From an uncultured bacterium (GTDB taxonomy: Bacteria > Babelota > Babeliae > Babelales > Babelaceae): a stretch of DNA of 64,000 nt. Shown here one piece after another: positions 1-64,000 of this stretch; position 1 is the first letter of the stretch, and the number at the start of each line of letters is the position of its first letter. A program made the position numbers and the translations under genes. Location: positions 1,344,001 to 1,408,000 of the forward strand of contig CAWFXL010000001.1 in assembly GCA_963819815.1 (NCBI GenBank). Reading direction: 5' to 3'. A model generated the notes under the pieces. The model did not search any database. It saw only the letters and a list, made by a program, of their open reading frames with translations, and was not told where the DNA came from.

Positions 1-164
1 AGAATGCGCTATCATTAGTAAAAGAACGTTGGCAAAAGGATGTACGAAGTTCAGACAAGAAGAAAAAACAGCGAGCACAACGAATCGTAGCACTTGCTCA
101 AAAGGCTTTTAAAGGATTAGATCAAGCGCTCTATGAAAGAAAACAGGATGGACCTAGACCTTAA
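1..164 (+). CDS. 3' end of a CDS entering the window; possibly a degenerate J-domain-like helical tail
   Basis: Frame starting at base 3 is open to TAA at 162-164: NALSLVKERWQKDVRSSDKKKKQRAQRIVALAQKAFKGLDQALYERKQDGPRP; weakly resembles the tails of 14971..15951 and 38501..39373. Confidence 0.5.
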   Translation, partial: NALSLVKERWQKDVRSSDKKKKQRAQRIVALAQKAFKGLDQALYERKQDGPRP

Positions 165-361
165 AGAGCATTATTCGGACTGTCGAACAGTTACAATGAA
201 ACATGAAACGTTATCTTTTCTTTATCTAGATTCTGAGTTCATTTTATTGCAGCAAAAAACAGACGCCTTTTCCAACGTAGCAAAGCTGATTGCACTATGA
301 GATTTTTTTAAATATAGTATAACATGTGAATATGATCAAAAAACCTATTCGAAAGCACCAC

Positions 362-1597
362 ATGAAAAGACTAGCACTTGCTCTGTTGAGTAGCACAATA
401 TTCTCCCAATGCATATTTTCAATGATGGATGTGTTACAGCAACCCTCACTTATAGAAACACGCAAACCACTCACCTTGCAACTCATAGAAGAAGTTAAAA
501 GGGGAAATCGCGCCGCTGCAAGGGCACTCGTCAAAAGCGGTGCACTTATAGGTGACGATGATAAGTTGCCAAACGGTCGTTACTCAGGTTGTAACTCATT
601 TGAATGGGCAGCTATTCGGGGTGACGAAGGCTGTATGAATGATCTGCTAGATGAGCTTGGAAATAATACCCCTCCAAAAAATCCTTTGACTAAAGAATGG
701 ATGATTATGCATCCAGATAGCAAGTATAGAATATTGAATGAAGAAATTAAGAAATATCGCCAGTTAATTGTCCCCTTTATGAGTCGTCGGAGCTTTGAAA
801 GTACTTTTGAAGAAGAGAAGCGACTCGAGAGAATAAGGGGATTTCTTACTAGTCATAGCGACTTTCAAGGTGCACCGAATATAAAACGTTTTATGAGAAG
901 AGTTTTACACAAAGCCGCAGTTCAGCTCATACGAGATAGACTCTTTGCCTACGCGCAAACTCTTGGAAATCAAGAACTTGCGGAAGCTCTTTTAGCTACT
1001 GGGCAAATCTATACGAAACCCCTAGAAAGCAGCAGGCCAGATTCACAAGATTTAGTGACGTTGCTCATTTCAGCAATCGGGAGACGAGATCATCAACTCA
1101 TGAAAGCCTTAATTGCTTTTGGAGTTGAGGTAAATAAGGTAATGCCAAACAGGTGGACTGTTTTTGGTGAGAAGTGGAGTCCTTTGGAAAGTGCTGCTTA
1201 CTCGGGTGATTCAATCGCCTTAAAGATACTGATCGATGCAGGCGTTAACATTGAACGCATAGGTAGTTTCGTTGGTGGAACAGCTCTTCATCTTGCCGCC
1301 GCATATCCTGCAGCTCTGCAAGTTCTTTTTGAGGCCGGTGCAGTAGCTAAACGTGAACTGAAGGGTAATAATTTTCGTCCTATTGACTACTGCCGTAATA
1401 AGGAAGCCTATTTTGAAGCACTTGTTCGGTCAAGTGTAAAAAGATATACGGGCGAAATTAGGCCGGATCAGATGGTGAACTATTTACTCGAAGAGGCAAG
1501 AAAGGAAGCTTCCCTTGAAGAGTGTTATGCAGAACTATTTCCTCATTCTCAGGCATTTGAAGAGCGATACAGAAAAATACTTGTTTCCACTCTCTAG
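362..1597 (+). CDS. Secreted ankyrin-repeat protein
   Basis: Signal-peptide-like MKRLALALLSSTIFSQCIFS; ankyrin motifs WSPLESAAYSGD..ILIDAGVNI and GGTALHLAA..VLFEAGA; start moved from the track's 326 to ATG 362 by comparison with the paralog. Confidence 0.8.
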   Translation: MKRLALALLSSTIFSQCIFSMMDVLQQPSLIETRKPLTLQLIEEVKRGNRAAARALVKSGALIGDDDKLPNGRYSGCNSFEWAAIRGDEGCMNDLLDELGNNTPPKNPLTKEWMIMHPDSKYRILNEEIKKYRQLIVPFMSRRSFESTFEEEKRLERIRGFLTSHSDFQGAPNIKRFMRRVLHKAAVQLIRDRLFAYAQTLGNQELAEALLATGQIYTKPLESSRPDSQDLVTLLISAIGRRDHQLMKALIAFGVEVNKVMPNRWTVFGEKWSPLESAAYSGDSIALKILIDAGVNIERIGSFVGGTALHLAAAYPAALQVLFEAGAVAKRELKGNNFRPIDYCRNKEAYFEALVRSSVKRYTGEIRPDQMVNYLLEEARKEASLEECYAELFPHSQAFEERYRKILVSTL

Positions 1598-1892
1598 AAG
1601 TAATTTCGGAATGCTGTAGGTTTGTAATGGCATTCTCTAAGTACCTGGACGCTCCATTTGAAAGATTGGTGGCAGCTTGTGATCGATTCTCCGGTCTAAT
1701 CAATTAAGAGGAAGTCTGATAGTTTCCGTTTGAGGTCTTTTTGATTGGTATACGCGTATACCTAATTTTCTTTCTACCAATGCCAATGAAGTAAATCGCG
1801 ACCAGTTGGTAAATTTGACAAAATGTCATTATTGTTGTATGATTTTGATATAAATATTGACAGAATGGCAATTGGTCGAAAGAAGAAATAAC

Positions 1893-3447
1893 ATGAAAAG
1901 ATTGCTTTTTGCTCTCCTGAGCTGCACAACACTCTCCCAGTACGTATTTTCAATGGAGACTACGCTACATCAACAGTCAATGGTCGATGCGAACAGACAT
2001 CTCACCCTTCAACTCATTGAAGAAGTAAAAAGGGGAAATCGCCCGGCAGCAATGGATCTCATTAGAAGAGGTGCCTTCATTGGTGATGATGATAGGCTGG
2101 CTAATAGCGGTTTCGGAGGTATCAACGTATTTGAATGGGCAGCTATTAGGGGCGATGAGGGTTGTATGAATGACCTTCTAGATGAGCTTGAAAATAATAC
2201 ACCTCCCAAAAATCCTTTAACTACTGAACGTTGCTCTATACATCCAGATTCGAATTATAGAATATTAAATGAAGAAATTAAGAAACATCGCGATAAGGTT
2301 ATTCCCTTATTGAGGCGTCAGACTCTTGAAAGTGCTGTTGAAGAAGAAAGGCGACTAGAAAGAATTAAAAAGTTCATTGATGGTTATGTTGGGATGACTT
2401 TGAAGGAGCACCGAATATAAAAGGGGTTCTGTCGAGAGTTTTAGATCAAGCTGAAATTCAACTGATAAAAGATAAGACCTTTGCTTACGCTCAAGCTAAC
2501 GGACACCAAGAACTGGCAGCAGCTCTTTTAGCCACGGGACAAGTCTATGCAAGACCTTTAGAAACCGGTAGGCCGTATTCGGCGGACTTCCGCGCGTGTA
2601 CTCATTTCAACAGTCGAAAGACAAGATTACCGACTCATGAGAGCATTGATAGCATGTGGAGTTGACGTAAATGCGGCACATCCCAAATATCGGGTTACTG
2701 CTTTAGAGCATGCACTATATCGTGATGACCAAACTGCCGTTAGAATACTGCTTGATGCCGGCGCCAGAACTGATCACGCAGATATGCAGTCAAGGGAAAT
2801 TAGCCCTGCATATTGCTTGTTCCCATGGAAAATCTTGTATTCCGATGCTCTTAGAAGCGGGTGCTCCAATTCAATGTGAATCTAGGGGCCATCGTCGCCT
2901 GCCAACTGATTATCTCAATGATGAAGGAAAAAAACTTTTTATTGAGTCGCTTGTTCGAACAAGTATGAAAAGATATGCACCGACACGACATGAGGCTAAG
3001 CGTGCGCTCGTAAACCTGTGGTCTAGGATCGAACTGCTCAACAAAATTGTTGCAATGCCTCCCTATGTTCTTCTTGAAATTCTCTCCTACCCTGGAGTAT
3101 CTGATAAAGATTTACGGACCCTTTCTTTGTACGAATTAGCGCACTCTTCTGACGAGATTGAGGCTCTACCCCATACGATGCCAAAGAGGTACGCGTGGGA
3201 GGCACATGAAATAAGCCGGATGTTTAACGTGTATTTTATGCCTTTCTTGGGAGAAACAAGACCTCATGCGATTAACTATCTTCTTGAACGGGCGAAAAAA
3301 GAACCTTTTGTTGAGGAGCATCATAAGGTACTCTTGCCAAATGCGGGCTCATTTGAGGAGTATTATAATGGTCCCCTTAAGTTAGCTCTGAGGAAATTGC
3401 GCTCGGAAGGCTCGACGTCAAGCTCTGCTACAAGCTCAGATAATTAA
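1893..3447 (+). pseudogene. Tandem paralog of the upstream ankyrin protein with an F-box-like insert; about 3 single-base frameshifts (real decay or sequence error)
   Basis: N-terminus nearly identical to 362..1597 (FEWAAIRGDEGCMNDLLDEL.NNTPPKNPLT); homology continues across frame changes near 2392, 2590 and 2783 through ORF pieces 1857..2420, 2637..2879 and 2710..3447. Confidence 0.75.
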
Positions 3448-3532
3448 TTCTAAAACAAGTATGAATGATTAGTTACTGAACACTAGACACTCACTATCTG
3501 CAGCAATTTCAAATTCAATATGCGAAGTCTTT

Positions 3533-3566
3533 TCCCACCTATGATGCACCAATATCATAGGTGGGA
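3533..3566. terminator. Hairpin between convergent genes
   Basis: TCCCACCTATGAT-gcaccaat-ATCATAGGTGGGA, perfect 13-bp stem. Confidence 0.6.
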
Positions 3567-3671
3567 CTTTAATCATTCGAAACCTAAAAAACCAGCTGCT
3601 CATTACAGGATTTACTCAGACGGTATGAAGAATCTTCAAGAAATGGTTGCTTTTGAAGATGCTAAGGATTC

Positions 3672-5861
3672 TTAGCTTAACTCACCTGTTAAAAACTTCT
3701 TCAAGAAGGTGAGACGCGTGTTCCCTTTAGCGTTGCGCAGTGCAATGGCAAGGGCTTTGGGTTGTCCCACAAAGTAGCAGACTTTTTTTGCTCGGGTGAG
3801 AGCGGTATATACTAAGTTGCGTTGAAGCAACATAAAGTGTTGCATGAAGAGGGGGATGATGACCGCAGAATACTCAGATCCTTGGCTTTTGTGGATAGAA
3901 ATCGCATAGGCAAGTACCAACTCGTTGAGCTCGGTAAATTCATATGCAACAATTTTTTTCTCACTAAAGGTTACATGGATCTCTTTATCTTCGGTGTTGA
4001 CGTGTGTAATAATCCCAATGTCACCATTGAAGACATTCTTATCATAGTTGTTGCGAATTTGCATGACCTTATCATTTTTCTTAAAGGTTGTTCCTGAAAA
4101 GGAGACCTTTTCATGCGTAGTATCAGGATTAAGCATTGCTTGAAGCATATGATTGAGTGAGACGGTGCCTACAATGCCTCGATTCATGGGAGTTAAGATG
4201 ATCGTATCATCAAGAGAGATTCCCGTTTTTTTAAGACTCCCAAAGAGAATCTGTTTTAAGTGGTTTTCTATCTGTTCTGGTTGAGGTTCTTTGATAAAAA
4301 AGAAGTCTTTCCGTGCATCGGGAAGGAAGGTTGCGGGAAATTCACCCCGGTTGATTCTATGGGCATTAACTATAATAAGACTATTTTGTGCTTGCCTAAA
4401 AATATGCGTAAGCCGTACACAGGGTACTTTGTTGCTTTCTATAAGGTCCGTAAGAAAGGCTCCAGCACCAACTGATGGTAGCTGATCAATATCCCCAATA
4501 AAGACAACATGTGCAGTTGCAGGAACCGCTTTTAAAATTGCATTGGCAAGAAAAATATCGATCATCGAAGATTCATCAATAATCAAAAAGTCGAGCTTCA
4601 ATGCATGAGTCTCGTTATAGGTAAACCCCATAGTACGCGGATCGAACTCTAAGAGGCGATGAACCGTCATAGCAAACTTGCCGGTACCTTCGATGATTCG
4701 TTTTGCAGCACGACCTGTAGGAGCAGCAAGTTTATAGGATTTATGCTCTTCATCAAGCAGTGAAAGCAGCTTTTTAATAAGCGTTGTTTTACCTGTGCCC
4801 GGTCCACCTGTGATGATGGTTACTTTGTTCTGCAAACAACTGAGAATACCTCGTTGTTGGTCTTCATTGAGCTCGATTTCTCCCGTCGTAGGAGTTCTCA
4901 GCTTCTGGTAAATCGCATCGATATTAAAGGTATGTGCCGAAGGTCGATCGAGAAGTGTGGTAACTTTAGCTGCAACCCCTTTTTCAGAATAATAAAAACT
5001 GCTCAGTGTTATGTAATGGACCTCTGCTCCCTTGACCGTATCGGTTACGAGGACAATTTTATTTTTATTGTAGAGGGTATGAAGAGCTTGCTTCAGCAGA
5101 TGCTCGTGAGATTGAGTTAGCTCAAGGATTTCAAGGGTCTTAGCCTTAAGATCAGTAAGCTCCACATAGAGATGTCCTTGGCCAGTTGCCGTGCTAATGG
5201 TGTACAGGATTCCTGCTGCAATACGCTGTGGTGCATGTGCTTCAAAGCCGATCTTCTTTGCTATATCATCTGCCGTTTTAAATCCGACACCCCATATTTC
5301 ATCGGCAACACGGTAGGGATTTTCAATAAGAACTGCCATAGATTCATGGCGATATTTTTTATAAATGCGTGCTGCAAGGCCGGGAGTGATATCCTTTTCT
5401 TGCAAAAAGACCATAAGGTTTGCGATCTCTTTTTGATCTTTCCAAGCGGTGCTTATTTGCTCTATGCGTTTAGTACTTATGCCTGGCACTTCTTCAAGGC
5501 GATGAGGCTCTTCGTCAATGACCGTGAGGACCGCTAAGCCAAAATGATTTACGAGCTTTTCTGCATATGTAGGCCCAATACCCTTGATGAGTCCAGATCC
5601 GAGATACTTTTTAAGCCCGAGAATCGAATTTGGAGTAATCTGGGTGCACTGTGAAGCCTCGAACTGTTTGCCAAATTTTTGATGAAATACCCAACTTCCC
5701 TTGAGTTGTACTTCTTGACCAGCTTGGGCATGCGGAACATAGCCTTTTACAGTTATTGGATCTTTACCCAAAGCTTTGATGACGAAGACGGCAAATCCAT
5801 TTTCATCACTTTGGAAAAGGAATCGTTCAATAGTTCCTGATATGAGCTCCTGCTCTTGCAT
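3672..5861 (-). CDS. recD2: ATP-dependent RecD-like DNA helicase RecD2
   Basis: N-terminal OB/HhH region (YLGSGLIKGIGP), Walker A GGPGTGKTT, IIDESSM, GDIDQLPSVGAG, AYAISIHKSQGSEY, YTALTRAK. Confidence 0.95.
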   Translation of the reverse strand: MQEQELISGTIERFLFQSDENGFAVFVIKALGKDPITVKGYVPHAQAGQEVQLKGSWVFHQKFGKQFEASQCTQITPNSILGLKKYLGSGLIKGIGPTYAEKLVNHFGLAVLTVIDEEPHRLEEVPGISTKRIEQISTAWKDQKEIANLMVFLQEKDITPGLAARIYKKYRHESMAVLIENPYRVADEIWGVGFKTADDIAKKIGFEAHAPQRIAAGILYTISTATGQGHLYVELTDLKAKTLEILELTQSHEHLLKQALHTLYNKNKIVLVTDTVKGAEVHYITLSSFYYSEKGVAAKVTTLLDRPSAHTFNIDAIYQKLRTPTTGEIELNEDQQRGILSCLQNKVTIITGGPGTGKTTLIKKLLSLLDEEHKSYKLAAPTGRAAKRIIEGTGKFAMTVHRLLEFDPRTMGFTYNETHALKLDFLIIDESSMIDIFLANAILKAVPATAHVVFIGDIDQLPSVGAGAFLTDLIESNKVPCVRLTHIFRQAQNSLIIVNAHRINRGEFPATFLPDARKDFFFIKEPQPEQIENHLKQILFGSLKKTGISLDDTIILTPMNRGIVGTVSLNHMLQAMLNPDTTHEKVSFSGTTFKKNDKVMQIRNNYDKNVFNGDIGIITHVNTEDKEIHVTFSEKKIVAYEFTELNELVLAYAISIHKSQGSEYSAVIIPLFMQHFMLLQRNLVYTALTRAKKVCYFVGQPKALAIALRNAKGNTRLTFLKKFLTGELS

Positions 5862-5864
5862 AGG

Positions 5865-6533
5865 CTAAGCGCCTTTTTTCTGGGAGGAATATGCTTCTTT
5901 AGCCTGGGCATAAGCTTTTGGACAACTTACGATAAGTGCAGCAAGAAAGTTTTGAAGATCGGTGGTAAACACGTAGAACACCGAGAAGCTGGTCACATCG
6001 TGGTCATATGTTTCAGTTTCATTCCCTTTATCATCCCATTTAAGAAGAAGACAATCGGGACGATTGTTCTTTCGGCAATATTCTTGAAGCAGCTTAATCA
6101 TGAACTGATGGGCTCCTCGAGCATCAGCGAGCATGATGTTATTGACATGTCCAAAGTATTTTTTAACTTGGAGAAAGAGCTCTTTAAACTCCTCTTTTTC
6201 TGAAGCAGTAAACGAGGATTGCTTAGCTTCATAAGCAATGAGTGACTTGATAGTCTGCTTTTCGCCCTTGAACATGATGTCAACAGATTTTCCTTCACGG
6301 GGGTCTGGATCGCCATTTTCATTGAGCCTGATTTTTCCCTCATGAATATTCTTAATCTCTTTGATTAACCAGAGGGTACTTTGCACTTTTGTTTTATCAA
6401 AAACTCCGGCCTTGCCATCAATTATTTTTAAAATGGGATCGGTAAGGGGTGGTTGCTTTGGAGCAGTTGCTTCTACGCACAAGAATGCCATGCAAAGGAT
6501 AAGATTCAAAGTAAGGTGACGTGTACCATTCAT
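5865..6533 (-). CDS. Hypothetical secreted protein
   Basis: 222-aa ORF with hydrophobic N-terminus, tightly packed in an operon with recD2. Confidence 0.7.
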   Translation of the reverse strand: MNGTRHLTLNLILCMAFLCVEATAPKQPPLTDPILKIIDGKAGVFDKTKVQSTLWLIKEIKNIHEGKIRLNENGDPDPREGKSVDIMFKGEKQTIKSLIAYEAKQSSFTASEKEEFKELFLQVKKYFGHVNNIMLADARGAHQFMIKLLQEYCRKNNRPDCLLLKWDDKGNETETYDHDVTSFSVFYVFTTDLQNFLAALIVSCPKAYAQAKEAYSSQKKGA

Positions 6534-6557
6534 AAAAGTCCTTTTATGGTTGATTAT

Positions 6558-8213
6558 TCAAAATTCTAGGCCGACTCGTAGTCCAACGGTATAGGTTTGT
6601 CCTATGCCTTTATTAAAGACTGTGGCATCCATGTTTGCACATACATACCAATCTGTTATACATCCACTCCTTACTATACTATCATAATAGCCTACAGAAG
6701 CAAAGACTTTACCCTGATGAGCAGCTGGACGTGCTGCTTTGTCTCTAACGAGATGTAAGTGGAAAGGCACGATAGGAAGAAGTGGTTGTATATAATCATG
6801 ACCTTGGATCCAGTAGTCAAAGCCTCCAGAGAGGTCCCAGTGCTCAGACTTGTACAAGAGTTGGTAGTTCATTTGAAAGCGAACTCCTGGAGTTACCGTG
6901 GTTCTTATTCCTACAGGGAATAATGTTTCTACGATGAGCTGATTAAGCAATGCAAGGTTTTCTCCAGCAAGGGCTGGATCGCGCCAGTTTCTGTCAAAAT
7001 CACTCTCTGTTTTTTTAATTAGAAAAAAGCGATTTTCACGGTGTGGGATATATACTTGGATAGAAGTGTAGCCATGCATACTCAGGTAATCATTTACCTG
7101 ATAGCGCCAATCGATTTCAGGACCCAGGCCAAAATGCTTTCCGTTACCCATGGGTGAATTGATTAATATTGTTGATAACCGATCAAGTACATCTATAGCA
7201 AATTCCGTGCTTTCTTTTTTAATAACGGCGTTATTCAGTTCAGGAATAGCATTATTGCAAAAGAAGACGTTAAAGAAATGTTGTAGGTTTAATGGAGGGA
7301 TAGGCATATCGGGCGAAAATTCGCCCCCGATTAATCCGCGCTTGAATGCTTTTGCCGTAGGAATCGTAACTTGAAGACCGAACCAGAGGTTCTGACATTC
7401 TTGCTTCACGGGATGTGCAAGAAGGCTCAGTCGGGCATCGCCCGTCCCAAATTTATCACAGACCAGATGCTTTAACCCAAAGCGCATGACTTCATCACTT
7501 TGAGACGTACCAAGTTCTCCCGAGGCTCCCGTGCTAAAAAACGGATTCTTTTGAATGTTCTCAATCTCTTGGTCGGTTAAATAGAAGTGCTCAAGGAGAT
7601 AATAAAGGGGTATGCGCCCACAGATTGTCCAATTATCCCAATGGCGTGCAAATCCGAACATAAAGCCGGCTCGGTACTGACGAAACTTTGTTGTACTAAA
7701 GAGCCCCAATATGTCAGGAACATTTTCTACACTCGTAAACTCAATATTCTCGATCTCATTAATAATATTTTCATTGTTGAGATCGAGATATGAGCGTAAA
7801 AAAGGGCTGTCTTTAGTCAAGTATACTTTAGGGGTATAGTTAAAAAATAGTTCAGTTGTAAAGGTCCAATAATTATTATAAAAATAATCAGGGGTCAACG
7901 AAGGTAGATCGAGAAGACTTCGAATTGTCACGGGCCCCGTCGTTTTCCTATAAATGTCTTCACGAAGGATAGCGACGAGATTAATCATGGGAGGGCTTTC
8001 CTCAGGACTGCTTGGCGGAGTCAAAAAGCTCAAAATCACTTCGGTGGGGAAACAACCAGGAGCTCGTACAGGAGGGACAGGAGCTTGCAGCTCTATGAGA
8101 GTATCATCAAGAAGCGCAGCTATATCAGGATCAAGCTCTTCGCACTGCAGATGAAAAGAACTCACCCCTGAAATTCCCAAAGCAACAGATAGATAGAAAA
8201 TTGTTTTCTTCAT
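6558..8213 (-). CDS. Hypothetical secreted protein, probable outer-membrane beta-barrel
   Basis: Signal peptide; alternating aromatic strands; C-terminal VGLRVGLEF resembles a BAM beta-signal; shares motifs with 59142..60353. Confidence 0.6.
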   Translation of the reverse strand: MKKTIFYLSVALGISGVSSFHLQCEELDPDIAALLDDTLIELQAPVPPVRAPGCFPTEVILSFLTPPSSPEESPPMINLVAILREDIYRKTTGPVTIRSLLDLPSLTPDYFYNNYWTFTTELFFNYTPKVYLTKDSPFLRSYLDLNNENIINEIENIEFTSVENVPDILGLFSTTKFRQYRAGFMFGFARHWDNWTICGRIPLYYLLEHFYLTDQEIENIQKNPFFSTGASGELGTSQSDEVMRFGLKHLVCDKFGTGDARLSLLAHPVKQECQNLWFGLQVTIPTAKAFKRGLIGGEFSPDMPIPPLNLQHFFNVFFCNNAIPELNNAVIKKESTEFAIDVLDRLSTILINSPMGNGKHFGLGPEIDWRYQVNDYLSMHGYTSIQVYIPHRENRFFLIKKTESDFDRNWRDPALAGENLALLNQLIVETLFPVGIRTTVTPGVRFQMNYQLLYKSEHWDLSGGFDYWIQGHDYIQPLLPIVPFHLHLVRDKAARPAAHQGKVFASVGYYDSIVRSGCITDWYVCANMDATVFNKGIGQTYTVGLRVGLEF

Positions 8214-8443
8214 GCATTTTTTGTTTTTTTACAGATGCTTTTCGACAGTATCAGCAACTCTGTTTTCGCTATTTTCCTACTGATTTTTTTAGTCTAGACT
8301 AGAGTGTAGCATCTTTTTTCTATGAGAGCGAGATGGGGCAAAAATGTTGCTCACACACGTAAGTGCCATACGTTCTCATACGTACGCTGAAGAAAGTGTT
8401 ACAGAAATATATGAGGGATTTTGTTCTAGATAAGGGAGGTATT

Positions 8444-9169
8444 ATGCTCACACAAAAAAATCAACCACCCTATTTTTGCGTTGAAGGTGGCATTGGAGCT
8501 GGTAAATCGACGTTCTTGAAGGTAATTAATACCTTTTTAAACGCTCAGGTTATTTACGAGCCACATGCAAAATGGCAAAATGTGGGAGGAGAAAATATTT
8601 TAGAGCGCTTTTATAATGACACGCCCCGGTGGGCATACACATTCCAAACTTATGCGTTTGTTACTCGGGTAATGGAACTTGAAAAAGCTGCGCTTACCAA
8701 TATGCAGCCATTCCAAATCTCTGAGCGATCAGTTTTTTCCGATAGGTATTGTTTTGCGAAAAATTGTTACGAACTTGGTACCATAAATGCTCTTGAATGG
8801 AAGCTCTACCAGGAGTGGTTTGAATGGCTCGTTGGTACCTATGTACCAAAGCCGAGTGGCTTCATTTATTTGCAAACTGATCCGATAGTCTGCTATAAGC
8901 GTATACTCAAGCGTAATAGACAGGAAGAGACGAGTGTTACTCTTGAATATCTGCAGCTCTTACATGAAAAACATGAAAAGTGGCTCATCCACAAAGAAGA
9001 GGTTGCACCTTATTTGAAAAATGTTCCTGTGCTTGTGATTCCCTGCGATGAAGACTTTGAACATAATAGAGCGATACAAAAAGCTCATATGGCAAAGATT
9101 ATTGATTTCCTTGAAGTTCAATATGAGATTCCTGGTTCATTGAGCGCTCGCGTTGAGATGCTCGTGTGA
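8444..9169 (+). CDS. Deoxynucleoside kinase
   Basis: VEGGIGAGKST P-loop, YEP, FQTYAF, ERSVFSDRYCFA, RILKRNRQEE lid; GGAGG RBS before ATG 8444. Confidence 0.92.
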   Translation: MLTQKNQPPYFCVEGGIGAGKSTFLKVINTFLNAQVIYEPHAKWQNVGGENILERFYNDTPRWAYTFQTYAFVTRVMELEKAALTNMQPFQISERSVFSDRYCFAKNCYELGTINALEWKLYQEWFEWLVGTYVPKPSGFIYLQTDPIVCYKRILKRNRQEETSVTLEYLQLLHEKHEKWLIHKEEVAPYLKNVPVLVIPCDEDFEHNRAIQKAHMAKIIDFLEVQYEIPGSLSARVEMLV

Positions 9170-9186
9170 TCTTTTTTAGCATGAAG

Positions 9187-9234
9187 AAATCCCGGTTTCG
9201 TGATTTGAATTCTATCACGGAATCGGGATTTTTT
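9187..9234 (+). terminator. Intrinsic terminator after dNK
   Basis: AAATCCCGGTTTCGTGAT..ATCACGGAATCGGGATTT stem followed by a T-tract. Confidence 0.7.
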
Positions 9235-9460
9235 ACTGTTCATCAGATATGGGTATTTTCACTAAGGATACCCCTTTTTGTGAAGAAGGCCTTGCAAAAG
9301 GGGCTTGCTTTGAGCTATGATACTCTGGATATGACTTTAATAAGTGGTTGGATGAGCATCCATAAAATCTCTGCAAAGAGATGGATTTGAATACAGAGAG
9401 TGTGGCATTGAGGTAAAGAAGAATCGTCCTCTAAAACGTAACCTCTTAAGGAGAACCATC

Positions 9461-9703
9461 ATGGAAGAAATTAACTACGTAAAAATGGCGGCTTATTTTG
9501 GAGCAGCTATTGCCATGGGAATTGGTGGCCTAGGGCCTTCTTTGGGTCAAGGAATCGTAGCCGCGAAGGCTGTCGAAACCATGGGAAAATATCCTGAAAT
9601 GTCGACCAAAATCAGAACGACTATGTTTTTGGCTCTGGGGATTATTGAGACGAGTTCAATTTATGCATTCGTTGTTGCTATGATGCTTATTATCGGAAGC
9701 TAG
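9461..9703 (+). CDS. atpE: F0F1 ATP synthase subunit c
   Basis: Two TM helices, GIGGLGPSLGQG glycine stripe, ion-binding Glu in IETSSIY. Confidence 0.95.
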   Translation: MEEINYVKMAAYFGAAIAMGIGGLGPSLGQGIVAAKAVETMGKYPEMSTKIRTTMFLALGIIETSSIYAFVVAMMLIIGS

Positions 9704-9714
9704 GATAGGAATAT

Positions 9715-10086
9715 ATGGCTGCCTTGGGAATAAATCTGACCCTTGTGGTTCAGATGATTCATTTCTTTATTGCCTATATGGTAATCAAGTATCTCTTTTT
9801 AAAACCTGGATACGCGGTGGTAGCAACTGACGCCCATCGACTCAAACAGATTAGAAGCCGAATTGTTGCACGCCAAGAACTGATAGCACATAAGAATACA
9901 TATAAGCAAACGCGCTGGAATCTTTTTAAAGACTTTTTTTATAAGCAAAAGCCCCAGGTGAGGAAAGAATATACCGTATCGACTGCTCCGATAGTGCAGA
10001 AAAAAGTGCCTGAGGTATCTTTACAAGAGCTTGATAAGGTAGCGAGAACTGTTGCTGATGCCCTCAATAAGAAAGTGCTTCAATGA
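9715..10086 (+). CDS. ATP synthase subunit b'-like
   Basis: INLTLVVQMIHFFIAYMVIKYLFLKP b-type N-terminal anchor; position in the atp operon. Confidence 0.7.
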   Translation: MAALGINLTLVVQMIHFFIAYMVIKYLFLKPGYAVVATDAHRLKQIRSRIVARQELIAHKNTYKQTRWNLFKDFFYKQKPQVRKEYTVSTAPIVQKKVPEVSLQELDKVARTVADALNKKVLQ

Positions 10087-10562
10087 TACATCTTATGGAT
10101 CTTTTTTTTACGCTATTTAACTTTTGTATAGTAGTTGTAGCTCTTATCTATTTGGTGAAAACGTATCTCATTCCACAGGTCAAAGAAAAGATGCTTAAGG
10201 AGCATACTGATTTTGTTGAGTTGCATACTGAGCATCATCAGCTTGCGCAGGATCAAAAGACTTTAGAGGATGAGATTGTTTCTCAGGAAGATCGTGCAAA
10301 AATACTCTTTAAAAAGATTAACCAATGGCGTAACGTGGTTGATGTGGCAGTTCAAACTGAGCTTGCAGCATCTAAACAAATGAGAAAAGATTATGAGGAA
10401 AGATATGCGGAAAGTGCTCGTATCTATGTTTTACACACAAGGTACCATGAGGTGGCTCCTTTAGTGATACAAAAGCTTAAGCAAGACTTCCAAAAACAAT
10501 TTGCAGATTCTCAAGAGGGACATGCGTATCTTGCGCAGGTCCTTAAGAAACTTTCAGTGTAA
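10083..10562 (+). CDS. atpF: ATP synthase subunit b (divergent)
   Basis: N-terminal TM followed by coiled coil; lies between b' and delta. Confidence 0.65.
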   Translation: MIHLMDLFFTLFNFCIVVVALIYLVKTYLIPQVKEKMLKEHTDFVELHTEHHQLAQDQKTLEDEIVSQEDRAKILFKKINQWRNVVDVAVQTELAASKQMRKDYEERYAESARIYVLHTRYHEVAPLVIQKLKQDFQKQFADSQEGHAYLAQVLKKLSV

Positions 10563-10564
10563 TT

Positions 10565-11113
10565 ATGAAAAACGAATTCCAGATACTTGCTCGACGATAT
10601 GCCCAGGCCTACTTACATGTTTTTGGTAAGAATATGACGCTTGATCAGGCGCAAATGCTTCCTGTCGTTGCTGATATCCTTGAAAAGCATCGATCGTTGT
10701 TAATTTTTGCAGCGGTGCCTCAGACTGAGGAACGTAGTAAGCGCCATATAGTAGATCTTTTTAAAATGGCCGGCTTTGATACATCTTTATATTCTTCTCT
10801 CTTTGATCTTGTGACTGCAGACAATCGTCTGATAATTATGTCTGATATATTGAGAAAAATTTATGCACTGTATTTAGAATCGCAGGGGATTATGCATTTT
10901 ATTTTGGAGAGTGCTATTCCTTTACAAGATGATGAGAGGGATATATTAGTAACATTTCTTCATAAGAAGACTCAAAAAGAAATTCACTATACACTGGTGG
11001 TAAATCCAGCCTTAATTGCCGGAATAAAAATGTACAGTGATGGGTTAGGCTTTGAGCATTCGATACAGCAGCGTCTTAATGTGCTTGGCACGAAACAATG
11101 GTCTACAATTTAA
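10565..11113 (+). CDS. atpH: ATP synthase subunit delta
   Basis: LARRYAQA N-terminus, VNPALIAGI..EHSIQQRL C-terminus. Confidence 0.85.
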   Translation: MKNEFQILARRYAQAYLHVFGKNMTLDQAQMLPVVADILEKHRSLLIFAAVPQTEERSKRHIVDLFKMAGFDTSLYSSLFDLVTADNRLIIMSDILRKIYALYLESQGIMHFILESAIPLQDDERDILVTFLHKKTQKEIHYTLVVNPALIAGIKMYSDGLGFEHSIQQRLNVLGTKQWSTI

Positions 11114-11122
11114 AGGAATCAT

Positions 11123-12622
11123 ATGGATATTAAACCGACCGATTTAGTTTCCTTGTTTGAAAAGTCCTTAGCTCAGGTACCACAAGAGGATCTGCATGAG
11201 ATCGGATTCGTTATTCAGGTTGGTGATACCTTTTGTAAGATTCACGGTCTTAAAAATGCTGTATATGGCGAACTTGTCGAGTTTGCTCATGGTAATAAAG
11301 GTATCATTTTGAATCTGGCTGAAGATAGTGTCTCGGTTTTTTTAATTCAAGCGCAAACCCAAGTGGTTGAACTTGAAATGGTACGACGCACAGGTGGAGT
11401 ATTTAAAACGCCCGTAGGTATGGAGCTCTTAGGCCGAGTAATTAATGCAATTGGTGAGCCTCTAGATGAGCGTGGTTCATTGCGTACGTCCCAAGTAAGG
11501 CCCATAGAGGTTGTTATACCAGGTATTATTGAGCGTACTCCTATTTCCGAGCCATTACAGACTGGTAAACTTGTGGTTGACTCTTTGGTTCCTGTAGGAA
11601 AAGGACAGCGTGAATTAATTATTGGTAACCGAGGTACTGGAAAAACGGCTTTAGCTCTCTCGACTATCATTAATCAAAAGGGGAAAGAAGTTATCTGCAT
11701 CTATGTTTCAATAGGCCAAAGGGAGGCCAACTTAGCTCGTATGGTACGTATGCTCGAAGAGCAGGGTTCTATGGAGTATACGGTTATTGTTTCGGCTGAT
11801 GCAAGTTTGCCTGCGCTTGATCGCTATCTTGCTCCCTATGTAGGGTGTACTATTGCCGAATACTATAAAGATATGGGCAAAGATGTGCTTATCATTTATG
11901 ATACCCTGAGTAACCATGCGATAGCCTATCGAGAAATGTCTCTTTTGATGCGACGAGCTCCTGGGCGAGAAGCGTATCCAGGAGATATCTTTTATTTACA
12001 TTCACGCTTACTTGAACGGGCGGGAAGATTTATTAAAGGAGGCTCTATTACTGCGCTTCCTATTGTTCAGATACAGAGTGATGATATTACCGCCTATATT
12101 CCTACGAATCTTATTTCTATAACCGATGGTCAGATATTTTTAGATACGAAGCTTTTTAACCAAGGTATTCGTCCGGCGGTGAACGTAGAACTTTCAGTGT
12201 CACGCGTTGGTGGTTCAGCACAGACCAAAGCCTGTAAGCAGATGACTAAATCTTTGCGTCTTGAGCTTGCTCAGTATCATGAACTTGCAGGATTTGCCCA
12301 GTTTGGTACCGAGCTTGATGAAATCTCTCAAAAGGCTCTTGCACGTGGTAAAATTGTCTATGAGCTCTTGCGGCAAGGTATCTATGCTAATTATTCTTTT
12401 GTTGATCAGGCATTAATGCTCTTTTTATTCCAAGAGCATTACCTTGATTCCTTTGAGCTTAAGGACGTGCGCGAGTTTGCGGTGCAGTTTGCAAGTTATG
12501 TACATTCGGTTCATGCAGATTTATATGCAGACATTTATGCGTCTGCTGATGTTACCCAAGATCAGCGGAAAGAACTCCATGCGATTGCAAAAGATTTTGG
12601 TAATTTGTACGTACCTGCATGA
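11123..12622 (+). CDS. atpA: ATP synthase subunit alpha
   Basis: GKGQRELIIGNRGTGKT, RRAPGREAYPGDIFYLHSRLLERA, SITDGQIFL, SVSRVGG. Confidence 0.97.
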   Translation: MDIKPTDLVSLFEKSLAQVPQEDLHEIGFVIQVGDTFCKIHGLKNAVYGELVEFAHGNKGIILNLAEDSVSVFLIQAQTQVVELEMVRRTGGVFKTPVGMELLGRVINAIGEPLDERGSLRTSQVRPIEVVIPGIIERTPISEPLQTGKLVVDSLVPVGKGQRELIIGNRGTGKTALALSTIINQKGKEVICIYVSIGQREANLARMVRMLEEQGSMEYTVIVSADASLPALDRYLAPYVGCTIAEYYKDMGKDVLIIYDTLSNHAIAYREMSLLMRRAPGREAYPGDIFYLHSRLLERAGRFIKGGSITALPIVQIQSDDITAYIPTNLISITDGQIFLDTKLFNQGIRPAVNVELSVSRVGGSAQTKACKQMTKSLRLELAQYHELAGFAQFGTELDEISQKALARGKIVYELLRQGIYANYSFVDQALMLFLFQEHYLDSFELKDVREFAVQFASYVHSVHADLYADIYASADVTQDQRKELHAIAKDFGNLYVPA

Positions 12623-12669
12623 TTTGAGAATTCAGAGAACTCTCGCTATAATGAGAGATGTCTTTCTTT

Positions 12670-12746
12670 GTGCCCGTAGCTCAGCTGGATAGAGCAACGG
12701 ATTTCTAATCCGTAGGTCGTAGGTTCGAATCCTACCGGGCACACCA
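12670..12746 (+). tRNA. tRNA-Arg(TCT)
   Basis: GTGCCCG..CGGGCAC acceptor stem, TAGCTCAG D arm, ACGGA-TT-TCT-AA-TCCGT anticodon arm, GTTCGAATC T loop, encoded CCA. Confidence 0.97.
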
Positions 12747-12757
12747 AACTTGTTTGC

Positions 12758-12785
12758 AGTGTCTAGAAACAATTTCCTAGACACT
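12758..12785. terminator. Hairpin between tRNA-Arg and the convergent arsM
   Basis: AGTGTCTAG...CTAGACACT inverted repeat. Confidence 0.55.
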
Positions 12786-12838
12786 CTTCTCTTGCCCAGT
12801 CGACGTTCGAATTTGAGATATGATTATGCTCTAAGTGG

Positions 12839-13738
12839 TTATATTTTACGTGCAATAAACTTCAAACTTGAGATAGGTAACTTATCGCTGTCAAACCATT
12901 TCTTATTGATCTCGAGGTCCTCGTCAATAATCGTTATCTCAAAACCAGCATTATTAAGCATTCCAAGATAGGTCTTTTTCAAAAGTGCTCCGCTAACGCA
13001 GGCAGATAAGAGTGCAGGGTCTTTCTTTTGGGTATCAGTAAGCTCCTGAAGCAATACAATGTCTGATATAGCCATAACACCTCCGGGCTTCAGAACTCTT
13101 GCAGCTTCTTTAAAGACAAGGTGTTTTTGAGGCGCAAGATTAATCACACAGTTGCTCATAATAACGTCAATTGAATTGCTTTCAACTGGCAATGATTCGA
13201 TATCACCTAGACGAAATTCTACATTGGAAATTCCATATTTTTTTGCATTTGCACGAGCCCTTTCAATCATGGCAGTAGTCATATCAATGCCAATAACTCT
13301 TCCATGTGTGCCAACTTTACGTGCAGCCAAAAAGCAGTCAAGTCCTGCTCCTGAACCAAGATCTAATACGACGTTCCCCTCTTTTATATATCCAAGGCTA
13401 ACTGGATGGCCGCATCCAAGGCCTAGGTTGGCATCAGCAAACATCTCAAGTTCTTCACGTGAGTAGCCAATGGTTGCTGATAGTTCACATCCACCACCGC
13501 AACAACCACCAACAGGACCAACACTATCTTTAGCTACCTCGGCATATGCTTTTTGAATAATTTTTTTTGGGTCATCAGTTTCAGCATATATCTTTTTAGA
13601 GTCAGCAAGCTTTTTCACAGGATTATTTGTAACTCTACTATTTTCTTGTTTAGGACAGCAATTTTTACCATCACAGGATTTAGCAGCCATGCATAGTGGA
13701 GTTAATGCGACGATCAAGAAAGCGTACAACATTTTCAT
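12839..13738 (-). CDS. arsM: Arsenite S-adenosylmethionine methyltransferase with a signal-peptide-like N-terminus
   Basis: GGCCGG, ANLGLGCGHP, VLDLGSGAGLDC, SNCVINL, LSACVSGAL; probable start ATG 13738 after AAGGGA. Confidence 0.85.
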   Translation of the reverse strand: MKMLYAFLIVALTPLCMAAKSCDGKNCCPKQENSRVTNNPVKKLADSKKIYAETDDPKKIIQKAYAEVAKDSVGPVGGCCGGGCELSATIGYSREELEMFADANLGLGCGHPVSLGYIKEGNVVLDLGSGAGLDCFLAARKVGTHGRVIGIDMTTAMIERARANAKKYGISNVEFRLGDIESLPVESNSIDVIMSNCVINLAPQKHLVFKEAARVLKPGGVMAISDIVLLQELTDTQKKDPALLSACVSGALLKKTYLGMLNNAGFEITIIDEDLEINKKWFDSDKLPISSLKFIARKI

Positions 13739-13837
13739 AATTAATCCCTTTGATATTTGAGTTTCTAGCCAGCCTTTTTTCATTGCGATAAAAAATTCGC
13801 TTTTTGGAATCTTTTAATGAATTCCCAATTATGAGAA

Positions 13838-14662
13838 TTATAGACGTTTAATAAATTCAAACAAGTCTGCATTAATCAGATCTTTGTGCGTTTGGCACAT
13901 ACCATGCGGTAATCCTGGATAGACTTTGAGGAGTGCATTCTTGACAAGCTTGACAGATAGGAGCGCCGAGTCGGCGATTGGTACTATTTGATCATCATCA
14001 CCGTGCATAATCAATGTCGGAATGTCGAACTTCTTAAGATCTTCAGTGAGATCGGTCTCCGACCATGCCTTTATACCAAGATATGAAGCAGGAAAGCCGG
14101 CGAGACTTGATTGGAGCCAGAAGGATTCGCGCACACCTTCGGAGATCTTAACTCCTGGCCTATTGTATCCATAAAAAGCAAGACTAAGATCTTTCCAGAA
14201 TTGGTACCGATCTTCCTGAACCTGCTTTCTTAGGCCGTCAAATGTAGCTATAGGTAATCCCCCAGGATTACTAGCTGTTTTGAGCATGAGCGGAGGGATT
14301 GCGCTAATAAGTATTGCCTTTGCAACATTTTTGGTGCCATGTTTGCCGATATAACGAGTTACTTCACCACCTCCGGTTGAATGACCAACATGAATTGCAT
14401 TTGTAAGTTTGAGCTTTGCTACGAGCTCTGCAAGGTCGTCGGCATACGTATCTATATCATTACCATGCCACGTTTGCTCAGAGCGCCCGTGACCGCGACG
14501 ATCATGGGCTATGCAGCGGTAGCCTTGCGAGGCTAGGAAAAACATCTGGTCTTCAAAGGCATCTGCACTCAGAGGCCAGCCATGACTGAATACCACTGGC
14601 TGCCCGGTGCCCCAATCTTTGTAATACATTTGTGCGTTGTCGCTCAGGGTAAGTATGTTCAT
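13838..14662 (-). CDS. Non-heme chloroperoxidase/arylesterase (alpha/beta hydrolase)
   Basis: [37 protein letters not shown] nucleophile elbow, [12 protein letters not shown]; likely start ATG 14662. Confidence 0.92.
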
Positions 14663-14970
14663 ATCCGTCTCTCTTTGTATGTTCTGCAATGTGTGCTTTG
14701 GAAAGCTTTGGCCTGGTAGCATACAATAATACCACCTCAGCATCAAGTGAGTTGTATGCTCTTTGAGCCGCCCCATATATCCTATTTGAAGACCAATGGG
14801 AAGGGGTTGTTCCTGTAGTGCTCAAAATGGTGAGCCGATTAACCTCTCTATTCGGCTCAAAATTTCCATGTTTCTGAGCCGATTAATACTCTAGGATGCA
14901 AAGGGTTAAGGAAAATGAAATACAGTTATCAGCCACCACTAGCACAGCCTGCTATTACCTGAAGTAGCTC

Positions 14971-15951
14971 CTAGAGGATTTTCCAGGGGCTTGCCGCAAG
15001 CTCGCTTGGAATTTTTATAGGAAGGATAATTCTCATATTATCTTGAGATAAAGCTACCATAACAAGGGCATATTCTTCATCGAGGCATGCTGTGAGAGCT
15101 CTGAGTTCATCCGTAGGAATATGGAGTGCATGTTCATTACATTGAGCTACATAGAGGTCTAGAATGCCGTTCACATCCATAGTTTTTAATTTTCCTGCTA
15201 GAGTACATGTTAGGCCCTGAGCAAATAATGTTTTTATCTCAGGATGGAGAAATGAAAAATACTGTTTTTTTAAGATCATGTACGCTCTTTGTATCAGATC
15301 AAGTGCTTTCATTGCAAACTCTCGATTATGTTGTGCTTGATAGAGGCATATCTTCTTAAGGCGTTGATAGGCTTCTTCAAGAGCCTTTGGATAGGTAACC
15401 GTTGCAAGATCATCCGGCAGACTTAGAAAATGTTGTGGCAGGGGGGTAGTCCCATTTTTAAGGGCATATGCGACGTTGGGAAAATATGCTAATAATGTTG
15501 ATTGTTCATTCACCTTCAGCTCTTCGCTTAATGCATTTGCTCTTAATAGAGTTGCGGTAAAGCAAAAGGGCACAAGATTTCTGATAATACCGGATGTGGG
15601 TTGAGTTGTGATGGTGAGCATCATGTGTTGTTCAGATTTACAGGTTTCAAAATCCTTGCGAGTGCATAGGTTTTCAGGGGTGCGTAACTGTACTTTACTC
15701 CAAGGACCACAGGAAACTATCTGCATGGCTTTCATTCGATCTGGAGCTGCAAGAATGAGCTTCCCCTGGGGCACAATTGTAGCACCGAGCACTATACCAT
15801 CCTGGTAGGAATAGGTAACTAAGAGCTTCCAGTCGGTTTTATTTGAAAGAAGCATTCTTTGAGAAAGGCTGTTCGTTATGTTGACTTCTTGAGTCATTCC
15901 CAGAAGAGAGGCGCTCACACATAACAACGGGATGCATAAGATATTCATCAT
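14971..15951 (-). CDS. Hypothetical secreted protein with degenerate J-domain-like segment
   Basis: Signal peptide, GAGGAG RBS; segment QHFLSL..LEEAYQRL..REFAMKALDLIQRAYMIL parallels 38501..39373. Confidence 0.6.
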   Translation of the reverse strand: MMNILCIPLLCVSASLLGMTQEVNITNSLSQRMLLSNKTDWKLLVTYSYQDGIVLGATIVPQGKLILAAPDRMKAMQIVSCGPWSKVQLRTPENLCTRKDFETCKSEQHMMLTITTQPTSGIIRNLVPFCFTATLLRANALSEELKVNEQSTLLAYFPNVAYALKNGTTPLPQHFLSLPDDLATVTYPKALEEAYQRLKKICLYQAQHNREFAMKALDLIQRAYMILKKQYFSFLHPEIKTLFAQGLTCTLAGKLKTMDVNGILDLYVAQCNEHALHIPTDELRALTACLDEEYALVMVALSQDNMRIILPIKIPSELAASPWKIL

Positions 15952-16111
15952 TGCTCCTCTCGGCATATACACTTGTACCAGTGTACCAAAAGGCTCATGA
16001 TTTGCGAAAATGATCTGTTTGCATAACCAATCTGCTCAAGTTGCAAAACGAGGGTTTTTGATGGATATGCATTGCAGGTGTGTAACGGTATGAAACGGCG
16101 AAGGTAGTATC

Positions 16112-16146
16112 TTAGTAGTGTTGCGAGCTAGTTGCAACACTACTAA
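16112..16146 (-). terminator. Hairpin downstream of the USP pair
   Basis: TTAGTAGTGTTGC...GCAACACTACTAA, 13-bp stem. Confidence 0.6.
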
Positions 16147-16154
16147 CTAGCGTA

Positions 16155-17504
16155 TTATCTTTTTTTCCCCTGAGTGGTGGTAGCTGGAGCAGCTTTAGCT
16201 CTTCTCACTACAGTTGGGGGCTTTGGTCCTGCGTTTAGGCGCCTGATCCCTGGCTGTGGATTTGGAGCATTTCTCGTAGTACTCGTTGTACTCGAGGATG
16301 ATGACGTGTTTTTCGGTAGCCTTCTTTGTACTGTTCTTCTAGTATTTGTAGTGCTGGTACTCGAGGAGGAGGTACTTCTCGCAGGTTGATGTGCAGGGGC
16401 ATACTGAGGTCTTGTTGCTGAGTGCTCGTATATCAGCGTTGTCACAAGGGTGTTCTTATTGGCGCCATAGCCTAGTTGTCCTATTTTGAACACTTCCTGC
16501 TCGCTGCAAGGTGTAATAGTCTCATCATTGCAATAATACCATTCATTGCCTGCTTTTACATAGGCGGTATAGTGGCCAGAGTTTGCTGATCCGCTATGCA
16601 TAATGATGCTAACAACTTCATAATCACCGCAACTTTTTGATGGATCTTTAAAACAGCGATCAAATGATTGGTTATACAGATCAAATGAAATAGGATTTTC
16701 ATGTCGAGTAAACGTAGGTACTGCTTGTCCTCGTGTTCTCCGTATAAAGTTTTTTCTATCTAATGAACAAATAACATATCGGCCAGTTCTTTGAAGAAAG
16801 GTATGGCGCTCTCCATCGACAGGTCCTAGTCCTTCAATAGCTACAGCATCGAATGAAGGCTGAGAGAAAGATTGTAAACATTCGTTAATATTTCTACTTT
16901 CTGGAAGTACCTTCAAACTAAGGCAAGGCGAATACTGGACTTCTTTATCTGACTCGAAAAATCCGACTTCACCTAGATCTGCATAGGCCTTACTTTCAGA
17001 AAACACATAAAAGAGTTGTGCTAGATCAGTTTTGAGTTCTTCAGGATACTGTGCAAGATCTGAGTCGTTTGGCTCGTCGTGACGTGCAAAAAGTGGCCAC
17101 TTGGTATCTTTAACATCTTTGTAGGTAATACATTCTAAGAGCTCTCGTAAGAGTTCATTGGCATCAGCCTGATCGCAGGGATCATCGTTGAGTTGATGCC
17201 ATCCACGAAAGCAGAAAGTCGACGGGTCAATTTCGTCATCATCTGTATCTGAATGCATGAAATGTGGTAATAAATCTGTATAGGCCTCGGCAAGGCTATC
17301 TTTCTTGTACACACTATCTTTGTTCTGCTGGTTAAGCAAGTAGGTGATGTCCTGCATAGCATAGACTGCCTGAAGTGCTGCATTCATAAAGCAGTTTGAG
17401 CCAATGTTTTTGAGCGGAGCTGGTTTGAGCGGCTCCATGCATATTATTGGAGTCATATAGCTCATAATGACGATGTATAAAAGGGTCTTAGTTTTATGTA
17501 TCAT
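16155..17504 (-). CDS. Secreted USP-family (peptidase C19) deubiquitinase with low-complexity basic tail
   Basis: Cys box LKNIGSNCFMNAALQ, QADANEL, His box IIMHSGSANSGHYTAYVK..WYYCNDETI. Confidence 0.88.
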   Translation of the reverse strand: MIHKTKTLLYIVIMSYMTPIICMEPLKPAPLKNIGSNCFMNAALQAVYAMQDITYLLNQQNKDSVYKKDSLAEAYTDLLPHFMHSDTDDDEIDPSTFCFRGWHQLNDDPCDQADANELLRELLECITYKDVKDTKWPLFARHDEPNDSDLAQYPEELKTDLAQLFYVFSESKAYADLGEVGFFESDKEVQYSPCLSLKVLPESRNINECLQSFSQPSFDAVAIEGLGPVDGERHTFLQRTGRYVICSLDRKNFIRRTRGQAVPTFTRHENPISFDLYNQSFDRCFKDPSKSCGDYEVVSIIMHSGSANSGHYTAYVKAGNEWYYCNDETITPCSEQEVFKIGQLGYGANKNTLVTTLIYEHSATRPQYAPAHQPARSTSSSSTSTTNTRRTVQRRLPKNTSSSSSTTSTTRNAPNPQPGIRRLNAGPKPPTVVRRAKAAPATTTQGKKR

Positions 17505-17528
17505 AATGCACTCTTGTTATTTTTAAAT

Positions 17529-18653
17529 CTATTTTTTATTAAGTATACATAATTTTATCAAATTGTAAATACCAGAAGATGAGCTTGATGATCTTGTTGA
17601 ATAGGTAGGGCGTGCGCTGGATAACTCATAGATAAAGGTTGTAGCTACAGAACCATTTTCTGTAGAGCCTTGTTGTGAAATGCGCGTCATGCTTTCTTCT
17701 GAAACTGGTGTAACAGCAGCATCATCACAAAAGTACCACTGGTTTCCTAACTTTGAGTAGGTAGTATAATGACCACCGTCTGCGTTGCCGCAATGCATAA
17801 TGACGGCAATAAGTTCATAGGGACCTTTACTTCTTTCCTTAAGGAGGAAATAGGGAGAAAGATCGAGCTTATTTAGGGGAAAGCTGATGCGCGCATCTTC
17901 TTTCATGTATGAGATTCCTGCTTGCCCTCTATGCCCTTCTTTTCGGTCGAGCATAATGAAAAGATAGTTTTGTGTTTCCTCGAGAAATCGTCTGTTAGCC
18001 CCTTCAATTAAGGTATCTGGATCGCTTCTAAAATGTTCGCTTTGGCTTTGAAAATACCGGTCAAGGCAGTTTGAGAGAGTCTTATCTTCGGGTCGCACTT
18101 CTAAGCTGAGTCCAATGGTCTGCTCTGGCGATTTGGTGCCGATAAAAGCCTCATTTTTGGGATCTATTCTTAGATGGCGGATATGTACATAAAACAGTTC
18201 TGAGAGCTCCGTTCTCATCGTTGGAATCTGAGTTCCTTTATACTTGGGATGATATGGCTTGTACTCATCATTAATGTCAGTCTCGGTAATATGGTTGAGA
18301 ATTGTTGCTAAACAGTCATTTGCATCTCCTTGTTCACGTTCGTTCATCCCAAGGTGAGCATATATGCTGGTATGGAGTTCCGCGGGGCCTATTGAAGAAC
18401 TTTGTGCGGTGCGAAGCTGGATGGCGCAATCTCTTAAGAGAGCAGACAGGCTACCCGGCTTGAGGTAATATCCATGCTCGAGTGCCATCGACACTAAATC
18501 TACCGATGCATGCAAAGCTTGAAGGCTCGCATTAATGAAGCAGGCATTCCTCTGGTTGACCAGTCCTTTAGGGATATAGATGTTGTTTTCTCCCATGCCA
18601 AAGGCACTGGCCGGTAGGCATAGTAGAGCGATACTGAATAGTTTGTGTACCAT
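17529..18653 (-). CDS. Secreted USP-family (peptidase C19) deubiquitinase
   Basis: Cys box GLVNQRNACFINASLQ, EQGDANDCL, His box VIMHCGNADGGHYTTY..WYFCDDAAV. Confidence 0.88.
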   Translation of the reverse strand: MVHKLFSIALLCLPASAFGMGENNIYIPKGLVNQRNACFINASLQALHASVDLVSMALEHGYYLKPGSLSALLRDCAIQLRTAQSSSIGPAELHTSIYAHLGMNEREQGDANDCLATILNHITETDINDEYKPYHPKYKGTQIPTMRTELSELFYVHIRHLRIDPKNEAFIGTKSPEQTIGLSLEVRPEDKTLSNCLDRYFQSQSEHFRSDPDTLIEGANRRFLEETQNYLFIMLDRKEGHRGQAGISYMKEDARISFPLNKLDLSPYFLLKERSKGPYELIAVIMHCGNADGGHYTTYSKLGNQWYFCDDAAVTPVSEESMTRISQQGSTENGSVATTFIYELSSARPTYSTRSSSSSSGIYNLIKLCILNKK

Positions 18654-18736
18654 AAAAAGCTCCCCCGGATTATATTTTTTTATATTTACTAATAGTAACT
18701 ATATAGAGGGAGGGGGAACTTGTCAAGGGGGCGAAT

Positions 18737-19399
18737 TTATCGAGCCATAAGGGAAGAGCGGAGGGCTTTGATTGCAAATACGGGATTATGTCCTGAAAAG
18801 ACTGCCGATCCGATGATGAGTTGGTCTGCACCAGCCTTTACAAGTGCTTGGACATTTTCTTGGTCGATTCCTCCATCTATGGCTATTACATAGGGTTTAT
18901 GGGATTCTTTTCCTATGTTGATGGCTTCCTGCAGCTTGAGTAAAACTAGCGGCATGAACTCTTGGCCTGAAAAACCTGGATGCACTGACATAAGAAGGAG
19001 ATGGTTAAAGGGGGCTGAAACTTTTTTAAGGATGCTCGAAGAGGTTTCGGGATTAAGGGCTAGGCTTGGTATCCATCCATACGAGCTTATTAAGTGCACA
19101 AGTTTGTCTAACGGTAAGCTTGAAGGGCTTTCAGGATGGACTGCGACAATATCACCTTGTTGAAGTATTACCCGTTCAAAGTAGCGTTCGGGGTACTCGA
19201 CCATAAAGTGCACGTATAGAGGCTTTTGGGTTGCCTTGCGTATGGCATTAATGGTATCAGGGCCTAGGGTAAGATTAGGAACGAAATGGAAATCCATGAC
19301 ATCAATATGGTACCCGTCGACATAAGGATCAAGCTGTGCGAGCTCCTTTTCAAGATTAAGGAGATTGGCAGCGATTAAGGAGGGAAAGAGTTGTATCAT
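18737..19399 (-). CDS. rpe: Ribulose-phosphate 3-epimerase
   Basis: PSLIAAN, HIDVMDFHFVPNLTLG, MSVHPGFSGQ, IDGGI, GSAVF. Confidence 0.95.
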   Translation of the reverse strand: MIQLFPSLIAANLLNLEKELAQLDPYVDGYHIDVMDFHFVPNLTLGPDTINAIRKATQKPLYVHFMVEYPERYFERVILQQGDIVAVHPESPSSLPLDKLVHLISSYGWIPSLALNPETSSSILKKVSAPFNHLLLMSVHPGFSGQEFMPLVLLKLQEAINIGKESHKPYVIAIDGGIDQENVQALVKAGADQLIIGSAVFSGHNPVFAIKALRSSLMAR

Positions 19400-19648
19400 A
19401 GCTATAACCGAGCGTAACCTTTTGAGTACTCACGATAGTTCCTGTATGCATGAAATCTATCATTTCACCATGTATTTGTAAACTATGAGAACTGTTTCAC
19501 CGGCTATTTTGTAGAATGGGGTACAGCACACATAGCGAGAAACTCGCCTTGACCAGCATCGACTAATCTTTAGGATGGGTTCAGTGTCCACTAGTAGGTC
19601 CCCTAGTAGCCACCAAGTGAAGGTTATGGGAGTTGTACTATTCAGTCA

Positions 19649-22600
19649 CTAGCGGCGATTGAGCCATGCATGTACATTTGAGCCAACTATGATAGCGGCG
19701 CAGGAGATACCCAAAACTAACATTTGAATTTTCTCCAATTTCGCCTGGTGTTTCCGCTTACATGCCTCTTCGTAGGATTGCTTACCTCCTAAGTCGCTTA
19801 GAATCTGTAAAATTTTCTCTTTATCCGTCTTCTTTTTCTCTGTGTACTCTAAACTAAGGGTCTGCTCATATGCATCAGCTATGATTTCACGTGAACATCT
19901 TGGTGCGAGAGCTTCTACATGCTCAGACGTGAGAGAATTAACGGCATACCAGAGCGCCGTGCGTCCCTTAGCGTCACGCATTTCTATAAACCCTTGAGAG
20001 AGCCTTGCAGCAAGCTTCTTGATTGGATGGGGCGAATAGCTCCAATCACTATCGTTAACGGCATGGAAAAGTACCGTTTTGCACTCTGGGTCTTTTTCTA
20101 GGCGGTCTATAGTTTCTTGTGAGCTGCGCTCAGAGAGTGTTTCTATATCGTACCATGAATGGGCTTCTACCGCACGCAAAAGGGCACTTTTGCCCTGCTC
20201 GTCAACCTTATCTATCGTACTTGGGGAGCTTTGCCATGCAAGTGACTCTACCATACCCCAATTGCGTACCGCTACTGCATGAGCTAAGGCGGTTTTTCCC
20301 TCAGCATCAGTGATGTCCCCTAAATGGAGCCCGCCTTCAGCAGTAACTCTTAGCCAAGAAGGATCCTCTCTGTGTGAAGCTCTACCATATTGACTGATTA
20401 ACCTATCAAACTTATTGTAGTAATGCTCACGTGGTGTTGTCTGTATAATTCTGATTAAAGAGCCTCGTATGAGAGATTCGTCGGCATGCTCAAAGAATAC
20501 TTGGGCTAACTTTCCTTCGACACAATAATTGCCCGTCATGCAGTTACTCGCAGCATACGCAAATGCATTGTTCCCCTCGTTGTCATCGATAGTAAGGCTT
20601 GCTTTATGTTTCAGCAAAGCCTTTATAACATCCAAGATGATTTCTCTATTGGCAGTTCTCTTCTTGAATACTTTCAGTGTGCAGAGTAATGCCGTCTCTC
20701 CCTCATTATTTTGCACATTAATGGTTTCTTGTATCGCTCTATGAGCTAATAACATCTCAACAACGGGATGATTATTTTCAGAGAGAGGCACCTTTTTACA
20801 TGCATGGATGAGTGTCGTATCGCCGTCTTCGTCCTGCACTCCAGCATCGGCACCATGTTCAAGTAAATGCGCAACAGTTCTTTGAGCAGCGTCTATCGGG
20901 CACCCTGACAAACATGCCTCTATCGCATACCTAAGTGCAGTTCTTCCTTTTTTATCTCGTAAGTTTACTCCCTCAGGGCATGCTTTCATGTACTCTAAAA
21001 GCATGCGGACTTCTTCGTCAGCGCATTTTTCTGCTGACAACATCAGAGCCGTCTGTCCATCGCTATTTTGCACATTGATGGACTGTTGTACTGATGCATG
21101 TGCTAACAACAGCCCCAAAAGTTGATGATTGTTTTCACGGCGAGGAGCATTTTGACATGCACAGATGAGCGCTGTATTGCCGTTATTGTCCTGCATTCCA
21201 GCATCGGCACCTTCTTCAAGTATATGCGCCATAATCTTTGGGGTAGCATCTGTCGGGCATGTTGATTCGCATGCTTCTACCGCATACATAAGTGCAGTTT
21301 TGCCTGTATTATCCCGTCCATTTATCGCCTCTGGGTATTCTTTCATGTACTTCAATAGTCTGTAAACTTCTGAGATCTTGCCCAGTTGAGATGACAACAT
21401 TAGAGCAGTACAGCCATGCTCATTACAACTGAGGGCATGAGCTCGATGTTTTAAGAGTGTGTCCATGGCCAACCAGCCCATGCGCTTTGTGCCCGCAACA
21501 ATCACCAGCGCTGTACGTCCTTGCAAATCGATACTATCGACGGGAACACCATAGTCTAGAAGAACTTCAAGCATTTGATGATCGCAATCTACAGCAGCTT
21601 TTAGGTATGCATCCTTCAATGGATGGTTTGCTCCAAGCTTTAACAAAACTGCTACTGCAGGGGCATTGGAGTAAGACAGCTCCCTTGCAAGCCTATTGTC
21701 AATATTGTAACCAGGTGCTTTTGCTAAGAGCAATGGAACGATGTCAGGAGAGTGCCTCAATGCTATGTCGAGCGCATTTTGGTTATCATAATTGCGTACC
21801 AGAGGGTTAGCTCCTAGCTCAAGAAGACGTGTCACTATTGATCTCGTCCAGTCTGCTGAATGTGCTGCCGCTGTCATCAGTGCCGTTGTTCCATTTTTAT
21901 TCTTTATATCAACAAACTTAGGAGATGCCTTTGAAAGGCACATAAGAGCTACCTCTTCACTACCATAGGCTCGACTCACTGCATACATAAGGGGAGTCTC
22001 TTGATCATTGTTCTGAGTATCGACAGAAGCATTATGTTCGAGTAATATCCTCATATCTTGTAAAGAATATCGTGCATCCATTCTTCGGGTTTTAATCGCA
22101 TGCACAAGAGGAGTATTTCCTAGTTTATCTTGTTCATGAATATCAGCTCCCTTTGATATAAGTGCTGCCACGACGCCTTTGCTCTGTGCTAACTTGGCAG
22201 CCAACATAAGAGCAGTTTCCCCATCGTTATTTTTCATAGAAACTGTCTCCGTGGAGGCCCTTGAAAGGCATAGTGTAATAACCTCTAGGTCACCAGAACG
22301 TAGAGCCCACATGAGTGGTGTATCACCTGCGGTATTCTGCATGCCAACATCAGCACCTGACTGAAGTAAGAACGTAATGCCATCTAATGAAGAGTCTACT
22401 ACGTCATCATCATTATCGTTAGAAGGCACTGCTGAACCTGTTGTATTTCTAAGAGCATAGACTAACGGAGTATTACCTTCCTCGTCCTTCCAATTTACTT
22501 GAGCACCTCGTTGAAGAGTGTCCTTCATTTGCTCAGAGTTTCGTTCAGATGCTGCCTTCCCAAACTCACGTTGTACCGCACGTTGACCCTCGATTACGAG

Positions 22601-23806
22601 TGCTGCAACACCACGCTGTGTAAGAAGTGTGATCATTGAATTGTTGCCAGCAGCGAGAGCTCGATGATATGCAGCAATTAGCCCATCATTCATTGCCCCA
22701 TGATTAAAGAAGTACTCAGCTGCTGGAGCTGATCCGCAGCGTAAGGCCGTCTCAAGTCCTCTATGTACATCATAGCCGCCAATCTTTTCAACCAATAGGG
22801 GTACGACATCGGGACATTTAGCGAAGGCAAAATCGATGAGATCTGCACCGGGAATGTCCATGATGGCTGCTCCCTTGTTTAGGAGCAATGGCACGATACT
22901 TGTAGCCCAAGGGCTTTCAATCGCTATCATGAGTGCAGTTCGGCCTCTTTTATTCTTTTTGATAACTGCATCCTGTTTCGCTCCTAAAAGGCATGCTTTC
23001 GCAAGAGCTTCACTGCCATATTCCCTATCTATCGCATACATAAGAGGAGTTGCGCCATCTTGATTTGCTATGCCTACATCTGCACCCCTTTCAAGAAGAA
23101 GTTCAATTACATCTAACGATCGACTTGATGCTGTTCTACTCGCTTTGATTAGGTAGGCAAGGGCAGTATTTCCTGTTGAATCTTTCTCATTAACCAGAGC
23201 CCCGCGAGCAATAAGTTCATTGAGCAACTCTTTGCTTTTTCCGGCCCGAGCTGCCAGAATAAGGGCAGTCTCTTCTTTATTGTTCCTCATAGAAGTTATT
23301 TTGGGATCAGTCTTTGCAAGGCATAGGGTAGCTATAGCCCCATTCTCATGTGTTACCGCAAGCATAAGGGGCGTATCTCCCCTACTATTTTGTATGCCCA
23401 CATAAGCACCATGCTCAAGTAGAAACGCCAACGCTCCTAAGGAACATCGCATGCCTTTAAGTAAATTCAAAAGCACCGTATTACCTGAGGCATCTGTACG
23501 ATTTACCAAAGCGCCTTGTGAAATACAGTCTTGCATCTTTGCTGTATCGCCTGCCAAAGCAGCTTCCAAAAGTTGATTTTGAGCAAGAACGATCATGGCA
23601 GCTTGATGTGCTACCTCAGGATCCTCTAGGAGGTTGCGGGCTAAGCCTTGTTGGTTAATAATCTGCGGAATCCTCTCCTCTACTCTATGTTCGCTCTTAG
23701 ATGTTGTTGTAGAAGAATTTGTTTGGACAAGCATAGTATTCATCGCAGAACAGCAGGTCGCTATACTGACCAAGTAAGAAATTTTTGCCAGGTTGAGCAT
23801 TTTCAT
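19649..23806 (-). CDS. Large ankyrin-repeat protein with signal peptide and C-terminal hydrophobic helix
   Basis: Many G-x-T-[AP]-L ankyrin repeats; C-terminal MLVLGISCAAIIVGS; start taken at ATG 23806 (track gives 23833). Confidence 0.9.
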   Translation of the reverse strand: MKMLNLAKISYLVSIATCCSAMNTMLVQTNSSTTTSKSEHRVEERIPQIINQQGLARNLLEDPEVAHQAAMIVLAQNQLLEAALAGDTAKMQDCISQGALVNRTDASGNTVLLNLLKGMRCSLGALAFLLEHGAYVGIQNSRGDTPLMLAVTHENGAIATLCLAKTDPKITSMRNNKEETALILAARAGKSKELLNELIARGALVNEKDSTGNTALAYLIKASRTASSRSLDVIELLLERGADVGIANQDGATPLMYAIDREYGSEALAKACLLGAKQDAVIKKNKRGRTALMIAIESPWATSIVPLLLNKGAAIMDIPGADLIDFAFAKCPDVVPLLVEKIGGYDVHRGLETALRCGSAPAAEYFFNHGAMNDGLIAAYHRALAAGNNSMITLLTQRGVAALVIEGQRAVQREFGKAASERNSEQMKDTLQRGAQVNWKDEEGNTPLVYALRNTTGSAVPSNDNDDDVVDSSLDGITFLLQSGADVGMQNTAGDTPLMWALRSGDLEVITLCLSRASTETVSMKNNDGETALMLAAKLAQSKGVVAALISKGADIHEQDKLGNTPLVHAIKTRRMDARYSLQDMRILLEHNASVDTQNNDQETPLMYAVSRAYGSEEVALMCLSKASPKFVDIKNKNGTTALMTAAAHSADWTRSIVTRLLELGANPLVRNYDNQNALDIALRHSPDIVPLLLAKAPGYNIDNRLARELSYSNAPAVAVLLKLGANHPLKDAYLKAAVDCDHQMLEVLLDYGVPVDSIDLQGRTALVIVAGTKRMGWLAMDTLLKHRAHALSCNEHGCTALMLSSQLGKISEVYRLLKYMKEYPEAINGRDNTGKTALMYAVEACESTCPTDATPKIMAHILEEGADAGMQDNNGNTALICACQNAPRRENNHQLLGLLLAHASVQQSINVQNSDGQTALMLSAEKCADEEVRMLLEYMKACPEGVNLRDKKGRTALRYAIEACLSGCPIDAAQRTVAHLLEHGADAGVQDEDGDTTLIHACKKVPLSENNHPVVEMLLAHRAIQETINVQNNEGETALLCTLKVFKKRTANREIILDVIKALLKHKASLTIDDNEGNNAFAYAASNCMTGNYCVEGKLAQVFFEHADESLIRGSLIRIIQTTPREHYYNKFDRLISQYGRASHREDPSWLRVTAEGGLHLGDITDAEGKTALAHAVAVRNWGMVESLAWQSSPSTIDKVDEQGKSALLRAVEAHSWYDIETLSERSSQETIDRLEKDPECKTVLFHAVNDSDWSYSPHPIKKLAARLSQGFIEMRDAKGRTALWYAVNSLTSEHVEALAPRCSREIIADAYEQTLSLEYTEKKKTDKEKILQILSDLGGKQSYEEACKRKHQAKLEKIQMLVLGISCAAIIVGSNVHAWLNRR

Positions 23807-24276
23807 GATATTTTTCCTGATAGTATAGAACATATGAGGTTTTGCAGATTCTACAAGAGCTTTGTAGCTTGTAGCCCATTATGCTGAGAGTAAAGCAGAA
23901 TGCGACCAGTACCTTTCAATTCTATCCAGGCTATTCCCAGCCGTCAAATTTAGTAAAAAATTTTTCATATCATGTGAGCAGTCTCGGTATGATTCCTGCA
24001 AAATAGAAATCAAATAACCTGGTCAGCATTGGTGAACTATGCTGTAGCTACTGGTCTAAATTTTGGGGTTCCTTATACTATGTGCCCATTATTGAATGAA
24101 TTGAGGAGATATTTTGGCTATGTATGCCGGTTATCACAGGGGACAAAGGATGAGTTTTGAGCAGCAGGAAATCTGAGTGTACTTCTATAAAATATTTGCA
24201 GGTCTATTCTATTGTGCTATACTATACTGATGTAAGTATTAAATGAATATCCATGATTACCCAGAGGAGTAATAGT

Positions 24277-24567
24277 ATGGTAGAAAAAATTCGTCCATTG
24301 CTTGATCGCGTCTTGGTTAAGCGTCTAGAACATGAAGAAAAGTCAGAAGGGGGTCTTTATATCCCTGATGTAGCCAAAGAAAAAGCACAAACTGGTAAGG
24401 TTATTGCTATAGGAACCGGCAAGGTACTAAGTGACGGTACCGTGCAGAAAATGAGCGTCAAAGTTGGCGATGTTGTGTTCCTTCCTAAGTACGCAGGTAC
24501 TGAAGCAAATAAAGATCATATCATTATTAAAGAAGATGAAATTTTAGGTATTGTTAAGAATAATTAA
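24277..24567 (+). CDS. groES: Co-chaperonin GroES
   Basis: IRPLLDRVLVKR..GGLYIPD.AKEK..G.V.A.G.G; GAGGAG RBS. Confidence 0.97.
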   Translation: MVEKIRPLLDRVLVKRLEHEEKSEGGLYIPDVAKEKAQTGKVIAIGTGKVLSDGTVQKMSVKVGDVVFLPKYAGTEANKDHIIIKEDEILGIVKNN

Positions 24568-24578
24568 GAGGTGACATC

Positions 24579-26232
24579 ATGGCAGGAAAAAGAATATTAT
24601 TTGGAGCTGAAGCACGTCAAAAGACTTGCAAAAGGTGTTGATACTCTTGCTGATGCAGTAAAGGTAACTCTCGGGCCCCGTGGTCGTAATGTTGCTTATG
24701 AGAAGAAATTTGGTGCACCGGCTATTACCAAAGATGGTGTAAGTGTTGCAAAAGAAATTGAACTAGCTGATCCTATTGAAAATATGGGCGCACAAATGGT
24801 TCGTGAAGTAGCAAGCAAAACTGCTGATGTTGCCGGTGATGGTACGACCACAGCTACGGTGCTTAGCGCAAGCAATTTTTCGAGAAGGTAATAAATATGT
24901 TACTGCTGGTGCTAATCCTATGGAAATTAAACGTGGTATTGATAAAGCGGTTGCCGTTGTCGTTGAAGAGATTAGAAAACTGCTCGAAAAGTAAGCGACA
25001 AAAAAGAGATTGAGCAAGTTGCAACTATTTCTGCAAACTCTGATTCGACTATTGGTGAAGCAGATTGCTGAAGCAATGGAACGTGTTGGTCGCGATGGTG
25101 TTATTACCGTTGAAGAAGCAAAAGGCATGGAAAGTGAAATTTCATTTGTTGAAGGTATGCAATTTGATCGTGGCTATATTTCTCCTTATTTTGTAACTGA
25201 TCAGGAAAAGATGGAAGCAGTGTTACAAGATCCGTATATTCTTCTTTATGAAAAGAAGATTTCAAGCATGAAGAGCTTGCTTCCGATTCTTGAACAAGTT
25301 GCAAAATCTGGTCGTCCTCTCTTAATTATTGCAGAAGATGTTGAAGGTGAAGCTCTTGCTACCTTAGTAGTTAATAAGCTTCGTGGCACATTGAATGTTG
25401 TTGCAGTAAAAGCTCCAGGCTTTGGCGATCGTCGTAAAGCAATGCTTGAAGATATTGCAACATTAACCGGTGGTAAACTGATTTCTGAAGATATTGGTTT
25501 AAAGCTTGAAAATGTACGCTTAAAGATCTTGGTCATGCTAAGAAAGTATTAGTTACCAAAGATACCTTCACTATTATTGAAGGTGCAGGAGCATGATGCG
25601 GCTATTAAAGGTCGTATTATGCAAATCAAAGCTCAAATTGAAAATACAACATCAGATTATGATAAAGAAAAACTGCAAGAACGTCTTGCAAAACTTTCAG
25701 GTGGTGTTGCAGTTATTAAAGTTGGTGCAGCAACTGAAACAGAAATGAAAGAAAAGAAAGATCGTATTGAAGATGCACTACATGCAACACGTGCAGCAGT
25801 TGAAGAAGGTATTGTTGCTGGTGGTGGTAGTTGCATTACTTCGTGCACAAGCAGTTGTTGAAAAACTTAAACTTGAAGGTGATGAACAGCTTGGGGTGCA
25901 AGATTGTAGCGCGTGCACTTGAAGAACCACTACGTATTATTTCTTCAAATGCTGGCTTTGAAGCTTCAGTAGTTGTTAATCAAGTTCGTCAAGAAACAGG
26001 CAATATTGGTTTTGATGCAAAAACTGGCGAATATGTTGATATGATTGCAGAAGGTATTATTGATCCTGCTAAAGTAGTGCGTTCTGCATTTCAAAATGCA
26101 GCATCTATTGCTGGCTATGCTCTTAACGACTGAAGCGCTCATTACTGAGATTCCAGAAGATAAGAAAGAAGTAGCCATTCACATGGTGGTGGAATGGGCG
26201 GCGGTATGGGTGGCATGCAAGGCATGTACTAA
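24579..26232 (+). pseudogene. groEL: Chaperonin GroEL, broken as sequenced by about 9-10 single-base indels (probably sequence error)
   Basis: [13 protein letters not shown] start, [57 protein letters not shown] and GGMGGGMGGM tail are all present across frame changes. Confidence 0.9.
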
Positions 26233-26252
26233 TACCTACGCATAAAAAAATG

Positions 26253-26286
26253 AGGATCCCGTGGCTGTCAAAGGCTGCGGGATCTT
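26253..26286 (+). terminator. Terminator-like hairpin after groEL
   Basis: AGGATCCCGTGGC..GCTGCGGGATCTT stem preceded by an A-tract. Confidence 0.6.
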
Positions 26287-26337
26287 TGCTGCGGTAATAT
26301 TCTTACTTCCTTGAGCTTGCCTGATTTCTAACGTATG

Positions 26338-26389
26338 GGATTGCATTCCTACTTTTTCATAAAAAAACAGGGAGTGCAATCCATAGTCA
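26338..26389. repeat. 52-bp direct repeat (copy downstream of the ATPase) containing two pseudo-palindromic 12-mers 33 bp apart
   Basis: GGATTGCATTCCTACTTTTTCATAAAAAAACAGGGAGTGCAATCCATAGTCA; 50/52 identical to 27728..27779. Confidence 0.9.
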
Positions 26390-26445
26390 TGGGCATTGTG
26401 TGTATTGAAGGGATTTATGAGCATTCCTGAGTTCTATGAGCTGTC

Positions 26446-27678
26446 TTAATAAAGAAAGCCAAATAACCACAGTGGGATTTTTTTACCAATTCCATTTTCT
26501 ATGCTATCAATGGCAAGAAAGGCATTGTGTTCTCCTATGATCTGCTCACTGGATTTTTTGCGTCCTCCTATCTCAAAAAGATAAGTGCTATCAACTAGGA
26601 AATCAGCCTTAGGAGGTAGTTTGACGTGGTGTCTTTCAGAAACCATGGTAAGAAAAAAGAGCTCTCTTTCAGTTCCTATATGCGGATCTTCTTGGCTAAA
26701 GGCATTCATTTGATTTGGATTATCAAGATACACCTTCTCTGAATGTTTTAGGTGGTCGAGTTTATGGTTTTCCTTTCCTAGTGACCTGATAAGGGAGGCG
26801 TCTTCAAGATAGGAAAAGTAGGTTTTTAAGGTGCGAGTATCTCCTACATCGAGTATTTCTTTAATGTTATTCCAGTTTGGGGTAAAAGGTACCGATTTCG
26901 CTATGAACAATAAGAGTTCTTTAAGTTTAGTTATGCTGAGACCATTTAAATGTGGATAGATTGCTGTAAGATCCGCTTCTAGTGTACTTTGAAGATTTTG
27001 CACGAGCGTAATGACATAGAGTTCTTTATTCGGGAGCTCTAAAAAGTACGGATAGTACCCATACTTTAAATAGTACTGAAAGAGTGGCAGAACCTTGTGA
27101 TTCTTTTCTTCAAGGGCTTTAATGATCTCATCGGCATACTGTTCATGATGCTGAAGAATAGTGGAAAGCTCGAGAGCTTTTAATTCTATCGGCACATACA
27201 ATTCAAGAAACTCGCGAAATGAAAGCCCTACCATGTGATATTTGATGGCACGGCGCGCTAGATCGTGACTTCCTTGGTATACCTGAAGTGCTGAGCTTCC
27301 TGAGGTGACTACGGTGAGCTTAGGAAATGTATCGTAGATGCTTTTAAGTTCTTGAGACCAGTTAGGATACTTATGGATTTCATCAAAGGCTATATATTTT
27401 CCACCCATAGCGGAAAATTCATCAGCGATTTCATAAAGGGACGTTGTACCCATTAAAAAATGGTCGGCTTGAACATAGAGAATTGAAGGATCATAGAGGT
27501 CTTGTGACACCTTGTCCAACAAAAACTGTACAAGGGTCGTAGTTTTTCCAATGCCTCTTTGTCCCAATAAGAGAGAAAGACGATGCTTAAATGGTTGAGA
27601 TTGGATGAAATAGCGCCGATAAGGCGAGTTTTTAAGTTTTAAAAAGCCTTGGCTTAATTGTCTCAGCTCTTCAAGCAT
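26446..27678 (-). CDS. AAA+ ATPase (AAA_14/DUF4143-type) with a PD-(D/E)XK-like C-terminus
   Basis: Walker A GQRGIGKTT, Walker B AFDEIHK, SGSS, GLSFREFL, GYYP, ADFLVDSTYLFEIGGRKK; AGGAGG RBS. Confidence 0.88.
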   Translation of the reverse strand: MLEELRQLSQGFLKLKNSPYRRYFIQSQPFKHRLSLLLGQRGIGKTTTLVQFLLDKVSQDLYDPSILYVQADHFLMGTTSLYEIADEFSAMGGKYIAFDEIHKYPNWSQELKSIYDTFPKLTVVTSGSSALQVYQGSHDLARRAIKYHMVGLSFREFLELYVPIELKALELSTILQHHEQYADEIIKALEEKNHKVLPLFQYYLKYGYYPYFLELPNKELYVITLVQNLQSTLEADLTAIYPHLNGLSITKLKELLLFIAKSVPFTPNWNNIKEILDVGDTRTLKTYFSYLEDASLIRSLGKENHKLDHLKHSEKVYLDNPNQMNAFSQEDPHIGTERELFFLTMVSERHHVKLPPKADFLVDSTYLFEIGGRKKSSEQIIGEHNAFLAIDSIENGIGKKIPLWLFGFLY

Positions 27679-27693
27679 ACTGACCTCCTGGTG

Positions 27694-27779
27694 TGGATTG
27701 CATTCCTACTATATTCTATCAAATTATGGATTACATTCCTACTTTTTCATAAAAAAACAGGGAATGCAATCCATAGTCA
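27694..27779. promoter_or_regulatory. Three pseudo-palindromic operator-like boxes at a 33-bp period upstream of the ATPase
   Basis: GGATTGCATTCC 27695, GGATTACATTCC 27728, GGAATGCAATCC 27761. Confidence 0.75.
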
Positions 27780-27948
27780 GTAGCATCATGCTTGCTGTGG
27801 GTGATTGTGGCCCCCCCCCGGGGGCTTTATGGGCCTTCTCAATGGGAAATGCGGTCCTCGACATCTCGGCTTTATCAACTCAGTGGTCTTATGCGCTAAG
27901 GGTGTTTGATTCGGGCGACGTTTCTTGTAGGCAGGGGAGATTTGGCTC

Positions 27949-28815
27949 TTAGGTGTATATACACCTTGCAATTGAATTACATACTTCCAGGGCATCTTTC
28001 AGGGTATGCTGGAAAATAGACCTTCCTATTGCTGCTCCTGCAGTGCCTCCGATGATCATATCTTCCTTCAGAGAGGCCATGAGCTGGGCTGGATCTTTAA
28101 AAGAACCGCCTGCGGTGACAACCTTTGTGTTTCCAGCAGCTTCGACGATAGTTCTAAGAAGTTGAGCTCGTGTGGCATCTTTGGTGGCCTCAGGCGCATG
28201 AATTTTTACAAAGTCAGCACCAAGACATGCAGCTACGCCAACGGCCCCTGCAAGGAGCTCAGGATCGGTTGGATGAAGAATTGCTTTCCCCCGAGGGTAC
28301 ATCCAGATGATAGCAAGGAGCCCTTGTTGATGTGCTTGAAATACTGCTTGCGCAGCCTGTTCAAGCATGAGATCTTCATAGGTACTTCCTAGATAGACCG
28401 TTACTCCTATACCGGTGACGGTCAGTCCAGAGCTTTTCTGAAAGTCTACGACATCTTTGACCGTCCATAAGATTCTACTCAAAGGATCTTTCTCTTCGAT
28501 GGGTATTAGGGGCGTTTTTGAGTTGAGCTTAATAATGTAGGGGATCTTTGAGTAAGCAGAACCATAGCGTGCGATGAGGCCGAGCTGTGTAGCCATACCG
28601 CCTACGTTTGCTGTGCTTGCTATCTTAAACAGATGCTCAGGGGTATGTATTTCTTGTGAGACGGCTGCTCCTCTGAAGTCCTTATCTAAGTGCTCAATTT
28701 TATGATCAGCGGAAAAAAGAAAGAGCTTGCCTGTTCCTTTAGTAAGCAGGGTATAGTTTTTCACATATTCGCTATAAGCTGACAGGGGAACATCCTTAGG
28801 AATAAGTACGTTCAT
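27949..28815 (-). CDS. Class I fructose-bisphosphate aldolase (DhnA family)
   Basis: FSADHKIEH, IIKLNSKT, VTVYLGS, IWMYPRG, LGADFVK, GAAIGRSIFQ. Confidence 0.9.
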   Translation of the reverse strand: MNVLIPKDVPLSAYSEYVKNYTLLTKGTGKLFLFSADHKIEHLDKDFRGAAVSQEIHTPEHLFKIASTANVGGMATQLGLIARYGSAYSKIPYIIKLNSKTPLIPIEEKDPLSRILWTVKDVVDFQKSSGLTVTGIGVTVYLGSTYEDLMLEQAAQAVFQAHQQGLLAIIWMYPRGKAILHPTDPELLAGAVGVAACLGADFVKIHAPEATKDATRAQLLRTIVEAAGNTKVVTAGGSFKDPAQLMASLKEDMIIGGTAGAAIGRSIFQHTLKDALEVCNSIARCIYT

Positions 28816-28880
28816 AGTATCTCCTTTTGATCCTTCTTATATAGAAGTACCATAAAGAAGTGATCCAAGCCAAGAGTTCG

Positions 28881-30511
28881 TCAATTTTGGATGATCTTAT
28901 CGTGGATGAGCATTTTATGGGCAATTTTCTCAAATAGAGGCACTACGATCTGTGAAGCAAGCATTCCTCGCTTGGTAGTTTCCTTGATAGACACTACGAT
29001 GACCCGCTTATAGGAATCTTTCTCGATAATGCCCATGAAGGTAAAAAGGTGACGAGTGTGATCATATCGTCCATTGGTGATGAGCCGTGCAGTTCCTGTT
29101 TTTCCCATAATGTTGTAATTATTTATACTTGCTCGTGCAAGCGAACCTTCAGAAACTGTTTTTCGAAGAATACGTTTCATCTTTTGAATTGCTTCAAGAC
29201 TATACAGGGGACCTTCCGGTTCTTCTTTGTCATCATATAGAAGATGCAATTTCACCTTATAGCCATCATTTGCAACAATGGATAGCGCCTGTGCTATTTG
29301 TGCGAGATTGCATCGTATCTCATAGCCAAATGAGAGTGAATTTAGGGAAGCATTGGACCATCTATGGGGTGGAGAGATAACTCCTGGCGATTCTCCGGGG
29401 AAGATGCCAAGCTTCTTTGAGAAGCCAAGACGCTTATAGTGATCATAGAGTTTAGTGCCAACACGATGACCAACTTTGGCAACACCTATATTATTTGAAA
29501 ACTTAATGACATCTTCAAAAGGGATGATCCCCTTTGCTTTTGTTGTCGTAATGGGACTTCCATTAACGCGGGAGGAAAGTTTTCCTTCGCAATCGATGAG
29601 TGTATCAGGACTTATGACCCCTTCTTCCAAAGCTGCAAGTGCAAGAAATCCTTTGATTACTGAACCATATTCGTACGCATCGGTAATAATTCTGTTTTTT
29701 GTATGCTCTTGGATGATGTTCTCGGTGTTATTTGGATCAAAGTCTGGATAGTTGGCCATAACAAGAATATCTCCCGTCTCTGGATCACAGATAAGGACAG
29801 ATCCGTTTTTAGAACCTACTTGCTGGACATAGTCTTTGAGTTCTTCATAGACGAGAAATTGTAAAATCCGATCGATCGTGAGGGTTATCGGTTTTCCTTG
29901 GCACCTTCGACCAGTGTTTCTCGAGTAATATAAAACCGCTTAGCGCAATCTTTTTCAAGAAGATAGGTTGAAGCGCTTCCTGCGAGCAGGTCATTGTACA
30001 TCATCTCAAGGCCAGAGACCCCTTGGTTATCTATATTGGTGACCCCTACAATCGGTCCAACTCCTGCTATCGGATAATAACGACTTGGCTCACGTAAAAG
30101 TTTTATATCAGGTATATCGCTTAGTTCAATGAGAGCAACTTCTTCAGGGCTCAGGCGTCTTTTAATGTACATAAAGTGGCTTCTCTTAGTACGACGTAAT
30201 CGGTCTGCAGACTCTTTAAAATGGCGCGAGAGAAAATTTAAAAGGTTTTCACGATGCTCAAGTTTGGAAGGAATAATAAAAGCTGATATTGCTTCAGTGT
30301 TAAGCGCTAGGGGCTGACCTGTGCGATCGAAAATCTCCGCACGAGGAGGAGTTACGGTGATGGTCATCTTATATTGTTTTTGAGCACGACCGGTGAAAAA
30401 CTCCGAACGCTGAATTTGTACACGATATAAATTTACCACAAGAAACGCGTAGCATGCTACATAGAAGAAAAAAACAAGGGTAAGTCGTATATTAGGTTGC
30501 AGCGTGTTCAT
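28881..30511 (-). pseudogene. ftsI: Class B penicillin-binding protein (FtsI-like), split by one frameshift near 29900 (probably sequence error)
   Basis: N-terminal half TM + RAEIFDRTG + SRYYP + GVSGLE; shifted frame resumes QGKPITLTIDRILQ; transpeptidase motifs YEYGSVIK, FSNN, GKTGT. Confidence 0.85.
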
Positions 30512-30785
30512 GGGTGGGTACTGTTTTTATTTGGTCCAAGGTAATTTTCTGCATGTCTGATTTGAGAGCAAAGTCTTTTATTTGTGAGAGATTTTGGCTG
30601 GCATGCAGTCCATGGGTAAGGTCTCTTTTCTTTGCTAATCGATCAAACTTAGTATGCTCATGCTTTTGACGCTGATATGAAAGCTTAATAAGGGTGCTTT
30701 GGTGATGGATATAAAAAAATACCAAGAAAATCTGTAAGGCAATAACCCCGAGAGTAAGCAAAGACAGACGTTGTTCTACTTTCAT
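30492..30785 (-). CDS. FtsL-like cell division protein
   Basis: Short TM + coiled-coil protein overlapping the ftsI start. Confidence 0.55.
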   Translation of the reverse strand: MKVEQRLSLLTLGVIALQIFLVFFYIHHQSTLIKLSYQRQKHEHTKFDRLAKKRDLTHGLHASQNLSQIKDFALKSDMQKITLDQIKTVPTHEHAAT

Positions 30786-30969
30786 ATCTTTTATTCCCGC
30801 TTATACAATACCATTGCCAACAGTTGGCTCTAGTATAAGAAAGAATGAGTGCTTTGCCTAGTAAGCAAGGTTGTTACCTGCGATTATGTGAATATTTGGG
30901 TCAAGAGTTATCAATCTATGCTATACTTCACCCAAGGCAAGATAAAAACATTCAAACCTTTGAGATAGT

Positions 30970-32265
30970 ATGGTAGTAGGTAACCGATTTATTATTACTG
31001 GGTTATGCGCGATAAGTATACTCATACTAGGTAGTAGATATATATACAATAAAGCGCCACACAGCTCAGATGTAACGAACTTACCACGAGTAAGTGAGCC
31101 GGAACAAGGCCAAGAAACTCAAGCTCCTTGGAAGGCTTTTTCAACACTATCGAGTAAACAATCCTCACTCCAAACTGCGATTACTTTTTCACCGGATTCT
31201 CGCCTTCTTCTCGTTGGCTATCAAAATGGCTCTATAGAAGTTTGGGACGTAGAAAAACAGACCATAGAACGCAGTTGGGCTATACCTCAACCAGTTAAAA
31301 TATTTGCTTTTTCTCCTGACGGGAACCAGCTTGCAGCAACTTCCTCTGGAGCAAACGATACGAGTATTTACTTATGGGAATGGCCAACAGGTAAATTACT
31401 CCATGAACTGCATGGCCATGCAACAAAGAGGTGCTCAGAGTATTTCTGCGAAGCCAGTGACTGTTGCTGCACTGTTAACTTTTTGCAGTATATGGCTAAC
31501 GGGCAACTGGTATCCGCATCAAGTAAAAATGGTGCCATTACTATTTGGGATCCAAAATCTGGGCAGTTAGTACGCAGTATTACTATCCCGCTAGGTAATG
31601 TAACAGAATGCGTGGAGGATTCATCCCATGAGAAGCTCACAAGTAATGCGCCAGAATATGAGGCTATAGCTATCTCCCCTGATCAAAAATATATCGCCTC
31701 CACCCGCAATTGCACTTTTTACCCGTTAGAAAAGTATCCAGATTGGGATCCCGAGATAGCGTACGATTACAGAAACGAAGTTTGCGTTAACCTATGGGAT
31801 GGTACAACTGGAAATCTAACTAAGACAATCGCTACCGATATCATTGATTACGCTCGCGATGCAGGTACTAACGAACTCACCTTTTCACCTAACGGTACCT
31901 TTCTTGCTGTTGGTTGCGCTAAAGCTCTAATATGTCTTATAAATACGCATGATTGGTCTGCTAAACTGTTAGATCTTTCAGAATGTAGAAATAGAGAGCT
32001 CTCTCTTCATGAACGCTATTCCCTCATCTTCTCACCACAATCTGACTTTGTTGCAGCAACCGTAAATGAGGATTGGATAAGCCCGGGGATAAAACCGCGT
32101 GCAGCAATACTATGGGATGTTACTTCAGGGAAAATTGTGCAAAAATGGGACCTGGGTTACCACATAGCCTTTTCGCCAAATGCACAGCTCTTCGCAGTTA
32201 GTCTACTGTCTGCGCAAGAAAATGGCACTCAAACTTCTACCCTGCAACTCTACAAGCGCTCATAA
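30970..32265 (+). CDS. WD40-repeat protein with N-terminal membrane anchor/signal
   Basis: Repeated FSPD/N...WD motifs (ITFSPDSRLL..IEVWDV, FAFSPDGNQL..YLWEW, ITIWDP, VNLWDG, ILWDV). Confidence 0.88.
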   Translation: MVVGNRFIITGLCAISILILGSRYIYNKAPHSSDVTNLPRVSEPEQGQETQAPWKAFSTLSSKQSSLQTAITFSPDSRLLLVGYQNGSIEVWDVEKQTIERSWAIPQPVKIFAFSPDGNQLAATSSGANDTSIYLWEWPTGKLLHELHGHATKRCSEYFCEASDCCCTVNFLQYMANGQLVSASSKNGAITIWDPKSGQLVRSITIPLGNVTECVEDSSHEKLTSNAPEYEAIAISPDQKYIASTRNCTFYPLEKYPDWDPEIAYDYRNEVCVNLWDGTTGNLTKTIATDIIDYARDAGTNELTFSPNGTFLAVGCAKALICLINTHDWSAKLLDLSECRNRELSLHERYSLIFSPQSDFVAATVNEDWISPGIKPRAAILWDVTSGKIVQKWDLGYHIAFSPNAQLFAVSLLSAQENGTQTSTLQLYKRS

Positions 32266-32374
32266 GTAACTATTTTTTTGAGCCTTCAGAATTAATCAGT
32301 GTTCGATGAAGATTCGTAGCCTCATCAATCAGTTGGCCCAACATCAAGTACTTTTTCACCCGGAGTATACAAAC

Positions 32375-34822
32375 TTAGAATTCCTGATTCATAGAGAAGT
32401 GCACTTCAAAGAAGCTTTCTCCACGACGCTTATTACGATCGAGCTTAAATGCCCAATCAACGCGAATGGGAGCAGGGTTAAGTAGGCGTATCCCAAAGCC
32501 AATACTATGACGATATCTAAAGGCATTATTGGTAAGGGCCCCTCTATTTGCAGGTAAGGCAAGAAGGTCTCTCTGGCATTTATTCAAAGGGGTATCCCAG
32601 CCGGCACCGCCATCATAAAAGACTAAGCCGCGAATAGATTGATCCTGTGTTACCGAGAAGATAAGCTCAGCATTTACCCAGAAGGCTTTTTTCGCACCCA
32701 CTGAACTTGAGTATACTTGTGGTCCAATTTGACCAAATTCAAAGCCACGAACCGATCCAGGTCCACCTACGTTGTACAGATCTCGATAGGGTATAATTCT
32801 GTCACGTAGAGACTCTACGATCCCGGCATGCCCATGAAGAAGGAATACTAAATCATACTCACCAATGAGTGGTGTTAACCACGTAGCATCGAAATCTGTT
32901 TTTGCATAGCCAAAGGTGCTATCTGAAGCAGGAACACCTACTCGTGAGACAAGGCTCCAGTTGTACCCTTTATTAGGAAATACCGGATGATTGCGGACAT
33001 CTTGGCCAAGTACCATATTGATAAAGCCAGAGGTCCCTGAAGCAAATCGTCGATCGATGAACGTCTGCATAAGTTCATTTTGAGCAGGTAGTCGCCCTAA
33101 TCCTTCTGCCTTGAGTCCCTGTTGGAATTTGATACGTTCAACCCCGCCCGCAATCGATGTAGATACATCAGGATAGCCAGGTATGAAAAAGAGAAGACTA
33201 AGGTTTCCGCCGGTAAGGTTCTCCTTAGGCGTTGAAGAGATATTAGTGAAATCTTCGTAAAAAGAGCTCCTGTGGTAAAACTCAATCCCACCACCAAGTG
33301 GCCGATTAAAGAGCCAAGGCTCAAATAAGCTGAGGGTAATCAAGCGGTCCTGCTTTGAAAATGTTCCTGATATATTAGCACGGACTCCGGTGCCAAACAG
33401 GTTACGATCACTTGCAGTGAAGCCAACGCGGATAGATGTTGAAGGAGACTGAGGATCTGCGCCTCCGTAACTTAACTGACCACTGAGGTTCCCTGTATTT
33501 ATTTCTTTAAGAACCAAATCAAGATCAACACAATCTTGTGATATTTTTTTGATTTTCCAATCGACGCCTCCTTGAGGATCAAAATAGCCAAGCTTTTCTA
33601 TACGATCTTTTGAAGCCTCCATGGCGGGAAGGCTTACCAGTTGTCCTTCAATGATCGTTAAATTACGCCGAATAACATAGTCACAGGCTTTTTTGTTTCC
33701 AATAATGTTAATGCGGTTCAGTGTGTAGGTTCTTCCCAAATCTGAGTTGAAGGTCATCTCAACAGTATTGTTTTCAAAATTAGGAATAATAACCGGCTCG
33801 ATATCAGCGTAAATGTATCCAAAGCGACCCCAGATAGTGCGAAGACGTTCCATCGATTCACGTATAAATTCTTTGGAATAGATCTGTCCTGCTGAAACAG
33901 GAAGAGCTGCAAGGAGTTGTGCTTCGGTAAGAATATCATTGCCGGGTGCCGACACTTTGGTAACTGAGAAAATCGGTCCTTCTTCAACAAAGTAGGTTAC
34001 CGTAACGTCCTGGGTGGCTTCATCGATAATGACTTGAATATCGACTACTCGTGCTGCCAAGAAGCCGTTACTCTGGTAGTAGTTTTCGATAATGAATTTA
34101 TCGACGTCGAGCATGTCAGGTTTATAAGTACCAGCTTTATTCATAAAGCCAAAGAGCCATGCTTCTCGTGTGAATATCATTTTGCGTAAGATATGAGAGG
34201 GAACGCACTGGTTCCCTTCAAAAAATACACGCTTTACCTGAGCACGGGGACCATCACAAATCTTAAATATCGCGATATAGGTGCCACGCTCTGTGGGACG
34301 AAGCTCTGCAGATACGGCGGTTTTATGGTAATTCTTTTCTATATAGAGTGCTTTAATCTTATTGGCAAAGAGACTGAGCTCTTCCTCGTCCATAGCAGCT
34401 ACTTCAGAAAGTTTAAGCTCTTTTTCAATCTCTTCTGAAGTTACGGCAACGTTACCTTCAAAGAGGACACTCTCAACCTTCTTTTTTTCTTGAACAATGA
34501 CATAGAGAGTAAGTTCAGTGGGAGAAACCTCTTCGGTCTCAACGGTTACCTGATTAAAGAATTTTAAATCGTGGAGGTTCCGAATGATGTCACCCGTTTT
34601 TGATGGAATAAAGAGTTCGCCTTCACGAAAAGGTATGCGGGCACGGAGTGCTTCTTCGGGGACGAAATTGTTACCTGAAATAATGATCGATCGGATACGT
34701 TTGTGCTGGTCCTGCTGCATATCTCCTGATATACTCGTCTGCGATGATTGAGTATACACGGAGCGAAAACCAAAAAAGGAAATACAGGCAATGACGACGA
34801 TCTTATAGGAGACTTTACTCAT
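32375..34822 (-). CDS. bamA: Outer membrane protein assembly factor BamA
   Basis: POTRA repeats (IIISGN, LFEGN, FFEGN, NIIGN), SVRGFE loop, C-terminal FSMNQEF. Confidence 0.92.
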   Translation of the reverse strand: MSKVSYKIVVIACISFFGFRSVYTQSSQTSISGDMQQDQHKRIRSIIISGNNFVPEEALRARIPFREGELFIPSKTGDIIRNLHDLKFFNQVTVETEEVSPTELTLYVIVQEKKKVESVLFEGNVAVTSEEIEKELKLSEVAAMDEEELSLFANKIKALYIEKNYHKTAVSAELRPTERGTYIAIFKICDGPRAQVKRVFFEGNQCVPSHILRKMIFTREAWLFGFMNKAGTYKPDMLDVDKFIIENYYQSNGFLAARVVDIQVIIDEATQDVTVTYFVEEGPIFSVTKVSAPGNDILTEAQLLAALPVSAGQIYSKEFIRESMERLRTIWGRFGYIYADIEPVIIPNFENNTVEMTFNSDLGRTYTLNRINIIGNKKACDYVIRRNLTIIEGQLVSLPAMEASKDRIEKLGYFDPQGGVDWKIKKISQDCVDLDLVLKEINTGNLSGQLSYGGADPQSPSTSIRVGFTASDRNLFGTGVRANISGTFSKQDRLITLSLFEPWLFNRPLGGGIEFYHRSSFYEDFTNISSTPKENLTGGNLSLLFFIPGYPDVSTSIAGGVERIKFQQGLKAEGLGRLPAQNELMQTFIDRRFASGTSGFINMVLGQDVRNHPVFPNKGYNWSLVSRVGVPASDSTFGYAKTDFDATWLTPLIGEYDLVFLLHGHAGIVESLRDRIIPYRDLYNVGGPGSVRGFEFGQIGPQVYSSSVGAKKAFWVNAELIFSVTQDQSIRGLVFYDGGAGWDTPLNKCQRDLLALPANRGALTNNAFRYRHSIGFGIRLLNPAPIRVDWAFKLDRNKRRGESFFEVHFSMNQEF

Positions 34823-34917
34823 TCTTATTTTCCGAGGTCAAAACTGTTGACGTTTGGCGATTAGTATTTCTATACTACTATTTTTAGGAATTTTTGCTAG
34901 GTTCAATAGGAAAAACG

Positions 34918-36264
34918 ATGCTAAAACAACCTATTTTTTCCATAACACTCTACAATACCCTAGGAAGAAGGCAACAGCCTCTTGGTAATTCTGACCAAAT
35001 AACGATGTATGTGTGCGGGATCACTCCCTATGATTATGCGCACCTTGGACATGGCCGGTGTTACGTTACCTTCGACCTTCTTTACCGCCTACTGATCTTT
35101 CTTGGGTATAGAGTCACCTATTGTAGAAACTTTACCGATATAGATGATAAGCTGCTTAACCGTGCTGATAAAGAGCTTAATGATCCGAGTGCCTACCTAA
35201 TTTTAGCGAATAAGTATATTGCGAGCTTTCATGAAGATATGGAAAAGCTTGCTTGCAAAGCTCCTGACTTTGAACCTCGGGTAACAACGCATATTGTGCC
35301 GATTATTTCATTCATTGAAGGTCTTATTGCTAAAGAAAAGGCCTATGCCACTGAAGTCGGAGATGTGTACTTTCGGATTTCCGCGTTTGAAGGCTATGGA
35401 AAGCTGTCTCAGCGGACAAAAGATGAGCTAAAAGCGGGAGCTCGAGTTGCCGTTCGAGCCGACAAAGAAGATCCTCTTGATTTTGCGCTCTGGAAATCTT
35501 GCGATGAAGGCCCTGGTTGGGAAAGTCCTTGGGGATTTGGAAGACCTGGATGGCATATTGAATGCTCTGCGATGTCGAGCGAATATTTGGGCGAAACTAT
35601 AGATATCCATGGTGGTGGCATGGATCTCATTTTCCCGCATCATGAAAATGAAATTGCACAATCTGAAGGTCTTCACAACAAGCCCTTTGCCCGTTTCTGG
35701 GTGCATAATGCATTTGTGCGAGTTAATGAAGAAAAGATGTCTAAGTCCTTAGGTAATTTTCTTACGTTGAGAGATGCGTACACGACCTTTAGCCCTATGG
35801 TATTGCGCTATTATTACCTTATTCACCATTACCGCAATCCCCTTGATTTCAGTCCTGAAGATATCGAGTCAGCTCGTAAAAGCTATCAAAAGCTCTGTAT
35901 TGCCCTTGAAAACATCGATCCTGCATCTGAAAATGAGATTCGTGCAACAAGTGATCACCTTATAAAGGACGTTCTCACTGCACTGTGCGATGATCTTAAT
36001 GTGGCAAAAGCTATGGGACGTATTTTTGAGTCGATCAAAGATATGGGACCAAATGAATTAGCCTTATTGAAGGGCCTTCTTATGCATATCCTAGGACTTA
36101 CCCTAGAGCCAGAGAAAAAAGAAACGGTGGTAATTACTCAAGAAATTGAAGAATTGCTTCAAGCTCGCCTGGAAGCACGTAATCGGAAAGATTGGGCAGC
36201 TGCAGACCAGCTAAGAGCACGGCTGCAGGAGCTTGGATATGACATTCAGGACAAGAAAAGTTAG
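34918..36264 (+). CDS. cysS: Cysteine--tRNA ligase
   Basis: YVCGITPYDYAHLGH, DFALWK, GRPGWHIECSAM, HGGGMDLIFPHHENE, KMSKS. Confidence 0.97.
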   Translation: MLKQPIFSITLYNTLGRRQQPLGNSDQITMYVCGITPYDYAHLGHGRCYVTFDLLYRLLIFLGYRVTYCRNFTDIDDKLLNRADKELNDPSAYLILANKYIASFHEDMEKLACKAPDFEPRVTTHIVPIISFIEGLIAKEKAYATEVGDVYFRISAFEGYGKLSQRTKDELKAGARVAVRADKEDPLDFALWKSCDEGPGWESPWGFGRPGWHIECSAMSSEYLGETIDIHGGGMDLIFPHHENEIAQSEGLHNKPFARFWVHNAFVRVNEEKMSKSLGNFLTLRDAYTTFSPMVLRYYYLIHHYRNPLDFSPEDIESARKSYQKLCIALENIDPASENEIRATSDHLIKDVLTALCDDLNVAKAMGRIFESIKDMGPNELALLKGLLMHILGLTLEPEKKETVVITQEIEELLQARLEARNRKDWAAADQLRARLQELGYDIQDKKS

Positions 36265-36288
36265 GGGTGCAATTTCTTACACCCCTAA
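36261..36288. terminator. Probable bidirectional terminator hairpin
   Basis: TTAGGGGTG...CACCCCTAA between cysS and the convergent small ORF. Confidence 0.65.
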
Positions 36289-36292
36289 ACTC

Positions 36293-36403
36293 TTATCTAT
36301 TTTGAGTCGTGGTCTTGTTCGCATTTCTTGCATTGCATGGGCATGCTAACAATTGCGCACCAGTTGTGATAGCAACTAAGGCTATCAATAAAAATTTCTT
36401 CAT
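36293..36403 (-). CDS. 36-aa secreted/lipopeptide-like small protein (not in the ORF track)
   Basis: MKKFLLIALVAITTGAQLLACPCNARNANKTTTQNR; GAAAGGA RBS; TTGACT-N18-TAGAAT promoter at 36477..36448; terminator immediately downstream. Confidence 0.7.
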   Translation of the reverse strand: MKKFLLIALVAITTGAQLLACPCNARNANKTTTQNR

Positions 36404-36647
36404 GAGAAGTCCTTTCTTTGAAGAGGTTTATATATGTTCATACTTTTATTCTATCCAAAACCGACAAATAGAGTCAATGGTTTTTTACATTTATTTTCCC
36501 ATTGGAAAATAAAGCGAGGGGGGAAAACACAATAATCCCGCTTAGAATCGTACAAAAGAGAGCTCGTGGTTGCTTTAGGATCGCAATGCCTTGCTTTTGG
36601 GGAGGCGGGAGTAGGGGTAAGTCGGATAGGGGTATGATGTGGGAGCG

Positions 36648-36968
36648 TTAGTCAAGGTGGCTTGTTATTTTCTCTTTGAGCTGTTCCTTTGACATATAGC
36701 CAACTTCTTGGCCTACTAATTCTCCATTCTTCAAAAAGAGAAAGGTAGGCACTGACATTATGCCAAATTCTACTGCGATGTCACGAGCCTCATCGATATT
36801 AAGTTTGCCAAAGGTATATTTTGAGCCGAGCTCCTGTGCCAATTCTTCATAGGAAGGCTCCATATGTTGGCAAGGGCCGCACCAGGTTGCAAAGACATCG
36901 ATGACCACAGGTTTTTTTGAATTTTTTACTTCGGCATCGAAATTGTGACGGCTAATACTTATTATCAT
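36648..36968 (-). CDS. trxA: Thioredoxin
   Basis: FATWCGPC active site, IMSVPTF. Confidence 0.95.
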   Translation of the reverse strand: MIISISRHNFDAEVKNSKKPVVIDVFATWCGPCQHMEPSYEELAQELGSKYTFGKLNIDEARDIAVEFGIMSVPTFLFLKNGELVGQEVGYMSKEQLKEKITSHLD

Positions 36969-37216
36969 GAGGGTCTCCATCAAGGGGTCTTTTACTTTAA
37001 GTATACCGAGCGAAGGCTTAAAAAGCTATGGTCCCCACGCTGAAATTGTATATCGTTGCTCTAACGGGTTTATTAGTCAAGAAGTTGCGAGTATCTTATG
37101 TAGGCAGCCTGGGCGATACAAATATGCCTTGATAACTTCATACTCTACAAAGCAATCAGCCCTGCTTGACAATGAGTGCTGGAGGTCTAGACTGTAAGTA
37201 GTGTCTCTATCGATTC

Positions 37217-38365
37217 ATGGAGGATGTCATGAACCAATCTATTCCTAGGAACAAAATATTCCTTCTTCGATTTACAAAATATCAGTTCAGGAGATATGTT
37301 GTATCATTTTGTATGGGTCTTTTCTGTTGGCCACTACTAGAGGCAACAACGGTTGAGGGTGATCACCTTGTTATTGATGATAAGCACGTGTATCTTTTTG
37401 GAGACCACCACACACATACCCCTTTGTTTGGGGGGGATTATCGCAAGACAGGGATCTTTCCTGTTGTAGAGCAACAGGTCGATGACTTTGTTGATGTTCT
37501 TGAAGAGACAGCTTCTCTTCGTAGTGAGCCGTTGCATGTCTTATGGGAAAAAGCTTCATACTATAGTAGGTCAGCTACAAAACACAAAGATATGATGGAT
37601 AATGTGGACGTAGAAGTTGCAAAAAGGAACCTAAATGTGGTCTTTGAAGATGCAGAGATTCGCAAGGTTGGCAACTCTGCCAAGCATATTCTTGGTGCTG
37701 ACATGCCTATTAATTATTTGGAGGATGACTGGCGCTCGGTACGTTACTATGAGGAGGCTCCGCCCTTAAGTGAACTTACTTTTAACCAACTGATCGATGC
37801 ATATGAGGCTTGCAAATCAGCACTAAGCGAATTCCGCAAAACTCACGGGAATGATGATTTTTTGGGAATGTTTGATGCTGAACTCATATTCGCATCAACT
37901 GCCTGCGAAAGGTTTAAACAACTTTTAGCCGAAAATTCGATCTCACCTGACACAAATCTCTCTGAGTTTGCTGTCGGGTGCCTGAAACAACGCAGTAAAT
38001 TGCATAATGAGCTTGCAGAATATTGTAAAGAGATGTTTGGACGCTTGTATAGCGCCTATTTTTGCCAACGAATCTTCGAGTATAAGGGGAAACATGTTGC
38101 CATTATCGCTGGGTCAGGACATCTTAAGGCGGTAAGGAATATGTTATGGCATCGAGGAGCAAAAATAAAAGTCCACTACCCGGATGTCAGTGTGGGTCGG
38201 GATTATAAATCTTTGCGACTTCTTACGAAAGCTCAGCTTCGAGCTATTCTTAAGGGCGTATCTTTTTGTTATACCATTAGTGCCTTCAAGGAGAATATGA
38301 TACTCTGTTGGTATATTGCTCTTACTATTCTAAATGCTGCCTGTCTGCAGATGGATCATGGCTGA
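37217..38365 (+). CDS. Hypothetical protein, possibly TraB/GumN-like metal-binding fold
   Basis: Hydrophobic N-terminal stretch; VYLFGDHH and AIIAGSGH motifs; hydrophobic C-terminus. Confidence 0.5.
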   Translation: MEDVMNQSIPRNKIFLLRFTKYQFRRYVVSFCMGLFCWPLLEATTVEGDHLVIDDKHVYLFGDHHTHTPLFGGDYRKTGIFPVVEQQVDDFVDVLEETASLRSEPLHVLWEKASYYSRSATKHKDMMDNVDVEVAKRNLNVVFEDAEIRKVGNSAKHILGADMPINYLEDDWRSVRYYEEAPPLSELTFNQLIDAYEACKSALSEFRKTHGNDDFLGMFDAELIFASTACERFKQLLAENSISPDTNLSEFAVGCLKQRSKLHNELAEYCKEMFGRLYSAYFCQRIFEYKGKHVAIIAGSGHLKAVRNMLWHRGAKIKVHYPDVSVGRDYKSLRLLTKAQLRAILKGVSFCYTISAFKENMILCWYIALTILNAACLQMDHG

Positions 38366-38500
38366 TACTTCATTTCTTAATCTCTCTGAACTTTGGGTTC
38401 TGAAGGAAGAGTGGCAAATAAAGCCCAATTCTTGACATAAATAAAAATTTTTTTATATAATTAAATACAAATAGTATAAATGTAGAGCCCGGGAGGCACA

Positions 38501-39373
38501 ATGAATATGTACCGAATTTCTGCTTTTCTTATGATGATAGGTTTTGGAAGTGTTGTTTCACCGAGTGCGATAGAAAGACCGACGAAGTTTAACATATTTG
38601 TTGTCAATAATGTTCGTATATTAAAGGAGTATGTTAGTGTACCTCTGAAGGTTACATATCTGACACCTTCAAATCAACCAGTAACTTCAATTGTTGGTCC
38701 TATGGAAATGCGATTTATAGGGACCGGAGAACTATTGCAATTACCAACGGTATTTACTATTTCTGGCTATGGCGGTATTAAAGGCTATAGTGTTAAGGAG
38801 GCACATTTATTGAATGAAGCGCTTTACAAGGAGTGGCAAAAAATACAGAGCGAGCCCAAGGGATTAAAGAAGACTCATCTCGACCCGTTAGTGATAACAG
38901 TTACTGCTGGGGATGGATTTCCTCCTGAATTAAAATTTGAATATTCACATCTCCCTCCCCGTGAATTAGAGGAAAACTTTTTAAAGATAATTGAAACACG
39001 AGAGCCACTTGCTGCCTTTGGCCGTATACGTTACTACGGTTTATTAAATGACTTACAAGGGGAGACGCTGGACAAGCTTTCAGGTCTCACGAGTGGGCAA
39101 CTTAATGATCCACTTGTGCCCGCGCGTATGTTACAGGGGGAGATATATGCTACGACGGGAGAAGATGTCTTTAGGTACATTTTAGGCCTTGATAAAAATT
39201 ATACGAAAGATGATGTAGAAAGGGCCTACAAGGATCTTTCATCACAATGGGATCCACGGATATTTGCAGATAATCTTCCGCAGAGGGAGTTCGCTAAAAA
39301 TGTCATTACCTGGGTAAAAAAAGCGCATGATGTCTTATTGGAGGCTCTACAAAGCAAAGAGCGTAATGCCTGA
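38501..39373 (+). CDS. Secreted protein with C-terminal J-domain-like region lacking HPD
   Basis: Signal peptide; FRYILGL..YTKDDVERAYKDLSSQWDP..EFAKNVITWVKKAHDVL; GGAGG RBS; TTGACA upstream. Confidence 0.7.
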   Translation: MNMYRISAFLMMIGFGSVVSPSAIERPTKFNIFVVNNVRILKEYVSVPLKVTYLTPSNQPVTSIVGPMEMRFIGTGELLQLPTVFTISGYGGIKGYSVKEAHLLNEALYKEWQKIQSEPKGLKKTHLDPLVITVTAGDGFPPELKFEYSHLPPRELEENFLKIIETREPLAAFGRIRYYGLLNDLQGETLDKLSGLTSGQLNDPLVPARMLQGEIYATTGEDVFRYILGLDKNYTKDDVERAYKDLSSQWDPRIFADNLPQREFAKNVITWVKKAHDVLLEALQSKERNA

Positions 39374-39411
39374 TTTGTACGTCGTTACATAGATTTTCAC
39401 TAGCCATTAAT

Positions 39412-39440
39412 AAAAAAGGTCCCTCATCAGGACCTTTTTT
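39412..39440. terminator. Intrinsic terminator
   Basis: AAAAAAGGTCC-ctcatca-GGACCTTTTTT. Confidence 0.75.
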
Positions 39441-39569
39441 GATGCACTAAAAGTTACGTATCAGCACTTACGGATATCGATAACTTTTGGGCAAAACTCT
39501 TGCGATTTTCTGAGCTGCTTGACTACACTAAGAGCAACTTACAAGTATGAAAGCAAGAGGGAGTTTAGC

Positions 39570-41213
39570 ATGAAGTGCATTCGCTACATGAGTATTGTGT
39601 TCTTACTCATCGGTTTTTTTCCTGTTCAGGGAGATTCGAAGATTCCTTCTTTGTCTGAGGAAAGTGATGATCTTAAAATTGATGAAGAATCAGATGTTGA
39701 TATTAACCGTAAAACACAAGAATCTAAACAGTTAGTGCTTAACGGGGTCAAGCACTTTATGAAGGAGTCCGTTTCGGTTGCCTGCAATGATTTTGTGCAC
39801 AATACGGTTTGGCGAAAAGGAGAGCTCTTTGTCTTCGTATTCAAAGAATCAGGGACCTGTCTTGCCTATGGTGATGATTATGATCTTATCTGGCAGAACA
39901 TCAAAGAGAAAAAGGGCATAGGTGGGCAGCCGCTTATTAATGACATGATGCATATAGGACGAGAGGGCGGTCGAATTAGTTTTCTATGGAACAATGGATA
40001 CCAAACAGCCTATGTCAAAACAGTTTTGAAAGATGGTCAAAAATATGTCCTCGGTTCAGGATTCTTCCCAGAAAATGATGAATTTACCACCAAGCAGTTA
40101 GTAAAGACCGCGGTAGCTTATTTTGACCAGAATGGACGTGAATCTACTTTTGCTTTGATTAGTAACCCCAATGGCCCCTTTGTGAAGGGCGACATCTATA
40201 TGTTTGCATATGATTTTAATGGACAGGTGGTTGCTCATGGTCAGAATGCTGCACTAGTTGGACAGAATCTTATCGATCTTCAGGACTCTCGTGGTAAACC
40301 ACTCATCAAAGAGCTGATAGAGGTTGCAAAAACCAAGGGAAAAGGTTGGGTAGAATATTATTGGCGCAATGAATTTAAACGTTCATATGTTGAAAAGGTG
40401 ATCGATCCTAAAACAAAAACAGAATATCTTATTGCTGGAGGATATCATCCAAATATCACTCTGGGTACGGTAAAAAACTATGTTGAACGCGCTATACATT
40501 ATTTGAAAGCGAATGGGTCAAAGCAGGCCTTTTCAGAATTTTCAAATGTGGTGGGTGAGTTTGCACAAGGGGCGCTTGGCATCTTTGTTTTTGATCTTGA
40601 GGGTAAATGCCTTGCCAATGGAGAGAACCCTTCATTTGTTGGCCAAAATCTTTTAAAACTGAGAAGCTCTGACGGACGATATTTTGTGAGGGATATGATT
40701 GAACTTGCTCAAAAGAAAAAGCGAGCATTAATATCCTATGTAAATCGTAATGCTAATGCTGTAGCATATGTAGAGTTTGTAGAAACACCCGATGGAAAGT
40801 TTGTTGTAGGTGCAGAGTTTTTCCCCTCTTCAAAAACAGCATCAACCCAGACACTTGTCAGCAGGGCGGTTGAACTTGTGAACCAATCAGATATTGATAT
40901 TGCCCTTGGACTTTTGAGTGAGCCGGGAAGTGATTATGTCCGAGGTGATCTTTCAATCTTTGTTTACGATGCAGAAGGTACCCGATTGGTCAATGGTACT
41001 AATAAGTCTCAGCTCTGGAAAAATTTGCTGAATGCTACTGACCAACAGGGAAAAATGATAGTAAATGACATCATTACGATTGCGGTTAATGGAGGTGGTT
41101 GGGCTGAGTATCAGACACGAAATGCTCAACGCAAGGTATACGTAAAATCGGTACCGAAAAAGATGGGTGATAAGTTTAAAAACTATATTGTGGGCAGTGG
41201 TTACTTCTTATAG
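39570..41213 (+). CDS. Exported protein of four tandem single-Cache (sCache_2-like) domains
   Basis: Four repeats of F..G.(L/I)(F/Y)(V/I)F.(Y/F)D..G..(L/V)A.G.....G.N......D..G.....(I/M)......GW..Y; signal peptide; no output domain. Confidence 0.8.
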   Translation: MKCIRYMSIVFLLIGFFPVQGDSKIPSLSEESDDLKIDEESDVDINRKTQESKQLVLNGVKHFMKESVSVACNDFVHNTVWRKGELFVFVFKESGTCLAYGDDYDLIWQNIKEKKGIGGQPLINDMMHIGREGGRISFLWNNGYQTAYVKTVLKDGQKYVLGSGFFPENDEFTTKQLVKTAVAYFDQNGRESTFALISNPNGPFVKGDIYMFAYDFNGQVVAHGQNAALVGQNLIDLQDSRGKPLIKELIEVAKTKGKGWVEYYWRNEFKRSYVEKVIDPKTKTEYLIAGGYHPNITLGTVKNYVERAIHYLKANGSKQAFSEFSNVVGEFAQGALGIFVFDLEGKCLANGENPSFVGQNLLKLRSSDGRYFVRDMIELAQKKKRALISYVNRNANAVAYVEFVETPDGKFVVGAEFFPSSKTASTQTLVSRAVELVNQSDIDIALGLLSEPGSDYVRGDLSIFVYDAEGTRLVNGTNKSQLWKNLLNATDQQGKMIVNDIITIAVNGGGWAEYQTRNAQRKVYVKSVPKKMGDKFKNYIVGSGYFL

Positions 41214-41216
41214 AGC

Positions 41217-41873
41217 TTAAAAGATTTTTGATGAGAGGTAGGTCTTAAAAAGTACAGCCCAGGCTGCATCAAGCAAGAATAGAGTTCCATACACAATGAG
41301 AAGTGAGCCTGATATGAGGTTTATAATTCTATACATTGCTGGAGTTACTTTAGTCCTAAAATAGGCAATGGTCGCGCTTATAAGTAAGAACCAGATGAAA
41401 GATCCAAGAGTTATTCCAAGAGCAACATTGATGGCTTCGCTCGTGTTATAAAATCTTTCAAATTCAAATGCGCTGAATGCGGCAACAAATGAAAGAATGG
41501 TCATCGGATTGGTAAGCGTAATAATCATCGTTTGAAGAAGAGTAGTGAGTCCACGGGCCTTGATGGGAATCTCGATCGTTTTTTCTTGAGGAGGTAAGGG
41601 AACGCTAAGTCCCTTAATCCCAAATACAATAAGAATAATACCACCTGCCACAAAAAGATATTCTCGATGGGCAAGTACAAATGAGCTAAATGCGCTGAGC
41701 CCAAGAGCTGCAATAAGAGCATAAAAGCCATCTCCAAGAGCTATGCCAAGGGCAGTGATGGCACCAGCTTTGAAGCCTTTTGTAAGACTTTGCCGAATGC
41801 AAAGAAGTGCAAGGGGCCCGACTGGGGCCGCCATAGCAAAACCTATAATGATACCTTTTATAAAATTAATCAT
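41217..41873 (-). CDS. LysE family translocator
   Basis: GFAMAAPVGP..LCIRQSL..G, TLTNPMTI; multiple TM helices. Confidence 0.9.
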   Translation of the reverse strand: MINFIKGIIIGFAMAAPVGPLALLCIRQSLTKGFKAGAITALGIALGDGFYALIAALGLSAFSSFVLAHREYLFVAGGIILIVFGIKGLSVPLPPQEKTIEIPIKARGLTTLLQTMIITLTNPMTILSFVAAFSAFEFERFYNTSEAINVALGITLGSFIWFLLISATIAYFRTKVTPAMYRIINLISGSLLIVYGTLFLLDAAWAVLFKTYLSSKIF

Positions 41874-41874
41874 G

Positions 41875-42858
41875 TTATTTTAACAATGGATATTCGTTGA
41901 ACCCCATTAAACGGCATTCTGGTTGAGGGATCATACCAAATTCATCATAGACGAGTTTTTGCATGGTGCGTGCAAGAGTGATAATGTCATTGGTGGTAGC
42001 GCTTCCCCGATTAACTATCATGTTAGCGTGCTGATGAGAGACCTGTGCGCCACCTATGGCGAGTTCCCCTTTGATACCTAATTTATCAAGATAGTAAGCA
42101 ACAAAGATAAGTTTTTTGCTCGTGTGGGCAACTTCCTTTTCTGTAAAGTTTCTAAAGAAGCTACCGCAGGTATGCGAGGTTGGGTAACGTTTAGCGCGAT
42201 GCCGTATCATCTCATGGCTTCTGCCTTTGGCATACGCAGCAGCTTCGCGATCTACTCTTTTAAGTTTAAAGGTAGCAGACACTAAATAGTGATTTCCCTG
42301 GTGCAGCAGGGATGTGTTGTACCCAAACTGGAACCAACTTTGATCTACGGTGAGAAGCTTACCGGTCGATTTTTCTATGACCTGGCCTCCGGTCATAAAC
42401 TGACCAAGAAGAAACTCAAAATAGTGGATATTTATAAATACAGCCCCGCCAATGCTGCCTGGGATACCACTAAACTCTTCAAGTCCAATAAGGTGAGTAT
42501 CAAGGCACCAGGCTATGAGTTCACCAAAAGATACTCCTGCGCCGGCAGTGACGAGTGCATGCTCTTCATCAATCATGAGCCCTGAAATGTTTTTAAGCTG
42601 AGGTTTGAGGACTAGTCCTTCAATACCAGAGTCACTAATGAGCATATTTGCTCCTTCCCCAATAAGACACACAGGTAACCTATGGGCGCGAGCAGTATTG
42701 AGTGCTAATTGGAACTCTTCAGCAGTTCGTGGTTCGGCAAAATATGCTGCAGGACCCCCTGTTTTGAACCAGTTTTTATCAGCAAGAGAAACTGAGGGGA
42801 TAATAAGCGAGGTTTCTAAAGGTAATCCATAGGATGACTGAAGCACTGGCGAAGACAT
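41875..42858 (-). CDS. murB: UDP-N-acetylenolpyruvoylglucosamine reductase
   Basis: FKTGGPA, IGEGANMLISD, GLEEFSGIPGSIGGA, CGSFFRN, VSHQHANMIVN. Confidence 0.93.
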   Translation of the reverse strand: MSSPVLQSSYGLPLETSLIIPSVSLADKNWFKTGGPAAYFAEPRTAEEFQLALNTARAHRLPVCLIGEGANMLISDSGIEGLVLKPQLKNISGLMIDEEHALVTAGAGVSFGELIAWCLDTHLIGLEEFSGIPGSIGGAVFINIHYFEFLLGQFMTGGQVIEKSTGKLLTVDQSWFQFGYNTSLLHQGNHYLVSATFKLKRVDREAAAYAKGRSHEMIRHRAKRYPTSHTCGSFFRNFTEKEVAHTSKKLIFVAYYLDKLGIKGELAIGGAQVSHQHANMIVNRGSATTNDIITLARTMQKLVYDEFGMIPQPECRLMGFNEYPLLK

Positions 42859-42861
42859 GCG

Positions 42862-43791
42862 TTATTCCTTGCTCTTTTCAAATTCGGCAGGTAGTTTTCT
42901 GAAAATATAGCGTATCTGTACCTCACCGTTTTTAACAAGCTCGGCGCATCGGTCGCTACAGGTATTTTGGTATATACCAATGCAGTCAGGGCAGGAAATC
43001 AGCTGCTTATTGCATTGAGCATTGATACAATTGGTATAATCATCGTTCGGTTTTTTGCAGTGATCACACTGCGCAAGGATATCATCCGTTATTTTTTCGG
43101 TGACTCGGGCATCAAACACGTAGTTTTTGCCTCTGAAGTAACCATCGGGATATTTTTCAGTATAGCGTTGAATGCCTCCCCTAATCTGAAAGACTTCTTG
43201 GGCCACCTGCTTTTTCTTAAGGTAGGCAGTTGCGCGTTCGCAGCGTATACCGCTTGTGCAATACATAAGTACTCGCTTCCCCTTGAATTGATCAAGATGC
43301 GTGTCAAGATACTCAGGCAAATCTCTAAAGTTGGAAATAGGAGGTTTGACCGCATGATTGAATGTTCCCACACGCCATTCATAATCGTTACGAGCATCCA
43401 GTATAACTAAATCGTCGGGATTTGCTGTCATAAGGGCATGCGCTTCTTCAGCAGATAGATGGGTTCCCGCATCTCGTGCAGAGACTTCTTGGGGATCTAC
43501 ACCGAAATTTACTGCCTGGTCTTTTGCCGTTACTTGGAGCCGTGGAAAATAGTCAGCGCCACCATCGCTTTCCTTGAAATCCAGATCAAAAAAGAGAGGA
43601 TGGGAGCGCATAGCTTCTTTGTATTTTTCAGTGGCTTCAAGGGAACCTCCAACAGTTCCATTAATGCCTTCACGTGCAATATAAATGCGACCGGTAAGAC
43701 CAAGCTCACGACACAGCTTTTTCTGCGCAGCTACTTCTAGCGAAGGTTTCTCGATGTCTATGTATTTATAGTAAATGAGAATTTTTCCCAT
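42862..43791 (-). CDS. trhO: Rhodanese-related tRNA hydroxylase (UPF0176/TrhO)
   Basis: GRIYIAREGINGTV, LDARNDYE, MYCTSGIRCE, GGIQRY, GKNYVFDAR. Confidence 0.9.
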   Translation of the reverse strand: MGKILIYYKYIDIEKPSLEVAAQKKLCRELGLTGRIYIAREGINGTVGGSLEATEKYKEAMRSHPLFFDLDFKESDGGADYFPRLQVTAKDQAVNFGVDPQEVSARDAGTHLSAEEAHALMTANPDDLVILDARNDYEWRVGTFNHAVKPPISNFRDLPEYLDTHLDQFKGKRVLMYCTSGIRCERATAYLKKKQVAQEVFQIRGGIQRYTEKYPDGYFRGKNYVFDARVTEKITDDILAQCDHCKKPNDDYTNCINAQCNKQLISCPDCIGIYQNTCSDRCAELVKNGEVQIRYIFRKLPAEFEKSKE

Positions 43792-43881
43792 TGGAATGCG
43801 CCCCGATTAAAGGTATCTTTATTTTTAAGTATAGCGCCTTTAAAAAAAAGATGAATGTCTCTTCTTTTCCAATGTGCGAGA

Positions 43882-45027
43882 TTATTTTGCTTTTTGTTGA
43901 GCACATTCCTGCTTGTGGCCGGCATTCCAATCTTGTTTCTGACAATCTTTATTGCAATAATAGAATTTCTTACACCCACTGCATATTTTAAGATCCTCTC
44001 CCCGGTTGCCACAGAAATGGCACCAAGTACTTGTGGCGACAGGCTCGCGTTCTTCCTGCTCATGCTCAAGACCATAGCAAGCTCTTATGAAGCTTTCAAA
44101 GGGGGCATGGGAGTTTCTTTTTAGGCAAGCCACAAGAGCCGATTTATGGCGTATAGCATCGGTAAAATGAACTGGGCGAATGCCATGTTGAGCATTGATG
44201 AGATACAAACAAAGCCTTCCTAATCTTTTTGAGCCCTCTTGAAAAGGGTGAACGCGCACAATATCATAATGGAACTTAGAGCTAATGGATAGTACCTTGT
44301 TCTGACGTTCTTGCCAGGGAAGGTTCTTTATGGCAATAACGGCATTCTGGGCCTCTTCTAAGGCAGCTTGAAGTTCCTTTTCGATAGTTTCTATTGGAGT
44401 AAAGAGGTATATTGAATTTTTAAGGAGAGCTTTTTCCTCGTCCGTGAGCGGATTGAGTAACGTTGGAAATTTTTGGACTTCAAGACTATTGCGGAATTTC
44501 TCAAGAGATTGTGGTGTGGCAGTAACTTCTTTTCGTTTCAGCAAAAAGACAATATAGGACCATTCTTTGGTACATATTTCTTCTCTTATTTGCCAGGTAG
44601 CTTCATCTACTCTGAAGGCTCCGGGTTCTGATACCTCAGGATCGAGACGCGTAAGCCAGGAAGATAAATTCTTGATATCGGTGATGGTCCAACTTTCAAA
44701 TGGCTTTGCAAGGAGGGTTGTTCTACTTCTGTAAAGAGCATAGAACCAGCCCAAAATGACGCACATTTCTTCATTTAGTCCCTCTGCTTTGGCTTGATCC
44801 CTTGTAGAAATATTAAGCGTGGTTGCAAGGAGGGCAGCAATTTTCTCTGGCTCTTGTGAAAAGTTATGTGATGCACCTTGATAGGCTGCATCATAAGTTA
44901 TATTGGGCCATTTCGTGATGGGACTGTCCTCAAATAGTTTTTCCTTACTCAGGCACAATAGAGAAGGTATGGCCAGGAGGACCATCAGAGCTAACATTGG
45001 TAGACGTGCATTTCGTGTAGTCATCAT
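43882..45027 (-). CDS. Secreted Fic/Doc-domain + MYND zinc-finger protein (paralog 3)
   Basis: FHYDIVRVHPFQEGSKRLGR; CHFC..CSGCKKFYYCNKDCQKQDWNAGHKQEC; signal peptide. Confidence 0.85.
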   Translation of the reverse strand: MMTTRNARLPMLALMVLLAIPSLLCLSKEKLFEDSPITKWPNITYDAAYQGASHNFSQEPEKIAALLATTLNISTRDQAKAEGLNEEMCVILGWFYALYRSRTTLLAKPFESWTITDIKNLSSWLTRLDPEVSEPGAFRVDEATWQIREEICTKEWSYIVFLLKRKEVTATPQSLEKFRNSLEVQKFPTLLNPLTDEEKALLKNSIYLFTPIETIEKELQAALEEAQNAVIAIKNLPWQERQNKVLSISSKFHYDIVRVHPFQEGSKRLGRLCLYLINAQHGIRPVHFTDAIRHKSALVACLKRNSHAPFESFIRACYGLEHEQEEREPVATSTWCHFCGNRGEDLKICSGCKKFYYCNKDCQKQDWNAGHKQECAQQKAK

Positions 45028-45035
45028 GAAGATCC

Positions 45036-46214
45036 TTAATTCTTGGTTTGGGGCGATGGCTTGGTTAGGCACTGTTTTTTGTGTTGAGCTATCCAGTCAT
45101 CCTTTTGGCATTCTTTAGAGCAATAATAGACTTCTTTGCAGGCCGCACATCGCTGAAATCCTTCTCCTTTTTTCCCGCATTTTCCGCATGCAATGATCTG
45201 AGTGAGAGAGAGATTTTTTAAACCTTCTGGTGTTACCATTTGATCTTTGTCAGCAGGTTCCATCGGCTTTAATTTCGCCTCCTCGGCTTCCAAGCATCTT
45301 CTAAAATAGGCTTCAAACGGTAGATGAGATTTTTGAAGAAGGCATTCTATGAGTATTTGATTATAGGCTGCTGGATCGGTAATCTTGAGGGGTTTAATGC
45401 CATGCTGAGCATGGATGATATATTCGCCAAGTCTTCCTAAGCGCTTGGCTCCTTCTATAAAAGGATGGATGCGTACGATATCATAATGAAACTTACATCC
45501 AAGAGAAAGGGCTTGTTGCTGCCTTTGTTTCCAGGGAAGTTCTCGTATACGTCTAAGTTGTTCTTGTATATTCGTCAGGGCAGTAGTGAGTTCTGCTTCA
45601 ATGATATCTTCACTCAGAGGGAAAAGGTGAACTGATCTTCGCAGTAAGGACTCTTCTTCTTTGGTGAGCGGAGCATAAAGGTGAGGCTCATTCGGATGCG
45701 AGCTTTTGACTCGTGCAAGGAGCATTGCATCTACGGAGAGCAGTATTTTTTGGTTTACCAAACTTTTAATATGCTTCCATTCTTCGGCCGACATCTCTCG
45801 TATTTGCCAATAAGTTGGTTCGCCTATGTATCTGAAAGTGCCCGGATGTTTAACATTCTTGTGAAAAAAAGTGATCCATGCAGAAAGGTACCGAATATCC
45901 ATAAGGGACCATGTTTCAAAAGGCTTGGTGAGAAGCTCTTTTTGAGTCTCTTCAATAGCCTTACACCAACCCATGACCGTGCAGGTTTCTTCATCCCACT
46001 CTTCTTTTTGTTCAGATAATGCTTTTGCTTTGGTTGCAACCTTGTCCGTATCATAGCGTGCACCTTGATAGGCCAACGTAGTAACTGTCTGAGGCCACTG
46101 CGTTAGAGGAGCATCTTGATATAAGCTCTGTTTTTCTTGGAGAACCATGCCATGCACCAATGGTGATGCAAAGCTCATAAGAATACTAAGAAGGGTAATC
46201 TTGTTAATAAGCAT
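45036..46214 (-). CDS. Secreted Fic/Doc-domain + MYND zinc-finger protein (paralog 2)
   Basis: FHYDIVRIHPFIEGAKRLGR; CGKC..CAACKEVYYCSKECQKDDWIAQHKKQC; start moved to ATG 46214. Confidence 0.85.
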   Translation of the reverse strand: MLINKITLLSILMSFASPLVHGMVLQEKQSLYQDAPLTQWPQTVTTLAYQGARYDTDKVATKAKALSEQKEEWDEETCTVMGWCKAIEETQKELLTKPFETWSLMDIRYLSAWITFFHKNVKHPGTFRYIGEPTYWQIREMSAEEWKHIKSLVNQKILLSVDAMLLARVKSSHPNEPHLYAPLTKEEESLLRRSVHLFPLSEDIIEAELTTALTNIQEQLRRIRELPWKQRQQQALSLGCKFHYDIVRIHPFIEGAKRLGRLGEYIIHAQHGIKPLKITDPAAYNQILIECLLQKSHLPFEAYFRRCLEAEEAKLKPMEPADKDQMVTPEGLKNLSLTQIIACGKCGKKGEGFQRCAACKEVYYCSKECQKDDWIAQHKKQCLTKPSPQTKN

Positions 46215-46218
46215 GCTC

Positions 46219-47415
46219 TTATACCTTTTGCTGTTCTGCAATTTTGGCACATTGCTTTTTGTGGCCAGCCTTCCAATCTTTTGTTTGGCATTCCTTGCCA
46301 CAATAATAAACAGCTTTGCATATACTGCAGCGCTGCTTTGAATCTTGTTTTCCGCAGGTAGCGCAGCTTGAACTGCTGGCTACGCTTGTTTGGTCGGTGC
46401 TTTCTTCAACAGCTGCAAAGTTCAATAACATGAGCCGTAGGTGTTCCTCGGCAGAGATTCTCTTCTGAGGGCCCGCTGCCTGGGCGGTGCTTTTGAGAAG
46501 ATTATCGTAGCGATCAACATGAGTCTTATAGAATTTTTCAAAGGGCCTATGCGTACCCTCTTTTAAGCTACCTAGCAAAGACTGCGTATATGCTTCAGCG
46601 TTGATAACACAGAGTGGCATTATGCCATTCTGGGAATGTATAATAAACATACCTAGTCGGCCCAATCTTTTTGCAGCCGCTTTGAAAGGATGCACTCTTA
46701 TGATGTCAAAATGGAACTGACATCCGAGTGAAAATGCTTTTTGTTGTCGTTGTTCCCAAGGAAGAGCCCTGGCTTTTGCTAGTTCTTGCTTGAGTGATTC
46801 GAAAGCTGCAATGAGCTCTTTTTTTACATCATCACCTAGAGGAAAAACGTAGACAGTTTCATGTAAGTATGCTTCTTCTTGGGCTGTTAAGGGTTGCAAT
46901 AGTGCCTTCGGGCGTTCCTGAGGATTGTCGACGTATTTTCTTCCTGATGGGGTGTTAACGACTTTTCTAAAGAGTAATGTGTCGAATTTTTCAGTTTCTG
47001 CTTTTGATATCTTACGAAAAGTCCAGCGTACCGGCTCGGTCCTTATAGTTCGAGGATCCTTCTGTGATGATCGTAAGAGCCATGCAGCGAGTTGTGAAAG
47101 ATCATCAAAAGTCCACGTCTCAAAAGGTTTTTTAAGGAGATTCTTTTCAACTTGTTTGACGGCATATATCCAGTCCTGAATGACCCACTGCTCCTCCTGG
47201 GGAAGTGCTTTGAGAGTCTGCTCGAATGCTTCTTTAGAGCTTACTGAATAGTCGTAAGTAGCTCCTTGGTAGGCATTGTCATAAATAGACGTGTTATTGC
47301 TCCAATCGGTTAGTGGTTCATCTTGGTATTGACTCCACTTTCCTTCAGAAAGAATCATGGCATTCATCGAGGAAACGCCCATTATTATGGTAAAAATCAG
47401 TATACGTAATTTCAT
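46219..47415 (-). CDS. Secreted Fic/Doc-domain + MYND zinc-finger protein (paralog 1)
   Basis: FHFDIIRVHPFKAAAKRLGR; CATC..CSICKAVYYCGKECQTKDWKAGHKKQC; signal peptide. Confidence 0.85.
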   Translation of the reverse strand: MKLRILIFTIIMGVSSMNAMILSEGKWSQYQDEPLTDWSNNTSIYDNAYQGATYDYSVSSKEAFEQTLKALPQEEQWVIQDWIYAVKQVEKNLLKKPFETWTFDDLSQLAAWLLRSSQKDPRTIRTEPVRWTFRKISKAETEKFDTLLFRKVVNTPSGRKYVDNPQERPKALLQPLTAQEEAYLHETVYVFPLGDDVKKELIAAFESLKQELAKARALPWEQRQQKAFSLGCQFHFDIIRVHPFKAAAKRLGRLGMFIIHSQNGIMPLCVINAEAYTQSLLGSLKEGTHRPFEKFYKTHVDRYDNLLKSTAQAAGPQKRISAEEHLRLMLLNFAAVEESTDQTSVASSSSCATCGKQDSKQRCSICKAVYYCGKECQTKDWKAGHKKQCAKIAEQQKV

Positions 47416-47809
47416 ATTGTCCTTTTGGTCATATCTTTGTAGTTATTTTACTAGTGACACATATGGCTGCGTGCTGTGATAGTGCCAAATCGCTTATAAT
47501 GCCGGCTAGATTTTTATTGAATTGGCATACTTTTTATTCTATCAGAATTTAAAAAAATGGCAATAGGTAACCGCTATTGGCTTGGAATTATTGAGAATAG
47601 GTACTATGCAACCTGATTGACGACTCATACATAGAGGTTTAGTCTGACAAGGGGGCTCGAGGCTGGCTGTGAGCGGATTTCAGTTTTGGATGATAGAGTT
47701 TTATGCAAACTCATGAGATTGCTCCTTATCCTGTTTTTTCCTATACTAGGGAGGCATGATACGAGTATAAAAAAGCAATTATAAAAAATCCTTCCGGGAT
47801 ACAACCCTT

Positions 47810-50176
47810 ATGAAACTTTCCATTTCTTGGATTCTTGACCATATTGCGACAACAAAGAATGATATTGCTCTTCCCGATCTTGTTAAGCAATTTAATGCAA
47901 AAACAGCAGAGATTGATGCTGCTGAGCATATTGTTACCGAGCTTGCCTATCTCTATGCAGTAAACATTACTGAAATTCTAGATCAGGCAGTAGTGGTATC
48001 CTGCAAAGAACTTGGTACGTCATTTAATCTGCCTCAGCGAAAAGATCCATCGCGTGAGCAAGGCTTCTGGTACCTTGTTAAAAAAGATGGATCAGAAGTT
48101 CGCTGGGCCACGCTTTCAGATGTGGGCTCGGCAAAAGATGGTCTTATGGGAAGTCTGTATATGAGCGATAGGGAAGCTCAGGGTTCCTGGCGAGATACTG
48201 TTGAGCAGGAAGATACAATTATCACGATCGATAATAAAGCGATCACCAACAGGCCAGACCTGTGGGGTCATCGAGGTTGTGCGCGTGAGATGGCGGCCTT
48301 AGCTGGTAAGATGCTTATTCAGGAGGAGCATCTTCTTGCAGATACCATGATTAAGCATTATGACAGGAAGGCTCCTGCTCAAGCAGGACAATCTTTTGCA
48401 CTCTCTCTTGATGATGAAGCTTGTGGAAGTACCTGTAGGAGATTCTCGGGATTAGCGGTTCCTGTAGTGACCTATCGTGCTTCATTGCCATGGATGGCCT
48501 TTAGATTAGCGCGAATTGACATGAGACCCATTGATGCTCTTGTTGATATGACCAATTATGTAATGTGTGATATCGGCCAACCGATGCACGCTTTTGATGC
48601 TGAACGGTTACCAAGCAAACATATACAGGTACGCTGTGCTCGTACAGGTGAGAAGCTCCGATTGCTTGATGGTGACGAAGTTACTCTCGAACCTTCCGAT
48701 CGTGTCATTTCAGCTGGTGATAGTGCAGTTTCAGTAGCTGGAGTAATGGGAGGCTTTGCAACTTCAGTAACCAAAACAACGAAATCACTCTTCTTAGAAT
48801 CTGCTAATTTCGAACCGATACCGATTCGTCTTACTGCAACTCGTTTAAAAAAACGTACTGAGTCATCGACTCGTTACGAAAAGAATATTGACCCAAATCA
48901 AAACACTCAGGGAATATTGCGCTATCTTAAACTTCTTCAAGAGGCTCAGATTCCTTATGAGGCTGAAGAAGCGATCACATCATTAGGACCCTTATGGCAT
49001 GAAAAAGTCATAGAGGTATCTTATGAGCTTATTCTGAGCAAGATCGGCATGGAGGTTTCTATAGAGAAGATTATATCTATTCTTAAAAATCTTGACTTTG
49101 GAGTGGTGTACGAGCATGACAGGTTTATCGTGACAGTACCGACATTCCGTGCCATTAAAGATGTGACGATTCCTGAAGACATTGTTGAAGAAGTAGCGCG
49201 TTTTGTGGGATACAGCAAGATTGCTCCGGTCCTTCCAGAGCGAAAAGTAATGGCATTCAATACGCGAAGGATTGAACGTAAAAAACGATTGAAACATATT
49301 CTTGCATATGGTCTTTCGATGCATGAGGTTCAAACATATGCTTTTTATGATGAAGCGCTGCTCAAAAAACTTTCCTATGATCCACTTGATGCACCACGTA
49401 TTGCTAATCCCTTATCTGAGCATTGGCAGCGTTTAGTAACCTCGTTAGTGCCCAACCTTATAGGATGTGTCATAACCAATCAAGCAGTGCAAGACAGCTT
49501 GCGCTTTTTTGAAATCAATCGTGTATGGCACGTCGCTAAAGGCCCTATTGAAGTGCAAGAGTGTGAGGGCATCTATCACACTGAATCGCAGGAATGTGGG
49601 GGCATCTGGTACGAAAAAAAAGCACCGATAGACTTTTATGAAGGTAAGGCCCTTGTTGAGCAGATGATGTTTGCACTCGGACTTACCGTGCATTGGCTCA
49701 AGCCTGCCAAGGCTCTTGCTCCTTGGTACGATATTTACCAGTCAGCAGAATTGTGGTGCGGTAAGCGAGTAATTGGCCGCGCAGGTAAGTGCTCATCCTC
49801 TTTTCTTGGACAAGTCCTTGAGGGGGATGCATTCATTTTTGAGCTCGATGCAATTTTTCTACTGAATGCACGGAACGAGCAGGCACAGTATGTGCCTCTT
49901 GCTAAGTATCCCGTAACTGAGCAGGATATTAGTATCTTAGTCTCTCGTTCAGTAACTGTTGCAGGTCTAGAGAATGCTATTGGTCGAGCAGATATACGCA
50001 TCATGAAGGTACAGCTGGTTGATAGCTTCGAAAAACCTGATTGGCCTGATAAGAAGTCATTAACTTTTAGGTATACTGCTGCAGACAAAGAAGGTACCCT
50101 TACTAAAGAAGCAATAGAGACCATTGCACAACATGTGCAGCGTGCAGTGCAAGATCTTGGCGGGGAGGTTCGATGA
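47810..50176 (+). CDS. pheT: Phenylalanine--tRNA ligase beta subunit
   Basis: MKLSISWI, ITNRPDLWGHRG.ARE, VDMTNYVM..GQPMHAFD, VPTFR..D...EDIVEEVAR, C-terminal FDX-ACB domain. Confidence 0.95.
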   Translation: MKLSISWILDHIATTKNDIALPDLVKQFNAKTAEIDAAEHIVTELAYLYAVNITEILDQAVVVSCKELGTSFNLPQRKDPSREQGFWYLVKKDGSEVRWATLSDVGSAKDGLMGSLYMSDREAQGSWRDTVEQEDTIITIDNKAITNRPDLWGHRGCAREMAALAGKMLIQEEHLLADTMIKHYDRKAPAQAGQSFALSLDDEACGSTCRRFSGLAVPVVTYRASLPWMAFRLARIDMRPIDALVDMTNYVMCDIGQPMHAFDAERLPSKHIQVRCARTGEKLRLLDGDEVTLEPSDRVISAGDSAVSVAGVMGGFATSVTKTTKSLFLESANFEPIPIRLTATRLKKRTESSTRYEKNIDPNQNTQGILRYLKLLQEAQIPYEAEEAITSLGPLWHEKVIEVSYELILSKIGMEVSIEKIISILKNLDFGVVYEHDRFIVTVPTFRAIKDVTIPEDIVEEVARFVGYSKIAPVLPERKVMAFNTRRIERKKRLKHILAYGLSMHEVQTYAFYDEALLKKLSYDPLDAPRIANPLSEHWQRLVTSLVPNLIGCVITNQAVQDSLRFFEINRVWHVAKGPIEVQECEGIYHTESQECGGIWYEKKAPIDFYEGKALVEQMMFALGLTVHWLKPAKALAPWYDIYQSAELWCGKRVIGRAGKCSSSFLGQVLEGDAFIFELDAIFLLNARNEQAQYVPLAKYPVTEQDISILVSRSVTVAGLENAIGRADIRIMKVQLVDSFEKPDWPDKKSLTFRYTAADKEGTLTKEAIETIAQHVQRAVQDLGGEVR

Positions 50177-50640
50177 AAAGAAAAACGATAGGGTATCTCA
50201 TTGCGGGAATGTTGATCATCCTTGCAGATCAGCTTACTAAGTGGATAGCAGTCAACCACTGGTACGATGGGCATATAGTCACGAGTTTCTTAAGCTTTAG
50301 GGTGACGATCAATCGAGGTATTTCGTGGGGACTGCTTTCATCAGCTGAGACAAACACACTGCTTTTCCTGGCGATCTCTTTTTGCATTCTTCTCTTAACC
50401 TTTGGATTAGCTGTGTATGCGTTTCGCAGGTATAAGCAAGGGTATTCAGTTTATGGAGAGCTTTTAGTGGTTTCAGGTTCCTGTTCCAACATTATTGATC
50501 GGTGCTTTCAAAAAGGAGTAGTCGACTTTATTGTGGTGCATTGGAATGACTATGTGTGGCCAGTTTTTAATCTTGCAGATATGGCTATCGTGTGTGGTGT
50601 TGGCATCATGTTTTTTAGTTATCTCACCCGAAACGAATAG
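50173..50640 (+). CDS. lspA: Lipoprotein signal peptidase II
   Basis: DQLTK, NRGISWG, SNIIDR, VVDFI, WPVFNLAD. Confidence 0.93.
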   Translation: MKRKTIGYLIAGMLIILADQLTKWIAVNHWYDGHIVTSFLSFRVTINRGISWGLLSSAETNTLLFLAISFCILLLTFGLAVYAFRRYKQGYSVYGELLVVSGSCSNIIDRCFQKGVVDFIVVHWNDYVWPVFNLADMAIVCGVGIMFFSYLTRNE

Positions 50641-50645
50641 GCCGT

Positions 50646-51302
50646 TTGAATCAACGTTTTTATGAGTTTTGTAAGGTGCTGCAATCATTTGTACTACCTT
50701 ACCATTGTAGCTATTGCAGATGTTCGCTGTCCTCAGACAAGCCTTTATGTCTTACCTGCACGATACTTATTAATCCAACTCTATCATCAAGGCTTCAAGT
50801 AACCGGGGATGAATATCTTCAAGTTTATGCCGTAAGTGCTTATGAAGAGCCCCTGAAAACGCTCATCCTTGCAAAACGGTATAATGGGTATGAAGCGAGT
50901 AAACACCTAGGGACTCTTATATGGTGCCATTCGGTTATGCCTTCAATGGATGCAGACTTCCTGATTCCTGTTCCTTTACATTCTCAAAGAGCAGCTCTTC
51001 GTGGGTATAATCAGGCACGTGTTATTGCCGAGCAGTTGAGTCGCTATAGCGGGATACCTATACTTGATTGTATCGTACGAACTCGAAACACGCGACAACA
51101 ATCTCAATGTCGCATGTTCGAGCGTTATGATAATGTGAAGGGAGCTTTTAAAATGATTAAAGGAGAGGCACTTGCGGGTAAAAATTGTATTCTCGTAGAT
51201 GATATGATGACCTCGGGCGCGACCTTACAGGAGGTAGCTCGCACAGTGATTCCCTATAAGCCAGCGTGCCTAAGGGCGATAGTTGCCTGCAGTTCCTTCT
51301 AA
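50646..51302 (+). CDS. comF: ComF family phosphoribosyltransferase-like protein
   Basis: N-terminal CxxC pairs, IPVPLH..RGYNQA, R..NVKGAF, LVDDMMTSGATL. Confidence 0.88.
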   Translation: MNQRFYEFCKVLQSFVLPYHCSYCRCSLSSDKPLCLTCTILINPTLSSRLQVTGDEYLQVYAVSAYEEPLKTLILAKRYNGYEASKHLGTLIWCHSVMPSMDADFLIPVPLHSQRAALRGYNQARVIAEQLSRYSGIPILDCIVRTRNTRQQSQCRMFERYDNVKGAFKMIKGEALAGKNCILVDDMMTSGATLQEVARTVIPYKPACLRAIVACSSF

Positions 51303-51499
51303 GTATTCCTCGAAGAGTTTTGGACTCTTTCCTAGTTTGGTTAGATCTGGTTGAAAAAAACTTTCAGCTTTTGAAAGTTTAGAAGAAGCTATCAAAGTAT
51401 TTCACTATATTTATAGAGGTGAATAATTTTGCAACTTTGCTCGCTTTGTGATAGCATGTCCTTACTTAAAACATTTTATTACTTTTTTCTTTTAAAAGG

Positions 51500-52573
51500 A
51501 TGTATTCTATGCAAAAGACACGATTCCGTTACTTTCTGAGTGGTGCCTTATTGGTCTCATCATTAGCGGTTCTTACCGGATGTGACGTTTTTAAGCGAGC
51601 ATCATGTCCAGCGTGCGGGCCTAGCGCAGAAACTGCTAAACCAGAAGACGTTATATTGTCTATCGATGGTGTTCCCGCGATTACCAAACAAGAATTTGAA
51701 GAATTTTATGCTACAGCAACTGCGAATTCAGGACCTTATGGGGCTCTTTCGAGGAAAGATGCCTATGATACTTTGAAGACTATGGTACTCCTCGATCATA
51801 AAATGATCAAAGAAGGCAAGGACAAAGATCCTGAATATCAAAAAGAGTTTCGTCGTGCCTTTAATTTAGCAAAATGGGGCGTTAACTCCCAAATACTTGC
51901 AGAGGAACTTAAAAAGACTATAGATACTTCTGACGCTGCGATCGAAAGCTTCTATAATGAGGCGAAAGGCAAAAATCCTGCCTTTGATCGTCCACCGTTC
52001 CTTAAGAATCCGGAAAGCGTAAGCGTCCAGTCAGTCGAATTTACTGATAAGAAAGCTGCTGAAGAGTTTCTTAAGAAAGCAAAATCTGATTTTGCTGGAG
52101 CGGCACGTGCTGCAAATCTCTCTATCAAGGACCTTGGAAAAGTCTCTGCGCAGTCTCAAAATGTTGACTTTGCAGTTCGCTTAAAAGCACGTACACTAGC
52201 TCCTAATGCTGTTGAGCTTGTGGCTTCGGGTGATAAGAAGTTCTTTGTTATTAAGGCTGGTGCTAAGTCCCCTTCACAATATGCGGAATTTAGTGAATTG
52301 AAAGCTATGCCTCAAATGACCGAGATGCTTGCCCAGTTTAAGAGAAGTGTTGAGCTTGAGCCTGCATTCCTTAAACGCATTGAAGAGTATAAGAATGAGT
52401 TCAAAATAGATGAAAGCCTCAAATATTTTGAAGAAGCAGAAGCGAAACAAAAAGAAGAAGAAGAAAAACTTCGAGAAGCTTTCGCTCAAAAAATGCAAGA
52501 GCAAGATGGAGCACAGCCTGAAACCGAGGCTCCAGCTCAAGCAGCTAAACCACAAGGTGTAGTTGCAGGCTAA
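51500..52573 (+). CDS. Lipoprotein foldase (PrsA/PpiC-like, divergent)
   Basis: Lipobox LTGC; V.L.IDG...IT..EFEE SurA/PrsA-type N-domain; parvulin-like segment DFAGAARAA...DLG. Confidence 0.65.
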   Translation: MYSMQKTRFRYFLSGALLVSSLAVLTGCDVFKRASCPACGPSAETAKPEDVILSIDGVPAITKQEFEEFYATATANSGPYGALSRKDAYDTLKTMVLLDHKMIKEGKDKDPEYQKEFRRAFNLAKWGVNSQILAEELKKTIDTSDAAIESFYNEAKGKNPAFDRPPFLKNPESVSVQSVEFTDKKAAEEFLKKAKSDFAGAARAANLSIKDLGKVSAQSQNVDFAVRLKARTLAPNAVELVASGDKKFFVIKAGAKSPSQYAEFSELKAMPQMTEMLAQFKRSVELEPAFLKRIEEYKNEFKIDESLKYFEEAEAKQKEEEEKLREAFAQKMQEQDGAQPETEAPAQAAKPQGVVAG

Positions 52574-53173
52574 TTAAAGCACTGATATTATAGAAAGAAA
52601 GGGGATCATCACGGTCCCCTTTCTTAGTTATTTGGAGTCTTTTATGAACTATGCGATGCGTATTTTCTTGCTGGTGGCGCTGGGTACCGTAGTAACCCAA
52701 CAGACCCAACCGGGTGGTCGAGCTATTACAAAGTGGATTATGGGTGGCCGAGTTCCTACCTTTCTTGATGCTTCCATTAAAAGGTGGATTATTCATGATG
52801 GGAAAACTATGGCTAAACTTAGGTTGACCAAAAATGGTTATACTGATGAAGCCATTGAGGAGGCGCTTGCTCGTGTGGGGTATACTATTTTTAGAGAGCA
52901 GGCATGGGAGCGAACATATAGGGCATATAGACTAACGATGACCCATGAAGAGGCGATAGCGCGAAGCAAAGGGAAAAAGAAAAGTTTCGGGAAGCTTGCA
53001 TTCAAAAAATAAAAACACAGGACAAAGCCTGAAGCCGAGGCTCCAGCTCAAGTAGCTAAACCACAAGGTGTAGTTGCAGGCTAAGCAAAGCACTGATATG
53101 ATAGAAAGAAAGGGGATCATTATGGTCCCCTTTCTTAGTTACGAGGAGTTTTTCTATGAACTATGCGATACGT
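52430..53173 (+). repeat. Tandem duplication of the foldase 3' end, terminator, RBS and next start codon
   Basis: About 52515..52661 recurs at about 53026..53173 with few differences; weaker similarity extends roughly 80 bp further upstream. Confidence 0.9.
52644..53012 (+). CDS. Chimeric hypothetical protein between the duplicated junctions
   Basis: Begins MNYAMR (compare MNYAIR of 53156); its 3' end is homologous to the foldase 3' end in another frame. Confidence 0.5.
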   Translation: MNYAMRIFLLVALGTVVTQQTQPGGRAITKWIMGGRVPTFLDASIKRWIIHDGKTMAKLRLTKNGYTDEAIEEALARVGYTIFREQAWERTYRAYRLTMTHEEAIARSKGKKKSFGKLAFKK

Positions 53174-54109
53174 GCTCTATGGTCAGTAATTCTGGGTGCA
53201 GTATGTGGGGTATCAGCTGTCCCTGGAACTCCATCAAAACAGGGTAAATCGAGGCCAGCTAAAAAGCCGGAGGTAAGTGTCCCCCTAGAAATAGCTCAAC
53301 CGAAGCGCAAGGTTGAGGATTGTGTTCTTGCAACCATTTATCATCCTGAGGGGATCGTTCTCATTCGTCAGTCCGACTTACGTTCCGGTCTAAGTGGCCA
53401 AGCCCCTTCTTTACGAGATGCGATTATTAAAGAGCTGATTATTCTTGATGGGAAAACACTCGCTAAGGCTAAAATGCTCAATATGGGTTCTATGGAGGAA
53501 GAGGTTGAGAAGGCACTTTCTCGTGCCCAAGAGCAGCTTGGGATGACCAGGGAAGGGCTCATTGCATTTTTTAAAGAACAAGGCCTGACGCTTGAAGAAG
53601 CAAAAAAGGAGCTTGAAAGAGGCCTTATCGTTGAAAATGTCATAGATTCTCGTGTTAAGACGAAGGCTCAGGTCTCGAACAAAGCTATTGAGCAGTATCA
53701 CAATGATCATCCAGTTGTTAGGTATAGCTTCCATCAAGCGGTAGTGCCCCTGGGTGGCAGTTCAAAAGCCCTTAGGAGGGCTATTGTTGAGCAAGAAATA
53801 GCTTCAGGAAACATTGAACATTCGGTCGATTGGGCTGATATCGGTGCTATTGCTGAAAAAGACATTTCTGGGGAAAAGGCCTATATTAAGGATCTTCCTG
53901 TGGGTGCTGTCATTATAAGTGATGAGTCTGACGGGGAATTTACCTTACTAAAGTTTATCGCTAAGAAGATAACCCCCCTTGAGGAGCGTAAAAACGATAT
54001 TGCCAATATGCTTACCCAAGAGCGGTATATTCAAACACAAAAAACATACTTTGATAAGCTCTTTCAGGAAGCTAATATTCGCTATAGTGATAAGGCAGTT
54101 CGTCCATAG
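53156..54109 (+). CDS. SurA-like periplasmic chaperone (divergent)
   Basis: Signal peptide; VEDCVLATI, helical SurA N-domain-like pattern, KNDIANML..ER..YFDKLFQEANI tail. Confidence 0.6.
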   Translation: MNYAIRALWSVILGAVCGVSAVPGTPSKQGKSRPAKKPEVSVPLEIAQPKRKVEDCVLATIYHPEGIVLIRQSDLRSGLSGQAPSLRDAIIKELIILDGKTLAKAKMLNMGSMEEEVEKALSRAQEQLGMTREGLIAFFKEQGLTLEEAKKELERGLIVENVIDSRVKTKAQVSNKAIEQYHNDHPVVRYSFHQAVVPLGGSSKALRRAIVEQEIASGNIEHSVDWADIGAIAEKDISGEKAYIKDLPVGAVIISDESDGEFTLLKFIAKKITPLEERKNDIANMLTQERYIQTQKTYFDKLFQEANIRYSDKAVRP

Positions 54110-54232
54110 TGCCGATCTTGTAATCGGTTGAGTATTGGTGGAGCATCAAAATCTTTTGTGCTAGCTTCTTCTCAGAATAGATAAGATGCGGGTGTTTGTT
54201 TCCCCATTAGATCTTCTTGTAATCAGTTTAAA

Positions 54233-54316
54233 AAAAGAGCCGGTTCTTTTATATAAATCTTGCTAAAAAGAGCCGGCTCTTTTATTCTATAGCTTAGAAA
54301 AAGAGCCGGCTCTTTT
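54233..54316. promoter_or_regulatory. Three 18-bp palindromes at a 33-bp period overlapping a sigma70-like promoter
   Basis: AAAAGAGCCGG(T/C)TCTTTT at 54233, 54266, 54299; TTGCTA (54260) -N17- TATTCT (54283) brackets the middle copy. Confidence 0.85.
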
Positions 54317-54365
54317 TAACTGAGGCTGAATTTAATTGAGTGATTTAATGTCTAGGAGAGCGCCC

Positions 54366-55724
54366 ATGAATCGCACCTGCATGGCTTTTCTGAAAGAATG
54401 GCTTATCGCGCCCACGCGCAAACCGCTTATTATTCGTGGAGCACGACAAGTTGGCAAAACCTGGGCAGTGAGACATTTAGCAGAATTAGAAGGTTTAAAG
54501 CTCGTTGAGTTCAATTTCGAAAGGAATCCGGAGTATGCAGATCTCTTTGAATCGAATGATCCAAAAGAAATTATACGCCGCATTGAGCAGCGATTTGCCG
54601 TACGGGTTGATCCAGGCAAAACACTTTTGTTTCTCGACGAAATTCAAGCAAAACCTGAACTTATAGAAAAATTGCGATGGTTTTATGAAGAAATGCCGCA
54701 ACTAGCTGTTATCGCTGCGGGGTCCTTGTTAGAATTTGTTTTAGGCGTCCATGCTCTCAAGATGCCTGTGGGTCGCGTGAGCTTTGCATACCTTGAGCCG
54801 TTGTCATTTATTGAATTTCTTCAAGCTCAACACAAAGATCAGCTTGTTGATCTTATAAAATCATACACCTGGAATGAGGAAATTAATAAGGTAGTCCATG
54901 CAGAGCTCATGAGGTTATTTAAGGAATATGTATATGTTGGAGGGCTTCCAGGAGCAGTATCTGAGTGGATTGAGGGAGGGTCTCTCGCAAAAACCAATGA
55001 GATGCATAATGATTTATTGGGCTCATATAGAGCAGATTTTAGTAAATATAGTGGTCGGGTTTCTCCCGATATTTTGAATGAGGTTATAGATACAATACCT
55101 CTCTCTTTAGCCAAAAAATTTATCTATAGTCACGTGCAAACGGATGCCTCGCTTGTCCAGGTTAAGGCAGCGGTGCAGCTCTTGACCCGCGCTCGCGTAG
55201 CCAGTGCAGTGAAAGCTACTGCTGCAAATGGCATACCTTTGGGGGCTGAGGTTAATGAAAAGTTCAACAAGATGATTCTTCTTGATGTTGGGTTATGTTC
55301 TGCATTGCTTGGTTTACAGTTGGGACAATTGGAGGATACTGATGAACTTGATCTGGTTAACAAGGGTGGTATTGCAGAGCAAGTTGTTGGACAGCTGCTA
55401 CGCACTATAGAACCATGGTATATCGAGCCAGCGCTTTATTATTGGACTCGAATTGAGAGAGGCGCTGAAGCAGAGATAGATTATGTTATCCAGCACGGCA
55501 CTACCGTGGTGCCTATAGAAGTCAAAGCAGGCAGTTCAGGAAAATTAAAGTCACTCCATTTTTTTATGCAGATCAAAGGGCTATCGACCGCAGTACGTTT
55601 TTGCTCGGGCCTGCCTCAGATAACTCAGGTATCAGTAAAAGATACTCAATCCAGTGAGATTAACTACGAGTTACGATCTATGCCATTTTACCTTATCAGT
55701 GAGCTTCATAGGCTGCTTGCCTAA
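54366..55724 (+). CDS. AAA+ ATPase (AAA_14 + DUF4143) with a PD-(D/E)XK-like C-terminus
   Basis: RKPLIIRGARQVGKT, LFLDEIQ, AAGSLL, PVGRV, PLSFIEFL, VGGLP, AEIDYVI..VPIEVKAG; AGGAG RBS before ATG 54366. Confidence 0.9.
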   Translation: MNRTCMAFLKEWLIAPTRKPLIIRGARQVGKTWAVRHLAELEGLKLVEFNFERNPEYADLFESNDPKEIIRRIEQRFAVRVDPGKTLLFLDEIQAKPELIEKLRWFYEEMPQLAVIAAGSLLEFVLGVHALKMPVGRVSFAYLEPLSFIEFLQAQHKDQLVDLIKSYTWNEEINKVVHAELMRLFKEYVYVGGLPGAVSEWIEGGSLAKTNEMHNDLLGSYRADFSKYSGRVSPDILNEVIDTIPLSLAKKFIYSHVQTDASLVQVKAAVQLLTRARVASAVKATAANGIPLGAEVNEKFNKMILLDVGLCSALLGLQLGQLEDTDELDLVNKGGIAEQVVGQLLRTIEPWYIEPALYYWTRIERGAEAEIDYVIQHGTTVVPIEVKAGSSGKLKSLHFFMQIKGLSTAVRFCSGLPQITQVSVKDTQSSEINYELRSMPFYLISELHRLLA

Positions 55725-55758
55725 ATGTCCGTCTATTTAGGGCAAACCAATACTCGAG

Positions 55759-57000
55759 TTAGGTTGCTTCATGTTCAAGAGAGGAAGCTTTATTACTCAA
55801 CTCGAGGGATTTTTTGATGAGATCAGTTTTCTGTGCCCGATGCTCCGGTTTTGTATCAAAGTAGGCCTGTAGAAGCTGCTCAAGATCCATATCAACCTTT
55901 AGAACAGCTCGACGTTCTCGCGTTTCAAGAGCGCGCACGGGAAAGATGCCCACAAGATACCATGCGTTGACACAAGCTTTTTGTATGGTGCTCAGGTCTA
56001 CACGATCCTTGGTATGTGGGGGGAGGTGGTACATGATCTTTACAATAGCACCCTCTAACTCATGTTTCTCGATTTCTTCAAGAAGGAGCTCCGTTTGGTG
56101 GTCAGGATCATAAAGGCGAGCATCGATCTGTATGAACGGTCTTGTGGGAGTTTTAATAAACTCAAAGGACGTCATCTCTTTCTCATGAATGGTCACATAA
56201 CAAAACCCTTTGTCCTCTTTGCGTTCACCAAAGTCGATCCGTTCGATAGAGCCTGAGTATACGATGGGAGGAAATTGAGACCCGTTTACATTTTGAAAGC
56301 GATGCAAATGGCCAAGTGCTACATAATCAAAAGGAACAATGCCAAGCTGAGATGGCATAAATAGAGGATCGGTACCGTACACAGCCCGTTTTTCTGAACC
56401 GGAGAATATACCATTACTTACCGTTAAATGGCCTGCAAGAACTGAAGGTAATGATTGATCAAGATCGGCAGCAAGAGAAGCGATAATTTTGGTGACACCG
56501 GTGCTTATATAGTCTGTAATTTCTGTTGCAGAAAGATGCTGATGTTCATTGTGCAACGCTAGTGTATTTCTGGTGGGCCAAGGTATGCCTACAATCTGCA
56601 CAGGCCCATTCTTCGTTTCAAGACGCAGTGCAGTTGGTTTGCTTATCACATGGAAACCCTCAAGAGGTATCTGCCCAAAAATGTCTAAAGCATGAGCTTT
56701 CCCGTGACTTAGGGGATTGTCATGGTTTCCAATAATAATGACGACCGGGATCTTGGCCTGATACAGGCGTAAAAAGCAGTTCATCAGTAAACGCTGATGC
56801 GTTGGTGTCGGGTGTGCAGTTTTATAGGCATCACCTGAGAATAAAAAAAAGTCGACCTCCTGTTCAAGGGCAAAGTCGATGCAGAAGGAAAGTGCTTTCT
56901 CAAAATCTATCAGACGCGAATGGATACCCCTTTTAGGGTCTATCCGACCATAGTTTTCCATACCAAAATGTATGTCTGCAGTATGGATAAAACGAACCAC
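55759..57000 (-). CDS. sbcD: Exonuclease SbcD (Mre11-like)
   Basis: HTADIHFG, SGDAY, GNHD, DYVALGHLH, YSGSIERIDFGE. Confidence 0.92.
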   Translation of the reverse strand: MVRFIHTADIHFGMENYGRIDPKRGIHSRLIDFEKALSFCIDFALEQEVDFFLFSGDAYKTAHPTPTHQRLLMNCFLRLYQAKIPVVIIIGNHDNPLSHGKAHALDIFGQIPLEGFHVISKPTALRLETKNGPVQIVGIPWPTRNTLALHNEHQHLSATEITDYISTGVTKIIASLAADLDQSLPSVLAGHLTVSNGIFSGSEKRAVYGTDPLFMPSQLGIVPFDYVALGHLHRFQNVNGSQFPPIVYSGSIERIDFGERKEDKGFCYVTIHEKEMTSFEFIKTPTRPFIQIDARLYDPDHQTELLLEEIEKHELEGAIVKIMYHLPPHTKDRVDLSTIQKACVNAWYLVGIFPVRALETRERRAVLKVDMDLEQLLQAYFDTKPEHRAQKTDLIKKSLELSNKASSLEHEAT

Positions 57001-57008
57001 AGTATTCC

Positions 57009-58430
57009 TTACGAGCCTTGTGTTGCAAGCTTTAATTTGAGCTTATCAGGAGCTTGAGCGTGTTTACCTTTGATAAGCGGTGCATAATGTAATTTAGTTG
57101 TTTGCCGCTGTCGTGCAATGGCCAAGGCCTGCGCGGGAACCGATTCTGTTATAGTTGAACCGGCGGCAACAATAGCATCTTTTCCGATGGTTACCGGTGC
57201 AAGGAGTGCACTGTTGCTTCCAATAAACGCCCCATCTTCTATGATAGTTGGATGCTTGCTCACCCCATTATAGTTACAGGTAATAGTTCCTGCACCGATA
57301 TTTGCTTCTTTCCCTATCTGAGCTTGTCCTAGGTAGGTAAGATGTTTGGCCTTGCTTTTATGGCCAAGGGTTGTTTTGCTTACTTCCACAAAGTTCCCTA
57401 CAACGCTTTCTGCATGCAGGGTACTATGCTGGTGAACTCGAGCAAAAGGTCCAACCTGTGCCATACTATGAACTGATGCATGTGAGATGACGCTATGTGA
57501 ATGAATGATTGCGGAATCGCCAATGATAGCACCATCAAGCACTGAAAAGGCATCTATGGTAACTTTCCTGCCGACTTGGGTACCCTTGAGTAGTTGTACT
57601 CCATAGCCAACAACCGTATCAGGACTTAGTGTAACATCATAATCTATGACAACCGATTCTGGTGCTATAAATCTTACTCCTTGTGCCATCCAGCTATTAA
57701 TAATATCAGATCGCATGAGTCGCTCAGCAACCCAGAGCTCCTTGAGGGTATTAATACCCCGAACATGATCAAAGGGAATATCAACGATCTCGATCTTTTT
57801 CTTCTGTTCACTCGCTTTGTGAATGAGATCGGTAATAAAGATTTCGCCGCTTGGGTGGGTTTCTAAAGAAGGTAGAGTGTCTTCAAGGAAAGCTCGCTCA
57901 ATAAGATACACTCCTGCATTTAAGCGGCATTCGCGAGCAGGATCTCCCGTGAATTCTCGTTGTTCAACGATAGAAACTTGTTCTCCGTTATCGATGACTC
58001 GACCATAGCCAATAACCGAAGGATCAGCATTATACGAAGCGATAAAAGAAATAGTTGCATCTGTTGAACGGTGGCGCTTCATAAGTTCGGCAATGTGCGC
58101 TTCTGTAATCAGAGGTACATCACCATTTAAAATAAGAAGAGTATCTTCTGTCCAATAAGGTTTCGTACAAAGAAGGGCATGGCCAGTGCCTTTCTGAATA
58201 GTTTGTTCAACGCATTCAACAGGATAGCTATATTTATCAAGAATTCCTCGGATGATCTCTTGCTGGTAACCCACGACGACAAGAGTTTTTATCTTGAGGG
58301 CTTTAAGGACGTTAAGGGGATAGCGAATCATTTCCTGACCGCAGAGAGTAAAGCTCAGTTTTATTGCGGATGTGTTAAACCGGGATGATCTTCCTGCTGC
58401 TAATACAATTGCTTGAGTGCGAGTGGGCAT
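57009..58430 (-). CDS. glmU: Bifunctional UDP-GlcNAc pyrophosphorylase/acetyltransferase
   Basis: IVLAAGRSSR, QKGTGHA, LNGDVPL, GINT, hexapeptide repeats, NIGAGTITCNYNG. Confidence 0.95.
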   Translation of the reverse strand: MPTRTQAIVLAAGRSSRFNTSAIKLSFTLCGQEMIRYPLNVLKALKIKTLVVVGYQQEIIRGILDKYSYPVECVEQTIQKGTGHALLCTKPYWTEDTLLILNGDVPLITEAHIAELMKRHRSTDATISFIASYNADPSVIGYGRVIDNGEQVSIVEQREFTGDPARECRLNAGVYLIERAFLEDTLPSLETHPSGEIFITDLIHKASEQKKKIEIVDIPFDHVRGINTLKELWVAERLMRSDIINSWMAQGVRFIAPESVVIDYDVTLSPDTVVGYGVQLLKGTQVGRKVTIDAFSVLDGAIIGDSAIIHSHSVISHASVHSMAQVGPFARVHQHSTLHAESVVGNFVEVSKTTLGHKSKAKHLTYLGQAQIGKEANIGAGTITCNYNGVSKHPTIIEDGAFIGSNSALLAPVTIGKDAIVAAGSTITESVPAQALAIARQRQTTKLHYAPLIKGKHAQAPDKLKLKLATQGS

Positions 58431-58777
58431 GGAAAAACCTCTTATGTTGCAGCCAAAAACAGATACTAAAAAGTGTAATAGGAACTTGTAGATTTAGCAA
58501 TTTCTTCTTGAAAGGTACACGCAACTCATTGGGCAAGGTGCGAAGTGAGACCAAAGATCGTAATCGAGGTGAAAAAACTTCAAAAAACTGGAAAAACCGT
58601 TACCCTCTGTGCTGGGAAGGTCCCTAAATTTATTTATGGGTATGAGAAGCGCAAGATATTATCTCGATTTCATCGAGGTAATATCTTCTAACAACTCTTG
58701 CATTTATCGCATTTGCTGGTAATATTGCATGTGAACCGAAGTGGTTTTTAATAATCAAAATAGTGCCGGAGAAGCCA

Positions 58778-58896
58778 CGGAATATCGAACGAGTTGGGGC
58801 ATCAACTCTTGGGTTAGGTGATGTAAGACCAACTTTGTTGGCTATCGCTGTCTGATCCCAGAATCCCCGGAGTTTATTCCTGGGCGAGTATGTCAA
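58778..58896 (+). mobile_element. IS200/IS605-family remnant: tnpB C-terminal codons plus right end
   Basis: Translates RNIERVGASTLGLGDVRPTLLAIAV*, a typical TnpB tail, followed by GAATCCCCGGAGTTTATTCCTGGGCGAGTATGTCAA (subterminal hairpin ending in TCAA). Confidence 0.7.
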
Positions 58897-59025
58897 AATA
58901 GCTATATGAACTTCCGTCTAAACGTTGCAGAACCGAAGTACGAAATAAAGAGTGGTTCACCAGGTACAACGTCCTATAAAAAAATGAGAGGTGCGATGCA
59001 GGCCAGGAGTAACTTTTTGTTAATC

Positions 59026-59119
59026 GGAGAGATGGCTGAGCGGACGAAAGCGGCCGCCTCGAAAGCGGTTATTCCGTATATACTCGGAATCGGGGGTTCG
59101 AATCCCTCTCTCTCCACCA
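59026..59119 (+). tRNA. tRNA-Ser(CGA)
   Basis: GGAGAGA..TCTCTCC acceptor stem, GCCGC-CT-CGA-AA-GCGGT anticodon arm, long variable arm, GGTTCGAATCC, CCA. Confidence 0.95.
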
Positions 59120-59141
59120 CGAAGACTTAGGAAATAGATTC

Positions 59142-60353
59142 ATGATAAAACGTCTTTTACTAGTTCTGGGCATCGCAGGAACCTCGCAGGCGATGGTATT
59201 TGATAACCGATTTCTGCCTCTCTATTTAAAACCATTTACCAGACGGTGCGATGCATTGTCACATGTGAGAGTGCAGCCGTTTTTTATGCATGCCGATAGA
59301 GCTTTTTCAGATATAGATATGTCCATCCCTGATATTAATGGATTATATGATCAACGAGTTCTTGCACAAGCATTAGTGGATACTGGACATTCTCAGCCAT
59401 TGCGCTCTGATTTTAGACTGCGGACCTGCATTCCCTGGGCTCGTCACGGCCGCCTTGATGCTCAAGGTATCGCTTTTCTTTATGAGCAGTCACTGACTCC
59501 CTGGCTGTCAGCAGGGGTAGATATGGCATTCGCTCATGTTGCAATGCGCCATCAATTTGCCTTGTCAGGCGCTGAAGAGCAGCTTTCTCCTGGGGATAAG
59601 GAATATCTATTACAAGCAAAAGAGGCGATGCACCAACAGCTTGGTCTGCGTCCAGCTCTTTTTTCAAAGACGCTGTTTGGTGATGTTGATTTATACCTCA
59701 GATTTGGATGTATTTGGGACTATACCCTTAAGTTTAGACGAATTGATGCAAGCGCAAAGTTTGGGGTATATGTTCCCTCAGCTACAGCGCGTGATCTTGA
59801 TAATCCGGCTGCAATTCCCTTGGGAGGCGATAAGCATTGGGGCGTATATGGTGGGTTTGAAAGTGAGTGGGAGTTAAAGGAAGATTTATCGGTAGGCCTT
59901 ATGTTTCGTGCTATTAAGCGACTTAAGAAAACACAGCAGTTACGAATACCCTTGCTTACGGAACCTCAAGAGTATGGCGTTCTTGTAGGGCCTGTGGAGG
60001 TTGACCCGGGCTGGACCTTCGTTTTTAATCCTACGGTTGATACGGCTCATTTGCGTCGTGGGTTGGGTTTGAAAGCAGGTTATACCATGGTTGCACATTT
60101 GAACGATACCTACTCAGACTGTCGACCGACCGACTTTCGAAAGAAGTTTCCAGGTAACCTCGTAAAGCATGATTCTTCCTGGGGTGCCGAATACATTACG
60201 ATAGGTGCCTACTATGACTTTGAAAAAGCATACGAGTGCCCTTCACTCTATCCAAAAATTTCCCTATATTGGGATATCCCAGTAAATTGGTTGGTCAGTA
60301 AGCGTGCAGCTAAGACCACGAGTGTTTCCTTAATGTTCGAACTAGATTTCTAG
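59142..60353 (+). CDS. Hypothetical secreted protein, probable outer-membrane beta-barrel
   Basis: Signal peptide MIKRLLLVLGIAGTSQA; C-terminal VSLMFELDF; motifs shared with 6558..8213. Confidence 0.6.
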   Translation: MIKRLLLVLGIAGTSQAMVFDNRFLPLYLKPFTRRCDALSHVRVQPFFMHADRAFSDIDMSIPDINGLYDQRVLAQALVDTGHSQPLRSDFRLRTCIPWARHGRLDAQGIAFLYEQSLTPWLSAGVDMAFAHVAMRHQFALSGAEEQLSPGDKEYLLQAKEAMHQQLGLRPALFSKTLFGDVDLYLRFGCIWDYTLKFRRIDASAKFGVYVPSATARDLDNPAAIPLGGDKHWGVYGGFESEWELKEDLSVGLMFRAIKRLKKTQQLRIPLLTEPQEYGVLVGPVEVDPGWTFVFNPTVDTAHLRRGLGLKAGYTMVAHLNDTYSDCRPTDFRKKFPGNLVKHDSSWGAEYITIGAYYDFEKAYECPSLYPKISLYWDIPVNWLVSKRAAKTTSVSLMFELDF

Positions 60354-60361
60354 GAGATAGC

Positions 60362-61414
60362 ATGAGTAACTTTTTCGCAAAATTTATGCCGGCCCGTAAG
60401 CTTTTTAGCTTTTTCTCCAATGATTTAGCGATCGACTTAGGGACAGCAAATACCCTAATCTATGTGCCGAAAAAGGGCATTGTGCTGAATGAACCATCTG
60501 TGGTGGCAGTTAAACTTAGAACCAATCACGTTCTTGCTGCAGGAAGGCTGGCAAAAGAAATGCTTGGAAAAACTCCAGAAAGCATAGTTGCATGCCGGCC
60601 CTTGAGGGATGGGGTAATTGCTAACTTTGAGCTTACTGAAAGTATGTTGCGCTATTTTATTCGAGTAGTCCATGATAATCGCAGAACCTTAGTCAGACCG
60701 CGTATGGTTATTGGTATTCCTTCGGGCATTACTCAGGTTGAGCGGCGTGCTGTTGAAGATGCAGCAAAGCAAGCTGGAGCCCGAGAAGTCTATACCGTTA
60801 TTGAGCCGATGGCTGCTGCGATTGGATCAGGCCTTCCAGTACACGATCCTTCAGGAAGCATGATAGTAGATATTGGAGGGGGTACCACGGAAGTTGCCGT
60901 TATAAGCTTGAAAGATGTGGTCTTTTGCCGCTCTATACGAGTCGGTGGTGATGAGCTTGACCGTGCTATTGTGACCTATGTGAAACGGAAATACAATCTT
61001 CTTATTGGAGAGCGTACTGCTGAAATGATCAAAATTAAGATAGGTACGGTTATGCAGGAGGGTGATGGTGAAGCGGTAGAGGTTAAAGGACGTGACCTGA
61101 TGACTGGAGTTCCTAAAACTATCAAACTGACCAGTGCGGAAGTCCAAGAGTCTTTACGTGAACCAGTTTCGATGATTGTACAAGCGATTCGAGAAGCGCT
61201 TGAAAATACCCCCCCTGAGTTATCTTCAGACCTTGTTGATACCGGTATTATGCTTGCTGGTGGAGGAGCTCTTCTGCGAGGCCTTGATCGTCTTATTGCT
61301 CAAGAAACGGGACTTCCCGTGCGCGTTGCGAAGAATGCACTCTTTGCCGTCGTAGAAGGATGTGGCAAGATTCTTGAAGAACTGGATTTCTTTAGGGATA
61401 CGCTCACAAAATAG
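60362..61414 (+). CDS. mreB: Rod shape-determining protein MreB
   Basis: AIDLGTANT, NEPSVVA, RPLRDGVIA, DIGGGTTEVA, GERTAE, LENTPPEL, GGGALL. Confidence 0.97.
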   Translation: MSNFFAKFMPARKLFSFFSNDLAIDLGTANTLIYVPKKGIVLNEPSVVAVKLRTNHVLAAGRLAKEMLGKTPESIVACRPLRDGVIANFELTESMLRYFIRVVHDNRRTLVRPRMVIGIPSGITQVERRAVEDAAKQAGAREVYTVIEPMAAAIGSGLPVHDPSGSMIVDIGGGTTEVAVISLKDVVFCRSIRVGGDELDRAIVTYVKRKYNLLIGERTAEMIKIKIGTVMQEGDGEAVEVKGRDLMTGVPKTIKLTSAEVQESLREPVSMIVQAIREALENTPPELSSDLVDTGIMLAGGGALLRGLDRLIAQETGLPVRVAKNALFAVVEGCGKILEELDFFRDTLTK

Positions 61415-61682
61415 TTTTTCACATGAGACCTTCAGGTGCAAAGTATAGGGTGAATTTGGTCACAAAACAGTGATGCATAAGAAGTATTTGAAGAACACAG
61501 TACGGGTTCTTGAGCGACTACCGGTCATTATCTCGTTACTTCGCAGGAAGCTTTTATGAGTAATGTATTATATTTAGGTGAGGTCAATAACCAAATAACT
61601 TGTAATTTTTTTCCAGGAATATTATTCTACAGATACCTGTAGTGGCTTACGGTCTTAGTAATGTAGTCTCGAGGGTAGATCT

Positions 61683-63047
61683 ATGAAATACACAAATTTC
61701 GTTAACCAATTGTTTATGCGCAGACTTATTTTAGGGATTCTCTGTATACAAGGGGTCCTCCCATCCATTAATGCTGCTTCTGATGTTCTTGTAGCTCGGA
61801 AAAAAATTTATCAAAAATCGTTATTGGACCTCTATAAAGTTGAGGGTAAGCAAGTTGCTTGTATACCCTGCAAACCGAAGACATGCGTAACCTGTAAAGT
61901 TCGAAAATGTCATGCCAATCATACCTATTGTACTATCTGCGAAGAGAAATGCCAAAAATGCCCCAAAAGTTGCAATGACTGTAAGGTAAGTTGTGCTATT
62001 TGTCTTGAAAACCATAGGCAAAAGGGAGAAAAAGAAATAGTTCTTGAATGCAATCATGTTTTTGGTGTTGAATGTATCAAAAGCTGGGAAAATGTCTCGA
62101 AGCAGGGAGATTGTCCGGTATGTAGGAAGGTAATCGCTTATAAATTGTGCGCCATATGCAATGAAACGATTTATGAGTGGCAGCCTTCTTGCGAATATGA
62201 TTGTGATTATAGGTGCTGGGGCTGGGAGCGTGAGCACCATGTCTTTCATAGTGAGTGTATAGTGCCATTTGCGGTAACAGCTGCACGTTTCTCAGATAAG
62301 GCTACGCAAGATCTAAAAAACGCAGATATCACCTTTCACTGCCCAGTCCTTCATAAAAAGGGTTCCAACACTTCAAAGACTGATCTTAAAGTGCCGCTAT
62401 GCAAAGTTATACCAGCCAATCAAATCGAAAAACAGTTGCTTCCTGCGCCCTCTGTCGTACGTGATAAAAATAGATGCGACCATTGTCATAGAGCGATAAC
62501 GCCTGAGCAAAAGAGGTCTACCTATTCCTGTAATTATCGAGCTTTTAGCTGGCATAGAGAAGAGCATAATTTCCATGAGGACTGTCTGAAACCTTATGCT
62601 GAAGTAAATGCCCATAAGCAGAAGCTATATGGTAAGGAAACGGGCAAAGTTGTTTTTAATTGTCCTTATGATCATGACCATGGCGTATGGTATCCAGAGT
62701 CCGATTTAGAAATAGATCTTACTCTTTTGCCAGGTTTCAAGCCTGCGGGTGTGGAGTTCTCTTGTGCCGTGTGCAATAAACATGTTGAAATCGATAACCC
62801 TAAGACTATCACAACTTCATTTAGCGGGTTTCCTGAGGGGATTCTTAACGTGGATTGCGTGCAGGAAATCAACTATTACCACCCAAAATGTTTTGGGGAG
62901 TTTGTCGCAAAATATGCTCATAAAAAGTCAACCTCATGGTGGGGTGGTAGGATAAAGGTTGTTTACCCTTGCCCTTGCCATGAAGGCACAAAATGGGCTC
63001 ATGACTATGAGCTGCCTATGGACTTTCCTATTGACGACGCTGCTTAA
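61683..63047 (+). CDS. Secreted Cys/His-rich protein with tandem RING-like zinc fingers
   Basis: CAICLE..CNHVFGVECIKSW..CPVCRK followed by three CxxC...(H)xFHxxC...CP repeats; signal-peptide-like N-terminus. Confidence 0.75.
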   Translation: MKYTNFVNQLFMRRLILGILCIQGVLPSINAASDVLVARKKIYQKSLLDLYKVEGKQVACIPCKPKTCVTCKVRKCHANHTYCTICEEKCQKCPKSCNDCKVSCAICLENHRQKGEKEIVLECNHVFGVECIKSWENVSKQGDCPVCRKVIAYKLCAICNETIYEWQPSCEYDCDYRCWGWEREHHVFHSECIVPFAVTAARFSDKATQDLKNADITFHCPVLHKKGSNTSKTDLKVPLCKVIPANQIEKQLLPAPSVVRDKNRCDHCHRAITPEQKRSTYSCNYRAFSWHREEHNFHEDCLKPYAEVNAHKQKLYGKETGKVVFNCPYDHDHGVWYPESDLEIDLTLLPGFKPAGVEFSCAVCNKHVEIDNPKTITTSFSGFPEGILNVDCVQEINYYHPKCFGEFVAKYAHKKSTSWWGGRIKVVYPCPCHEGTKWAHDYELPMDFPIDDAA

Positions 63048-63059
63048 TAGGCTGGAACT

Positions 63060-63851
63060 ATGACGAACAAAGCTCATGGCTCCGCGCACGGCATTTCGCT
63101 TAAAAAACGCTATGGACAACACTTTTTACGTGAGCAAATCTTTGTCGACCATATGATTGATGCAGTCGACCTTACTGAAAAGTCTTCGGTTTTTGAAATT
63201 GGGTGCGGCGACGGGTTCCTAACGCGTTCACTGTTGAAGACCCCTCTCAAGCGATTATGGGTATTTGAAATCGATGAATCTTGGGCAGAGCATGTAAGTA
63301 AAACGTATCCAGATCAGCGAATGACCATCTTTACTGAAAACATCCTAGAAACCGATTTTTCTCGATTTGGGGCTGATAAGCCCTGGATTTTGCTTGCTAA
63401 CTTGCCTTACCAGATTACCTTTCCTATTTTGTACCGATTGGCTGAGCACAGAACTATCTTACAAGAAGGGGTGATCATGGTTCAGGAGGAGGTAGCCCAA
63501 AAAATACTGAAGACCTCGGGGCGTGGTTATGGCTTTGCTTCGTTATATTTCCAACGTTATTTTATATGGCGCGCCCTTGATAAAGTTCCTCCGGCATCTT
63601 TTTTTCCTCCACCTAAAGTGCAATCAAGGCTTCTCTATTTTGCACCGATTGCAGATCCGCGGCCAATCCCTGAAGAAAAGGAGTTCTGGATTTTTATAAA
63701 GCGGTGCTTTCAGCAACCACGCCGGACTCTCAAAAATAACCTTCAGCCATTCCATTATGATCTTTCTCGAGTTAAAGAATCCACTTTTCTGTTGAGGGCT
63801 CAGCAGATGAGTATGGATGACTTACTTGAATTGTGGAACGTACTTAGCTAG
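63060..63851 (+). CDS. rsmA: 16S rRNA (adenine-N6)-dimethyltransferase KsgA/RsmA
   Basis: KKRYGQHFL, EIGCGDG.LT, ANLPYQIT, MVQEEVA, FFPPPKVQS, FQQPRRTLKN. Confidence 0.95.
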   Translation: MTNKAHGSAHGISLKKRYGQHFLREQIFVDHMIDAVDLTEKSSVFEIGCGDGFLTRSLLKTPLKRLWVFEIDESWAEHVSKTYPDQRMTIFTENILETDFSRFGADKPWILLANLPYQITFPILYRLAEHRTILQEGVIMVQEEVAQKILKTSGRGYGFASLYFQRYFIWRALDKVPPASFFPPPKVQSRLLYFAPIADPRPIPEEKEFWIFIKRCFQQPRRTLKNNLQPFHYDLSRVKESTFLLRAQQMSMDDLLELWNVLS

Positions 63852-64000
63852 CATACTGATACGAATCATTCCCTACAGTTGCTTCTAATTTCTTGAAAGC
63901 TTCGCATTTGTTAGAATAGTATGGATGATATAAAAGAGCTTTATCAAGAAAGGCTTGATAAGCTTCTTGGGTCATAAAAGGTATACAAATGGTCTCTTGA

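What the first reader, a model, noticed from the sequence alone, without database searches (positions are those of the whole stretch)
27695..27772. 33-bp-periodic palindrome triad upstream of AAA_14-type ATPase #1
Seen: pseudo-palindromic 12-mers start at 27695, 27728 and 27761 (exactly 33 bp, about three helical turns), just upstream of the AGGAGG RBS. A weak minus-strand promoter (ATGAAA-N16-CATAAT) brackets the middle box. The geometry is identical to the triad at 54233..54316 although the sequence is unrelated.
Basis: seen in the sequence. Interest (0 to 1): 0.7.

Follow-up and report, generated by a model that had tools for sequence, protein, structure and literature searches.

The report
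Private operator boxes of ATPase-nuclease gene
Three short near-palindromic DNA boxes spaced exactly 33 bp apart lie on the promoter of an uncharacterised ATPase-nuclease gene and travel with that gene across many bacterial phyla, so they are most likely the sites through which the protein controls its own expression.

Summary
GGATTGCATTCC-type 12-mers start at 27695, 27728 and 27761 (5 matches in the window against 0.65 expected). They lie just upstream of the AGGAGG site and ATG of a minus-strand 410-aa AAA_14 ATPase (26446-27678).

The boxes are conserved. 53 of 57 orthologous loci from at least eight phyla carry the same box within 150 bp upstream, and 33 of 44 neighbouring boxes are exactly 33 bp apart. 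Across 49 orthologues the upstream box holds a -35 (TTGCAw), a TAtaaT -10 follows 17 nt later, and the next box covers the predicted start site.

The protein models as AAA+ / lid / winged helix / small C-terminal domain. It matches the untested PADLOC defence candidate PDC-S01.

About half of the 29 such genes in this 1.64-Mb chlamydial genome carry their own, different arrays. 28 of 28 homologues of ATPase #2 show a 33-bp repeat.

Best reading (about 0.65): private operators read by the protein's own winged helix, giving autorepression. Binding itself is untested.

New here: a copy of the operator pair also lies downstream of the gene, and a sister genome keeps one solo copy with no gene.

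Earlier agents of this scan noted similar arrays in other genomes. I found no paper describing them.

The parts
27695..27706 (-). Box 1, the proximal operator box (GGAATGCAATCC in gene orientation). It covers the predicted transcription start.
   Evidence: Its register relative to the conserved -10 comes from the 49-orthologue consensus.
27728..27739 (-). Box 2, the middle operator box (GGAATGTAATCC in gene orientation). It occupies the -35 position of the conserved promoter layout.
27761..27772 (-). Box 3, the distal operator box (GGATTGCATTCC in gene orientation, containing TTGCAT). Together with box 2 it forms a complete older promoter-operator unit and a 23-nt-arm inverted repeat.
27708..27721 (-). 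Predicted -10 region between boxes 2 and 1. TATAGT (27713 to 27708) is in register with the orthologues' TAtaaT. An overlapping TGATAGAAT (27721 to 27713) gives an extended -10.
   Evidence: Read; register. This is inferred: no transcription start data exist.
27684..27689 (-). AGGAGG ribosome-binding site, 5 nt before the ATG.
26446..27678 (-). ATPase #1, 410 aa. Domains: AAA_14 ATPase (about 1-160), helical lid (171-240), winged helix (246-318) and a small alpha/beta C-terminal domain (321-410). It matches PADLOC candidate PDC-S01.
27725..27845 (-). Upstream copy (B) of the duplicated unit. It consists of the inverted-repeat operator pair (27725-27785) plus a tail of about 60 bp.
26336..26450 (-). 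Downstream copy (A) of the same unit. It holds boxes at 26338-26349 and 26371-26382 (33 bp apart) and a diverged tail that abuts the gene's stop codon. No gene follows it.
54234..54315 (+). Second triad, AAAGAGCCGG(C/T)TCTTT at 54234, 54267 and 54300. It is the private array of ATPase #2.
54366..55724 (+). ATPase #2, 452 aa, with AAA_14 and DUF4143 domains. PDC-S01 match E 3e-146.

Best explanation
The triad is the private operator array of the adjacent ATPase gene. The gene encodes an AAA+ ATPase fused to a winged-helix DNA-binding domain and a small nuclease-like C-terminal domain (family AAA_14/DUF4143, the PADLOC candidate PDC-S01). I infer that the protein's own winged helix reads the 12-bp near-palindromic boxes (consensus GGAWTGCAWTCC), one dimer per box. 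The fixed 33-bp (about three-turn) spacing would let neighbouring dimers touch and bind cooperatively, possibly three dimers as one hexamer. The middle box covers the -35 position, the -10 lies between the middle and proximal boxes, and the proximal box covers the start site. Occupancy should therefore shut the promoter, giving negative autoregulation that keeps a potentially harmful ATPase-nuclease at a low level. Shown here: the boxes, their spacing, their conservation with the gene, their register with a conserved promoter consensus, the domain order of the model, and that paralogues have different boxes. Inferred: that this protein binds them, that it does so as dimers or a higher oligomer, and that the effect is repression.
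For: 1. The boxes are non-random and private. There are 5 matches against 0.65 expected in the window, and the only cluster in the genome is here.

2. They are conserved with the gene across phyla. 53 of 57 orthologous loci (Chlamydiota, Verrucomicrobiota, Nitrospirota, Desulfobacterota, Dependentiae, Ignavibacteria, Campylobacterota, Gammaproteobacteria and others, 41-73% protein identity) carry the box upstream. Box density is about 77 times higher upstream than elsewhere. Spacing is 33 bp in 33 of 44 neighbour pairs and 32-34 bp in 43 of 44.

3. Promoter register. In 49 orthologues the consensus reads box[TTGCAw], 17 nt, TAtaaT, 1 nt, box.

4. Positions 4 and 9 of the box take A or T independently, without staying complementary. 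That fits protein read-out better than a base-paired hairpin.

5. The AlphaFold model (pLDDT 90) shows AAA+, lid, winged helix and a C-terminal domain. The best structural matches are the archaeal ATPases 2qen and 2fna, and ORC or Orc1/Cdc6 bound to DNA. The isolated C-terminal half matches winged-helix repressors (ArsR/SmtB, MarR, IscR-DNA) at Z 7-8.

6. The pattern runs through the family. In this genome 15 of 29 AAA_14-type genes have at least 3 copies of a 12-mer in the 250 bp upstream, against 17 of 1,092 other ORFs, and each has a different box. A lag-33 repeat is present upstream of 28 of 28 homologues of ATPase #2, 24 of 57 orthologues of ATPase #1 and 9 of 20 own paralogues, against 41 of 1,092 control ORFs.

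7. Four paralogues that are 52-55% identical overall have different boxes. Their winged-helix segment is more diverged (36-44% identity) than the AAA domain (58-66%).
Against: No binding, footprint or transcription start data exist.

A tree-aware test of co-variation between box position 2 (G or T) and winged-helix residues 268, 269 and 281 was inconclusive. The raw association is strong (15 of 19 T-type loci have D268+E281, against 2 of 23 G-type), but there are only 5-6 independent pairs and the residue differs in at most one of them.

The window's own -35 (TAGGAA) is poor, and the consensus scan does not call this promoter.

In the Bacteroidales homologues of ATPase #2 the repeats are direct, not palindromic, and lie just upstream of the promoter rather than on it. 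The sign of regulation and the dimer model may therefore not hold for the whole family.

The second copy of the operator pair downstream of the gene, and its retention as a solo copy in a sister genome where no orthologue was found (that genome is 67% complete), are not required by plain autoregulation.

Winged-helix Z-scores of 7-8 are middling.
Confidence: 0.65

Rival explanations
1. The boxes are bound by the ATPase, but they act as an upstream assembly or activation platform (positive autoregulation or ATP-dependent switching) rather than as a simple repressor operator.
For: In 24 or so Bacteroidales homologues of ATPase #2 the 3-4 direct 33-bp repeats end upstream of the TAnnTTTG promoter element. 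AAA+ proteins commonly assemble on phased upstream sites (general knowledge). The window's own promoter has a weak -35, which could need help.
Against: In the ATPase #1 orthogroup the boxes overlap the -35 and the predicted +1. That is the classical position for occlusion.
Confidence: 0.15
2. The boxes, or the 115-125-bp unit that holds two of them, are cis sites for movement or replication of a one-gene cassette. They would serve as recombination or attachment-like sites or as iteron-like origin repeats, and any regulatory role is secondary.
For: The unit is duplicated on both sides of the gene. The inverted-repeat part is about 95% identical between the copies, while the tail is much more diverged.

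The same-genus genome G001 has the same groEL and deoC flanks with one solo unit and no gene. Eight other relatives have no box at that site.

A second paralogue (C1:849767) also has a roughly 200-bp copy of its box region after the gene.

Some orthologues are tightly flanked by direct repeats: L053 252 bp, L048 26 bp, L059 29 bp (the tRNA-SeC 3' end), L061 and L062.

One 1,852-bp contig has a 99-bp terminal overlap, meaning a circle or tandem copy of a single gene.

Orthologues sit at different sites within one genus.
Against: Downstream boxes are the exception. Only the window among the 57+1 loci has a clear downstream pair.

Flanking exact repeats are only weakly enriched in this genome: 3 of 29 against 27 of 1,092.

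The flanking repeats in other loci are unrelated local sequences, not boxes.

No recombinase is present in the cassette, and no match was found in the plasmid collection for the box region.

Simple homologous recombination between duplicated promoter regions would explain the solo copy.
Confidence: 0.12
3. The feature is only a structured nucleic-acid element with no cognate protein: a cruciform, a terminator-like hairpin between groEL and deoC, or an intergenic repeat.
For: Boxes 2 and 3 fold as a strong hairpin if transcribed (-23.3 kcal/mol, z -7.6), and the downstream copy also folds (-17.3 kcal/mol, z -3.4). The solo copy in G001 sits between two convergent or unrelated genes.
Against: No U-tract follows either hairpin and no Rfam family reaches its threshold. 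The boxes keep a 33-bp spacing and a promoter register in orthologues that have only two boxes in varying relative orientation. Positions 4 and 9 are not kept complementary. The element occurs only with this gene, not as a dispersed repeat.
Confidence: 0.04
4. The boxes are sites for a different, host-encoded transcription factor.
For: None directly. It cannot be excluded without binding data.
Against: The same box follows the gene through at least eight phyla. Each paralogue in one genome has a different box. The box occurs nowhere else in the genome as a cluster.
Confidence: 0.03

Closest known systems
PADLOC phage-defence candidate PDC-S01 (Pfam AAA_14 + DUF4143; COG1373)
   Same: ATPase #1 matches PDC-S01 models (best E 1.8e-27) and ATPase #2 matches at E 3e-146. 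Both are single genes with an N-terminal AAA+ ATPase. DUF4143 is classed in the PD-(D/E)XK nuclease superfamily (PMC3424549, table row seen).
   Different: The catalogue names only the protein. In the passages I read I found no description of its cis elements. The function is untested: it is called the fourth most common defence candidate with validation pending (PMC12988326, passages). The one PDC-S01 tested in E. coli was not among the four of eight candidates that protected against T4, T5 or T7 (10.1101/2024.09.26.614923, passages). ATPase #1 is a divergent member whose DUF4143 score is below Pfam's cut-off.
Archaeal Orc1/Cdc6 with origin recognition boxes next to its own gene (structures 2qby, 2v1u)
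   Same: It has the same AAA+ / lid / winged-helix order (Foldseek matches) and repeated, partly inverted boxes beside the gene that encodes the binding protein. The ORB layout is from general knowledge.
   Different: No evidence of origin function was found here. The boxes sit on a sigma-70-type promoter, the period is a strict 33 bp, the protein has an extra nuclease-like C-terminal domain, and the genes are many per genome and horizontally mobile.
Plasmid iterons with autoregulated Rep initiators (for example pPS10, R6K, RK2; recalled from general knowledge)
   Same: Both have phased repeats specific to one protein, placed next to and overlapping the promoter of that protein's gene, and travelling with it.
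   Different: Typical iteron periods are about 22 bp, and Rep proteins are tandem winged-helix proteins without an ATPase. There is no DnaA box or AT-rich unwinding element here, and no replicon. One short circular-or-tandem contig is the only hint.
Controller (C) proteins of restriction-modification systems and their C-boxes (recalled from general knowledge)
   Same: Both are self-contained, horizontally mobile nuclease-bearing units that carry their own palindromic operator on their own promoter, so expression is self-limited after transfer.
   Different: Here the regulator, ATPase and nuclease-like domain are one polypeptide. There are two to five boxes at 33-bp spacing rather than one paired C-box, and there is no methyltransferase partner.

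Membership tests
Pfam AAA_14 (PF13173) | HMM score over the curated cut-off (27 bits) | tested here: met
   ATPase #1 scores 88 bits, E 6.8e-25, over residues 32-158. ATPase #2 scores 77 bits.
Pfam DUF4143 (PF13635) | HMM score over the curated cut-off (28.1 bits) | tested here: not met
   ATPase #1 scores 15.5 bits, E 0.015, and only over residues 248-327, the winged-helix part. ATPase #2 meets the cut-off at 96 bits. ATPase #1 is therefore filed as AAA_14 / PDC-S01-like, not as a scored DUF4143 member.
PADLOC PDC-S01 | Match to a PDC-S01 profile as a single gene | tested here: met
   PDLC04787 E 1.8e-27 over residues 31-327 for ATPase #1. PDLC04788 E 3.3e-146 over the full length for ATPase #2.
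PADLOC PDC-S01 | Anti-phage activity | not testable with these tools
   The passages read say validation is pending. The one tested representative was not among the four of eight candidates reported to protect.
PD-(D/E)XK nuclease superfamily | Catalytic D ... (D/E)xK motif on a restriction-endonuclease-like alpha/beta core | tested here: inconclusive
   D359, E369, K375 and Q379 are invariant or nearly so in 58 sequences, but the motif reads E-V-G-G-K-N-K, not ExK. Residues 331-410 of the protein aligned to only one listed chain (2czr, Z 7.3). BLASTP against ATPase #2 did not align the C-terminal parts.
AAA+ / lid / winged-helix proteins of the Orc1/Cdc6 and ATPase_2 type | Domain order AAA+, helical lid, winged helix | tested here: met
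   Model pLDDT 90. Foldseek matches 2qen and 2fna at E about 2e-7 over about 385 columns, and ORC4 and Orc1/Cdc6-DNA complexes at E 1e-5 to 1e-7. The isolated half aligns to the winged helices of 2fna and 2qen and to ArsR, MarR and IscR repressors at Z 7.2-7.9, which is middling.
Autoregulatory operator | Repeated or palindromic sites overlapping the gene's own core promoter | tested here: met
   The consensus of 49 orthologues reads box[TTGCAw], 17 nt, TAtaaT, 1 nt, box. This rests on promoter consensus only; no transcription start data exist.
Autoregulatory operator | Sites conserved with the gene and specific to it | tested here: met
   53 of 57 orthologous loci carry the box. Paralogues have different boxes. 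No other cluster exists in the genome.
Autoregulatory operator | The gene product binds the sites and changes transcription | not testable with these tools
   This needs EMSA or footprinting and reporter assays. The tree-aware co-variation test was inconclusive.
Plasmid iteron / origin | Extrachromosomal replicon with an unwinding element next to the repeats | tested here: inconclusive
   The locus is chromosomal, between groEL and deoC. The box region has no match in the plasmid collection. Protein homologues (35-40% identity) occur on 24 plasmid records. One 1,852-bp contig has a 99-bp terminal overlap.

The most novel reading that the evidence does not exclude
The 33-bp phased private array is more than an operator. 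It would be the assembly platform on which three dimers (one hexamer) of the ATPase-nuclease are parked on self DNA in an inactive state, so that every paralogue has its own address. The same promoter-operator unit would also serve as the crossover point by which the one-gene cassette leaves and re-enters chromosomes, leaving a solo unit behind as in the sister genome. This would make AAA_14/DUF4143 (PDC-S01) genes self-addressed, self-mobilising single-gene elements rather than ordinary defence genes.
Probability: 0.1. Interest if true: 0.85.

Novelty: new variant of a known kind. Interest (0 to 1): 0.6.

Why it matters
PDC-S01 (AAA_14/DUF4143) is described as one of the most common candidate defence genes in prokaryotes, yet its function is untested (PMC12988326, passages).

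A conserved, paralogue-specific DNA address with a fixed 33-bp period gives several things:
- a concrete ligand for biochemistry and cryo-EM;
- a prediction that the winged helix is sequence-specific;
- a likely reason why heterologous tests may fail or be toxic, since the native promoter is self-controlled;
- a natural specificity matrix, with about 20-30 paralogues and different boxes in one 1.6-Mb genome.

The empty site with a solo operator in a sister genome gives a dated gain-or-loss event for a single-gene cassette.

I found no paper describing these arrays. Full-text searches were: DUF4143 (4 papers), PDC-S01 (7), COG1373 (8), guilt-by-embedding (10), and PABY2304/SSO1545/DUF234 (noise only). 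Supplements of these papers were not read.

Earlier agents of this scan reported the same kind of array in other genomes.

Tried and rejected
- Known RNA family: the Rfam scan of 26150-28000 found nothing near gathering scores.

- Intrinsic terminator: the scan found only the groEL terminator-like site at 26274-26295, and none at the boxes.

- Promoter of ATPase #2: no site reaches the scan's threshold. My TTGCTA-17-TATTCT reading is 8 of 12 and only a guess.

- Co-variation of box position 2 with winged-helix residues: the raw association did not survive the independent-pairs test.

- Flanking direct repeats as a general hallmark: only 3 of 29 against 27 of 1,092 in this genome.

- Expression or start-site evidence: no RNA holder was listed by the look-up of sequencing runs.

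Nothing was folded.

- Sequence search of solved structures: only chance-level hits, E at least 0.29.

- NCBIfam: no family for ATPase #1, ATPase #2 or the PDC-S27-type paralogue.

- Plasmid DNA search with the box region: no match.

- Phage collection: one 5.9-kb record with a 31%-identical homologue, not followed.

- The single exact box on contig C2 (27501) lies inside an ABC-ATPase-like coding region with no partner at 33 bp. I take it as chance (0.34 expected).

- Loci dropped before the count: of the 80 loci, 7 had a partial or offset N-terminus (L066, L073, L075, L086, L092, L095, L097). 16 distant ones (L099-L114, at most 43% identity) were also set aside; 14 of those 16 were examined separately. 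Among those 14, several carry other repeated boxes (L102, L104, L107, L109, L111, L112) and several show none that I could recognise (L099, L101, L103, L105, L106).

Full report
**1. The observation**

The gene next to the finding lies on the minus strand at 26446-27678 (410 aa). It has an ATG at 27676-27678 and AGGAGG at 27684-27689.

Three 12-mers start at 27695 (GGATTGCATTCC), 27728 (GGATTACATTCC) and 27761 (GGATTGCATTCC on the minus strand). They are exactly 33 bp apart.
- Allowing one mismatch, the window has 5 matches against 0.65 expected, and 0 of 100 shuffles reach 5.
- The four exact copies in the 1.64-Mb genome are all at this locus.
- Each box is a 5-of-6-pair palindrome.
- Boxes 1 and 2 head a 33-nt direct repeat. 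Boxes 1 and 3 are exact inverted copies. Boxes 2 and 3 form a 23-nt-arm inverted repeat.

The triad at 54234/54267/54300 (AAAGAGCCGGCTCTTT) is equally real. It precedes a second ATPase at 54366-55724.

**2. The gene**

Pfam finds AAA_14 (88 bits). DUF4143 is found only below its cut-off (15.5 bits).

PADLOC profiles place ATPase #1 (E 1.8e-27) and ATPase #2 (E 3e-146) in the candidate system PDC-S01. A 488-aa paralogue falls in PDC-S27.

An AlphaFold model built on 58 orthologues has pLDDT 90. It shows:
- an AAA+ core (about 1-160);
- a helical lid (171-240);
- a three-helix, two-strand winged helix (246-318);
- a small alpha/beta C-terminal domain (321-410).

Foldseek's best matches are the archaeal ATPases 2qen and 2fna, then ORC4 and Orc1/Cdc6-DNA complexes and STAND proteins.

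The C-terminal half, modelled alone (pLDDT 88), matches winged-helix repressors. Foldseek gives E 0.03-0.1, and VIA-align gives Z 7.2-7.9 to HlyU, SmtB, MarR, IscR-DNA and the winged helices of 2fna and 2qen. These scores are middling.

The last 80 residues gave only one listed match (2czr, Z 7.3). D359, E369, K375 and Q379 are conserved, but the motif is not a textbook ExK. Nuclease membership of ATPase #1 is therefore open.

**3. Are the boxes tied to the gene?**

The search for related loci returned 80 loci. I used the 57 with a complete N-terminus and at least 45% identity. The 23 dropped loci are listed under Tried and rejected.
- 53 of 57 have at least one box (up to 2 mismatches to GGAWTGCAWTCC) within 150 bp upstream.
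- 27 loci have two boxes, 7 have three and 1 has four.
- There are 97 boxes in 8,550 bp upstream against 44 in 298,363 bp elsewhere.
- Neighbour spacing is 33 bp in 33 of 44 pairs and 32-34 bp in 43 of 44.
- By their titles the records come from Chlamydiota, Verrucomicrobiota, Nitrospirota, Desulfobacterota, Dependentiae, Ignavibacteria, Campylobacterota, Gammaproteobacteria and others.

**4. Where the boxes sit**

I aligned 49 orthologous upstream regions on the box. The consensus reads:

aTA-GtATTGCAtTCC-(9 nt)-aTGtTAtaaT-a-GGATTGCAATCC

- TTGCAw inside the upstream box is a -35 (T43 T49 G46 C45 A47 of 49).
- 17 nt later comes TAtaaT (T36 A42 .. T36).
- The next box starts one base after it, so the start site should fall inside that box.

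In the window the in-register -10 is TATAGT (27713 to 27708), overlapped by TGATAGAAT. The -35 position lies in box 2 and the predicted start lies in box 1.

Box 3 plus box 2 form a second, older-looking unit: TTGCAT, 17 nt including TG, then a decayed AAAAGT.

This geometry is that of repression by occlusion. It rests on consensus only.

Positions 4 and 9 of the box vary between A and T without staying complementary. That argues for protein read-out rather than pairing.

**5. The family-wide pattern**

The genome has 38 AAA_14 matches, 30 of them over the cut-off. Relatives in the genus have 12-60.

Reading the 300 bp upstream of the 30 genes shows that most carry their own repeated, often palindromic boxes.
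- The 400-460-aa genes have a 32-33-bp period: C1:744492, 1166983, 1398348, 310178, 849767, 1533939 and this one.
- The 480-500-aa ATPase_2/PDC-S27 genes have alternately inverted boxes about 25-28 bp apart.

Control: at least 3 copies of a 12-mer (up to 1 mismatch, either strand) occur in the 250 bp upstream of 15 of 29 AAA_14-type genes, against 17 of 1,092 other ORFs. Several of those 17 are neighbours of such genes.

Direct-only triads at 31-35 bp form 7 clusters in the genome, 4 of them before these genes. No more than 2 clusters in any other spacing class lie there.

Homologues of ATPase #2:
- 28 of 28 have a lag-33 repeat upstream, and 43 of 63 neighbour spacings are 33 bp.
- The 91%-identical copy keeps the same triad.
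- The 55%-identical copy already has a different box.
- The Bacteroidales copies have 3-4 direct repeats just upstream of a TAnnTTTG element.

Four paralogues that are 52-55% identical have four different boxes. Their winged-helix segment is less conserved (36-44%) than the AAA domain (58-66%).

**6. The co-variation test**

Box position 2 is G in most chlamydial loci and T in most Nitrospirota and Desulfobacterota loci. It tracks D268/E281 in the winged helix: 15 of 19 T-type loci against 2 of 23 G-type loci.

On a tree built without the winged-helix columns there are only 5-6 independent pairs, and the residue differs in at most one of them. The association can therefore be explained by ancestry. 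It is no evidence either way.

**7. The duplicated unit and the empty site**

The stretch 27725-27785 (boxes 2 and 3) recurs at 26336-26395, about 95% identical. A more diverged tail of about 60 bp reaches the stop codon.

A same-genus genome (G001, about 90% identical flanks) has the groEL terminator, one copy of the unit with two exact boxes, and the deoC flank, but no ATPase. No orthologue was found in G001 with this query; that genome is 67% complete.

Eight other relatives have no box after groEL. Orthologues in the genus sit elsewhere, each with boxes upstream.

Another paralogue (C1:849767) also has a roughly 200-bp copy of its box region after the gene.

Some orthologues are tightly flanked by unrelated direct repeats: L053 252 bp, L048 26 bp, L059 29 bp (the 3' end of tRNA-SeC), L061 and L062. 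One 1,852-bp contig has a 99-bp terminal overlap.

In this genome, however, flanking exact repeats are only weakly enriched (3 of 29 against 27 of 1,092). Downstream boxes are absent from the other 57 loci.

I read this as follows. The gene with its promoter-operator moves as a single-gene cassette. The duplicated operator unit allowed loss of the gene in G001 (or gain in the window's lineage) by recombination between the copies. Whether the protein takes part is unknown.

**8. Verdict**

The best explanation (0.65) is a private autoregulatory operator array read by the protein's own winged helix. The 33-bp period would be set by the oligomer.

Rivals:
- activation platform, 0.15;
- mobility or replication site, 0.12;
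- bare hairpin, 0.04;
- another factor, 0.03.

The kind (self-operator, iteron-like phased sites) is known. Its association with this very common, untested ATPase-nuclease family, the strict 33-bp period and the per-paralogue addresses were not found in the papers searched.

Earlier agents of this scan reported the same pattern on other DNA. My tests were made independently of those notes. I read them only.

Noticed in passing
G000:C1 78367, 1505841, 602749, 609473, 221171, 208967, 1013292 (gene starts; outside the window): The 480-500-aa paralogues (Pfam ATPase_2, PADLOC PDC-S27) also carry private arrays, but with alternately inverted boxes about 25-28 bp apart (a 50-55-bp direct period). 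One example has seven boxes at exactly 25 bp before C1:78367.
   Followed up: partly
window 24571-26232 and 28881-30511: groEL is split into at least four ORFs, and a penicillin-binding protein into two. A C10G5 run lies at 27811-27825. These are either frameshift errors of the assembly or pseudogenes. The ATPase gene itself is intact.
   Followed up: no
L078 (1,852-bp contig, Ignavibacteriaceae MAG): The contig holds only the ATPase orthologue with its boxes and has an exact 99-bp terminal direct overlap. That means a 1,753-bp circle or a tandem copy.
   Followed up: partly
L059 2227-2255 and 3898-3926: The ATPase orthologue, and nothing else of size, lies between two 29-bp copies of the 3' end of a tRNA-SeC gene. 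This looks like the footprint of an integrated island, but no integrase lies between the repeats.
   Followed up: partly
L053, -395 to -143 and +3 to +255 relative to the gene: A 252-bp exact direct repeat brackets the promoter-operator plus the gene.
   Followed up: no
G000:C1 848000-850200: The paralogue at C1:849767 has its upstream box region (TATTTTTATACA boxes, 33-bp period) copied downstream of the gene at 83-86% identity over about 200 bp.
   Followed up: partly
G000:C1 926031-928622: Two AAA_14 genes lie head to head and share one intergenic region with AAATTCGACATCGAGCTTCGAATTT-type palindromes about 73 bp apart, not 33.
   Followed up: no
G000:C1 1479752, 1487382, 110523, 1271934, 727897 (gene starts): A few ORFs not classed as AAA_14-type also have four repeated 12-mers upstream. 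The one at 727897 (491 aa) is a sub-threshold ATPase hit. The others were not identified.
   Followed up: no
L131 (record titled Candidatus Dependentiae MAG): This locus holds a 91%-identical copy of ATPase #2 with the same triad. That is far closer than the next relative (55%), suggesting recent transfer or a binning error.
   Followed up: no
window 30970-32265: A 431-aa WD40 beta-propeller protein, unusual for bacteria but known in amoeba-associated chlamydiae (the second part is recalled).
   Followed up: no

Follow-up and report, generated by a model that had tools for sequence, protein, structure and literature searches.

Short arrays of repeated sites with a 32–33-bp period are a real and family-wide feature of the DNA upstream of a known, widespread family of ATPase-nuclease genes, two members of which (hereafter gene A and gene B) lie in the window, i.e., the 64,000-nucleotide stretch of DNA analyzed here. 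The comparisons establish the occurrence of the arrays across the family, their fixed period, their position on promoters, the stronger conservation of sites than of spacers and the linkage of site sequence to protein clade, together with a protein anatomy in which the catalytic residues are intact and a fast gain and loss of the genes. It seems probable to us that the arrays are cognate operators for autoregulation, to which an ORC1/STAND-like protein made up of AAA+, winged-helix (wHTH) and PD-(D/E)XK domains would bind next to its own gene. The features at the two loci are as follows, in window coordinates.

54233..54250, no strand: array A site 1, an 18-bp near-palindrome
54266..54283, no strand: array A site 2, a perfect palindrome inside the spacer of a weak promoter-like pair
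54299..54316, no strand: array A site 3, with TTAACT at the downstream position (clade norm, a TTGAC −35 box)
54260..54288, forward strand: candidate promoter TTGCTA-17-TATTCT, 8/12 to consensus, kept in the 91% orthologue
54354..54358, forward strand: Shine-Dalgarno-like AGGAG
54366..55724, forward strand: gene A, 452 aa, AAA_14 plus DUF4143, PDC-S01
26446..27678, reverse strand: gene B, 410 aa, AAA_14, PDC-S01-like, of another subfamily than A
27695..27772, reverse strand: array B, three imperfect 12-bp palindromes at 27695, 27728 and 27761 with a 33-bp period
27728..27779, reverse strand: upstream copy of a 52-bp direct repeat, consisting of two array B sites and their spacer
26338..26389, reverse strand: downstream copy of the same direct repeat (52 bp, 96% identity), with sites at 26338 and 26371

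Periodic arrays at the two loci and across the family

The unit of array A, AAAAGAGCCGG(T/C)TCTTTT, is present in three copies whose 15-bp spacers all differ, and their starts at 54233, 54266 and 54299 are exactly those claimed in an earlier sequence-only reading of the window. The site is unique in the 1.64-Mb genome even with one mismatch allowed. The same reading had placed the middle copy in the spacer of a TTGCTA-N17-TATTCT promoter, and here the geometry stands, with TTGCTA at 54260 and TATTCT at 54283 framing unit 2 across a 17-nt gap, but the promoter itself is weak: at 8/12 it falls under the threshold of the promoter scan, which returned 0 promoters over array A. The start of gene A is likely the ATG at 54366, with AGGAG just 5' of it, which is where the homologue alignments begin.

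Gene B had been credited with the same layout of three sites at 33 bp, built on a different palindrome. Three such sites are indeed found, but the gene-distal unit has the opposite orientation to the other two, and two further sites lie downstream of the gene (26338 and 26371). In array B the −35 position is covered by the middle site, and the site next to the gene comes after a TATAGT −10-like hexamer (27708–27713), as in close relatives. Judged by eye, the B 12-bp motif is retained in 5 of 5 close relatives of B (52–67% identity), and among the B relatives one site contains the −35 while the next comes just after the −10. A 3-unit cut-off was reached at 7 of 31 B-type loci as compared to 1 of 30 downstream regions, with some of the starts mis-called. 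In a sample of 151 genomes from the order, which had missed several genus members that later proved positive, B had 2 matches, and no B relatives were found in viral contigs.

The genome as a whole (G000), of which the window is C1:1344001–1408000, contains 20 strong AAA_14 matches of the A/B type, 19 of them with DUF4143. With a 3-unit score, the upstream regions of 8 of these 20 genes (A 49.4, B 39.5) outscore every one of 720 control regions (maximum 28.6), and all eight have a period of 32–33 bp; the controls were simple ORF calls of the same genome that had 100 or more non-coding bases upstream. A less strict rule, chosen once the period was known, is passed by 11 of the 20 family genes and 8 of the 720 controls, so that 9 of the 20 fail even this rule. 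Homologous loci that include an N-terminus number 141, of which 133 are unique and have sufficient upstream DNA; the best direct pair falls at a lag of 32–33 upstream in 76 of these 133 and downstream in 2 of 124 regions, and a 3-unit array is present in 52 of 133 vs. 1 of 124, counts that overstate independence because the loci, which take in five from G000 and many related Bacteroidota, are related to one another. The 32–33-bp period is kept from Dependentiae to Bacteroidota, and 12 of 24 loci on viral contigs are positive. The ~33-bp periodicity that the sequence-only reading expected upstream of the family is therefore enriched in both comparisons (8/20 vs. 0/720; 76/133 vs. 2/124), while its rule of three palindromes per gene does not hold, as two units are present in 28 of the 36 A-clade arrays and three in 8.

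Within the A clade the spacing between units is 33 bp (29 times), 32 bp (14 times) or 34 bp (once) in a search restricted to 32–34 bp. The A-clade site matrix was trained on the upstream regions at 32–34-bp spacing only, which means that the contrast obtained with it (36/51 vs. 0/48) is not an independent test. Genome-wide, A-clade site pairs number 9, and all of them lie beside A-clade genes or at one relic.

A second group of ATPases of ~480 aa, probably of the ATPase_2/PDC-S27 type, has arrays of alternating orientation with a 25–30-bp period (e.g., G000:C1 77819, 220638, 602887, 1013370, 1505919, and 726425); array period looks subfamily-specific. The top-scoring controls (G000:C1:1271934, 820583, and 1018624) resemble regulators or defence genes that stand alone and have inverted repeats upstream, and their N-termini read as helix-turn-helix, AbiEi-like and AlbA-like. 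At G000:C1:927161–927525, the intergenic region between two divergent family genes holds a longer palindrome in two copies, unlike the 33-bp arrays.

Promoter position, site conservation and specificity

Sites of the A clade share the frame AAAA-S-A-V-SSSS-B-T-S-TTTT, and in most members the last site directly abuts a TTGAC −35 box. Under a promoter rule of TTG..-16/18-.A...T with at least 8/12 matches, a sigma-70-like promoter lies right after the last site at 23 of 31 A-clade loci and after the first site at 1 of 31, many of these promoters being near consensus (9–11/12); together with the B clade, judged by eye, this bears out the idea that the arrays are placed on the promoters of the family genes themselves. 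Gene A and its orthologue L031 (91% identical protein) are exceptions within the clade in that the −35 after the last site is degenerate. At A, TTGCTA-17-TATTCT straddles site 2, and a similar layout is seen in a group at 45–48% identity, where the site occupies the spacer between −35 and −10. At many Bacteroidota loci the array stops upstream of the core promoter, a position that would fit activation as well.

Orthologous arrays differ at 2 of 108 site bases compared to 13 of 62 spacer bases (p = 4e-5; two pairs), a contrast that comes mostly from the second orthologue pair, since the A pair alone gives 1 of 54 vs. 2 of 32. GC-rich site cores are better conserved than the spacers. With the arrays on the promoter and sites conserved over spacers, autoregulation appears to be the best-fitting role among those that the sequence-only reading had proposed; the copy-number or foreign-DNA sensing also proposed there stays a candidate role.

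The 33 A-clade loci lie in 30 different gene neighborhoods with one site frame throughout, and therefore the array moves with the gene and not with the host locus. Since different subfamilies in the same genome have different site motifs, a single host regulator is a poor explanation. Site sequence tracks the protein clades, and the sites most similar to those of A are found at its nearest relatives. To what extent this reflects co-evolving, private specificity was addressed with a sliding-window partial correlation between residues and bases, in which no protein window across 34 A-clade loci rose above label permutation (0.222 vs. a 95% level of 0.275); across 20 Bacteroidota loci the top co-varying window, under a permutation that ignores relatedness, was a loop of the nuclease domain (359–367) and not the helix-turn-helix. 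Sites of paralogues within a genome show no significantly greater divergence than sites from different genomes (4.92 vs. 4.52, p = 0.12; 25 vs. 568 pairs), and cross-talk is therefore likely, with any "private" specificity being loose. Of the co-evolving specificity claimed earlier, the correspondence of sites with clades is retained, but neither the co-variation nor the paralogue comparison adds to it, and we regard such specificity as plausible.

Protein anatomy and gene turnover

Both proteins match the AAA_14 domain (A, E 1.3e-21; B, E 6.8e-25). DUF4143 is matched in A (E 2e-27), while B gives no match at the thresholds used, yet has DFLVD/FEIGG motifs at 359/368; the description of each as an AAA_14/DUF4143 protein is thus correct for A and, for B, in its AAA_14 half. 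As single genes, both A and B match the PADLOC PDC-S01 models, A with PDLC04788 (E 3e-146, spanning positions 1–441 of 448) and B with PDLC04787 (E 1.8e-27); no NCBIfam family was matched.

A structure model of A (pLDDT 91, 115 sequences), in which domain names were read from secondary structure, gives an AAA+ domain at ~1–170, a helical lid at 175–228, a winged helix at 234–305 and a PD-(D/E)XK nuclease at 335–452. The best Foldseek matches of this fold are the archaeal AAA+-wHTH ATPases 2qen and 2fna, followed by DNA-bound ORC1/Cdc6 (2v1u and 2qby), with E values of 1e-8 to 6e-6 and TM-scores of just 0.27–0.43; a sequence search of solved structures with A returned P-loop-level matches only. 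Across the 115 sequences Walker A/B, E338, D372, and E385-x-K387 are invariant, and residues 258–266, which form the turn of the helix-turn-helix, are among the most variable stretches. The model agrees with the AAA+, helix-turn-helix and PD-(D/E)XK-like anatomy suggested earlier and points to an ORC1/Cdc6-like AAA+ plus winged helix with the nuclease tail intact.

Gene turnover is most readily followed at locus B, where the gene is bracketed by 52-bp direct repeats built from its own sites. The resulting unit is about 1390 bp long, and between the repeats lies the ATPase-nuclease gene alone, with no restriction-modification (R-M) pair. In the close sister genome G001 (aldolase 95%), gene B is missing at the same site and a single 52-bp two-site copy joins both flanks, its left part matching the upstream copy and its right part the downstream copy. 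A public contig that omits the same 1391 bp was counted as non-independent of G001. The state in G001 may be either pre-insertion or post-deletion, with the polarity going either way. At a distant B-type locus (L210), a two-site array plus promoter is repeated 61–135 bp past the stop codon, as at gene B.

With G000:C1:1–60000 left out of the control, unique direct repeats flank 6 of the 29 family genes in G000, compared with 2 of 376 other genes matched for size (p = 2e-6). ORFs in that segment look far more GC-rich than the remainder, and it is possibly foreign or mis-binned. Of the 6 flanked genes, 3 have a repeat that takes in the array region, and at the other 3 the repeat is made of other sequence. 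Among A-type loci, similarity between upstream and downstream DNA is seen in 10 of 124, several of them REP-like, and a 33-bp pair lies downstream in just 2 of 124. The suggestion of self-mobility is favored by the flanking duplications and the empty site at B in G001, and this rarity of downstream 33-bp pairs speaks against it.

The cases at other loci differ from one another. At C1:96312, G001 is without the gene and without both repeat copies, and a short duplication is not clear. In place of the C1:849318 gene, G001 (L243, G001:C6) carries a single repeat copy together with a Fic-like gene, which reads as a swap of one-gene cassettes at a single site. At C1:225669, G001 retains the upstream region and not the gene. 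An orphan at G000:C1:267987–268250 consists of a two-site array, a promoter, nine codons, a small inverted-repeat element and the final codons of a gene from the A clade; this array is intact upstream of a gene in G001, and the small element also comes after the C1:225669 gene. Gene A itself is missing between its neighbors in five other genus members, and its orthologue in G001 (L002/L158) is split into two frames near codons 87–93 with the array intact, which may be error or decay. No terminal inverted repeats or short target duplications were seen at the junctions of locus B or C1:96312, and profile searches of the window found no transposase-type family.

Elsewhere in the window, a 131-bp direct repeat (91%; 52512–52642 and 53023–53153) with a terminator-like hairpin flanks a small ORF (52632–53012) that lies between two similar-looking peptidyl-prolyl isomerase-type genes and may be another repeat-flanked cassette. 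Genes of the ankyrin, WD40, RING, and ubiquitin-hydrolase kinds are also plentiful in the window. Three tandem zf-MYND genes at 43882–47415, two of them with Fic matches, and two tandem ubiquitin-hydrolase genes at 16155–18653 look like host-directed proteins. A groEL gene (24571–26133) is split over several frames; these splits are probably assembly errors, since single-base indels at 25828, 25899, 26115, and 26171 set a related contig apart from the window.

Probable cognate operators, competing explanations and known systems

If the arrays are cognate operators, each gene would be a one-gene accessory cassette that brings its own operator with it. The encoded protein would bind two or three cognate sites 32–33 bp apart (~three helical turns), probably cooperatively via AAA+ contacts, and in the bound state would occlude its own sigma-70 promoter, which would keep the nuclease low on arrival in a new genome; self-limiting operators of this kind could let many paralogues coexist. 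We infer that the winged helix is the reader of the site and that binding represses, and the trigger that licenses the nuclease may be phage or plasmid DNA, or there may be none. The likeness to an initiator/iteron pair drawn in the sequence-only reading seems apt as an analogy because the arrays are enriched and on the promoter, the sites are conserved and the winged-helix fold is ORC1/Cdc6-like, but it does not extend to one origin per replicon.

The turnover data allow a rather unlikely alternative in which the array serves chiefly for mobility: the protein would assemble on it, its nuclease would nick or cut nearby, and host recombination would move the cassette with a long target duplication. 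The duplicated crossover sequence at locus B would then be the array, and an orphan array would be a landing pad. Such a process would account for the position of B between 52-bp repeats of its own sites and the hybrid single copy in G001, for the excess of repeat-flanked family genes (6/29 vs. 2/376), for the absence of synteny in 30 of 33 loci and for the downstream repetition of array and promoter at L210, and the available text of PMC2853133 describes restriction-modification genes that inserted with a long target duplication. It is weakened by the repeats that fall outside the array region (3/6), by the low counts of downstream 33-bp pairs and of up/down similarity at A-type loci (2/124 and 10/124), and by C1:96312, where the sister site has neither repeat copy nor a clear short duplication. 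Loss by host recombination between the repeats accounts equally well for G001, and mobility makes the tight association with −35 and −10 unnecessary. About as improbable, in our estimate, is the broader proposal that PDC-S01/COG1373 would form a vast one-gene selfish class, not primarily phage defence, whose array would serve as operator and as recombinase-free excision and re-insertion site, with locus B and its empty site as the two states. STAND-REase genes were reportedly proposed as transposon-like by Zhang et al. in 2016. IS or transposon ends were rejected, as no terminal inverted repeats or short target duplication were seen at locus B or the C1:96312 junctions and the profile searches gave no transposase-type family.

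Among the readings that leave the array at the promoter, an activator or dual switch that raises expression of its own gene in the ATP-bound state or in response to an invader would suit the A clade, where the last site stops at the upstream edge of the −35, outside the core promoter, as well as the Bacteroidota arrays that often stop before it. MalT is a STAND activator on phased boxes, and class II activators bind sites ending near −35. However, many of the promoters score 9–11/12, unlike activator-dependent ones, and the sites of other clades, in the spacer or after the −10, are at repressing positions, which makes activation unlikely. It is quite improbable that the repeats go unread by the ATPase, being phased A/T-tract bends or host-factor sites homogenized by slippage or template switching and hitch-hiking with the gene. 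While A- and T-tracts are present in all units, the core varies within a single array and no residue-base co-variation emerged across the 34 A-clade loci, the GC-rich cores are conserved over spacers and subfamily-specific in one genome, the sites are nearly confined to A-clade genes, and the 32–33-bp period extends from Dependentiae to Bacteroidota. RNA hairpins (terminators or attenuators) would explain the T-runs after the palindromes, but we give them hardly any credence: the A sites are loop-free, a terminator scan over array A found none, the Bacteroidota units are direct repeats without dyad, and the arrays are mostly untranscribed because they lie upstream of or on the promoter. Terminators as such were discarded. 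A CRISPR array was rejected given spacers of 15–21 bp, 2–3 units and no cas family among 46 window proteins, and a replication origin given ~20 genes with different arrays that are scattered over one chromosome and missing from orthologous sites in kin.

The operator reading places the family next to several known systems. The encoded helix-turn-helix proteins AbiEi of AbiE, the C proteins of R-M systems and plasmid Rep, on iterons and operators, read inverted repeats at their own promoters; here, by comparison, regulator, switch and nuclease are a single polypeptide, the site period of three turns is constant across the family, and there is no methylase or antitoxin. Archaeal ORC1/Cdc6 on ORB sites has in common with A the AAA+ plus winged helix and repeated cognate sites by the gene, and SSO1545 (2fna) and PAB2304 (2qen) are the archaeal AAA+-wHTH ATPases that gave the best fold matches. 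Relative to all of these, A adds a C-terminal nuclease, and the ~20 copies per genome are scattered and therefore are not replication origins. Recombinase-free inserts of <20 kb between >30-bp direct repeats, with a single-copy empty site, are described in the available text of Furuta, Abe, and Kobayashi (2010; PMC2853133), whose examples include 46–47-bp repeats. Locus B fits this pattern of long target duplication (a unit of about 1390 bp, 52-bp repeats, the empty site in G001 and no mobility gene) but differs in that the R-M pair is missing and the duplicated sequence is the presumed operator of the cassette.

PADLOC PDC-S01/COG1373 is likewise a single gene, with an ATPase fused to a PD-(D/E)XK domain. 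According to the available text of PMC12988326, PDC-S01 ranks fourth in frequency among prokaryotic defence candidates, and the available part of PMC3424549 describes COG1373 (AAA_14 plus DUF4143) as a protein of unknown function. In a bioRxiv preprint (2024.09.26.614923), as far as its accessible text goes, one PDC-S01 coding sequence without upstream DNA was among eight candidates challenged with three phages, and it was not one of the four candidates that protected; PDC-S01 goes unmentioned in the available main text of the PADLOC candidate preprint (10.1101/2024.01.29.577857). The published description covers the protein, to which the upstream 32–33-bp arrays are added here; no published account of them was found in the family literature, whose subscription papers were largely beyond reach. 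Further additions are the promoter-position count, the finding that sites are better conserved than spacers, the specificity tests with their negative outcome, and a locus that has an empty site and whose duplicated sequence is its own array.

PDC-S01 is among the commonest predicted prokaryotic defence genes and its mechanism is unassigned. A family-wide site of fixed geometry is a candidate ligand, and therefore binding, ATPase, nuclease, structure and defence assays become testable, while cloning the coding sequence alone may miss activity. Genes A and B form a natural cross-wise pair for such assays, and the genome has five A-clade paralogues with sites that are related but different. Finally, locus B brings operator and flanking duplication together beside an empty site, and so bears on the recombinase-free movement of cassettes.
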